32,000 nt of DNA from Candidatus Helarchaeota ASGARD archaeon Hel_GB_B (GTDB lineage: Archaea > Asgardarchaeota > Lokiarchaeia > Helarchaeales > HEL-GB-B), in contig SUPR01000023.1 of the NCBI GenBank assembly GCA_005191425.1, positions 6,601 through 38,600 on the forward strand, read 5' to 3'. Each line of letters begins with the position of its first letter. Position 1 is the stretch's first letter. The notes beneath the pieces are model-generated. The model searched no databases. It was not told where the DNA came from and saw only the letters and a list, made by a program, of their open reading frames with translations. Position numbers and translations under genes: made by a program. Below are positions 1-32,000 of this stretch, piece by piece.

Positions 1-680
1 TTATGGAGTGATGCAGTCATTACATCGGCGCCTAATTTTTTCCCAGAAATTGGCATACGTCCAATACTATAGGCGCCATTTATAACTAATGGAATATCAT
101 TTTCATGAGCAATTTTAGATATTTCTTTAGTATCATTTAGATTTCCATAATTATAATCTACGTGAGTTAAAAAAAGTAATTTCGGTTTTTTGCCCGTGTT
201 ATTTTTAATTTTTTGAATTAAATCACTAACAATATCAAAATTTAATTCATAGAGTGGTCCACCATTATGAGGTATTTCTACAATATTAACTCCAGCGCGT
301 TCGGCACTGATATAGGTGGTATAATGAGCAAGAGAATCTACGATTATAGTGTCATTTGGAGATGTTAATGCATGTATGGTAGAAAATTGTGCTTGGCGGC
401 AGCCAGGTGTTAACCGTGCTGAATCCATATCACAAAATATAGCTAAATCTTCATGTAAATCACAGATTGGTGGGGTAGAAATTTCATTTAATTTGCCTGT
501 TAAACAAAAATCACAAGTAGAATATCCATCAATAAAATCAATAATAGTCTGTAAAACTTTTGGGTCATTAGGTATTCTTCCACCGGCTTGTATAGGATGT
601 AAATTAATATAATTTTCCTCTATATCTCTAGATATATTTCTATATTTTTGGAGATAGCCTTTTGTAAATTTATTCATCAT
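1..680 (-). CDS. pscS: O-phospho-L-seryl-tRNA:Cys-tRNA synthase (SepCysS), 3' part runs off the window
   Basis: Translated by hand from the ATG at 680: MMNKFTKGYLQKYRNISRDIEENYINLHPIQAGG...GYSTCDFC...TPGCRQ...AHYTTY...THVDYNYGNL...NGAYSIGRMP...TASLH(K). These match SepCysS motifs INLHPIQxGG, GYSxCDxC and NxAYSxGRMP. The PLP lysine falls at the window edge. Absent from the ORF track because it is open-ended. Confidence 0.9.
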   Translation of the reverse strand, partial: MMNKFTKGYLQKYRNISRDIEENYINLHPIQAGGRIPNDPKVLQTIIDFIDGYSTCDFCLTGKLNEISTPPICDLHEDLAIFCDMDSARLTPGCRQAQFSTIHALTSPNDTIIVDSLAHYTTYISAERAGVNIVEIPHNGGPLYELNFDIVSDLIQKIKNNTGKKPKLLFLTHVDYNYGNLNDTKEISKIAHENDIPLVINGAYSIGRMPISGKKLGADVMTASLH

Positions 681-1560
681 GAGGATTACCTTTTTTATAA
701 AGAATATTTTCGATTATCAATGAACATGCTAATTTTGCTGTTATTAGCGAAGAATCCATTCTTGGGTTGTATTCAACTATGTCCATTCCATTTGAAATGG
801 GACCTAAAGACCGAATTATCTGTAATATTTCTCGCGATGTAAAACCACCAGGCTCAGGAACTGAAACTCCAGGAGCAAATGCAGGGTCAATTACATCAAG
901 GTCTAAACTTAGATATAGATATTTTATATTTTTAAATTGATTTTTTAAAATTGATATGATATTATTTAGACCAATTTTCTCAATATAATTCATAGAATAA
1001 ATTGATGGGATTGTATCCTTAGCACTTTTAATTTCTTCAGCTCCTTGTGTATTCCCATGAACCCCAATAATTGCAATATTATCAGGTCTAATATTTTCAA
1101 TCTCAATAATTCGACGTAAAGATGTAGCCATATTATATTTTTGACCTTTAGGATATTCGTCCATAAAATCTAAATGAGAATCAATCCAAATAAGTCCCAC
1201 ATCTTTTTTGTGACAATTTAAACCTTTAATAATAGGGTATGTAATAAGATGAGTCCCACCAATATAAATTGGATATGCATTTATTGAAGAAATTTGAGAA
1301 GATATCTTTTCTATTTCTTCCATAAAAGATTTTAAGTCATTATAATGTTTAATATCACCATAATCTAATACATTAAAATCGTAAAAATTTTTGAATATTT
1401 CATAATTCACTCCAGAAAATTGAAGTGATGCTTCACGTATTGTTTTTGGGCCATCTATTGCTCCATTTCCATAAATTGCCCCATAATCTGAAGACACGCC
1501 AATTATTACAGTATCATTTTCTGTTAAATTTTCTATCTTATCTAAATTGTATGTACCCAT
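670..1560 (-). CDS. Ureohydrolase (agmatinase/arginase family)
   Basis: Motifs GGTH, DSHLD, SLDLDVIDP, PEPGG, DIVEYNP. SD-like GAGGTG upstream of the ATG. Its stop overlaps the pscS start. Confidence 0.85.
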   Translation of the reverse strand: MGTYNLDKIENLTENDTVIIGVSSDYGAIYGNGAIDGPKTIREASLQFSGVNYEIFKNFYDFNVLDYGDIKHYNDLKSFMEEIEKISSQISSINAYPIYIGGTHLITYPIIKGLNCHKKDVGLIWIDSHLDFMDEYPKGQKYNMATSLRRIIEIENIRPDNIAIIGVHGNTQGAEEIKSAKDTIPSIYSMNYIEKIGLNNIISILKNQFKNIKYLYLSLDLDVIDPAFAPGVSVPEPGGFTSREILQIIRSLGPISNGMDIVEYNPRMDSSLITAKLACSLIIENILYKKGNPHDE

Positions 1561-1806
1561 GAAAATGATAATACACCTCTTGAAATTATCTTTATTTTAT
1601 AGTTATATATTTTATTACTATCTTTAAGAAAAGTTTTTTAATCTCTAAATATTTATTTTGGATAAATAGGTTTATTTCCATTAATAAATACATTTTATTG
1701 ATTTGAACTAATTTATTTAATAAAATGAGTAATCTTTAAAAAAGAATTTTCTTTTAATACTACTCTAAACTATTCACATTCAAAACTAAAACTAGGATTG
1801 AATAAA

Positions 1807-2817
1807 ATGGGTCATAGAAAATTTCACGCACCAAGACATGGAAGTTTGCAATATTATCCAAGAAAAAGAGCTAGAGACCATGTTGGAAGATTTAGATCAT
1901 GGCCTGAAATTGATGGGCCTCCAAGAATTCTTGGATTTGCAGGTTATAAAGTTGGAATGACACATATTATAGCTATAGAAAATCGCAAAAATAGCCCATT
2001 CTATGGTCATGAACGATTTTTTGCAGTCACCATAATTGAATGTCCACCTTTAGTAGTTTTTGGTCTGAGATTATATAAAAATACTCATGATGGGCTGAAA
2101 TGTATCGGGGAAGCTTGGGAAGGTGAATTTAAAGATGAATTGGTCAGGTTAATAACTCTTCCTAAAGAATATGATAGTGATAAAGCACTTTTAGACTTGG
2201 AAGATAAATTAAAAATGGCAGATGAAATTAGAGTATTAGTCCATACGCAACCTAAATTGACTGGCATAGGTAAGAAGAAGCCCGAAATAATGGAATTTAA
2301 TGTTGGCGGCGGTACAATACCAGAAAGATGGACATATGTGAAAGAATTATTGGGTAAAGAATTAAAAGTTAGTGAAATTTTCGAATTGGGTAGTTATATT
2401 GATGTATCAGCAGTTTCAAAAGGCAAGGGTTATCAAGGAGTTATTAAAAGGTTCGGAATAAAAAGAAAACAACATAAATCTAATAAAACTGTAAGAGAAG
2501 TAGGGTGTATAGGGCCGTGGAAACCATCTCGCGTTATGTGGACTGTTCCACGAAGTGGTCAGATGGGATATCACCAGAGAGTGGAATATAATAAACAAAT
2601 AGTCAAGATTGGAATTGACCCTAAAGAAATTACACCTAAAGGTGATTTCCTCAAATATGGAGTGCTAAAAAACGATTACATTGTTATAAAAGGGTCAGTC
2701 CCAGGGCCCAGAAAAAGATTGATTAGGATGAGATTTCCTATAAGACTCCCGAAAAAGGCAACTTTAGCTACTCCAGAAATTGTTTATATCTCATTAGAAA
2801 GTAAACAAGGGAACTAA
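1807..2817 (+). CDS. rpl3: 50S ribosomal protein L3 (uL3), archaeal type
   Basis: MGHRKFHAPRHGSLQYYPRKRA, GYKVGMTH, KGKGYQGVIKRFG, GQMGYHQR, GSVPGP. ATG at 1807 preferred over TTG at 1798. Confidence 0.97.
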   Translation: MGHRKFHAPRHGSLQYYPRKRARDHVGRFRSWPEIDGPPRILGFAGYKVGMTHIIAIENRKNSPFYGHERFFAVTIIECPPLVVFGLRLYKNTHDGLKCIGEAWEGEFKDELVRLITLPKEYDSDKALLDLEDKLKMADEIRVLVHTQPKLTGIGKKKPEIMEFNVGGGTIPERWTYVKELLGKELKVSEIFELGSYIDVSAVSKGKGYQGVIKRFGIKRKQHKSNKTVREVGCIGPWKPSRVMWTVPRSGQMGYHQRVEYNKQIVKIGIDPKEITPKGDFLKYGVLKNDYIVIKGSVPGPRKRLIRMRFPIRLPKKATLATPEIVYISLESKQGN

Positions 2818-2831
2818 CAAGAGGTTTAAAA

Positions 2832-3611
2832 ATGGAGAAAAAGGTCAAAGTTTTAGATTTAGAAGGTAAAGTAGTAAAAGAAATAGATATGCCACCAGTC
2901 TTCTCAACTCCATATCGTCCAGATATTATTAAAAGAGCTTTTTTATCATGCCTAACAGGAAGGATACAGCCAAAAGGAACAGACCCAATGGCTGGAAAGC
3001 GTACTACAGCAGAATCATGGCACGCAGGACGTGCAGTATCAAGAGTACCCCGAGTTAAAGGAGGCGGGACTCCAAGAGCACAACAAGGTGCATTTGTTCC
3101 AGGTACTGTAGGTGGTAGAATTGCATTTCCGCCTCGAGTAGATAAGAAAATTAAAGAAAAAATTAACAAAAAAGAACGAATTTTAGCCATAAAATCCGCT
3201 ATCGCTGCAACTTCCAAGAAAGAAATAGTAATAAATAGAGGACATAAATTTCAAGATTCTATTGAACTACCAATTGTTATAACCAATGAAATTGAAAACC
3301 TCAAAAAAACAAGAGATGTAAAAGAACTGTTTATGAATGTGGGAGTTTGGGATGATATTATTCGTGCATCAAAAAGAAAAATTCGAGCAGGTAAGGGCAA
3401 ATTCAGGGGAAGAAAATATAAAAAGAAAAAAAGCGTCTTAATTGTAGTAAATGAAAATAAAGGGATTTACCTGGCAGCAAGAAACCACCCAGGAGTTGAC
3501 ATATGTACAATTGATAAAATCAATGCAGAATTACTTGCTCCTGGCGGACATCCTGGCAGATTAATAATTTGGTCAGAAAACGCAATAAAAAAGGCTGGCG
3601 AAATCTTTTAA
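2832..3611 (+). CDS. rpl4: 50S ribosomal protein L4 (uL4), archaeal type
   Basis: RPDIIKRA, AGKRTTAESW, GRAVSRVPR, KINKKE, RAGKGKFRGRKY, LAPGGHPGRL. Confidence 0.97.
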   Translation: MEKKVKVLDLEGKVVKEIDMPPVFSTPYRPDIIKRAFLSCLTGRIQPKGTDPMAGKRTTAESWHAGRAVSRVPRVKGGGTPRAQQGAFVPGTVGGRIAFPPRVDKKIKEKINKKERILAIKSAIAATSKKEIVINRGHKFQDSIELPIVITNEIENLKKTRDVKELFMNVGVWDDIIRASKRKIRAGKGKFRGRKYKKKKSVLIVVNENKGIYLAARNHPGVDICTIDKINAELLAPGGHPGRLIIWSENAIKKAGEIF

Positions 3612-3632
3612 CACAAATCTTTAATGAGAAAT

Positions 3633-3872
3633 TTAAAAGAAAACCTCAAAATTATTAAGAATTTCTTTTAATATAATTTTTTTAAGAATATCTCTATATT
3701 TTGGTTGTAAAATATGCTGTTTATCAATTAGATCAGAAACAATATCTTCAATTATTTGCTCTATATCATATTTTTCGTCTTCAATTATTTCCTTAATAAT
3801 ATATTTATTTAAATATTTATAGATAGTTCCTTCAATTATTTGCTCGACAATTTCCTTAGAATAATATTTCAA
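3633..3872 (-). CDS. Small hypothetical helical protein (79 aa)
   Basis: TTG start preceded by GGAGG (3882-3886 on the minus strand). Helical, amphipathic-looking sequence. No recognisable family. Confidence 0.55.
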   Translation of the reverse strand: MKYYSKEIVEQIIEGTIYKYLNKYIIKEIIEDEKYDIEQIIEDIVSDLIDKQHILQPKYRDILKKIILKEILNNFEVFF

Positions 3873-4439
3873 TCGAGCATTCCTCCAAAATAATCGCTAT
3901 TTTATTATTAAGATGTTCTTTTTCAAATTCATATTTTCTTAATTCTTATTAAATATATTAATTCTTTAATACTTATAAAGTAATAGATTTTTTGTCTTTT
4001 TATTAGACTACATTTTTACCGACAATATCTTAAACTCATAGATAAATATCAAAAGAACCATTATTTGATGTTAAATATTATTTGAAATAAGATGCCCATT
4101 GATTTAAGCAGACTGAACGATAAAAAAATTAATATTATGATTAAAAACATTTTAATTAATGATAAGCAAATGTCTTTTTTTATTTTACATTTAATTTGAT
4201 AATCAATTTAATGATTTTTTATTTATCACTATTATCTGTAAATATTTAAATCATATTTTTATTTGAAAAAATTAGTTAAATAATTCTAAATAAATTAAAA
4301 ATGTTTGAAATTTATTGGTTGCATAATTATTTTATGTCCAAATAATTCTAAAGACTTTAAATTTGAGAATGAATTTTATAATATAGAAATATAAATAAAG
4401 GAATTCAAATTTCAATTAAAGATTAGATATGATGTCCAA

Positions 4440-5753
4440 ATGAAAATAAAGGTCAAGATACCAAGGAGAGATTTAACTAGAGAAGACAAATTCCAAGAAA
4501 GAGTAAAAGAAGAATATATTAAATGGAAAAATAATCTACTTAATAGAGCTAAAAATATAAAAGATTTAAAAGAACTAAGAAAAATTTTTGATGAACTTGA
4601 TAAAAACCAATTCGACTGGGATTCGGCTGCAGGCGGTTGGTTAGAAAGTAGTGAGCCCTATGAAATCGTATGTATAGCGATTAGACTACCAGGTTTAAAA
4701 GAAAACTATGAACGTTATTCAATTTATGGTATTTTGTCCTTTAGTAAGGGATTAACCGATTCATTTGACCATACTGGTGATTTAGAAAGGTTAGTTTATG
4801 TAAAAGATGAAAAAGGGAATTATTTTTCTTATTCAACAGTAGGTCATGGCTATTTAGAATTGTTTCCAGAAATTTTAGGAAATAATAGCTCATTTAAAGA
4901 CTTGATACAAAAAGAAGAATATGTTTTTGAAGTAGGAGACCATTCTTTATGCACTGAAAGAGATGATACAAAAATATTAATTGGAAAAATACCTTTTATA
5001 GATATTTTTAGGATCATCAAAACAAATATCTACAAAGATCATATATATAAAGAAATACCATTATTAACAAGCACTGATCTGGAGGAAAAACTTGAAGTAA
5101 ATTGGTATGATTTTGCTAAAGAAGTTGTCCAAATAGATCAAGCAATTAAAAAAGAATTGAATGAATATTCTAAATTATTTAGAATAAAAAGAGCATTTCA
5201 CAAGTTTAAAAATTATTTAAAAAAGAAAAAAGAATTAGACCAAATTTATTTTTTAAATGCCGTGAGGTCAACAATTTGGCACATTGCACCTTTAAAACAA
5301 GTTAAAATTTTAAATACATTAAAAAAAGAAATGATTAAACATGATTTAGAACATGAAATTGATTCAGAAATTCCTAGGAAACTTGATACTATGTTATATC
5401 GACTTGAAAATTTAATAGATTCTGTCGACTTTTTAAAATGGATCGCAGACCATGATCCAAAAAAGTTGCTAAGAAAATTTGAGATTAATGTAATAAAGGA
5501 CCTTAAACCTTCTGCTATTGAAACATTGCCTTTTGCATTAGGTATGATATTAAATAAGCCATTAGATGATATAGGCTATCCAGAGAAATTGTCGCCTATT
5601 GAAAAAGGAAAAAGAATAATATTTTGGATTGGCGGTAATATTTACAGGATTTTAAGGTCACAATTTGCAAATATTAACAAAGGAGTTAGTGATAGATTTA
5701 AAAGTATTACAAATATTATAGATAGACTGGCATTTAAAGAAGAAAATGAATAA
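4440..5753 (+). CDS. Hypothetical protein, possible Vps62/NPP1-like domain followed by a helical region
   Basis: 437-aa ORF with typical composition for this genome. Motif series HTGDLE ... YSTVGHG ... VFEVGDHS. Confidence 0.75.
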   Translation: MKIKVKIPRRDLTREDKFQERVKEEYIKWKNNLLNRAKNIKDLKELRKIFDELDKNQFDWDSAAGGWLESSEPYEIVCIAIRLPGLKENYERYSIYGILSFSKGLTDSFDHTGDLERLVYVKDEKGNYFSYSTVGHGYLELFPEILGNNSSFKDLIQKEEYVFEVGDHSLCTERDDTKILIGKIPFIDIFRIIKTNIYKDHIYKEIPLLTSTDLEEKLEVNWYDFAKEVVQIDQAIKKELNEYSKLFRIKRAFHKFKNYLKKKKELDQIYFLNAVRSTIWHIAPLKQVKILNTLKKEMIKHDLEHEIDSEIPRKLDTMLYRLENLIDSVDFLKWIADHDPKKLLRKFEINVIKDLKPSAIETLPFALGMILNKPLDDIGYPEKLSPIEKGKRIIFWIGGNIYRILRSQFANINKGVSDRFKSITNIIDRLAFKEENE

Positions 5754-5821
5754 TTCAAAAGTTATCTTCAAAAATATTTAGCTATTTTTTGTTAAATATA
5801 ATAAAAAATTGATTAAAATAA

Positions 5822-7036
5822 TTATTCTTCATCTAAATTTACTCTAAAATGGTCAATTTCGCCCCATTCTTTAGTTATACCCGCTAAAGTAGTTTCAAAT
5901 CCATGTAAAAATTCGCGTACTGATCTTTCGGGGTCTCTTGCCTGGGTAATATATCTACCAACAATGATTATGTCAGCTCCCTCTTTTAATGCATCGGTCA
6001 TTGTAATCGGAGATATCCCACCAGCTACTGCAACTAATAATTTTTTATCTAATCCTTTAATCTCCTTAATTAATTCCCATCTGGGTTTTGTATTGTTAGA
6101 CTCAGTATCAATTCCGCGGTGCAGGATGACAACATCTGGAATTTGTTTTAATGATTTTATTCGTTCAATAGGATTTTGAACATTCATCATGTCAATTATA
6201 GAATATATCCCTAACCTTTTTGCTTCGTGCATAAATATATTCAGAGTGCTATCACTTGCAAGTCCCGATGCAACAACAGCATCGGCAGTTTCTTCAAAAG
6301 CTAAGAGGACTTCCACACGACCTACATCTAAAGTCTTTAAATCACAAACTATGAAAGTACTTTTTGCAAGTTTTCTTAAGTCGCTAATAATTTTTGTGCC
6401 ATATTTTTTTAATAAAGGAGTGCCCACTTCTAATAAAATACGATCACTTTTCGGTATTTCTTTGATTATTTTTTCAATTCTCTCAAAATTTGTAATATCA
6501 AGTGCAATTTGAAGATATGGAGGTCTCCACAATCTTGGTACTGTAAAACCCATTATTGGATGCCTTGCACGGTCTTTGTCCCATAAAATACGTTCTAAAT
6601 TGGGTTTTTTATTTATAGCTCGAGTAATCGCTAGTTTCGTAGCACCATAATTATATGAATAAACTTTTCTAAGATCTGTTGCTTTTGGATGGATGAATAC
6701 GCTTACAATTAAGACCCAATCTTCGACCTTATCTTTTGGTATAATCCCTTCTTCTACAGAATCTGCAACTGCCTTTGCAACCGCATTTTGACCAGCACCA
6801 AATATTTTACTTGCATCTTCCATATTTTTTATTGTGACTTTTGGAATTATTAAGGTATATGGCTTAGGAGGTAAATTTGGTCTAATAACAGCTAATAATG
6901 GTGTATGTCCAGCTGATAATTGCGATAATGCATTTGCAAATGCCATTCCAACTGGGCCATCTTTATCGCCAATTAATAAATCAATATGAGCAACTTCCTC
7001 TCCTTGACCAAGTAATGCTTCACCAATCAAATACAT
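5822..7036 (-). CDS. fae-hps: Bifunctional formaldehyde-activating enzyme / 3-hexulose-6-phosphate synthase
   Basis: N-terminal Fae (IGEALLGQGEEVAHIDLLIG, GHTPLLAVIRPNL, VSVFIHP, NYGATKLA). C-terminal HPS (LQIALD, LEVGTPL, DLKTLDVG, LHRGID, VAGGI, VGRYIT). Confidence 0.93.
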   Translation of the reverse strand: MYLIGEALLGQGEEVAHIDLLIGDKDGPVGMAFANALSQLSAGHTPLLAVIRPNLPPKPYTLIIPKVTIKNMEDASKIFGAGQNAVAKAVADSVEEGIIPKDKVEDWVLIVSVFIHPKATDLRKVYSYNYGATKLAITRAINKKPNLERILWDKDRARHPIMGFTVPRLWRPPYLQIALDITNFERIEKIIKEIPKSDRILLEVGTPLLKKYGTKIISDLRKLAKSTFIVCDLKTLDVGRVEVLLAFEETADAVVASGLASDSTLNIFMHEAKRLGIYSIIDMMNVQNPIERIKSLKQIPDVVILHRGIDTESNNTKPRWELIKEIKGLDKKLLVAVAGGISPITMTDALKEGADIIIVGRYITQARDPERSVREFLHGFETTLAGITKEWGEIDHFRVNLDEE

Positions 7037-7550
7037 TTTTCATGCCTATTTTATTTTTATTTTACCATTATTTTTTTACAATTTAATTCAAGAATCCACG
7101 AATTAAAATTTTTTGTAATTTGAATTTATTTTCAGACTATAAATTAATTTGGATTAAAATTTTTTAATAAATAAATTTTAAAAAAAACAAGTTTTTAGAA
7201 TTGTGTTATTTTAAGTTTACTCCATAACTTAATTGGATCTAATAATTATAACCATTAGTGATAATAAATAATTAATAATAAATAATTATTTAATGAAACG
7301 AAAATCAAATTATAAAAAATACTAAATTAAAATAATAAAAATTAAACTATAAGTCTTTAATACAGATATTTTGATTATAAAATTAGATTTTATTTTAAGA
7401 GTAGCGATAAGAATAACAAAATAAACCATTATAAGAGTTAATTAATCCAAGATTAATATTACCAATTTCCTCATAACCTTTAAAAATATTCATTCTATTA
7501 ATACTCTAAAATAGTATAAAAACGATTAATTGGGCGTGTAGCTCAGCTAG

Positions 7551-7583
7551 AAAGGTAATAATTGAAAAATATACCTTGGTGAA
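7551..7583 (+). other. tRNA-Lys intron 1 (33 nt, D-loop, 18/19)
   Basis: Internal helix AAGGTA/TACCTT, a relaxed central helix, and removal restores G18-G19. Confidence 0.7.
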
Positions 7584-7595
7584 GCAGAGCGTTGG

Positions 7596-7625
7596 ACTAA
7601 CAGAACTATCTGCAGTTAGGACGAA
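7596..7625 (+). other. tRNA-Lys intron 2 (30 nt, anticodon stem, 30/31)
   Basis: Full hBHBh' motif: AGAG/CTCT, bulge AAG, central CGTT/GACG, bulge GGA, CTAAC/GTTAG. Confidence 0.85.
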
Positions 7626-7632
7626 GCTCTTA

Positions 7633-7648
7633 ACATATTTTGGGTGAA
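7633..7648 (+). other. tRNA-Lys intron 3 (16 nt, canonical 37/38)
   Basis: Central helix CTCT/GGTG (one U-U mismatch), 3-nt bulges and a short CA/TG hairpin. Removal restores a 7-nt anticodon loop. Confidence 0.78.
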
Positions 7649-7717
7649 ACTCAATGGCCGCGGGTTCGACTCCCGTCACGCCCGCCATCCTCCTCTGGAA
7701 AGCCATAAATATTAAGA

Positions 7718-7790
7718 GCCTCGGTGGCTTAGTAGGTAGAGCGACAGCCTCGTAAGCTGTAAGTCGGGGGTTCGAGCCCCCCTCGAGGCT
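7718..7790 (+). tRNA. tRNA-Thr(CGT), no intron, no encoded CCA
   Basis: Acceptor GCCTCGG/TCGAGGC with T73. Anticodon arm ACAGC-CTCGTAA-GCTGT. T-arm GGGGG-TTCGAGC-CCCCC. Starts 30 nt after tRNA-Lys. Confidence 0.95.
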
Positions 7791-7967
7791 TAAATCAATT
7801 TAAAAAGTCTAAATATAATTTAATAATAATTAAAAATGCTTTTTTAAAGATATAAACAATATATTTTATAATATTAGAGTTAATAGGTGAAATCAAATTA
7901 GAGAAAAACAAATTGCTATTAAATTAATATTATTAGAAACCTCAATAAAAAGCAAACAAAATTTATT

Positions 7968-8055
7968 GCGGGGGTGTCCGAGTCTGGTCAAAGGAGCAGG
8001 ACTGAGGCTCCTGTGGCGAAGGCCTGCAAGGGATCAAAGCCCTTCCCCCGCACCA
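7968..8055 (+). tRNA. tRNA-Leu(GAG), long variable arm, encoded CCA
   Basis: Acceptor GCGGGGG/CCCCCGC, A73, CCA. Anticodon arm CAGGA-CTGAGGC-TCCTG. Variable stem GGC/GCC. T-arm AAGGG-ATCAAAG-CCCTT. Confidence 0.9.
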
Positions 8056-8105
8056 AAATAATTCATTACTAAGATTTTTAATTTATACAAAATATATTTC
8101 GATTT

Positions 8106-9917
8106 TTAAATATATTCAATTGTAGCACTTGGTTTTGTTGTATAATCATAAAAGACAGCACCTATGGAAGGGATTTTATTTAATTCATTTTTTAATTTCA
8201 TCAATATTTCTTTTTTCAAAAGTGTTGGAGTTGCAGTCATGAAATCTTTAGTTTCTACACTTCTAATGAGAATTACATAAGGTTTATTGTAATCAAGATT
8301 GTCTGAAAGTAGAGCAGCAATTCTAACGATTTGGTTAATTCTACCGGTTATTATACCTTGTAAGTTAAGAATATCGATTGAATTTAGTGTAAACCATAGG
8401 TTAACACCATTTTTCATCATTTTAAGCCCAAGAGTATAACGATAAGCTCGTTCATCACCTTTTACGCCAATGGTTTGAGAAGAAAAAATAAATGGTTCAA
8501 TAAGACTTTCAGGTTCAACAAAATTTGAAACAATATTCTTTATTTCATTATTAATATTCAAGTTATTAATATATTTGTTTGGCAATAATATAGCAAAATA
8601 TTGAGAGGGGTGTAATGGTTTTAAAATTTTTTCTACTATGTGGTTAGATTCCTGCCAAATTTTTATTTTTTCCGTGTTAATTGGTCCTAAAATTCTTACA
8701 GCTCCGGCAGGGCCAGGTTGAGGTTGACGTTCAGAAATTTCTTTAGGGAGCCCTAATTTTCGGGCAAGTATTCTGACTTGGTATTTAAACAAATTTTTAA
8801 TAGGTTCAACAAGTCTTAATCCCATTTTTTCGGGTAATCCTCCGACATTATGGTGGATTTTAATTATTCCACCATGTTTTTTACCTTTAATTTTATTGGC
8901 CTCCCCGCGAGTAGATTCAATTATATCGGGCATAATAGTAGCTTGAATTAGAAATTGAGCATTGACTTTTTTTGCTTCACGTTCAAAAATATCAATAAAT
9001 GTTTTACCAATTATTTTTCTTTTCTCATCAGAGCCAGTTATACCGTCCAATTTTTTTAGAAATTCATTCGTTGCGTCAATATATCTTATATTTAATCCTA
9101 GATTTTTGTACCACTTAATTACTTGCTCACTTTCATTTTTTCGCATTACTCCATTATTAATATGGACACAATAAAGCTGGTCATATTTAAGAACTTTACT
9201 GGACAACATTGCCACTGTTGAACTATCGACTCCACCTGAAACAGCACAAATAGCAGTACCATCTTTAATAATATTTTTGATTTCAGTCGACGATTTTTTA
9301 ATAAAGGAATCTACATTCCATTCTTTTTTCTTACATTTTGCAATATTAAATACGAAATTATTGAGAATTTTTTCTCCTTCTTCTGAATGAGTAACTTCAA
9401 TATGCCATTGTAAACCATAAATAGGACGAGATAATGATTTTATTCCTGCAATTTCAGTTTGAGGCGTTTTAGCAATAATTTCAAAATCTGGAGGTATTTC
9501 AGATATTAAATCAGAATGAGACATCCAACAAATACTTTTTTGCTTAATATTTGTAAATAAAGGATCTTTTAAATTTGAAATTTCTAAATAAGTGAACCCA
9601 TATTCTCCTTGTTGCCCTTTTTCGACTTTACCGCCGAGTTGTTCAGCAATTAATTGGTTTCCATAACAAATACCCAAAATTGGGATACCTAAATCATAAA
9701 TTTTTTTATCAAGTTTAGGTGTTCCTGGATCATATACACTATAAGGACCGCCAGATAAAATAATCCCTTTGATATTTTTAGCCATAATTTCCTCAGAAGT
9801 AATATTATAGGGGACTATTTCGCTTGATATTCCCAATTCAAAAAAGAATCTTTTAAAATTAAAGACATATTGACCGCCAAAGTCTATAATAATGATTTCT
9901 GGGTTATTATTTATCAT
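8106..9917 (-). CDS. guaA: GMP synthase (glutamine-hydrolysing), fused GATase + ATP-PPase with extended C-terminus
   Basis: DFGGQY, SGGPYSV, GICYG (Cys nucleophile), QWHIE, SGGVDS PP-loop, IKIHHNVGGLP, GVKGDER, RSVETKDFMTA, YDYTTKPSATIEY. Confidence 0.95.
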   Translation of the reverse strand: MINNNPEIIIIDFGGQYVFNFKRFFFELGISSEIVPYNITSEEIMAKNIKGIILSGGPYSVYDPGTPKLDKKIYDLGIPILGICYGNQLIAEQLGGKVEKGQQGEYGFTYLEISNLKDPLFTNIKQKSICWMSHSDLISEIPPDFEIIAKTPQTEIAGIKSLSRPIYGLQWHIEVTHSEEGEKILNNFVFNIAKCKKKEWNVDSFIKKSSTEIKNIIKDGTAICAVSGGVDSSTVAMLSSKVLKYDQLYCVHINNGVMRKNESEQVIKWYKNLGLNIRYIDATNEFLKKLDGITGSDEKRKIIGKTFIDIFEREAKKVNAQFLIQATIMPDIIESTRGEANKIKGKKHGGIIKIHHNVGGLPEKMGLRLVEPIKNLFKYQVRILARKLGLPKEISERQPQPGPAGAVRILGPINTEKIKIWQESNHIVEKILKPLHPSQYFAILLPNKYINNLNINNEIKNIVSNFVEPESLIEPFIFSSQTIGVKGDERAYRYTLGLKMMKNGVNLWFTLNSIDILNLQGIITGRINQIVRIAALLSDNLDYNKPYVILIRSVETKDFMTATPTLLKKEILMKLKNELNKIPSIGAVFYDYTTKPSATIEYI

Positions 9918-10023
9918 ATAATTTTCACAAAAAGATGGTTAAATAATTTGAATTATTCAATATATTAAAAAGGTTAAATTAAATTATTTCTATATAAATA
10001 ATTGAAATAAACAGAGAATATTT

Positions 10024-11085
10024 ATGAGGATTATATTAATAATATTGGACGGATGCGCGGTCACTTCGTTAAAGGATGCCCCGACACCATTTTTTGACCG
10101 AATATTAGAAGAGGGGGTCGGCGATTTAAATTGTAAAGCTGTTTTTCCTACCGCTACATATACAGGACACTCGTCAATAATAACTGGGTGCTATCCCAAT
10201 AAGACAGGCATGGTAGCAAATCAATATTATGACCGGGAGCAGAAAATTAGTAAACATTTTGATAATTATGACCCAAATATTCACATTGAAATGCCTACAA
10301 TTTTTGAATACTTAAAAAAATTAAGACCAATTAGTATTAGCGAGCCAGTTTTTAAAGGAGCATACGATTATGTGAGTATGAAGGAGGTCAATAAAAAGTC
10401 TCCACAATTACGAAATGAAATTATTTATAATTTAACCCTGAAATACTTGAAAAATGAGAACATCAAATTTATAATGATTAATTTTTCAGCAGTAGATAGT
10501 ATAGGAGAAATTTATAGCCCTAATTCTAATAAATATAAAGAAGAGTTAGAAAAAGTGGATAAGTATATTGAGAATATTTATAATATAAGTAAAAAAACAA
10601 ATGATACATTATTAATTATCACTGCAGACCATGGGTTAACAGATATTAAATCATATTATAATTTACAAGATGATTTATTGAATAATGGACTGAATACAAT
10701 ATGTTTAAATTCGCATAGAATTGCTCATTTATATGTACAGCAGTCCGAGAAAAACGACCTGATTTCATTTTTGAAGAATAATAAAAAGATCAAACATGTC
10801 TTTTATGGAAATAAAATCAATGAACTAAAGGTGGAACATAAAAGAACTGGGGATTTAATAGTTGTTGCGGAAGATAAGGTTGAGCTAGAGGTTAAAGGTC
10901 TTAAAGGTAGTCATGGGGGATTAAATATAGAAGAAATTACAGTGCCCTTATTATTTTTTGGCATAGAATCATTACAATTTGAATTAAAAAACAGTAAAAT
11001 AATTGATATATTACCAACTATCCTAAATATTTTAAAGATCCAGGTTAAAAATAGATTAGACGGAAAATCATTATTAATAAAATAA
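10024..11085 (+). CDS. Alkaline phosphatase superfamily (nucleotide pyrophosphatase/phosphodiesterase-like) enzyme
   Basis: IILDG, FPTATYTGH (Thr nucleophile), ITADHG, GSHGG. Confidence 0.85.
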   Translation: MRIILIILDGCAVTSLKDAPTPFFDRILEEGVGDLNCKAVFPTATYTGHSSIITGCYPNKTGMVANQYYDREQKISKHFDNYDPNIHIEMPTIFEYLKKLRPISISEPVFKGAYDYVSMKEVNKKSPQLRNEIIYNLTLKYLKNENIKFIMINFSAVDSIGEIYSPNSNKYKEELEKVDKYIENIYNISKKTNDTLLIITADHGLTDIKSYYNLQDDLLNNGLNTICLNSHRIAHLYVQQSEKNDLISFLKNNKKIKHVFYGNKINELKVEHKRTGDLIVVAEDKVELEVKGLKGSHGGLNIEEITVPLLFFGIESLQFELKNSKIIDILPTILNILKIQVKNRLDGKSLLIK

Positions 11086-11098
11086 TTAAAAATTTGAT

Positions 11099-11416
11099 TT
11101 ATACTGGAGAGATAGTACCAGCAACTAAAATTATTATAAATAATGAAATACTGATTAATATTATAAAAGCAATTATTTCTTTACTCCGTTTTTGAAAATA
11201 CAACCCTAATAATAAAAAAATAACTCCTGTCCAATATAGAAAATAAAATCCCCAGATATCAGTCAATTGAATGTATAATGGGACATAACCAATTACGGAA
11301 TATGGCCACAATCCTTCGAATGCAGCGAAAAATATGTATGCAACAGTAGCAATAAAAGCAGTTAGGAACGAATATGCAGCAATTCTTTGGAATTTTTCTT
11401 TTTTATCTTCGTCCAT
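11099..11416 (-). CDS. Small membrane protein (about 3 transmembrane segments)
   Basis: Three long hydrophobic stretches. ATG at 11416 or GTG at 11428. Confidence 0.65.
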   Translation of the reverse strand: MDEDKKEKFQRIAAYSFLTAFIATVAYIFFAAFEGLWPYSVIGYVPLYIQLTDIWGFYFLYWTGVIFLLLGLYFQKRSKEIIAFIILISISLFIIILVAGTISPV

Positions 11417-11488
11417 CAAAAACAACACTTTTTTATTCTAAAATATGGTTTAATGACTTAATTATTTTATTATCATGAGGTTTTAAAA

Positions 11489-12181
11489 TTGGATAAAGAA
11501 ACAGAAAAGGTGAATGCTGCAAAGGCGAGCTTAGAAAATATAAAAGATGGAATGGTCATTGGGATTGGTTCGGGTTCTACTGTTGCTAAATTGATAAAAT
11601 TATTAGGTAATAAAGCAAAAGAAGAAGAATTAGAAATATTAACTGTACCTACATCATTTCAAGTCCGGCAATTGCTGGTGGAAGCAAAAATTCCGATTAC
11701 AACATTAGATGAACATCCATTTTTAGATATCGCAATAGATGGTGCAGATGAAGTGGATAGAAATCTAAATTTAATAAAAGGTGGAGGTGCAGCATTAACT
11801 CAAGAAAAAATAATTGATTCGTGTACCAAAAATTTAATAATAATTGTAGATAGTGGGAAATTAGTGAATAATCTCGGTGAGAAATTTGCTGTCCCTTTAG
11901 AAATTATTCCACAAGCATTACCTTTAGTAAATGATAGATTAAAAATCTTTTCAGATAACTTTGAACTGAGAATGGCAAAAAAGAAATTAGGGCCGATAAT
12001 AACAGACAATGGTAATTTTATTATCGATATGAGAATACCCGACCTATCAAATAGAAATTTAAAAGAACTAGAGAAAGAATTAAATGTAATACCAGGTGTA
12101 ATAGAAAATGGGTTGTTTATTGACATGACAAAAATCGTTTATGTCGGAACTCAAGATGGGGCAAAAAAAATTACTATATAA
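11489..12181 (+). CDS. rpiA: Ribose-5-phosphate isomerase A
   Basis: GIGSGST, DGADEVD, IKGGGAAL, EKII, ITDNGNFIID, IPGVIENGLF. Confidence 0.96.
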   Translation: MDKETEKVNAAKASLENIKDGMVIGIGSGSTVAKLIKLLGNKAKEEELEILTVPTSFQVRQLLVEAKIPITTLDEHPFLDIAIDGADEVDRNLNLIKGGGAALTQEKIIDSCTKNLIIIVDSGKLVNNLGEKFAVPLEIIPQALPLVNDRLKIFSDNFELRMAKKKLGPIITDNGNFIIDMRIPDLSNRNLKELEKELNVIPGVIENGLFIDMTKIVYVGTQDGAKKITI

Positions 12182-12184
12182 AAA

Positions 12185-14023
12185 TTATATTAAAAAAAGC
12201 TCAAATGGCTCTTGTTTTTTATATAAATTAATAATTGTCCTACCATTTTTAGAATTTTTTCTTATTTTAATATCGCCCCTATAATCTGATTTAATTGAAA
12301 GCAATTTATTACCTTTATGGACAATTTGGAAATATCGATTTGGATATTCATCGACTTCAAAATGGATGTATTTCTTGGTTAATTTAAATTGAAATTGGAC
12401 TTTTTGAGGAATAGTCGTAGTATCTTCTTTATCATAGAAAGTCCGCACATCAATATTAAACCCGAGTTTTGATTCTAATTTGTTAATATTAATACCATTT
12501 TTACCAATTATATTTGGTCGCATGGACTTATCAACATAAATTCTGATTCGCTGGTCAGATAAAATTTCTACATCAATTTTTCCATTAGGGACATATTTTT
12601 TAATTTCATTTTTTACTTTTTCAATTACCAGTTTACTTGCGGGAGATATAAATTTCTTAACTAAAGGCATAACAACAATATTATCTCCAAAAGTATAGAT
12701 TTCATATAAAAGTTTATTAGTATTAAAATCATATACTTCGATAATGGGTCGAGCAAGGTCAGATTCCATCATTCCCTTGGGTACTCTTACAGTCATTTTA
12801 AGATAATATACAGATTCAATTTTACCTTTGTTAATATGAATTATTGTATCGATAATTTGAGGTATCATACCAAATTCAATTTTCCTATTTACAAGCATTC
12901 GTTGTATTGCATCAATAGGTGCTGTTGCATGAATTACACCTATCATGCCGATCCCTGCTAGTCGCATATCTGCGTAAATTCCGAAATCTTTTGTTTTTCT
13001 AATTTCGTCAAAAATAGTATAGTCAGGGCGGACAAGAAGTATAATACTAGCGGTTTTTTCAAGGTCATTTTCCAATGGAGCATATTGAGTAACTCCTTTA
13101 GGAACTTGGAGGTCCCGAGGATTTTCCATAGTTTTTACAATTTTGTTTTGTTGTTCATAAAATGTAGCTAATGCACCAGCAAATGTTGATTTTCCGGATC
13201 CAGGTGGTCCACAAATTAAAATTCCTTCGGCAAGAGACCCAAATCGGTTTATTAAAGTTGGCGGTAGGTCATAATCATTTAGAGTTAATTTTTTAATTGG
13301 CTTTATTGCTGTAATTTCAATTGAGTCAGAAAAAGGAGGCTCGGTAATTGTAATACGCAAGTCATTTAATTGAGCTACAATTGCTCCTTTATATTCAATT
13401 TCAAGAAAACAGCCCTTTTCAGATTTTGCTTTTTCTGTTATTACCCGAATTAATTCTTCAATTGTGTGTAAATCAATTGGTTTCTCTCTTAATTTTATTA
13501 ATTTCCAATTTCCGGGAGTACCAACTTTAGCCATTGGTGGAAGACCCTCTTTAAGATGCAATGACATCGTATCCTTGGTAAAATATTCATTAATATCAAC
13601 TTTTGGATGACTTTTTTCCTCTTTAATTAATTTAACCTCAATACCTTGAGCTCTCGCAATATCACTCTGGATTCTATCACTTGTTATTAGTATAGAACCC
13701 GAAGGCTTGGCAAAATCACGTATTATACTATCTAACTCTCCTCCAGATGCTAATTTAATCTGTTCAAGTGTGGGACGATTACCAGTAATATCCAATTTAA
13801 TTTGTTTTTCCTTACACAAATTACGAATATTATTTAATTCTTTTATTCCTAAATGTCCAGTAAGTCGTCCCATATTTGCATGATTTTCGATTTCGGCTAT
13901 TACAATTTGAGGTATAATGATTTCTGAATTTTCTTTAATAAAACCTTCCTTTATTAATTTAGATACCCGCTGGTTCATTATGACTGAGGTGTCAACTACA
14001 TATTTTGTCATTAAAATCATCAA
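12185..14023 (-). CDS. PINA: PIN domain + AAA ATPase + KH domain (Holliday-junction branch-migration ATPase family)
   Basis: N-terminal PIN (VVDTSV, DRIQ), Walker A GPPGSGKST, ENPRDL, LLVRPDYTIFDEIRK, KH IIGKNG. Start may be the downstream ATG (MTKYVVD). Confidence 0.9.
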   Translation of the reverse strand: MMILMTKYVVDTSVIMNQRVSKLIKEGFIKENSEIIIPQIVIAEIENHANMGRLTGHLGIKELNNIRNLCKEKQIKLDITGNRPTLEQIKLASGGELDSIIRDFAKPSGSILITSDRIQSDIARAQGIEVKLIKEEKSHPKVDINEYFTKDTMSLHLKEGLPPMAKVGTPGNWKLIKLREKPIDLHTIEELIRVITEKAKSEKGCFLEIEYKGAIVAQLNDLRITITEPPFSDSIEITAIKPIKKLTLNDYDLPPTLINRFGSLAEGILICGPPGSGKSTFAGALATFYEQQNKIVKTMENPRDLQVPKGVTQYAPLENDLEKTASIILLVRPDYTIFDEIRKTKDFGIYADMRLAGIGMIGVIHATAPIDAIQRMLVNRKIEFGMIPQIIDTIIHINKGKIESVYYLKMTVRVPKGMMESDLARPIIEVYDFNTNKLLYEIYTFGDNIVVMPLVKKFISPASKLVIEKVKNEIKKYVPNGKIDVEILSDQRIRIYVDKSMRPNIIGKNGININKLESKLGFNIDVRTFYDKEDTTTIPQKVQFQFKLTKKYIHFEVDEYPNRYFQIVHKGNKLLSIKSDYRGDIKIRKNSKNGRTIINLYKKQEPFELFLI

Positions 14024-14094
14024 AAATTTAGAAAATACAAATTATAATGTAATTTTATTATTCTAATTCATCATTTCTTTTAAAAATAGCTTTT

Positions 14095-14997
14095 TTATAT
14101 AATCCTTATATTAAATTTCAACTTACATTTTGAGCATTTAACTTGTTTAATATTATTGATACCACTTTTAATTGGTATTTTTAACAATGAAATTTTAAGA
14201 CTCTCATTTTTACACCTTGGACATTTCCAATAATTTGTAATTTCTTTATTAATTTCAATATATTTGTCATTATCTTTATCATAAGACCGAATTTGAATTA
14301 TTTTTTCGAGTTTATCAGGTATTTTATTTTTAATATTTGGGTCATTTTTTAACTGTTTAATTATACTTATACGTATCGTCTGATAAAAATCGTCCAGATT
14401 TCTAGCTATCATTTTTCCTTTTAAAGTTAAAACATAAAAATCGTTTTCTTTATTAATATAATTCTCGTTAATTAATTCATTTATGTGTTTATAGGTCATA
14501 CTATTACTTAATCCCATTTTATATGCAATATCTTTAAGGTTATTGACACCTCTATTTATTAAATCGATAATATCTTTTTTAGGTTCAGTGATTTCCCATA
14601 TTAATATGGGAATATCAATTAATTCATTTTTTTCTTCTGTTAAATAAAATAACCTGTTTATCTTATTATATTCAATATAACATGCTAATTGGGTACCAAA
14701 TGCAAGAGTTTTTCTCCCGCTTGAAATATTTACAAAAATTGTATTCCCCTCTAAATATTCTTGATTTATTATTTTTCTTACTTTTTTTATAATAGAAACT
14801 ATATCATAATGATCTACTTGAATAAACTGACTCGGAATGAAACTTGAAGGGATGGCATCTTTCACCTTTTTAATTTCATTACTAACTCTTTCATTTGGAA
14901 CACCATGAAATATGAATAATTTATCTCCACCAAACATTTTAACAGTATTTATTATTACATTTGCCTTATATCCTAGAGTACAAATTATAGATTTCAT
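14095..14997 (-). CDS. Csa3-like CARF + winged-HTH transcription regulator with C-terminal Zn ribbon
   Basis: CARF-like N-terminus (IICTLGY, NISSGRKTLA), wHTH (LKDIAYKMGLSNSMTYKHINELINENYI...LTLKG), then CPRC-x25-CSKC. Confidence 0.7.
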   Translation of the reverse strand: MKSIICTLGYKANVIINTVKMFGGDKLFIFHGVPNERVSNEIKKVKDAIPSSFIPSQFIQVDHYDIVSIIKKVRKIINQEYLEGNTIFVNISSGRKTLAFGTQLACYIEYNKINRLFYLTEEKNELIDIPILIWEITEPKKDIIDLINRGVNNLKDIAYKMGLSNSMTYKHINELINENYINKENDFYVLTLKGKMIARNLDDFYQTIRISIIKQLKNDPNIKNKIPDKLEKIIQIRSYDKDNDKYIEINKEITNYWKCPRCKNESLKISLLKIPIKSGINNIKQVKCSKCKLKFNIRII

Positions 14998-15100
14998 TTA
15001 TTTTCATATTAATTAAAAAAAAATGGTATATATATAATTTATGGAATTTTGATAACAGATGTAAGTTTTATATATGAAGGTAAGACTTTCAATATTAGCT

Positions 15101-15116
15101 AGATAAAGTTTATATA
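15101..15116 (+). promoter_or_regulatory. Candidate BRE-TATA (AGATAAAG-TTTATATA) in the divergent CARF / nurA intergenic region
   Basis: Purine-rich BRE-like run followed by TTTATATA. A mirror TATA-like run occurs on the minus strand near 15066-15074. High AT background lowers confidence. Confidence 0.3.
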
Positions 15117-15280
15117 AAATGCTTCTAAAATTAAGTATATCTAGAAAACTTGTTCAAAATAAATTGATAAAAATAAAGAAGAATTAGCTTCCAAAAAAGA
15201 TGATATTAATCAAAAAAATATACCCAAAAAAAAATTTCCGAATATTCAAAAAGTGAGGGGTATATATAGATTAAATTAAA

Positions 15281-16552
15281 GTGAGATTTATGCCAGAATT
15301 CATTAAAGAATTTATTGATGCATTAAATACCAAAAAACCTAGAATTATTGAAGATTTTAAAAGTATAAAATTGGTTGATATTTTTAAAGATGAGTTTGCG
15401 AAATTTTGGATAGATTATAATTTGAAAAAAGCTCGACCAGGTCAAAATATACTAGCAATTGATAGTAGTCGAGGATTAATACCATTTGGTAATGGGGGCT
15501 TTTTTCACGTTGTTAGAGCCTTGGGCATCGTTAGAAATATTAGATATCCATATGTTTTTACAGACTTTGATTTTGGACAACCACTAAGAATGTATAATTA
15601 TATTGGAAGAGTAATGGAATGGGCTGAACATAAAGTGGCTATAAATGCCATAAAAGATGGGTTCAATGGTTATATATTGGTCGATGGCTCAATATATGGT
15701 AGATTAGTGCATCTTCCTTTAGAATTAGAACTTATAAATAATAAATCTTTTATGATACATTATTTTGAAACATTAATCGAACTACTTGATCTGTGTAAAA
15801 ATAAGAATATTCCGTTTATAGGTGTAAGTAAAGAAAGTAGGACTGGATTTTTTAAGGAGTTTTTAATCAAGGAAATTCTTAAGAAAATAATTCATGATGA
15901 ACAATTTTTGGGAGAATTAGTAAGTTTAGGACTTGAAAATAAACGCAAAGCTATTGAAATTGCTAGAAAAACTGGAGACGATCAGATAATTTCTTTAATA
16001 AATGAACTTGTATATAAAAAGCCCGATGCCTTATTGATTTTAAATAACGCCCTTAATTCGGGATATACACACCCACTTTTATTAGGGGCAAGTCAGAGGT
16101 GGAGGAGAGCTTCAAAAATGATTTCGAGAGATCCAAAAGAATATATTCGTAAAAATTTTCCATTATCTTCTTTAGACAATAATTTTTTAAATTTCGCGCA
16201 GGATATTGTCAAAAAAATGTTGGATTTTCCTGCAATTGTCTCATTTCATTTATTACCCCAAATTAATGATACACCTATTCGGATTGATATCCCAGATTGG
16301 TATTTCGACCTTGATTCTAAACTTATAGAAATTGGATGGCCTCAAATTGTTGACATTGATTTAGAAGAAATTTTAAATTTAATTTCGGCTGGATATTGTG
16401 GGCTGGACAATTATAATATTTGGTTGAAATTTGTTGATGATAATGTTAAATTAAAAAGAAATATTTTAGAAAATATTTATTTACAAAAATTTGAAGAAAT
16501 TATTAGTAAAAAAGCAACCTCAAGGGGGTATAGACGTGTTAGATATCCATAA
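15281..16552 (+). CDS. nurA: NurA 5'-3' nuclease
   Basis: LAIDSS, ILVDGSIY, GVSKES, PIRID, late NIWL...DDNVK segment. First gene of an operon with herA/mre11/rad50. Confidence 0.85.
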   Translation: MRFMPEFIKEFIDALNTKKPRIIEDFKSIKLVDIFKDEFAKFWIDYNLKKARPGQNILAIDSSRGLIPFGNGGFFHVVRALGIVRNIRYPYVFTDFDFGQPLRMYNYIGRVMEWAEHKVAINAIKDGFNGYILVDGSIYGRLVHLPLELELINNKSFMIHYFETLIELLDLCKNKNIPFIGVSKESRTGFFKEFLIKEILKKIIHDEQFLGELVSLGLENKRKAIEIARKTGDDQIISLINELVYKKPDALLILNNALNSGYTHPLLLGASQRWRRASKMISRDPKEYIRKNFPLSSLDNNFLNFAQDIVKKMLDFPAIVSFHLLPQINDTPIRIDIPDWYFDLDSKLIEIGWPQIVDIDLEEILNLISAGYCGLDNYNIWLKFVDDNVKLKRNILENIYLQKFEEIISKKATSRGYRRVRYP

Positions 16553-18125
16553 AATTGGTTTAATTATAGGTGAATCAACACCTACTGAATTTTTATTTGC
16601 AGTTGATGAGTCAATTGGAAGATTAGAATATGTTTTAGTAAAGTCTAAAGAAATTTTATTGGAAAAGTCGGGTAATAGAATAGAAGAAATAGAGGCAGAT
16701 GTAGAAATTGTTGCCCAGATCTACAAAATTTTTGCTAACTCGATGGCATTATTAGAAGGATTAAATTTAGAAAGTGCTGAAAAAATAGTGGAAGCTGGTC
16801 TTTCGGATAATCGAGTATTTGCTAAAGCTAGAGTACTTGGATTTTTATATAAAGGCACGATATATGAACCCAGAAAAGCTATTAAACCAGGAAATATTGT
16901 TTATAGAGCACCTAAAGAACTACTTGAACAATTCTATTCCTATAGTAAAGATGAAGGTTTACACATTGGAAATTTAATTACGAGACATGATGTCCCAGTG
17001 AGTTTAAGTATTAAAGGATTTAGGAGGCACCTTGCAATACTAGCTCAAACTGGGGCAGGTAAAAGCTACACAGCTGGGGTTTTAATAGAAGAATTATTAC
17101 AGAAAGGAGCTACAATTATTATAATAGACCCGCACGCAGATTATGTTTTTATTGGTAATAAAAAAGATGGTACTAAAATAGATAGAGTAGATATTTTCAG
17201 AACGCCTGAAAGTACAGGCAGGTATGATGAAAGTGAAATAGGAAAAAAAGTCGAAAATTATTCGATCAAATTTTCTGATTTAAGTCTAACTGAAATAGAA
17301 ATAATTTGTGGCATAAATGAAAAATGGACAAATATTACAAGTGCTATTCAAAATACAATTGATAACTTTAAACAAAATAATCAAGATTATTCTCTTGAAG
17401 ATTTATTAAATGAGCTTATAAATGGAGATAAAAATGATAAGAGCGCTTCTAAATATATTAATAGATTGAACAAAATAAAAGTTTGGGGCGATGCTACAAC
17501 GGATATTGGGAAATTTCTCAAGCCAAAACATATTTCAATTATGGACCTATCGGGATTAAATGACACCATCTCAGACTATGTTAATTATAAAATTTTAAAT
17601 GATATATATTATCAAGTGGAAAGTAAGAATTTCGAATATCCAGTGTTTATTTTTATTGAGGAGTCTCATAAATTTATACCCAATAAAGAAAATAAATTGT
17701 CTAAATCAATCATTAAGAAGATTGCCTCTGAAGGTAGAAAATTCGGTATTTTTTTGGTCTTAATCACTCAACGACCATATAAAATAGACCAAGATGCCTT
17801 AAGCCAGTGTAATAGTCAGATTATAATGCGTATGACAAATCCTACGGACCAAAATGCTATAAAAACAAGTTCTGAACGGATAAGTGAAAATTTGTTAAAT
17901 GATTTACCTGGTCTAAATATTGGTGAAGCAGTCGTTGTGGGAGAAATAACAAGAGCACCAGTTATGATTAAAGTTCGGGAACGAATAACCGAAGAAGGCG
18001 GCGCAGATATTGATATAATAACTAAATTAAAAGAAGCATCTGAAGAAGCTGAACATGAAAAGGAAAAAAAGGAAGATGGATTACAAGAGTCAGTTTCAGA
18101 AATTAGAGATTTAGTGGAGAGTTAA
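16536..18125 (+). CDS. herA: HerA bipolar DNA helicase/translocase
   Basis: HAS-barrel N-terminus, Walker A LAQTGAGKS, DPHADY, IEESHKF, EGRKFG, TQRP, SQCNSQ. GTG at 16536 after a GGGGG SD-like run is preferred over 16491. Confidence 0.93.
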   Translation: MLDIHKIGLIIGESTPTEFLFAVDESIGRLEYVLVKSKEILLEKSGNRIEEIEADVEIVAQIYKIFANSMALLEGLNLESAEKIVEAGLSDNRVFAKARVLGFLYKGTIYEPRKAIKPGNIVYRAPKELLEQFYSYSKDEGLHIGNLITRHDVPVSLSIKGFRRHLAILAQTGAGKSYTAGVLIEELLQKGATIIIIDPHADYVFIGNKKDGTKIDRVDIFRTPESTGRYDESEIGKKVENYSIKFSDLSLTEIEIICGINEKWTNITSAIQNTIDNFKQNNQDYSLEDLLNELINGDKNDKSASKYINRLNKIKVWGDATTDIGKFLKPKHISIMDLSGLNDTISDYVNYKILNDIYYQVESKNFEYPVFIFIEESHKFIPNKENKLSKSIIKKIASEGRKFGIFLVLITQRPYKIDQDALSQCNSQIIMRMTNPTDQNAIKTSSERISENLLNDLPGLNIGEAVVVGEITRAPVMIKVRERITEEGGADIDIITKLKEASEEAEHEKEKKEDGLQESVSEIRDLVES

Positions 18126-18128
18126 AAA

Positions 18129-19232
18129 TTGAGAATTGCGCATATATCAGACACTCACTTAGGATATAGACAATATAATCTTGATGAACGCGAACAAGAT
18201 ATTTATGACGCTTTTGACGAAGCTATTTCAAAAATTATTGAGGAAAGAGTCGATGTATTGATACATTCAGGAGATTTATTTGATTCACCAAACCCACAAA
18301 TTAAAGCTTTAAAATCTTTTAAGAATTCAATAGAAAAATTGGAAGGAAAAGTAAAAATTTTTAGCGTTTTGGGTGACCACGATATGCCTAAGAGGAGAGG
18401 AATACCACCTCATAAACTTTTTAATGTTAATGTGCTTGGAATAGGTAGATTACAATCAGAAGAATACAAAGGAGTTTTATTTAGTGGGATTTCAAATTTA
18501 AAAGGGAATAATATCATACTTCTTAAAGAAGAATTAAAAAAATTTGACCATGAAGCGGAAAAATATAAAAAATCGGTTCTTATTTTACATCAAGCTCTCA
18601 AAAAATATCTGCCTTTTGAAGGGGCTTACGAATTAACTGCAGATGATTTGCCTAGAAGTGCAACGTATTATGCTCTGGGACACATTCATTCTCGATTATT
18701 TACTAAATTTGGAAGTGGAAAACTTGCTTATGCGGGGTCAACTGAAATTTTAAGAAAAGATGAAATAAGTTCATGGGAAAAAAATGGTAAAGGTTTTTAT
18801 ATTATAGATCTAGAGGACGATGAAGTGGCTATAAATAAAATTGACTTAGATATCAGACCACAAATTAATATCGATATTAATACTGATGAATTAGAAGAAA
18901 TATCAGACAAACTGAACTATGGTAAAAAACCTATCCTTCATGCGCGAGTTATTGGAGAACATATTGATATGAAAGCAATAATTGAAAAATTTAATGAATT
19001 ATATAGAAATAAGACCTTAAGTATTAAACTAAGTTTTAAGGATACTTCGTCAAAAATGAATCTAATTCCTCAAAAAGACTGGAATTTAAAGAAACTAATG
19101 TCAGAATATCTTAATGATGAAATTCTTGCGGACCTTGCGTATAATTTATACCAATTATTGATTGATAACAATATAGAAGAGGCAAAAAAGGTTGCAGAAA
19201 AGTTTTTGGAGGAAAATAAAAATGATCTTTAA
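18129..19232 (+). CDS. mre11: Mre11 DNA double-strand break repair nuclease
   Basis: HISDTHLG, HSGDLFD, GDHD, LHQ, ALGHIH, YAGS. Confidence 0.95.
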   Translation: MRIAHISDTHLGYRQYNLDEREQDIYDAFDEAISKIIEERVDVLIHSGDLFDSPNPQIKALKSFKNSIEKLEGKVKIFSVLGDHDMPKRRGIPPHKLFNVNVLGIGRLQSEEYKGVLFSGISNLKGNNIILLKEELKKFDHEAEKYKKSVLILHQALKKYLPFEGAYELTADDLPRSATYYALGHIHSRLFTKFGSGKLAYAGSTEILRKDEISSWEKNGKGFYIIDLEDDEVAINKIDLDIRPQINIDINTDELEEISDKLNYGKKPILHARVIGEHIDMKAIIEKFNELYRNKTLSIKLSFKDTSSKMNLIPQKDWNLKKLMSEYLNDEILADLAYNLYQLLIDNNIEEAKKVAEKFLEENKNDL

Positions 19233-21813
19233 AAAAATAATTTTGAAAAATTTTATTTCCCATAATGAAACCGAGATTGATTTTCCTCTGGGAGTCACTG
19301 TGATTGTGGGCGAGAATGGTGCAGGGAAATCTTCAATTCTAGATGGTCTAATTTTTGCATTATTTGGAGATAAAGTGAGGGGGGATACCATTACAGATAT
19401 TATAAGGTGGGGTACTTCTTCTGCTGAAATCATACTTGATTTTGATATGGATTCAGTAGAATATGAAGTTAAATGGACTCGGACAAAAAGAAATGTAAAT
19501 GCTAAATTAATAAGGAAGGATATTGGTGTTATTGCTACTCATAAAGATAATGTAGTTAATGAAATCCCTAAAATTTTAAAAATGGACAAAGAGACAATTA
19601 TTAACTCGATATTTATACGCCAAGGAGAAATTGCAAGTCTAATAGACGCCGACCCAAAAGTAAGAAAAAATTTAATTGGAAAATTAATTGGCCTGGATAA
19701 AATGGAAAAATCATGGGAATTAATGAAAAAAGTGATAGAACATTTTGAAGAAGAAAAAAAGGATTTAAAAAATAGAAAAAGTGAACTTGATATAGAGATA
19801 AAAACAAAGACCAAAAACATTGAAAAAATAAAAATTGAAATCGATGACTTGAAAAATAAAATAACATCACTTGAAAAAGATTTTAAATTAGTAAATAAGC
19901 AATTTAAAAATATTGATGAAAAATTAAATGAATTGAACAAAAAAAAGGAGATATATAATAAGCTTCATACATCAATAGAAGTAATCAGTGGAGAACTTTC
20001 TTTAATAGAAAAGGAGATAGAAGACTTTAAAGTTTCGGTAGCTGAGAGTAAAGAAGCAAAAGAAAAGATGAAAGAATTAGAAAAAAAAATAGAAAGAATT
20101 CCACTAATAGAACAATATGTTGAGAAATTTCGAAAATTAAATGATGAAAATGAGAATTTGAATGATTTTACTAATGAAATTAATGAAATTCAAAATATAG
20201 ATAAAAATTTACGTAAAAAATTTGAGGAATATAAAGAATATAAATCGAATATTGAAGTTGATTTAGAAATACAGGATGATTTGTGGCAGATAAAGGAAAT
20301 ATATTCAAATTTAATTTATGATTTAGATAGCCATTTTTCACAAATTTCTGAAATGAAGGACGAACTTAAAAAATTAATAGAAAAAGCTAAAAAAGTATTA
20401 ACAGATATTACGCCACAAGGAAAAGAAGACAAAATAAATGAATTAGAAAAGAGAATAAAAGAAATTGAAACTAAAATAAGAAATCTACAGGAGAGTTATG
20501 GACAAAAAATTGGTAGAATTCGTGAAATTGATGAATTCTTAGATTTATTAAAAGAAAAAGATATTTGTCCAGTGTGTAAATCAAAACTGACTATAGACCA
20601 TAGAAAAAAAGTGACAAATGAACTACGGGATGAGAAAAAAAGGCATATTGATGAACTAAAAAAAATTCAAAATGAACTTGAAGGGTTAAATAAATCTAAA
20701 TCTGAATTAAACCAGAAAATCAAAGAAGTTACGGAAATAAATGTGAAAAGAATTATTAAACTAAAGAAAGATATCGATAAAAAGTCATTAGAATCTAAAA
20801 AATTATATAAGAAACTTCAATTAATTGAAGTTAAACTCGCTAAAATTAAAACTAATATTGAAAAAGACATATCAGACATCAATGTATTAATTAGGAAACT
20901 ATCGGATGATATTCAAGAAATTATCACAAAAATTGGATACGAACCTACGAAGCCCGAAAATGAATTAAAGAGATTGAGAGAAAAAGAAAATGAATATAAT
21001 AATCTCAAACCGATTGCTGGCCGATATAATGAATTAACTCAAAAACTTGAATTAAAAAAATCCAGGAAAAGCATTTTATTGTCTAATTTGAATGATACTA
21101 ATCAAAATATAAAAGAGTTAGGCTATAATAAGGAAGAACATGAGAAAATAGGGGAAGAACGGGATAAATTACTCCAAAAACAGATTAAAATAAAAACGGA
21201 ATTAAATGAAAAAAAGGAATTACTTGAAAAAAGAATAGAAGAGATGAAAGAATTAGAAATAGAACTAAAAAAATATGCTGCTGATCTTAAAAAAATAGAA
21301 AAAAGTCTTAATAAAATCGAAGAATTTCTAAATAAATTAGAAAGAGTAAGAGGTTCATTCTCGAGAGATGGAGGACAAAAATTGGTCCGAAGAGTGATCG
21401 CTCCAATTATCTCGGAGTATGCGAAGACATATGTTGAACATTTTAATCTTGACATAATGAACATAGAAATATCAGAAGATTTTGATATTTCAATTGTAAA
21501 AGGTGGAAATGAAGTATCAATTAAATCGATGAGTGGTGGGGAGAAGGTCGCGATAGCTATTGCTATAAGATTAGCACTTGCTAAGACTATTTCCGGGAAT
21601 TTATCCTCAATAATAATGGACGAGCCAACAATACACCTTGACGATGAGAGACGTAGAGAACTTGTTGATATAATGAAGGATTTTCTGATGGACAATAGAA
21701 TAGTGCCGCAAATGATAATTATTAGCCATTTTGCAGGTTTAGAAGATGTTGCAGATACAATTTATCAAGTAAAAAAAACAAATAACGTTTCAAGGGTCGA
21801 ATTAATTACGTAA
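19222..21813 (+). CDS. rad50: Rad50 ATPase
   Basis: Walker A GENGAGKSS, long coiled coil, Zn hook CPVC, signature MSGGE, Walker B MDEPT. ATG at 19222 follows GGAGG and overlaps the mre11 stop. Confidence 0.96.
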   Translation: MIFKKIILKNFISHNETEIDFPLGVTVIVGENGAGKSSILDGLIFALFGDKVRGDTITDIIRWGTSSAEIILDFDMDSVEYEVKWTRTKRNVNAKLIRKDIGVIATHKDNVVNEIPKILKMDKETIINSIFIRQGEIASLIDADPKVRKNLIGKLIGLDKMEKSWELMKKVIEHFEEEKKDLKNRKSELDIEIKTKTKNIEKIKIEIDDLKNKITSLEKDFKLVNKQFKNIDEKLNELNKKKEIYNKLHTSIEVISGELSLIEKEIEDFKVSVAESKEAKEKMKELEKKIERIPLIEQYVEKFRKLNDENENLNDFTNEINEIQNIDKNLRKKFEEYKEYKSNIEVDLEIQDDLWQIKEIYSNLIYDLDSHFSQISEMKDELKKLIEKAKKVLTDITPQGKEDKINELEKRIKEIETKIRNLQESYGQKIGRIREIDEFLDLLKEKDICPVCKSKLTIDHRKKVTNELRDEKKRHIDELKKIQNELEGLNKSKSELNQKIKEVTEINVKRIIKLKKDIDKKSLESKKLYKKLQLIEVKLAKIKTNIEKDISDINVLIRKLSDDIQEIITKIGYEPTKPENELKRLREKENEYNNLKPIAGRYNELTQKLELKKSRKSILLSNLNDTNQNIKELGYNKEEHEKIGEERDKLLQKQIKIKTELNEKKELLEKRIEEMKELEIELKKYAADLKKIEKSLNKIEEFLNKLERVRGSFSRDGGQKLVRRVIAPIISEYAKTYVEHFNLDIMNIEISEDFDISIVKGGNEVSIKSMSGGEKVAIAIAIRLALAKTISGNLSSIIMDEPTIHLDDERRRELVDIMKDFLMDNRIVPQMIIISHFAGLEDVADTIYQVKKTNNVSRVELIT

Positions 21814-21965
21814 TTGAATAGCTATTAATAAATTTAGATAAATAGATAAGTCAAACTAATTTATAAAAAGGGTATCGATTTTTTACAATAAAATCAACGT
21901 AACTTAGAAAATTATTTTTAAAATAATTTTAGGCATCAAAATTTTGATAATTTTAAATAAAAAAA

Positions 21966-22562
21966 TCATAGTAAGACTTCCTTGCATTGATAATATGTGA
22001 CTTCCCCTTGGCGGTCGACTACGGTTAAGACCAGTTTTTTTCTCGAGCTTTTAGCTATTTTTGTAATTTTAGCTAGATCAACTAATTTAAGTGGAGTACC
22101 TTCAGTGATCGGATGTAATAAATATTTTGCTGCGGATTCTCCAGCGATTACACCTCTATCATATACTCTAAATTCGATACTTTCGCCGAAGCCCTGACGT
22201 ATTATATAACCTCTACTCCGAATATCTTTATAGACTAAATATTTTGTCCAGAAGTTAGGAATATTTTTTACAAAATATTCAGATAACTCTCTAAAATTAT
22301 AATTTTTATCATTTTCATCATATATATTGAGCCTTTTTCGTTCTAAGAGTAGAAGTGCTTCGAGTGGTTCTAGGATTAAAATATTATTTTCGAAATTTCC
22401 GTAATAACCTTTTTCATATAGTTTTTTAGATTTTTCGTCTTCAATATGGACTTTTAATCCTTTAAGAATACCATTATAGACTTCAATTTCTTTAGATTTT
22501 TCTTTTTCCGTGTTATTCGAGGACTTTAATTCCTTATTTTCGTTCAAATTTACCACATTCAT
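21966..22562 (-). CDS. endA: tRNA-intron endonuclease family protein, probable non-catalytic (structural) subunit
   Basis: LEPLEALLL, VYKDIRSRGY, FRVYDRG, RKKLVL.VVD..G.VTYY. Catalytic Tyr and His positions are not conserved. Confidence 0.88.
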   Translation of the reverse strand: MNVVNLNENKELKSSNNTEKEKSKEIEVYNGILKGLKVHIEDEKSKKLYEKGYYGNFENNILILEPLEALLLLERKRLNIYDENDKNYNFRELSEYFVKNIPNFWTKYLVYKDIRSRGYIIRQGFGESIEFRVYDRGVIAGESAAKYLLHPITEGTPLKLVDLAKITKIAKSSRKKLVLTVVDRQGEVTYYQCKEVLL

Positions 22563-22622
22563 TTTAAGTATTAGATAAACGTTAATATAATAGAAGACAG
22601 ATGATTTTTTAGATAAATTTTT

Positions 22623-23693
22623 TTAACTATTAATTATTTTTACAATATTTTCGTTATATGGAGGATAAATTATACCTTTTTCACAAATTATGGCTGAAAC
22701 TAATTCAGGTGGTGTAATATCGAATGCGGGGTTAATAACATCGGTATTTTTTGGTACAATCAATTTCCCATTAATTGTGGTAACTTCAGTGTGGTCTCTT
22801 TCTTCAATAACTACATTTTCAATTTGAGTAGTAAGGTCAAATGTAGAAGAGGGTGCAACTACATAAAATGGGATTTTATAATGTTTAGCAATTATAGCAA
22901 CACCTGAAGTTCCAATTTTGTTGATTACATGTCCAGTTGCTAAAATTCTATCAGCGCCGAGTATAACGCAATTAACTTCTTTTTTATAACAGATATATGA
23001 GAACATATTATCGGAAATTACCTTATGAGGTATACCTTCATAGGATAACTCAAAAGCAGTTAGTTTAGCACCTTGTAATCTTGGTCTTGTTTCATCCGCA
23101 TAAACAAAAATATTCTTTCCTAATTCATGAGCACGTTTAATTACACCTAAAGCAGTTCCATAAATTCCAGAAGTGGCTAATGCACCTGCATTACAATGTG
23201 TAACTATTTTATAATTTTGTTTAACAAGTGTAGCGCCAATATCAGCCATTTTTTTATTAATTTCATAATCTTCTTTTGCAATTTTAAGTGCTTCATCGAC
23301 AATTAATTTTTTTAAATTTAAAATATCTGTGTTATTATTTTTAATTAATTTCATGATCCTATTCAGTGCCCAAAATAGGTTTACGGCAGTGGGGCGAGTC
23401 TTACTCAAAATATTGTATGCTTCAGTTATTTTGCTCAGAAACTCGGTTTGTTCAGCGGAGTCAGGTATTTGTAAGGCTGCTAATGCCATTCCAAACCCAG
23501 CAGCTACACCAATTGCAGGAGCACCTCTTATGTTCATAACTTTTATAGCTTTAGCCATTTTTTTATAATTGTCAATTGTAATGTACTCCAATTTACCTGG
23601 TAATTTTGTTTGGTCAATTAAAATTGCCTTATTATTTTTCCAATAAATAGTCCTAATTCCGTGATCGGTATTTTTATCGCTCATTTTTAACAT
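22623..23693 (-). CDS. mtnA: S-methyl-5-thioribose-1-phosphate isomerase (eIF-2B family)
   Basis: IDQTKLP, RGAPAIG, TRPTAVNL, THCNAGALAT, DETRPRLQGAKLT, GADRI, NKIGT, NPAFDITP. Confidence 0.93.
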   Translation of the reverse strand: MLKMSDKNTDHGIRTIYWKNNKAILIDQTKLPGKLEYITIDNYKKMAKAIKVMNIRGAPAIGVAAGFGMALAALQIPDSAEQTEFLSKITEAYNILSKTRPTAVNLFWALNRIMKLIKNNNTDILNLKKLIVDEALKIAKEDYEINKKMADIGATLVKQNYKIVTHCNAGALATSGIYGTALGVIKRAHELGKNIFVYADETRPRLQGAKLTAFELSYEGIPHKVISDNMFSYICYKKEVNCVILGADRILATGHVINKIGTSGVAIIAKHYKIPFYVVAPSSTFDLTTQIENVVIEERDHTEVTTINGKLIVPKNTDVINPAFDITPPELVSAIICEKGIIYPPYNENIVKIINS

Positions 23694-23822
23694 TTTAGAA
23701 CATTATTTATAAAATAAATTAAAGATTATTAAAATAAATTATTGATTTTTTTTGATTGATTATAATTCAATTTTTCAATAAAAATATTTTTTATTCTAAA
23801 TTTTTTGCTTAATAAGATATAA

Positions 23823-24707
23823 TTATGGTTCAGGAAGATTTATGAAAACATTTATGGTCTCATTTTTTATTAAACTTTCTATAAGGTCGTTAATATAATC
23901 AGTTACATTCTCTTTTTCGACCAAATTTTTAAGTAAATCAAATTTATGCGCATGAAATGCTGAAATTATAGCTTTTTGTTTATCATCTTTTATGTTTGAA
24001 TAATTTAGATAATTTAAGAGAATAGTTTCCTTTAATTGTTCCTTCCATTTATTTTCCCCAATGCCAATTAGAGTAAAAATACCCGAAATTAAAGCTTTGG
24101 ATTTAGTGACCAATCGGCAGAGGGCGCGTTGAGTTTCTCCAGACCGAATAATGTCTTCGACAATTAATATACGATCTTGATTAGAGAGCAAATTTGCAGG
24201 CAAATATAAAGGAATGATGATACCAGTTCTGCCAGGAGAATAATTTTCTTCAAGAAATCTGGAAACACCAGCTTCTTTAGTTTTTTTAGCAATAATAGTA
24301 TCAATACCCAATTCATTTGCAGTTAAAACAGCTAAAGGCACACCATCAACAGCTGCAGTTAAGACTTTAGTAATATTTTTCTTATAGTATTTGTTAAAAA
24401 TCTCAGAAGCCACAATTTCTAATATAAAATTATTACCAACAATGTTTGAATTGTCAAAATAACCATTCTCATCAAAAGTTATATTCTTACGAATTTCATC
24501 TTTTACATCAAAAAATTCTGCAAAAACTTCGAAGATCTCCCTAGCTCGCGTATAAGAGGGGAGGACATGACCTTTAATATATCTATTCAATACAGTCATT
24601 GGTAAATTAAAAATCTGACTAAGTTTATTGTAAGTAAATTTATTCTTTAATTGCGTAAGATATTTTATTGACTTTAATCTATATTCAATAGATTGTAAAT
24701 GATTCAA
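23823..24707 (-). CDS. HTH + type I phosphoribosyltransferase (archaeal PurR-like regulator)
   Basis: N-terminal HTH (TYNKLSQIFNLPMTVLNRYIKGHVLPS), TAAVDGVPLA, PRPP motif IVEDIIRSGET. TTG start after GAGGAG. Confidence 0.85.
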   Translation of the reverse strand: MNHLQSIEYRLKSIKYLTQLKNKFTYNKLSQIFNLPMTVLNRYIKGHVLPSYTRAREIFEVFAEFFDVKDEIRKNITFDENGYFDNSNIVGNNFILEIVASEIFNKYYKKNITKVLTAAVDGVPLAVLTANELGIDTIIAKKTKEAGVSRFLEENYSPGRTGIIIPLYLPANLLSNQDRILIVEDIIRSGETQRALCRLVTKSKALISGIFTLIGIGENKWKEQLKETILLNYLNYSNIKDDKQKAIISAFHAHKFDLLKNLVEKENVTDYINDLIESLIKNETINVFINLPEP

Positions 24708-24875
24708 ATATTAGCTCCTCCATGGACATTATTTATCATCTCAGTTTACACCAATATCCCAAATTTTTAAGCAATAATTCTAATATATTTGAGATTAAAT
24801 TTATACTAAAAAAAAATTGAAAAGAGTATTTAACATTTATGTGTTAAAAACATTTTTATGTTAAAATGATAGAAA

Positions 24876-25967
24876 ATGAAGAAAATTAAATCTATAGAGC
24901 AACATACGTATTATACAGGAAATTTACCAGAAGGATGCAAATATTGCTTGGAAGGAAGTAAGCTTGTACTATTTGTAACCGGGTTATGTCCAAATCCGGA
25001 GTTTTGTAGTTGGTATTGCCCATTATCAGACAAAAGAAAAGGTCATGATATTATTTTTGCAAATGATGTCGAAGTTCACGGAGATGAAGACATTATAAAG
25101 GAAGTCAATTTAATGGAAGCTAAAGGTGCAGGAATTACCGGTGGAGAGCCGTTAGTTAAATTAGATAGGACTATTCACTACATAAAACTCCTAAAAAAAG
25201 AATTTGGAACAAAGTTTCATATCCATTTATATACAACAGGCACAATTCTTGAGAATAAAAAAGATTTATTTGCCTTAGCAGAAGCTGGATTGGATGAAAT
25301 AAGGTTTCATACAGGAAAAAAAGATAGACGTAAAATTGAATGGGCAACAGAAACTAATATGGATGTAGGAGCAGAGATACCAGTTTTACCAGATAAATTT
25401 GATGAAATAATGGAATATATAAGGTATTTAGACAGTATTGAAGGTGTAAAATTTATTAATTTAAATGAATTAGAGATGTGTGATGCAAATTCAGAGGAAT
25501 TAAAAAAGAAAAATTATACATTAAAAGATCTAACATCAGTGAAAGGTAGCCATGAATTAGCATTTAAAATTCTAAAACAAACAACTAACCTAGATTTAAA
25601 TGTTCATTATTGTACTGCTTTTGTTAAAGGAGGAGTACAACTAAGAAATAGGATGAAAAGAAGGGCTAAGAATACAAAAACAAGTTATGAAGAAATTTCC
25701 GATGAAGGATTATTTGTTAAAGCAGTAATTTTTTCCCAAAATCAAGATGAACAGCAAAATTTATCCAATCTTGTAAAAGTTTTGGTAAAAAAATTTGGAA
25801 TTCCTGAGAAAATGATTTTCTATCAACCACTTAAAAGTCGAATTGAATTACATAAGGATTTTATCAACAAAATTGCAGATTTTATACACGAACAAGGATA
25901 TATTTGCGGAATTGTAGAAGAATGGAGCGGACAAAACAGGTTTGATGTTACTTTTACGCCAATATGA
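24876..25967 (+). CDS. Radical SAM protein (COG2108-like, uncharacterised archaeal family)
   Basis: GCKYC..GSKLVLFVTGLC...YCPLS, GAGITGGEP, HIHLYT, GLDEIRFH, FINLNELE, HYCTA. Confidence 0.85.
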   Translation: MKKIKSIEQHTYYTGNLPEGCKYCLEGSKLVLFVTGLCPNPEFCSWYCPLSDKRKGHDIIFANDVEVHGDEDIIKEVNLMEAKGAGITGGEPLVKLDRTIHYIKLLKKEFGTKFHIHLYTTGTILENKKDLFALAEAGLDEIRFHTGKKDRRKIEWATETNMDVGAEIPVLPDKFDEIMEYIRYLDSIEGVKFINLNELEMCDANSEELKKKNYTLKDLTSVKGSHELAFKILKQTTNLDLNVHYCTAFVKGGVQLRNRMKRRAKNTKTSYEEISDEGLFVKAVIFSQNQDEQQNLSNLVKVLVKKFGIPEKMIFYQPLKSRIELHKDFINKIADFIHEQGYICGIVEEWSGQNRFDVTFTPI

Positions 25968-26012
25968 AATAATTTAAAATATATAGTTCTAATTTATTTA
26001 TAGAAAAAATCT

Positions 26013-27350
26013 GTGAAAACATTATGGGTCATTTTTTTGAAATTACTTATAGATCTAAATTCAGCAATAGGTCCATTTTTTAATTTTGAAAAAGATAGAT
26101 TAATTGTTCAGATACACAAAACTTTGAAAGGTTTTATTTTTAAAGAGAGTCTAAAGAAGGCATTAATTAAAAAATTTAATGTTTCAGATATTATTATACA
26201 TTTTTATTCTAAGAATAGAAAATTTTTTTTAGAAATCATATCGAATTATCAATTACCTCAAAAAGAGGAGGTTGTTAATTATTTAAATTTCTTTATTTCT
26301 AATCAAATTTATAAAAATTTAACAAATACTTTTACCCAAAGAAGGATTTTTTATATTACAAAAGAATCAAGGATTCCATTAATAGGTAGTATTTATTTTG
26401 GAATTATAGATAGAGGTACTAATCTTTTACAGATCAGGCCAATTACGGGCTGTATATTAAATTGTCCTTTTTGTAGCGTAGATGAAGGCCCGCGGTCAAA
26501 AACAAGGTGGGTTGATTATATAATTGAACCAAATTATTTATTGGAAGAAATTAAAAAGGTCATTGAATTTAAAAAAGTAAATGATATAGAAATACATTTG
26601 GATGGTCAAGGAGAACCATTAACCTATCCATATCTCATTGATTTGATAAAAAATCTGTCAAAAAATGTGAATATAAAAGTTATTTCAATGCAAACAAATG
26701 GGATTTTACTTAATAAGGAGACAATTTTAAAATTAAAAAAAGCTGGACTTAATAGAATTAATCTATCTTTAAATTCTTTAGACCCAAAAGAAGCAATTTT
26801 TCTGTCAGGTATTGAAAATTATTCTTTAAAAAATATACTTAAAAAAATTGATATAATAAAAAATAGTGGGATGGAACTTCTAATTGCACCGGTAATAATT
26901 CCAGGTATAAATGAGGACCAAATCGAACCAATTATTAAATTGATACTAAAAAAACAAATTAAAAGTAATTGGCCCGTTTTCGGTTTTCAAAATTATATAT
27001 CCTATAGATATGGTAGGAGGATGAAGGCTAAGCCTAAATCATTTTCACAATTCAATAAAGAATTAAGAGATTTAGAAAAAAAATATGATGTTAAACTATT
27101 ACTTTCTCCTAAAGATTTCAATATATATAAAATCAAATCCATAAAAAATCCAATTAAAAAAGGAGAAATAATAGATGCCAAGATAGTATTACCTGGCAGG
27201 ACATATAGAAATGAATTTGAAAGAGAGATGTTAGCTACAGCAAAAAATAGACTAATTCATGTCATTAATTGTAATTATAAAGTAGGAGACATTAAGAAAA
27301 TTCAGATATTTAGGAATAAACACAACATTAATTATGGAAAAATTATTTAA
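26013..27350 (+). CDS. Radical SAM protein (COG2100-like) with C-terminal OB/TRAM-like region
   Basis: IPLIG..FGIIDRGTNLLQIRP, CILNCPFC (CX3CX2C), DGQGEP, MQTNG, RINLSL. Exact start uncertain. Confidence 0.85.
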   Translation: MKTLWVIFLKLLIDLNSAIGPFFNFEKDRLIVQIHKTLKGFIFKESLKKALIKKFNVSDIIIHFYSKNRKFFLEIISNYQLPQKEEVVNYLNFFISNQIYKNLTNTFTQRRIFYITKESRIPLIGSIYFGIIDRGTNLLQIRPITGCILNCPFCSVDEGPRSKTRWVDYIIEPNYLLEEIKKVIEFKKVNDIEIHLDGQGEPLTYPYLIDLIKNLSKNVNIKVISMQTNGILLNKETILKLKKAGLNRINLSLNSLDPKEAIFLSGIENYSLKNILKKIDIIKNSGMELLIAPVIIPGINEDQIEPIIKLILKKQIKSNWPVFGFQNYISYRYGRRMKAKPKSFSQFNKELRDLEKKYDVKLLLSPKDFNIYKIKSIKNPIKKGEIIDAKIVLPGRTYRNEFEREMLATAKNRLIHVINCNYKVGDIKKIQIFRNKHNINYGKII

Positions 27351-28429
27351 TTAATAGGAAATCTCAATAAAGCAACTATACCACCTAATTTATTAAGTTG
27401 CTCGCCTGCAGGGTGCAATGAACTTATTATTTTTATCTTTCCACCTTTATTTTCAATATTTTTTAAAAGGTTATAAAAATAAGCGCGTTCTTCAATTGAA
27501 CATTCTCTGAATAATTTATCTAAGATTAATAATGTATCAATTGCGCCATATAAATCGGCTTTTTCAATATCATTTATTTTATAGGCAACTGTATTAGTAT
27601 CTTTTCCAATTCGCTGAAAAATTTCGTTTACTAATTCTAATTCTTCATTCAAATTTAAATTTTCCATAATTGTTTTTATTTTCTCACTTTTCAATACTTC
27701 ATATAAACTATTGACATTTGCGCCGCTAGCGGGAATTACAACAATCTTTTTAATCATAGAGTATTTTTGTTCTTGAATATATTTAAAAAACTGCTCTTTG
27801 ATAAAGCCTGGCCCACCAAGTACAATATAATTTATTAATTCACTTGTATTTTCTTTTAAAATATTATAGGCTTCATTGAAGAAGTCTCTTAATGCAGATT
27901 TGTGGTAATTAACTTCGTAATATTTTCCAGGTAGGGAAGTAGTAAAATATTTTATAATTCTAACACCTATATTTGATATTTCTGCTAAAATACACTCACC
28001 TTTGTCTATAAGGACAACTAAAAAATTGGGTTTTTTTGAACTTTCAATAGCTTCATTAATTTTTTCTAAAATATAATGTGGCCAGTCAGTTTTTTTTATT
28101 TTTAATTTAGTGTGAACTTCAATATTTAATGTGTGATAAGAATGTAGAGATATAATGTTTTCGGGTCCGTCTATAATTTTACCTGTGATTCGTAGACGAT
28201 TTGAAAATGCATGAAACCCTAATTTTTCGACCTCAATCCCGACATAAATCCTAACTTTTTCTCCCTTATCAGATCTTGCAAATTCGTTATCTTGTCTAAT
28301 TCGCCTTTTAGTCCATGAATAAACGATATCGCCAGGTGTTATAATATTATAGAGATACCATAAATCGTTTAAATTATCAATCAAAATTTCTATTTCAGAT
28401 TGGTCTAAATTTTCTTCAATAATTTTCAT
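27347..28429 (-). CDS. pelA: Pelota/Dom34 ribosome rescue factor
   Basis: DLWYLYNII, RLRITG, YHTLN, GGPGF, YGAIDTLL, GEQLNKLGGIVALLRFP. Confidence 0.94.
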   Translation of the reverse strand: MKIIEENLDQSEIEILIDNLNDLWYLYNIITPGDIVYSWTKRRIRQDNEFARSDKGEKVRIYVGIEVEKLGFHAFSNRLRITGKIIDGPENIISLHSYHTLNIEVHTKLKIKKTDWPHYILEKINEAIESSKKPNFLVVLIDKGECILAEISNIGVRIIKYFTTSLPGKYYEVNYHKSALRDFFNEAYNILKENTSELINYIVLGGPGFIKEQFFKYIQEQKYSMIKKIVVIPASGANVNSLYEVLKSEKIKTIMENLNLNEELELVNEIFQRIGKDTNTVAYKINDIEKADLYGAIDTLLILDKLFRECSIEERAYFYNLLKNIENKGGKIKIISSLHPAGEQLNKLGGIVALLRFPIN

Positions 28430-28787
28430 TGTTATTTTTTCTTTATTCTAATTATTTTAAATTGAGATTTAAAAAAGATATTTAAATTAAAAATTTAACT
28501 TCCAACTCATTTTTTTTCTTGTAATCATTAATTTAATTTTGTTTATAATATTAATCCTTTAATTAAATGGCTTCATAAAAATGTTTACCATTTCAAAATG
28601 AAAATAAAAAAGAAAATGAAAGTAAATGAAAATCCCGTTTAATTTTTCAGATTATTACCATCAATTTTGATGTTCGATTAATAATCAAAAGGTTTTAATA
28701 ATTCAAATATAAAAATTAATTGACTTAAATGTATAAATATTCAAATTTATATTCAAGAAATTGTTATTTTTGTTTGAAGGTGTTTTT

Positions 28788-29207
28788 TTGATTAAAAAAG
28801 GAATTAATGTTGAGAGGTCTCTTGTGAAAAAGTTGTGGGAGAATGGTTTTGCAACTATTCGAGTTCCTGCAAGTGGAGCGGGTTCTTCAAGATATCCAAT
28901 GCCAGATATAATTAGTGGTAATGGAAAAAGGTACTTAGCTTTTGAGGTAAAATACACCAGTAATAAAATATTATATGTTGATAAACATGATATTAATGAA
29001 TTAAAGGATTTTTCAGAGATTTTTGGAGCAGAACCATATTTAGCCGTTAAGTTTAATGATGATAAGAAATTTTACTTCTTAATTATAGATGACTTAATTA
29101 TGACAAGGTCAAATAATTATAAAATTACAAGAGAATTGACTTTAGAAAAGGGACTTACTCTAGATATGTTAATCAAAAATAGTATCAAGATTCCCCTAAA
29201 TTGGTAA
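28788..29207 (+). CDS. hjc: Holliday junction resolvase Hjc
   Basis: KG..VERSL, RVPASG, PDII, AFEVK (PD-(D/E)xK). TTG at 28788 after GAAGGTG is preferred over 28761. Confidence 0.9.
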   Translation: MIKKGINVERSLVKKLWENGFATIRVPASGAGSSRYPMPDIISGNGKRYLAFEVKYTSNKILYVDKHDINELKDFSEIFGAEPYLAVKFNDDKKFYFLIIDDLIMTRSNNYKITRELTLEKGLTLDMLIKNSIKIPLNW

Positions 29208-29252
29208 TGTTAATTTATTTAATAAAATCAGTTTAAATCCCTTAAAAATAAA

Positions 29253-29726
29253 ATGAAAAATATTGATAATAAGATCGAACACCAAAAGGTTCGCGAAATA
29301 AAATTATCAGATTTAACAATTATTAAAAATATAGAGGATATTTGCTTTAAAGAACCGTATTCAACTAGAATACTAGAATTTTTTATTAAAAATAATTTTT
29401 ATCCTTCGGTATTAATTGAGAATAGAGAAACAATTGTTGGATACGCTATAGGACTTTTGAAATTTAATAATTATGCACATGTGGTTTCTATTGCAGTCCA
29501 CCCTAATTATAGAAATTTAGGAAACGGTAGTAAATTATTAAAATCTCTAATAGAAATTTTTAAAAAGAATAATAAATCAAGAGTGCAATTAGAAGTGAGG
29601 GTATCAAATGAGCCAGCTATTAAGTTATATAAAAAATTTAACTTCAAAATTATTGGAATTAAAAAAGAATATTATATTAATAAAGAGAATGCATATTTCA
29701 TGGAACTTAAATTAGATATTCGTTAA
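29253..29726 (+). CDS. GNAT N-acetyltransferase (RimI/Ard1-like)
   Basis: HVVSIAVHPNYRNLGNGS, LEVRVSN..AIKLYKK, YYINKENAY.M. Confidence 0.88.
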   Translation: MKNIDNKIEHQKVREIKLSDLTIIKNIEDICFKEPYSTRILEFFIKNNFYPSVLIENRETIVGYAIGLLKFNNYAHVVSIAVHPNYRNLGNGSKLLKSLIEIFKKNNKSRVQLEVRVSNEPAIKLYKKFNFKIIGIKKEYYINKENAYFMELKLDIR

Positions 29727-30541
29727 AATTGTAAGAATTTATTCAATTCTTTTAAATTTCCCGTAAGGTCCAATAAAATTGGTGAGATTGAGATTTTATA
29801 TTTATTTATAACAATATTTATATCAGAATTATCAGGGACTTTATCTTTAAAATTTTGGAAATTTAATCGTTCATCAAATTTATAAGTATTATCATTAATT
29901 TTTCTAAATAAATAGCCGTAATGAATTCTTGCAATTTCGGTTACAACGAAATCAAAATTTTTTATTCCATATGGGACATTTATTATTAGAAAATCAATTC
30001 CATCCGGTAATTTACCATTATTTAAAATTTTTTCTGCGACCATTCGACTAAAAATAGCTGCTTTGTCATAGGACTTTATATCATTTATTATTCCTTTTGA
30101 ATAATGTTCTTTTTTCTGAAAAAACATAGAAACACAGATTGACGGAATACCCATCATTGCAGCTTCAAGAGAAACAGCTACAGTACCCGAGCTCAAGATG
30201 AAAGACAGTCCCATATTTGCGCCATTATTTATCCCACTTACTATTAAATCGGGGGGTTTTCCTTTTGATTTAAAAATATTAGAAGTTCCTATCAAGCAAG
30301 AATCGGAAGGAGTACCAGAAACAGAGTATACTTCTGAATTATCTATCATTCCTTTTGGGTCTACAGGAGATACAGATATTTCATTATATCGAGATATTTT
30401 TTTCCCGATCCAACTTCGTTCACATGATGGAGCGAAAACAGTTACATCACCAATCTTATCTAATTCGTTTTTAAGAGCATGGAGGCCAGCAGATTCCCAG
30501 CCATCATCATTACACAATAAGATATCAGGCATTTGATACAT
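29723..30541 (-). CDS. surE: 5'/3'-nucleotidase SurE
   Basis: ILLCNDDG, SGTPSDS, VSGINNGANMG, SSGTV, ISISPI. Confidence 0.93.
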   Translation of the reverse strand: MYQMPDILLCNDDGWESAGLHALKNELDKIGDVTVFAPSCERSWIGKKISRYNEISVSPVDPKGMIDNSEVYSVSGTPSDSCLIGTSNIFKSKGKPPDLIVSGINNGANMGLSFILSSGTVAVSLEAAMMGIPSICVSMFFQKKEHYSKGIINDIKSYDKAAIFSRMVAEKILNNGKLPDGIDFLIINVPYGIKNFDFVVTEIARIHYGYLFRKINDNTYKFDERLNFQNFKDKVPDNSDINIVINKYKISISPILLDLTGNLKELNKFLQF

Positions 30542-30550
30542 ACATCCAGC

Positions 30551-31276
30551 TTAAGGTTTATATTTATCAAATAAAAAATTTAAAAATTTCTCCCTTTTTT
30601 TAGCTTCGTCCTCAAAATTCTTTTTAAATTTTTGATATAAATCATATGCCTCTTTATATATTTTTTTAGCTTTCCTTCTCTGCTCTTCAGCAAACCTACC
30701 GCTCATACTTGTGTAAAATTGCACTTGAAAGAGCCGTTTCTTTATTTCCAAGAGTTGTACTTCAATTTCTGGATTATCTAAATATTTTTTAATGTTTTTC
30801 TCTATAAAAATGCCAATCTGTTCTTGTAAATTTTGAATCAACTCAAATGATTTGTTTATGGCTGAATAAATTTCTTTTTTCAATTCGACATAATTTTTTT
30901 CTTTATAATTAATTTGATAAATAAAAGTAGATTCATAGTCCATACTTTCTTTTAATTGAAATTGGTCTAAATTGTTAAAAATCTTCGGTAATAAAAGATA
31001 TTTAATTTGAGTTGCTATATCTTCAATTATATCTCTTACAGTATTCTCAGAATATTTATCATATAGTTCTTGAGCTAAAGTAAATATGGCGCCTTCAATT
31101 TGATTAAAGCTATGATATAATTTAGTTTGAATGACCACCTTTTTAAAATCTTCATATAATTTAAGGGTAGTCGAGGTTAGCCCATCAGGAGAAAAAAACT
31201 CAATGGTATTTTTATCTTTCCTTTCTCCATCCAAAGATAATTCGAGCATTAATTCATCAATAGATAAAGTAGCCAT
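30551..31276 (-). CDS. Hypothetical protein (241 aa)
   Basis: Long ORF with ATG start, same strand as surE and 10 bp upstream of it. No recognisable motif. Confidence 0.7.
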   Translation of the reverse strand: MATLSIDELMLELSLDGERKDKNTIEFFSPDGLTSTTLKLYEDFKKVVIQTKLYHSFNQIEGAIFTLAQELYDKYSENTVRDIIEDIATQIKYLLLPKIFNNLDQFQLKESMDYESTFIYQINYKEKNYVELKKEIYSAINKSFELIQNLQEQIGIFIEKNIKKYLDNPEIEVQLLEIKKRLFQVQFYTSMSGRFAEEQRRKAKKIYKEAYDLYQKFKKNFEDEAKKREKFLNFLFDKYKP

Positions 31277-31332
31277 CTTTAAACCTTTTAATTTTTAAAT
31301 ATTTAATAACCTCATTAAGTTTGAAAAAATAA

Positions 31333-31698
31333 TTATAATTTACGTAAATCATAGAATTCGCGTATTGCCCTTAATATTTTATCGATCTCAATATTTCCTT
31401 TATTATATTCTTGTTGTTCTACAGCTATTTTTAAATTTCGTACTCCTTCATCAATTTTATCAGCAATTTCAAGTAAAGTTGAAATGAGTTTATCTGAAAG
31501 GAAGGTATTTTTTTTAATTTCTTGTTTTAATCGCCATACCCAATTTATTAAGCTATTTAAAAGATTGCTTTTATTTTCCAAACCATCATACTTATATCCA
31601 AAAAAAGCATCTAAGGTTTTACTTTCAATATATTCTATAATATTTTCAATTTTTAATCCTTGTAGAAAAATTTTATCATTATCTGATGGGTCTGACAT
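31333..31698 (-). CDS. Hypothetical helical protein (121 aa)
   Basis: ATG-start ORF with amphipathic helices. No recognisable motif. Confidence 0.65.
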   Translation of the reverse strand: MSDPSDNDKIFLQGLKIENIIEYIESKTLDAFFGYKYDGLENKSNLLNSLINWVWRLKQEIKKNTFLSDKLISTLLEIADKIDEGVRNLKIAVEQQEYNKGNIEIDKILRAIREFYDLRKL

Positions 31699-31843
31699 CT
31701 GATTTACCTTATTAACAATAGTTTTTAGTAGATTTATAATTTATTTTATATATTTTTAATTTTAAATATATTCCATTTTATAAACTTTAATTTGAATATT
31801 TTAAGAACAAAATTATAAATGAAATTAAATTAATGAAATAGTG

Positions 31844-32000
31844 ATGATAAAAGCAATTTTTTTTGATCTGGACGATTCTCTATTTGATAGCACAAAATTG
31901 GCAGAAAAAGCAAGAAGATCAGGAAGTAAAGCTATATTAGATCTTGGTCTTACTTTAGAATATGATGAAGAAAAGTGTTATAAAATTTTATTAGAAATCA
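31844..32000 (+). CDS. HAD-superfamily hydrolase, 5' part only
   Basis: Translated by hand: MIKAIFFDLDDSLFDSTKLAEKARR..., HAD motif I DxD(D/T). Runs off the window. Confidence 0.85.
   Translation, partial: MIKAIFFDLDDSLFDSTKLAEKARRSGSKAILDLGLTLEYDEEKCYKILLEI

What the first reader, a model, noticed from the sequence alone, without database searches (positions are those of the whole stretch)
7532..7687. tRNA-Lys(CTT) gene split by three introns (18/19, 30/31, 37/38)
Sequence: removing 33-, 30- and 16-nt inserts gives a textbook tRNA-Lys(CUU) cloverleaf, and each insert has BHB or relaxed-BHB geometry. Unspliced, the gene shows a misleading AAC triplet at the apparent anticodon position, so simple tRNA callers could miss or mislabel it. 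Established knowledge: triple-intron tRNAs and non-canonical positions are mainly described in Thermoproteales. Inference: this may be an under-described case in another lineage.
Basis: partly seen in the sequence, partly recalled or inferred. Interest (0 to 1): 0.75.

Follow-up and report, generated by a model that had tools for sequence, protein, structure and literature searches.

The report
Triple-intron tRNA-Lys gene, Asgard archaeon
This is a real lysine tRNA gene cut into four pieces by three short introns in an Asgard (Helarchaeota) archaeon, but heavily interrupted tRNA genes have already been published for other Asgard archaea, so it is a new example of a known kind.

Summary
Removing window 7551-7583 (33 nt), 7596-7625 (30 nt) and 7633-7648 (16 nt) from 7532-7687 gives a 77-nt tRNA-Lys(CUU) with an encoded CCA. 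ARAGORN calls the spliced sequence as tRNA-Lys(ctt), with one G·U at the T-stem end. My own solver found the same three introns without being given the boundaries.

A same-genus genome has the ortholog with all three introns in the same places. Three genomes of a sister family carry only the 30/31 intron. Four more distant class-mates carry none of the three. So 18/19 and 37/38 look like recent gains.

The genome's statistics match the published Helarchaeota bin Hel_GB_B (Guaymas Basin) exactly. It encodes a two-paralogue EndA, including a catalytic subunit with the loop linked to broad substrate range, and RtcB. No second Lys-CUU gene was found.

At least 21 of 25 tRNA genes that I resolved in this genome are interrupted, and five carry three introns.

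Earlier first readers in this scan flagged other multi-intron tRNAs in this same genome.

Multi-intron, non-canonical tRNA genes in Asgard archaea are already published (Valentin-Alvarado 2024; a 2026 preprint census). Verdict: a new member of a known kind, of modest interest. Splicing was not shown at the RNA level.

The parts
7532..7550 (+). Exon 1: acceptor 5' strand, U8 A9, D-stem 5' strand, and D-loop up to G18
   Evidence: The 5' exon pattern is conserved in order-mates.
7551..7583 (+). Intron 1 (33 nt), D-loop position 18/19, relaxed HBh' motif
   Evidence: H helix AGCU/GGUG pairs at 3 of 4 positions, bulges AG|A and AA|G, h' of 6 bp, no outer h helix. The G001 ortholog has 4 of 4 (AGUU/GGCU). 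Absent from the Lys-CTT genes of G002, G004, G006, G005, G009, G013 and G032.
7584..7595 (+). Exon 2 (12 nt): G19 to G30
   Evidence: Identical at 12 of 12 positions in G001.
7596..7625 (+). Intron 2 (30 nt), anticodon-stem position 30/31, strict hBHBh' motif
   Evidence: H helix CGUU/GACG pairs at 4 of 4, bulges GG|A and AA|G, h' of 5 bp, h of 4 bp (A21-G24 with C32-U35). An intron sits at the same site in G001, G002, G004 and G006, with 4 of 4 H pairs and unrelated h' sequences.
7626..7632 (+). Exon 3 (7 nt): G31 to A37, carrying the anticodon CUU
7633..7648 (+). Intron 3 (16 nt), canonical position 37/38, relaxed BHB motif
   Evidence: H helix CUCU/GGUG pairs at 3 of 4 (one U-U mismatch), bulges UA|A and AA|A, h' of 2 bp. 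For G001 I read CUCU/GGAG (4 of 4) from the, 60 sequences with the intron placed at 37/38; the solver itself placed it one nucleotide later (TCTT/GAGA, also 4 of 4). Absent from f2, f3 and f4 relatives.
7649..7687 (+). Exon 4: A38, anticodon-stem 3' strand, variable loop, T-arm, acceptor 3' strand, G73, and encoded CCA (7685-7687)
   Evidence: The best blastn-short match in the genome is to itself only.
7718..7790 (+). Neighbouring intron-less tRNA-Thr(CGU), 30 nt downstream
   Evidence: Lys-CTT lies near a tRNA-Thr(CGT) in G001, G002, G004 and G006 as well.
7968..8055 (+). Neighbouring intron-less tRNA-Leu(GAG)
21966..22562 (-). EndA paralogue (198 aa), probably the structural beta subunit of the splicing endonuclease
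   Evidence: PF01974 at 75 bits. In the alignment to the M. kandleri EndA structure 5x89, the catalytic His position (EHSKY) reads SAAKY.

Best explanation
Window 7532-7687(+) is the functional, and apparently only, tRNA-Lys(CUU) gene of the Asgard archaeon Hel_GB_B (Helarchaeota/Helarchaeales, Guaymas Basin sediment).

Inferred mechanism. The gene is transcribed as a precursor of about 156 nt, in which three AT-rich introns split the tRNA into exons of 19, 12, 7 and 39 nt. The introns are 33 nt at 18/19, 30 nt at 30/31 and 16 nt at 37/38. Each exon-intron boundary pair can fold into a bulge-helix-bulge motif, that is, two 3-nt bulges on either side of a 4-bp helix. The motif is strict for 30/31 and relaxed (HBh'-type) for 18/19 and 37/38. 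The genome's (alpha-beta)2-type splicing endonuclease EndA is expected to cut after the second nucleotide of each bulge, and RtcB is expected to join the exons. The catalytic EndA subunit carries the crenarchaeal-type loop that is linked to broad substrate range.

The outer helix of the 30/31 motif and the central helix of the 37/38 motif both use C32-U35. They cannot form together, so I infer that 30/31 is removed before 37/38.

Evolution. The 30/31 intron is older, being shared by two families of the order. The 18/19 and 37/38 introns were gained on the branch leading to this genus.

The sequence, its conservation and the presence of the enzyme genes are shown here. Transcription, cleavage sites and splicing order are inferred.
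For: Identity and structure:
- The spliced product is called tRNA-Lys(ctt) by ARAGORN.
- Rfam's tRNA model scores the unspliced locus at 37.3 bits, above its 29-bit cut-off.
- My solver recovered the same introns without being given the boundaries, with 0 false solutions in 83 reversed-genome candidates.

Conservation:
- The same-genus genome G001 has the ortholog with all three inserts in the same places.
- Exons are 86% identical against 60% for introns and 66% for the 5' flank.
- Acceptor-stem changes are compensatory (GGGCGUG/CACGCCC against GGACGCG/CGCGUCC).
- All three central helices pair at 4 of 4 positions in G001.
- The 30/31 intron in five genomes keeps a 4-of-4 H helix and a 4-10 bp h' helix built from unrelated sequences.

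The locus is real DNA:
- Contigs from three separate metagenome runs carry it with no differences.
- Contigs carrying the identical neighbouring Fae-Hps protein (404 aa) are on record in JGI and NCBI assemblies.

The gene is needed:
- blastn-short found no other Lys-CTT gene in the 94%-complete assembly.
- AAG makes up 15.6% of Lys codons.

The machinery is present:
- Two EndA paralogues.
- The 192-aa one best matches the A. pernix catalytic subunit (2.5e-42), including the loop segment RKPKSTDFDRPL aligned to EKPRGADFEGPL.
- The other paralogue lacks the catalytic His.
- RtcB scores 568 bits.
- Kaneta et al. 2018 (PMC5829648) report an (alpha-beta)2 EndA with this L1 loop across Asgard archaea.

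Genome context:
- 21 of 25 resolved tRNA genes are interrupted, and 5 have three introns.
Against: - There are no RNA data. The only RNA run with any match gave a 36-nt T-arm fragment with 3 mismatches, probably from another organism.
- Introns 1 and 3 have imperfect central helices in this genome (3 of 4 pairs, with G-U pairs). Intron 1 has no outer exon helix.
- Thermodynamic folding does not favour the BHB conformers. Each sits 6-11 kcal/mol above the minimum-free-energy fold.
- The 37/38 boundary is not fixed by the mature sequence alone.
- The assembly is a MAG (93.7% complete, 4.9% contamination), so a second, intact Lys-CUU gene on an unassembled piece cannot be excluded.
Confidence: 0.9

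Rival explanations
1. Only two of the inserts (30/31 and 37/38) are spliced. The 33-nt D-loop insert would then stay in the mature tRNA as an expanded D-loop, or would make the gene a decaying pseudogene.
For: - Intron 1 has the weakest motif in this genome: 3 of 4 H pairs, two of them G-U, and no outer h helix.
- The 2026 preprint notes that D-arm inserts are the class with the fewest canonical BHB motifs (33%).
Against: - The insert lies exactly between the conserved G18 and G19, so leaving it in would break the D-loop/T-loop contact. This rests on established tRNA structure.
- The G001 ortholog keeps an insert of the same length at the same site, with a 4-of-4 H helix and a 4-bp h', despite 39% sequence divergence.
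- Exons remain under constraint, with compensatory stem changes.
- It is the only Lys-CUU gene found.
- Other tRNA genes in the genome carry D-arm inserts with the same geometry.
Confidence: 0.05
2. The splice sites differ from those proposed. For example, the third intron might be removed at 38/39 or 36/37, or cuts in the D-loop might be shifted, giving a slightly different mature tRNA or the same one by another route.
For: - Deletions at 36/37, 37/38, 38/39 or 39/40 all give the same mature sequence (direct reading).
- In G001 my solver preferred a 38/39 placement, which gives G38.
Against: - Only the 37/38 register puts both cuts after the second nucleotide of 3-nt bulges flanking a 4-bp helix, in both G000 and G001 (and my reading of it).
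- Introns 1 and 2 have no sliding ambiguity.
Confidence: 0.03
3. The three inserts are an assembly or binning artefact, or the locus belongs to a contaminating organism.
For: The genome is a MAG with 4.9% estimated contamination.
Against: - Three separate metagenome runs assemble the stretch 7450-8014 identically.
- The contig also carries typical genes of this genome.
- The same-genus MAG has the same gene order and the same gene structure.
Confidence: 0.01

Closest known systems
Multi-intron tRNA genes of Asgard archaea (Atabeyarchaeia and Freyarchaeia in Valentin-Alvarado et al. 2024, PMC11291895; census preprint 10.64898/2026.10.13.758758)
   Same: - The host is an Asgard archaeon.
- Most tRNA genes are interrupted, and many carry two to four short (about 20-30 nt) introns at non-canonical sites, including the D-arm.
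- Standard callers miss them.
- The background enzyme is an (alpha-beta)2 EndA.
- No paralogous donor copies of the introns were found in the genome.
- Supplementary Data 4 of the 2024 paper already lists a Lys-CTT gene with 3 introns in Atabeyarchaeia-1.
   Different: - The lineage is different: Helarchaeota/Helarchaeales, in the large class that holds most of the sampled relatives. Neither paper's text names it.
- My partial census gives about 1.5 introns per gene, against 2.2 in their focal families.
- The exact set of positions (18/19 + 30/31 + 37/38) and the stepwise history of this gene have not been reported, as far as I could find.
Multiple-intron tRNA genes of Thermoproteales (Sugahara et al. 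2007/2008; Fujishima et al. 2010)
   Same: - Up to three BHB or relaxed-BHB introns per gene at canonical and non-canonical positions.
- Processed by an (alpha-beta)2 EndA carrying the crenarchaea-specific loop.
   Different: - The phylum is different, and the host lives in cool sediment (about 10 C) rather than being a hyperthermophile.
- Thermoproteales introns form families that recur in different tRNAs, which has been read as transposition. None of the three introns here has a copy elsewhere in the genome.
Canonical archaeal tRNA intron at 37/38 with a strict hBHBh' motif (Marck & Grosjean 2003)
   Same: - Intron 3 sits at 37/38.
- Intron 2 has the full hBHBh' geometry, with 3-nt bulges and a 4-bp helix.
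   Different: - Two of the three introns are outside the anticodon loop.
- Two have a relaxed motif, which alpha4 or alpha'2 EndAs are not expected to cut.

Membership tests
Archaeal EndA-spliced (BHB) tRNA intron | Removing the insert restores a canonical cloverleaf with the conserved tRNA nucleotides | tested here: met
   ARAGORN calls the spliced sequence tRNA-Lys(ctt). My independent solver gives the same answer.
Archaeal EndA-spliced (BHB) tRNA intron | Two 3-nt bulges separated by a 4-bp helix at the exon-intron boundaries, or the relaxed HBh'/hBH form | tested here: met
   Intron 2 is strict: H pairs at 4 of 4, h' is 5 bp and h is 4 bp. Introns 1 and 3 are relaxed in G000 (H pairs at 3 of 4, h' of 6 and 2 bp) and pair at 4 of 4 in G001.
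Archaeal EndA-spliced (BHB) tRNA intron | The host encodes a splicing endonuclease able to cut relaxed or non-canonical motifs ((alpha-beta)2 with the L1/CSL loop, or epsilon2) | tested here: met
   There are two PF01974 paralogues. The alpha-like one matches the A. pernix catalytic subunit, including the loop with its Lys. The beta-like one lacks the catalytic His. This is homology only; the activity was not assayed.
Archaeal EndA-spliced (BHB) tRNA intron | The host encodes an RtcB-type 3'-phosphate RNA ligase to join the exons | tested here: met
   PF01139 at 568.5 bits, with an open frame of 483 aa on contig C105.
Archaeal EndA-spliced (BHB) tRNA intron | A spliced mature RNA, or excised introns, observed | not testable with these tools
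   No usable RNA run was available.
Heavily interrupted tRNA gene sets of Asgard archaea | The host is an Asgard archaeon | tested here: met
   Actin PF00022 scores 446 bits. The genome statistics are identical to Hel_GB_B in Seitz et al. 2019, Table 1.
Heavily interrupted tRNA gene sets of Asgard archaea | The majority of tRNA genes are interrupted, and many carry two or more introns at non-canonical sites | tested here: met
   Of 25 resolved genes, 21 have at least one intron, 12 have at least two and 5 have three. The reversed-genome control gave 0 of 83. The census is partial, because only genes that met my candidate filters were resolved (7-bp acceptor pairing, U8, a T-loop signature near the 3' end, pre-tRNA up to 240 nt).
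Transposing tRNA-intron families (Thermoproteales type) | Related intron copies occur in other tRNA genes of the same genome | tested here: not met
   blastn-short of the three introns against the genome returned only the locus itself plus short AT-rich chance matches of 22 nt or less.
Intron-encoded C/D box sRNA (as in euryarchaeal tRNA-Trp) | C box (RUGAUGA) and D box (CUGA) inside the intron | tested here: not met
   A direct reading of the three intron sequences shows neither motif.

The most novel reading that the evidence does not exclude
The Hel_GB_B genus of Helarchaeales would be a further, so far unreported hot spot of tRNA-intron accumulation among Asgard archaea, separate from the Jordiarchaeia and Atabeyarchaeia highlighted in the literature. 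In that reading, its Lys-CUU gene records a dated series. One older intron (30/31) is shared with a sister family. Two newer introns (18/19 and 37/38) were acquired since the genus split, and neither has a donor copy in the genome. The newest intron also overlaps the splice motif of the older one, which would impose an order of removal. Such a young, well-bracketed pair of gains could serve as a test case for the open question of how BHB introns arrive.
Probability: 0.35. Interest if true: 0.45.

Novelty: new member of a known kind. Interest (0 to 1): 0.3.

Why it matters
- **Annotation.** Standard tRNA finders miss or mislabel this gene and most of its orthologs. Hel_GB_B and its relatives would therefore appear to lack tRNA-Lys(CUU) and roughly half of their tRNA set.
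- **Biology.** The locus adds a lineage (Helarchaeota) and a clear stepwise history to the recently described heavy interruption of tRNA genes in Asgard archaea, the closest prokaryotic relatives of eukaryotes. The history runs from one intron, to three in this genus, while other class-mates carry a different T-loop intron or none.
- **Limits.** It does not change what is known about the mechanism.

Tried and rejected
- **RNA evidence.** No listed holder of the locus is an RNA run. The single metatranscriptome with a small share of words gave only a 36-nt T-arm match with 3 mismatches. This says nothing about expression.
- **Thermodynamic support for the BHB folds.** Forcing each BHB costs 6-11 kcal/mol against the minimum-free-energy fold. 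Nearest-neighbour models penalise 3-nt bulges, so this is uninformative.
- **GC-island scan for hidden tRNA exons.** It gave 1,855 islands, which is too unspecific.
- **Rfam tRNA search of the whole genome.** It returned only 16-26 hits and did not list this locus, so it could not serve as a census.
- **Intron donor search.** blastn-short of the introns against the genome found no paralogues.
- **16S rRNA for taxonomy.** None is present in the MAG.
- **Accession search in the literature.** No paper holds the related assembly accessions.
- **Supplements of the 2026 preprint.** They are not held, so I could not check whether Hel_GB_B is among its 90 genomes.
- **Sugahara et al. 2007 (PMC1852824).** The paper is not held.
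- **Archaeal promoter.** A conserved GTRTAAAA lies 11-19 nt upstream of the mature 5' end in G000 and G001. Its spacing does not fit a TATA box for a leader-bearing transcript, and I left it unresolved.
- **Candidates of 176-240 nt.** They added no further tRNA genes.

Full report
**1. What is in the sequence**

Window 7532-7687(+) starts with GGGCGTGTAGCTCAGCTAG and ends with GGTTCGACTCCCGTCACGCCCGCCA. Standard ARAGORN finds only the two downstream genes, tRNA-Thr(CGT) at 7717-7791 and tRNA-Leu(GAG) at 7968-8055. The Rfam tRNA covariance model does hit 7532-7684, at 37.3 bits against a 29-bit gathering score. It does so by skipping 39 nt in the D-loop and 51 nt in the anticodon region.

Deleting 7551-7583 (33 nt), 7596-7625 (30 nt) and 7633-7648 (16 nt) gives a 77-nt sequence. 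ARAGORN calls it tRNA-Lys(ctt) with a complete cloverleaf, G18G19, U33, G73 and an encoded CCA. The mature sequence is 64.9% GC and the whole precursor is 48.1%, so the introns are about 32% GC. The genome average is 28%.

On the unspliced sequence, ARAGORN's default mode finds nothing. Its intron mode reports tRNA-Phe(gaa) with a 66-nt intron.

**2. Is it more than chance?**

I wrote a solver that reads a cloverleaf left to right and may jump over inserts that satisfy a relaxed BHB rule. Given only 7532-7684, it returned exactly the three introns above and the anticodon CTT.

I then ran it genome-wide on acceptor-stem pair candidates of 175 nt or less. It solved 25 of 94 candidates in the real genome and 0 of 83 in the reversed genome.

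The locus is not an assembly artefact. Contigs from three separate hydrothermal-vent metagenome runs cover 7450-8014 with no differences. Contigs carrying the identical neighbouring Fae-Hps protein are also on record in JGI and NCBI assemblies.

**3. Splice motifs**

I used the standard register, taken from my knowledge of Marck & Grosjean 2003. In it, each cut falls after the second nucleotide of a 3-nt bulge, and the bulges are separated by a 4-bp helix H.

| Intron | Position | H helix | Bulges | Flanking helices | Class |
|---|---|---|---|---|---|
| 1 | 18/19 | AGCU/GGUG, 3 of 4 pairs | AG\|A, AA\|G | h' 6 bp, no outer h | relaxed HBh' |
| 2 | 30/31 | CGUU/GACG, 4 of 4 pairs | GG\|A, AA\|G | h' 5 bp, h 4 bp (A21-G24 with C32-U35) | strict hBHBh' |
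| 3 | 37/38 | CUCU/GGUG, 3 of 4 pairs (U-U mismatch) | UA\|A, AA\|A | h' 2 bp, h is the anticodon stem | relaxed |

Introns 1 and 2 have unique boundaries. Intron 3 can be slid over four positions without changing the mature sequence, and only the BHB register selects 37/38.

The h helix of intron 2 and the H helix of intron 3 both use C32-U35, so they exclude each other. The anticodon stem that serves as h for intron 3 is continuous only once intron 2 is gone. I therefore infer that 30/31 is removed before 37/38. This was not tested. Another first-stage note on the same stretch raises the same idea.

Thermodynamic folding does not favour the BHB conformers. That is expected for enzyme-stabilised bulges and is not informative.

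**4. Relatives**

- **G001 (same genus).** It has the ortholog with inserts of 33, 31 and 16 nt at the same three sites.
  - Exons are 66/77 identical, introns 48/80, and the 5' flank 66/100.
  - The acceptor stem changed by compensatory substitutions.
  - All three H helices pair at 4 of 4 positions in G001 (for intron 3 at 37/38 this is my reading of the sequences).
- **G002, G004, G006 (second family of the same order).** Their Lys-CTT genes carry only the 30/31 intron (28-29 nt). Each has a 4-of-4 H helix and a 5-10 bp h' built from unrelated sequence.
- **G005 (third family), and G009 and G032 (the large sister family).** Their Lys-CTT genes have none of the three introns but carry one insert in the T-loop.
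- **G013.** Its gene is intron-less.

By parsimony, 18/19 and 37/38 were gained on the branch to this genus. The 30/31 intron arose either in the ancestor of the two families that share it, or in the ancestor of the order with a later loss. I did not build the species tree.

Lys-CTT lies near a tRNA-Thr(CGT) in G001, G002, G004 and G006, which supports orthology. ARAGORN misses Lys-CTT in all five loci scanned, including the single-intron ones.

None of the three introns has another copy in the genome.

**5. Host and machinery**

The genome has 182 contigs, 3,543,077 bp and 28.0% GC, and its longest contig is 72,379 bp. These are exactly the figures given for Helarchaeota bin Hel_GB_B in Table 1 of Seitz et al. 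2019 (PMC6478937). That bin came from shallow Guaymas Basin sediment at about 10 C. An actin match of 446 bits confirms an Asgard archaeon. That paper never mentions tRNA.

The genome encodes two EndA paralogues.

- **Catalytic alpha subunit.** A 192-aa protein on contig C36 best matches the catalytic alpha subunit of the A. pernix (alpha-beta)2 enzyme (3p1z_B, 2.5e-42). The match includes the segment RKPKSTDFDRPL, aligned to EKPRGADFEGPL, which is the crenarchaea-specific loop with its lysine.
- **Beta-like subunit.** A 198-aa protein inside this window (21966-22562, minus strand) has the catalytic His position replaced, so it is probably the structural beta subunit.

Kaneta et al. 2018 (PMC5829648) report that Asgard archaea have an (alpha-beta)2 EndA with this L1 loop, and that the loop confers cleavage of relaxed motifs. 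RtcB is present at 568 bits.

**6. Is the gene needed?**

blastn-short of the mature sequence finds no other Lys-CTT gene. The only similar gene is tRNA-Lys(TTT) on contig C46. It has two introns of its own, one in the D-loop and one at 37/38. AAG makes up 15.6% of Lys codons, or 14.1 per 1000 codons, in 1,266 long ORFs.

**7. Genome-wide context**

The 25 resolved tRNA genes break down as follows:

| Introns per gene | Genes |
|---|---|
| 0 | 4 |
| 1 | 9 |
| 2 | 7 |
| 3 | 5 |

The five genes with three introns are Ser-CGA, Leu-CAG, Leu-CAA, Pro-CGG and this Lys-CTT. In total there are 38 introns, or 1.52 per gene.

The introns have a median length of 25 nt and are 29% GC. Twenty-seven have a full 4-bp H helix, 29 start with A, and 32 have A as the penultimate base.

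This is a partial census. Only genes that met my candidate filters were resolved: 7-bp acceptor pairing, U8, a T-loop signature near the 3' end, and a pre-tRNA of up to 240 nt. ARAGORN and Rfam find only 16 tRNAs at their normal thresholds in a 94%-complete genome.

Several earlier first-stage notes on this genome describe three-intron Leu-CAG, Leu-CAA and Pro-CGG genes. My census gives the same intron lengths for these.

**8. Comparison with the literature**

- **Thermoproteales.** Multiple-intron tRNAs with at most three introns were first described in this order (PMC4033280).
- **Valentin-Alvarado et al. 2024 (PMC11291895).** They reported that 92-95% of tRNA genes in three complete Atabeyarchaeia and Freyarchaeia genomes have introns, that more than half have several, and that many are non-canonical. 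Their Supplementary Data 4 lists a 168-nt Lys-CTT gene with three introns in Atabeyarchaeia-1 and genes with four introns in other tRNAs.
- **Preprint of October 2026 (10.64898/2026.10.13.758758).** It surveys 90 Asgard genomes and finds up to five inserts per gene. It shows that tRNAscan-SE misses D-arm inserts, infers repeated gains, and finds no intron copying between tRNA genes and no general arrival route. Its text names neither Helarchaeales nor Lokiarchaeia. Its supplements are not held.

**9. Verdict**

The observation and the structural interpretation are correct. The gene is almost certainly functional and spliced three times by the EndA/RtcB pathway.

The kind of feature is already known in Asgard archaea. 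What appears to be new is the host lineage (Helarchaeota Hel_GB_B), the particular set of positions, and the bracketed history of gains.

I rate it a new member of a known kind, with interest 0.3.

Noticed in passing
window 21966-22562 (-): The second EndA paralogue (198 aa, PF01974 at 75 bits) lies about 14 kb from the tRNA cluster. Its catalytic His position is substituted, so it is probably the structural beta subunit. The catalytic alpha subunit is on contig C36 (L020:1474-2052, minus strand).
   Followed up: partly
G000 contig C46:2175-2296 (+) (L029:1501-1622): tRNA-Lys(UUU) of the same genome has two introns: about 27 nt in the D-loop near 19/20 and about 20 nt at 37/38. It has none at 30/31 and no encoded CCA. 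Intron-less or single-intron Lys-UUU genes occur in G003, G004, G006 and G002.
   Followed up: partly
G000 whole genome (contigs C36, C141, C166 and others): In my partial census, 21 of 25 resolved tRNA genes are interrupted and 5 have three introns (Ser-CGA, Leu-CAG, Leu-CAA, Pro-CGG, Lys-CUU). ARAGORN and Rfam recover only about 16 tRNAs at normal thresholds.
   Followed up: yes
G000, 38 census introns: The bulges are A-rich. The first intron base is A in 29 of 38 introns and the penultimate base is A in 32 of 38. This may reflect an EndA preference or simply the AT-rich composition of the introns.
   Followed up: no
L037 (G005), L039 minus strand (G032), L040 (G009): In other families of the class, tRNA-Lys(CUU) carries a single insert of about 30 nt in the T-loop (after TTCRA) instead of the D-loop or anticodon-arm introns. 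In G013 (L041) the gene is intron-less. Intron positions in this one gene therefore turn over between families.
   Followed up: partly
L027:1501-1622 (G002 contig C53): A 119-nt Lys-UUU-like gene has an odd D-loop (GGTTTTAGAGC) and two apparent inserts after the anticodon loop. It sits beside a more ordinary single-intron Lys-UUU copy (L036). It may be a divergent paralogue or a pseudogene.
   Followed up: no
G000 contigs C1:8017-8890 and C165:953-2662: ARAGORN in intron mode calls tRNA-Lys(ttt) with a 783-nt intron and tRNA-Ala(ggc) with a 1632-nt intron. These are probably false joins of separate exon-like pieces or of neighbouring tRNA genes.
   Followed up: no
window 5822-7036 (-): A fused Fae (formaldehyde-activating enzyme) and Hps/OMPdecase-family protein (404 aa) lies directly upstream of the tRNA cluster. 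The closest homologues outside the genus are labelled Bathyarchaeia and methanogen MAGs (57-67% identity).
   Followed up: partly
window 12185-14023 (-): A 612-aa protein combines a PIN domain, a T2SSE-type ATPase and KH domains.
   Followed up: no
window 7502-7531 and L002:1471-1500: A conserved GTRTAAAA motif lies 11-19 nt upstream of the mature 5' end in both genus members. It is too close to be a standard TATA box if the transcript has a leader.
   Followed up: no

Follow-up and report, generated by a model that had tools for sequence, protein, structure and literature searches.

Heteromeric (alpha-beta)2 RNA-splicing endonucleases (EndA) with an L1 insert have been described in Asgard archaea by Kaneta et al. 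2018 (PMC5829648), and a preprint (bioRxiv 10.64898/2026.10.13.758758) reports two distinct full-length EndA paralogues in 44 of 60 Asgard genomes. In solved EndA structures, the tetramer is built by insertion of the structural unit's acidic L10 loop into a basic pocket of the catalytic unit (PMC5829648), and the bulge is recognised by a residue pair consisting of an Arg and a Trp or second Arg (PMC5829648; PMC6379350). Structural beta subunits have been crystallised from M. kandleri (5x89), A. pernix (3p1z_A/3ajv_A), N. equitans (NEQ261; 3iey_B/3if0) and P. aerophilum (PAE0789; 2zyz_A). The first three are two-domain proteins of 153–170 aa, and the literature lists those of M. kandleri (166 aa) and N. 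equitans (153 aa) as full-length. The M. jannaschii enzyme (1a79) is an alpha4 homotetramer that works without a partner, its catalytic His and its residues for substrate recognition being in place. In the alpha'2 enzymes of Archaeoglobi, Thermoplasmata and Alkanophagales, an N-terminal repeat is fused to a catalytic unit in one chain of 340–380 aa.

Here we analyse endA-beta, a gene in the window (the whole stretch of DNA analysed, 32,000 nucleotides) from a Helarchaeales (Asgard) archaeon. The four crystallised beta subunits have the same fold as its product, and share with it the lost catalytic His, the retained acidic L10 loop and a gene separate from that of a triad-bearing alpha, which in TACK and Asgard archaea has the L1/CSL loop. 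As far as the two Asgard sources describe their enzymes, the layout is shared and nothing material differs, endA-beta being an ortholog of the second paralogue. Full-length beta subunits and the (alpha-beta)2 EndA of Asgard archaea are thus already published; endA-beta is a sound annotation and no discovery, an ordinary instance of an enzyme architecture already in print, and it leaves current understanding unchanged. The excerpts of both sources that were consulted (PMC5829648; 10.64898/2026.10.13.758758) contain no mention of the residue pattern found here for Asgard beta, in which Tyr, Lys and L10 are kept and His, Trp and Arg are lost.

A two-domain EndA protein without the catalytic histidine

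The endA-beta gene and its parts map to the window as follows.

21966-22562, minus strand: endA-beta, a single open reading frame for a 198-aa EndA-family protein, predicted structural subunit
22479-22562, minus strand: N-terminal tail, residues 1-28, Lys/Glu/Asn-rich, predicted disordered, unconserved
22284-22478, minus strand: N-terminal EndA domain, residues 29-93, with no L1/CSL insert after the GYYG motif
22161-22163, minus strand: Tyr134, equivalent to M. jannaschii Tyr115, kept (Tyr in 45 of 45 beta and 120 of 120 alpha sequences)
22131-22133, minus strand: Ala144 at the position of the general-acid His125, His lost (His in 0 of 45 beta and 120 of 120 alpha sequences)
22038-22040, minus strand: Lys175, equivalent to the catalytic Lys156, kept (Lys in 45 of 45 beta sequences)
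22002-22016, minus strand: acidic L10 loop DRQGE, D183-E187 (D183 in 45 of 45 beta sequences)
21993-22253, minus strand: C-terminal EndA domain, residues 104-190, a homologue of the catalytic domain
21978-21980, minus strand: Glu195 in place of the C-terminal Trp/Arg for substrate recognition, which is lost

Both EndA domains are present. Pfam scores are 53.9 bits for PF02778 (cut-off 21), which spans residues 30-93, and 73.7 bits for PF01974 (cut-off 27), which spans residues 104-190. An AlphaFold2 model built with 42 homologs (mean pLDDT 86.6) has the EndA fold and superposes on M. jannaschii EndA with a Z score of 24.8 and an rmsd of 1.6 Å over 169 residues (VIA; Foldseek TM 0.79/0.90). The tail is the part of the model with low confidence, pLDDT falling below 50 at residues 1-3 and 7-23, and ortholog coverage begins only at about residues 5-40. 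The description of this gene as a full-length, two-domain EndA paralogue, first made by a sequence-only reading of the window, therefore stands.

The same reading had placed Glu at the catalytic Tyr and Ala at the catalytic His, with the catalytic Lys kept. We aligned endA-beta with 1a79 using HMMER, in which the residue number is the chain index plus 8 (chain range 9..178, 171-residue chain). The 1a79 triad comprises the Y of FRLYERG (Tyr115), the H of KEHS (His125, index 117) and the first K of RKK (Lys156). Tyr115 pairs with Y134 of FRVYDRG in endA-beta, His125 with Ala144 and Lys156 with K175. The loss of His and the retention of Lys are borne out, both in this alignment and across all 45 orthologs, in which the His column holds A, T, E, V, P and other residues. 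The loss of Tyr is not: the earlier alignment had picked the wrong tyrosine, and the Glu that it equated with Tyr115 pairs with Tyr108 of GLKYGADF, outside the triad. Lys168 stands where the recognition Arg, 7 residues before the catalytic Lys, is expected. Judged by its residues, endA-beta does not appear to qualify as a catalytic enzyme, its triad being incomplete and its substrate-recognition pair missing.

Curated protein models file this sequence differently. It exceeds the cut-off of the NCBIfam endA equivalog TIGR00324 (95.1 bits, cut-off 59.6), a model that is blind to the catalytic His, and falls below those of the crenarchaeal beta-subunit equivalogs PRK09539 (NF007084-NF007086; 31.4, 25.9 and 19.7 bits with cut-offs of 157, 101 and 162, respectively). 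Because the TIGR00324 cut-off is exceeded, orthologs are called 'tRNA-intron lyase' in public records, a name given to a protein that, from its residues, is very probably unable to cut RNA.

A complete catalytic paralogue in the same genome

The source genome comprises 3.54 Mb in 182 contigs and is 93.7% complete with 4.9% contamination. Profile searches with PF01974 and PF02778 identified exactly two EndA genes above cut-off. A search for a second EndA with an intact Tyr/His/Lys triad, proposed by the sequence-only reading, thus had a positive outcome: the gene lies on another contig of the same genome, so that alpha and beta are unlinked.

Contig C36 (G000:C36), L001:1474-2052, minus strand: alpha gene, 192 aa, catalytic subunit with the full Y/H/K triad

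The alpha protein includes VRKKF and SWFKP, and the Arg/Trp recognition pair is present; the acidic L10 loop is absent. Its N-terminal domain carries the insert GIRKPKSTDFDRP, equivalent to the crenarchaeal L1/CSL loop. After the GYYG motif, the alpha family has a GIRKPK-type insert of roughly 10 residues and the beta family has none, and P43, I46, K48, P49 and K50 of alpha are invariant in 35 orthologs. A profile of the alpha family, which has 6946 matches and a mean identity of 59% (compared with 49% in beta), matched crenarchaeal catalytic subunits at E values of 1e-59 to 3e-45 over nearly their full length, including the CSL/L1 region.

Searches of the source genome at E<=10 with PF01974, PF02778 and NF007085 found no third EndA-like gene and no short crenarchaeal-type beta; the only two extra matches, both sub-threshold, were in unrelated long frames. 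The pairing of the two genes extends across the phylum. endA-beta was matched in 151 of 151 sampled Asgard genomes, and most of these, single-contig genomes included, gave two EndA matches, a beta ortholog and a weaker alpha. In the closed genome of Odinarchaeum yellowstonii, alpha and beta are found on one 1.42-Mb contig.

Complementary losses in the alpha and beta families

A word-indexed search with endA-beta returned 52 homologs. The best 45 are orthologs with 40–69% identity, from Helarchaeota, Lokiarchaeota/Promethearchaeota, Hodarchaeota, Odinarchaeota and Sifarchaeia; the remaining 7 are single-unit enzymes that have the His, one of them named Nanoarchaeia. We then aligned the 45 beta sequences together with 120 alpha sequences and 7 homotetramer-like proteins and compared their residues.

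Residues for catalysis and substrate recognition are found in alpha and lost from beta, whereas residues of the L10 loop show the reverse. The catalytic His is present in every alpha sequence and in no beta sequence. The Arg 7 residues before the catalytic Lys is found in 120 of 120 alpha and 13 of 45 beta sequences, and the Lys of GLKFG in 119 of 120 alpha sequences, with G (30), E (9), S (4) or D (2), and no K, in beta. All 120 alpha sequences have the C-terminal Trp and none of the 45 beta sequences does; Arg, too, is missing there from the residues listed for beta, which account for 43 of the 45 orthologs. L10 Asp183, in contrast, is invariant in beta and found in 0 of 120 alpha sequences. 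Position 187 of the loop is Glu or Asp in 44 of 45 beta sequences; in alpha Lys is the commonest residue there, with Glu in 20 sequences among the residues listed. Glu154 is likewise present in 44 of 45 beta sequences and is not a common alpha residue. Homotetramer-type single-unit proteins hold both residue sets (KYHRKDDW). Such a complementary pattern would be expected if an alpha4-like ancestor had been duplicated and its jobs split between the copies, and the losses make a clear, quantified case of subfunctionalisation. Y134 and K175 are invariant in beta, and these residues may retain a role in contacting RNA or in catalysis.

Relationship to other structural units

The closest match of endA-beta in both sequence and structure is M. 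jannaschii EndA (35% identity), which also has two domains, an L10 loop and the Tyr and Lys of the triad; endA-beta differs in having neither the His nor the substrate-recognition residues and in being accompanied by a catalytic paralogue. In sequence it is much nearer to alpha4 and catalytic units than to the crystallised beta subunits. It is also less degenerate than these, as it keeps the Tyr and Lys of the triad, neither of which is present in the part of the M. kandleri beta subunit aligned by HMMER. Matches to crystallised crenarchaeal beta subunits had E values of 5e-4 to 6e-3 with the single protein and of 1e-6 to 1e-8 with the family profile. Specifically, the beta profile matched the structural subunits 2zyz_A (PAE0789) at 2.4e-8 and 3p1z_A (A. 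pernix beta) at 1.7e-6, whereas the alpha profile matched neither at E<=1.

When the beta-family profile was searched against 1.84 billion representatives, 1607 matches were obtained at E<=0.001. Many of the best are two-unit alpha'2 enzymes of 340–380 aa from Euryarchaeota (Alkanophaga, Thermoplasmata and Archaeoglobi), and in two-unit EndAs the beta profile scores the N-terminal unit above the C-terminal unit. We compiled residue strings for 263 units. Catalytic units read K-Y-H-R-K...W/R. In structural units the His is lost, Tyr and Lys often persist and the L10 Asp almost always does; among N-terminal units of fused EndAs, Tyr is found in 45 of 78, Lys in 46 of 78 and the L10 Asp in 77 of 78, and the His is mostly lost. 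The state in which Tyr and Lys are kept and His is lost is common in structural units, and is therefore typical and no special trait of endA-beta.

Trees were inferred with FastTree (263 rows) and IQ-TREE (79 rows, LG+G4, SH-aLRT). In both, endA-beta groups with single-unit proteins that lack the His, in a clade with a support of 99. The clade comprises all Asgard orthologs as well as named proteins of Verstraetearchaeota/Methanomethylicota, Thermoprotei and Bathyarchaeota, and the His is absent from 76 of its 77 cluster representatives. Catalytic and structural units split at an SH-aLRT of 94 in the IQ-TREE analysis, a value that convergent residue usage could inflate. The N-terminal repeats of alpha'2 enzymes resemble beta in residue pattern and fall on the same structural side of the tree, but they branch apart from the single-unit beta clade. 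A phylogeny with crenarchaeal alpha/beta and TSEN subunits had been suggested for this gene; ours provides the beta-side clade, and its rows include neither the beta subunits crystallised from Crenarchaeota and M. kandleri nor the Sen proteins of eukaryotes.

Two further observations concern individual members. P0295 and P0316 (368 aa) are fused two-unit EndAs in which the C-terminal unit is sister to Asgard alpha (support 99-100) and the N-terminal unit, of the structural kind, forms a separate branch; they look like a lineage-specific beta-alpha fusion similar to that reported for Korarchaeota. P0224 (291 aa) is the sole member of the His-less clade with a His at the catalytic column (GYHSKDDP), which might reflect a reversion or an oddity of the alignment.

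Predicted role of endA-beta and alternative readings

The fold, the residue pattern, the complementary paralogue, the phylum-wide co-occurrence and the clade membership computed here all bear on the role of endA-beta. We conclude with high confidence that it is the structural, non-cutting beta subunit of an (alpha-beta)2 tRNA/RNA-splicing endonuclease. The proposal that the protein is a non-catalytic structural subunit retaining its N-terminal domain is upheld by the complementary losses, the intact paralogue and the co-occurrence of both genes across Asgard archaea.

From these results we infer that the two proteins physically form a heterotetramer, that beta is inactive by itself, and a substrate range. 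By analogy with solved archaeal EndAs, beta would pair with alpha through a C-terminal beta-strand interface, and its L10 loop (D183-E187) would plug the basic pocket of the alpha in the opposite heterodimer. This docking would set the spacing of the two alpha active sites for cutting both bulges of a bulge-helix-bulge (BHB). Beta itself would not cut, having neither the general-acid His nor the Arg/Trp pair that grips the flipped-out bulge base. Alpha has the full triad and a crenarchaeal-type L1 loop; this loop would confer broad (relaxed BHB) specificity, as it does in characterised enzymes, and such specificity would fit the many non-canonical introns of the source genome. A genome rich in such tRNA introns would thus encode, in the complete predicted (alpha-beta)2 enzyme with its L1 loop, a broad-specificity splicing machinery.

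Several findings count against this reading. endA-beta passes the catalytic equivalog TIGR00324 and lies far below the cut-offs of the crenarchaeal beta models; in raw sequence and fold it is nearer to the homotetrameric M. jannaschii EndA than to any crystallised beta; alpha and beta are encoded by unlinked genes, with no conserved neighbourhood around beta; two of the three triad residues, Y134 and K175, are invariant in beta; and the genome is a bin of 182 contigs with some contamination.

The strong conservation of Tyr and Lys without His, in a gene unlinked to alpha, would also suit a pseudo-enzyme outside the splicing complex, derived from EndA and binding RNA or regulating on its own, for example at BHB-like mRNA structures. 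We consider this very unlikely. The best-conserved beta-specific residues, the L10 Asp/Glu, are those that mediate tetramer assembly, and they are lost in alpha, which therefore needs a partner that supplies L10. Moreover, the combination of retained Tyr and Lys with a lost His is also common in fused N-terminal units, which are certainly part of the enzyme.

The chance that endA-beta is a second active, homotetrameric (alpha4-type) endonuclease, in which another residue such as His150 in LLHPI replaces the general acid, is slimmer still. The invariant Tyr134 and Lys175, the retained L10 loop (as in alpha4 enzymes), the TIGR00324 score and the best matches in sequence and structure, both to the M. 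jannaschii alpha4 enzyme, would all agree with it. However, true alpha4-type single-unit proteins from the same search keep KYHRK..W/R, whereas all 45 beta orthologs are without the substrate-holding Trp and most have another residue in place of the Arg, and a complete alpha co-occurs almost always. His150 itself is six residues away from the catalytic position along the strand, and we rejected it as a substitute general acid since its column is not conserved among the 45 orthologs (H in 18, Y in 9, C in 7 and S in 5).

That the missing His is an artefact, arising from a sequencing or assembly error in a fragmented genome of 182 contigs or from a mutation that recently inactivated a once catalytic gene, has a negligible probability and is effectively refuted by the ortholog alignment: the His is absent from 45 of 45 orthologs, from many independent assemblies, and from 76 of 77 cluster representatives in the wider clade, the reading frame is unbroken and an ortholog identity of 40–69% indicates purifying selection.

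A more specific view of the structural beta subunit would make Tyr134 and Lys175 a His-less pocket that binds RNA phosphate and adds contacts between the heterotetramer and relaxed or multiple BHBs or, alternatively, would make this two-domain, little-degenerated beta lineage the direct prokaryotic ancestor of Sen54. We regard this as unlikely.

Comparison with eukaryotic TSEN

Eukaryotic TSEN contains the non-catalytic subunits Sen15 and Sen54. In common with the predicted beta, both have the EndA fold and belong to a heterotetramer. The Pfam models for Sen54 (PF12928) and Sen15 (PF09631) remained sub-threshold against endA-beta, at 15.1 and 14.5 bits with cut-offs of 24 and 22, respectively. 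The beta profile gave a weak signal with the N-terminal domain of human TSEN54 (E 0.0024) and matched TSEN2 at 2e-8 and TSEN34 at 0.007; for the alpha profile, the values were 0.3 for the TSEN54 N-terminal domain and about 1e-15 for TSEN2 and TSEN34. In structural comparisons, the beta model aligned with TSEN54 at a Z score of 17.8 (rmsd 4.8 Å, 175 residues) and with the catalytic TSEN2 at Z scores of 19.3-20.3. TSEN54 was the top eukaryotic chain for the beta model in Foldseek, and TSEN2 had the higher Z in VIA-align. Within entry 7zrz, the best chain was TSEN54 for the beta model and TSEN34 for the alpha model, a preference between predicted models that is at most a hint of kinship with Sen54. 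A claim of specific Sen54 or Sen15 ancestry is unjustified, given the sub-threshold Pfam scores and a fit to TSEN2 that is at least as good.

Genomic neighbourhood and an intron-bearing tRNA

The neighbourhood of endA-beta in the window, together with a tRNA gene further away, is as follows.

7532-7684, plus strand: intron-bearing tRNA gene, likely trans substrate (Rfam RF00005, 37.3 bits, 153 nt)
15281-21813, plus strand: complete nurA-herA-mre11-rad50 DNA end-resection cluster, downstream of and convergent on endA-beta
22623-23693, minus strand: aIF-2B/MtnA-family gene, 60 nt upstream of endA-beta, same strand
23823-24707, minus strand: HTH-phosphoribosyltransferase gene, further upstream

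The sequence-only reading had connected endA-beta with a three-intron tRNA 14 kb away. The tRNA is real according to Rfam, although ARAGORN missed it at 7532-7684, but it has no physical linkage to endA-beta. Its D-loop has 39 nt where RF00005 compresses 4 (about 35 extra nt) and its anticodon loop has 51 nt where RF00005 compresses 5 (about 46 extra nt). A stretch reading CTCTTAA points to the anticodon loop of a tRNA-Lys(CUU), and the gene would hold two or three introns. The splicing endonuclease likely acts on this tRNA in trans, as on every intron of the genome.

The downstream cluster encodes NurA (423 aa), HerA (544 aa), an Mre11-type phosphoesterase (367 aa) and Rad50 (873 aa) with a zinc hook. 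Upstream, the IF-2B and phosphoribosyltransferase genes were found by tblastn within 3 kb of endA-beta in 1 of 6 other Asgard loci, that of the single-contig 1.42-Mb genome G001 (L006), and were absent from 5. No PINA-ATPase gene adjoins endA-beta. We rejected a conserved operon context on this count; with neighbours shared in only one of six beta loci, there is therefore no functional linkage. By eye, a TATA-like TTATATT is found about 28 nt upstream of the endA-beta ATG, and a run of T directly follows the stop codon.
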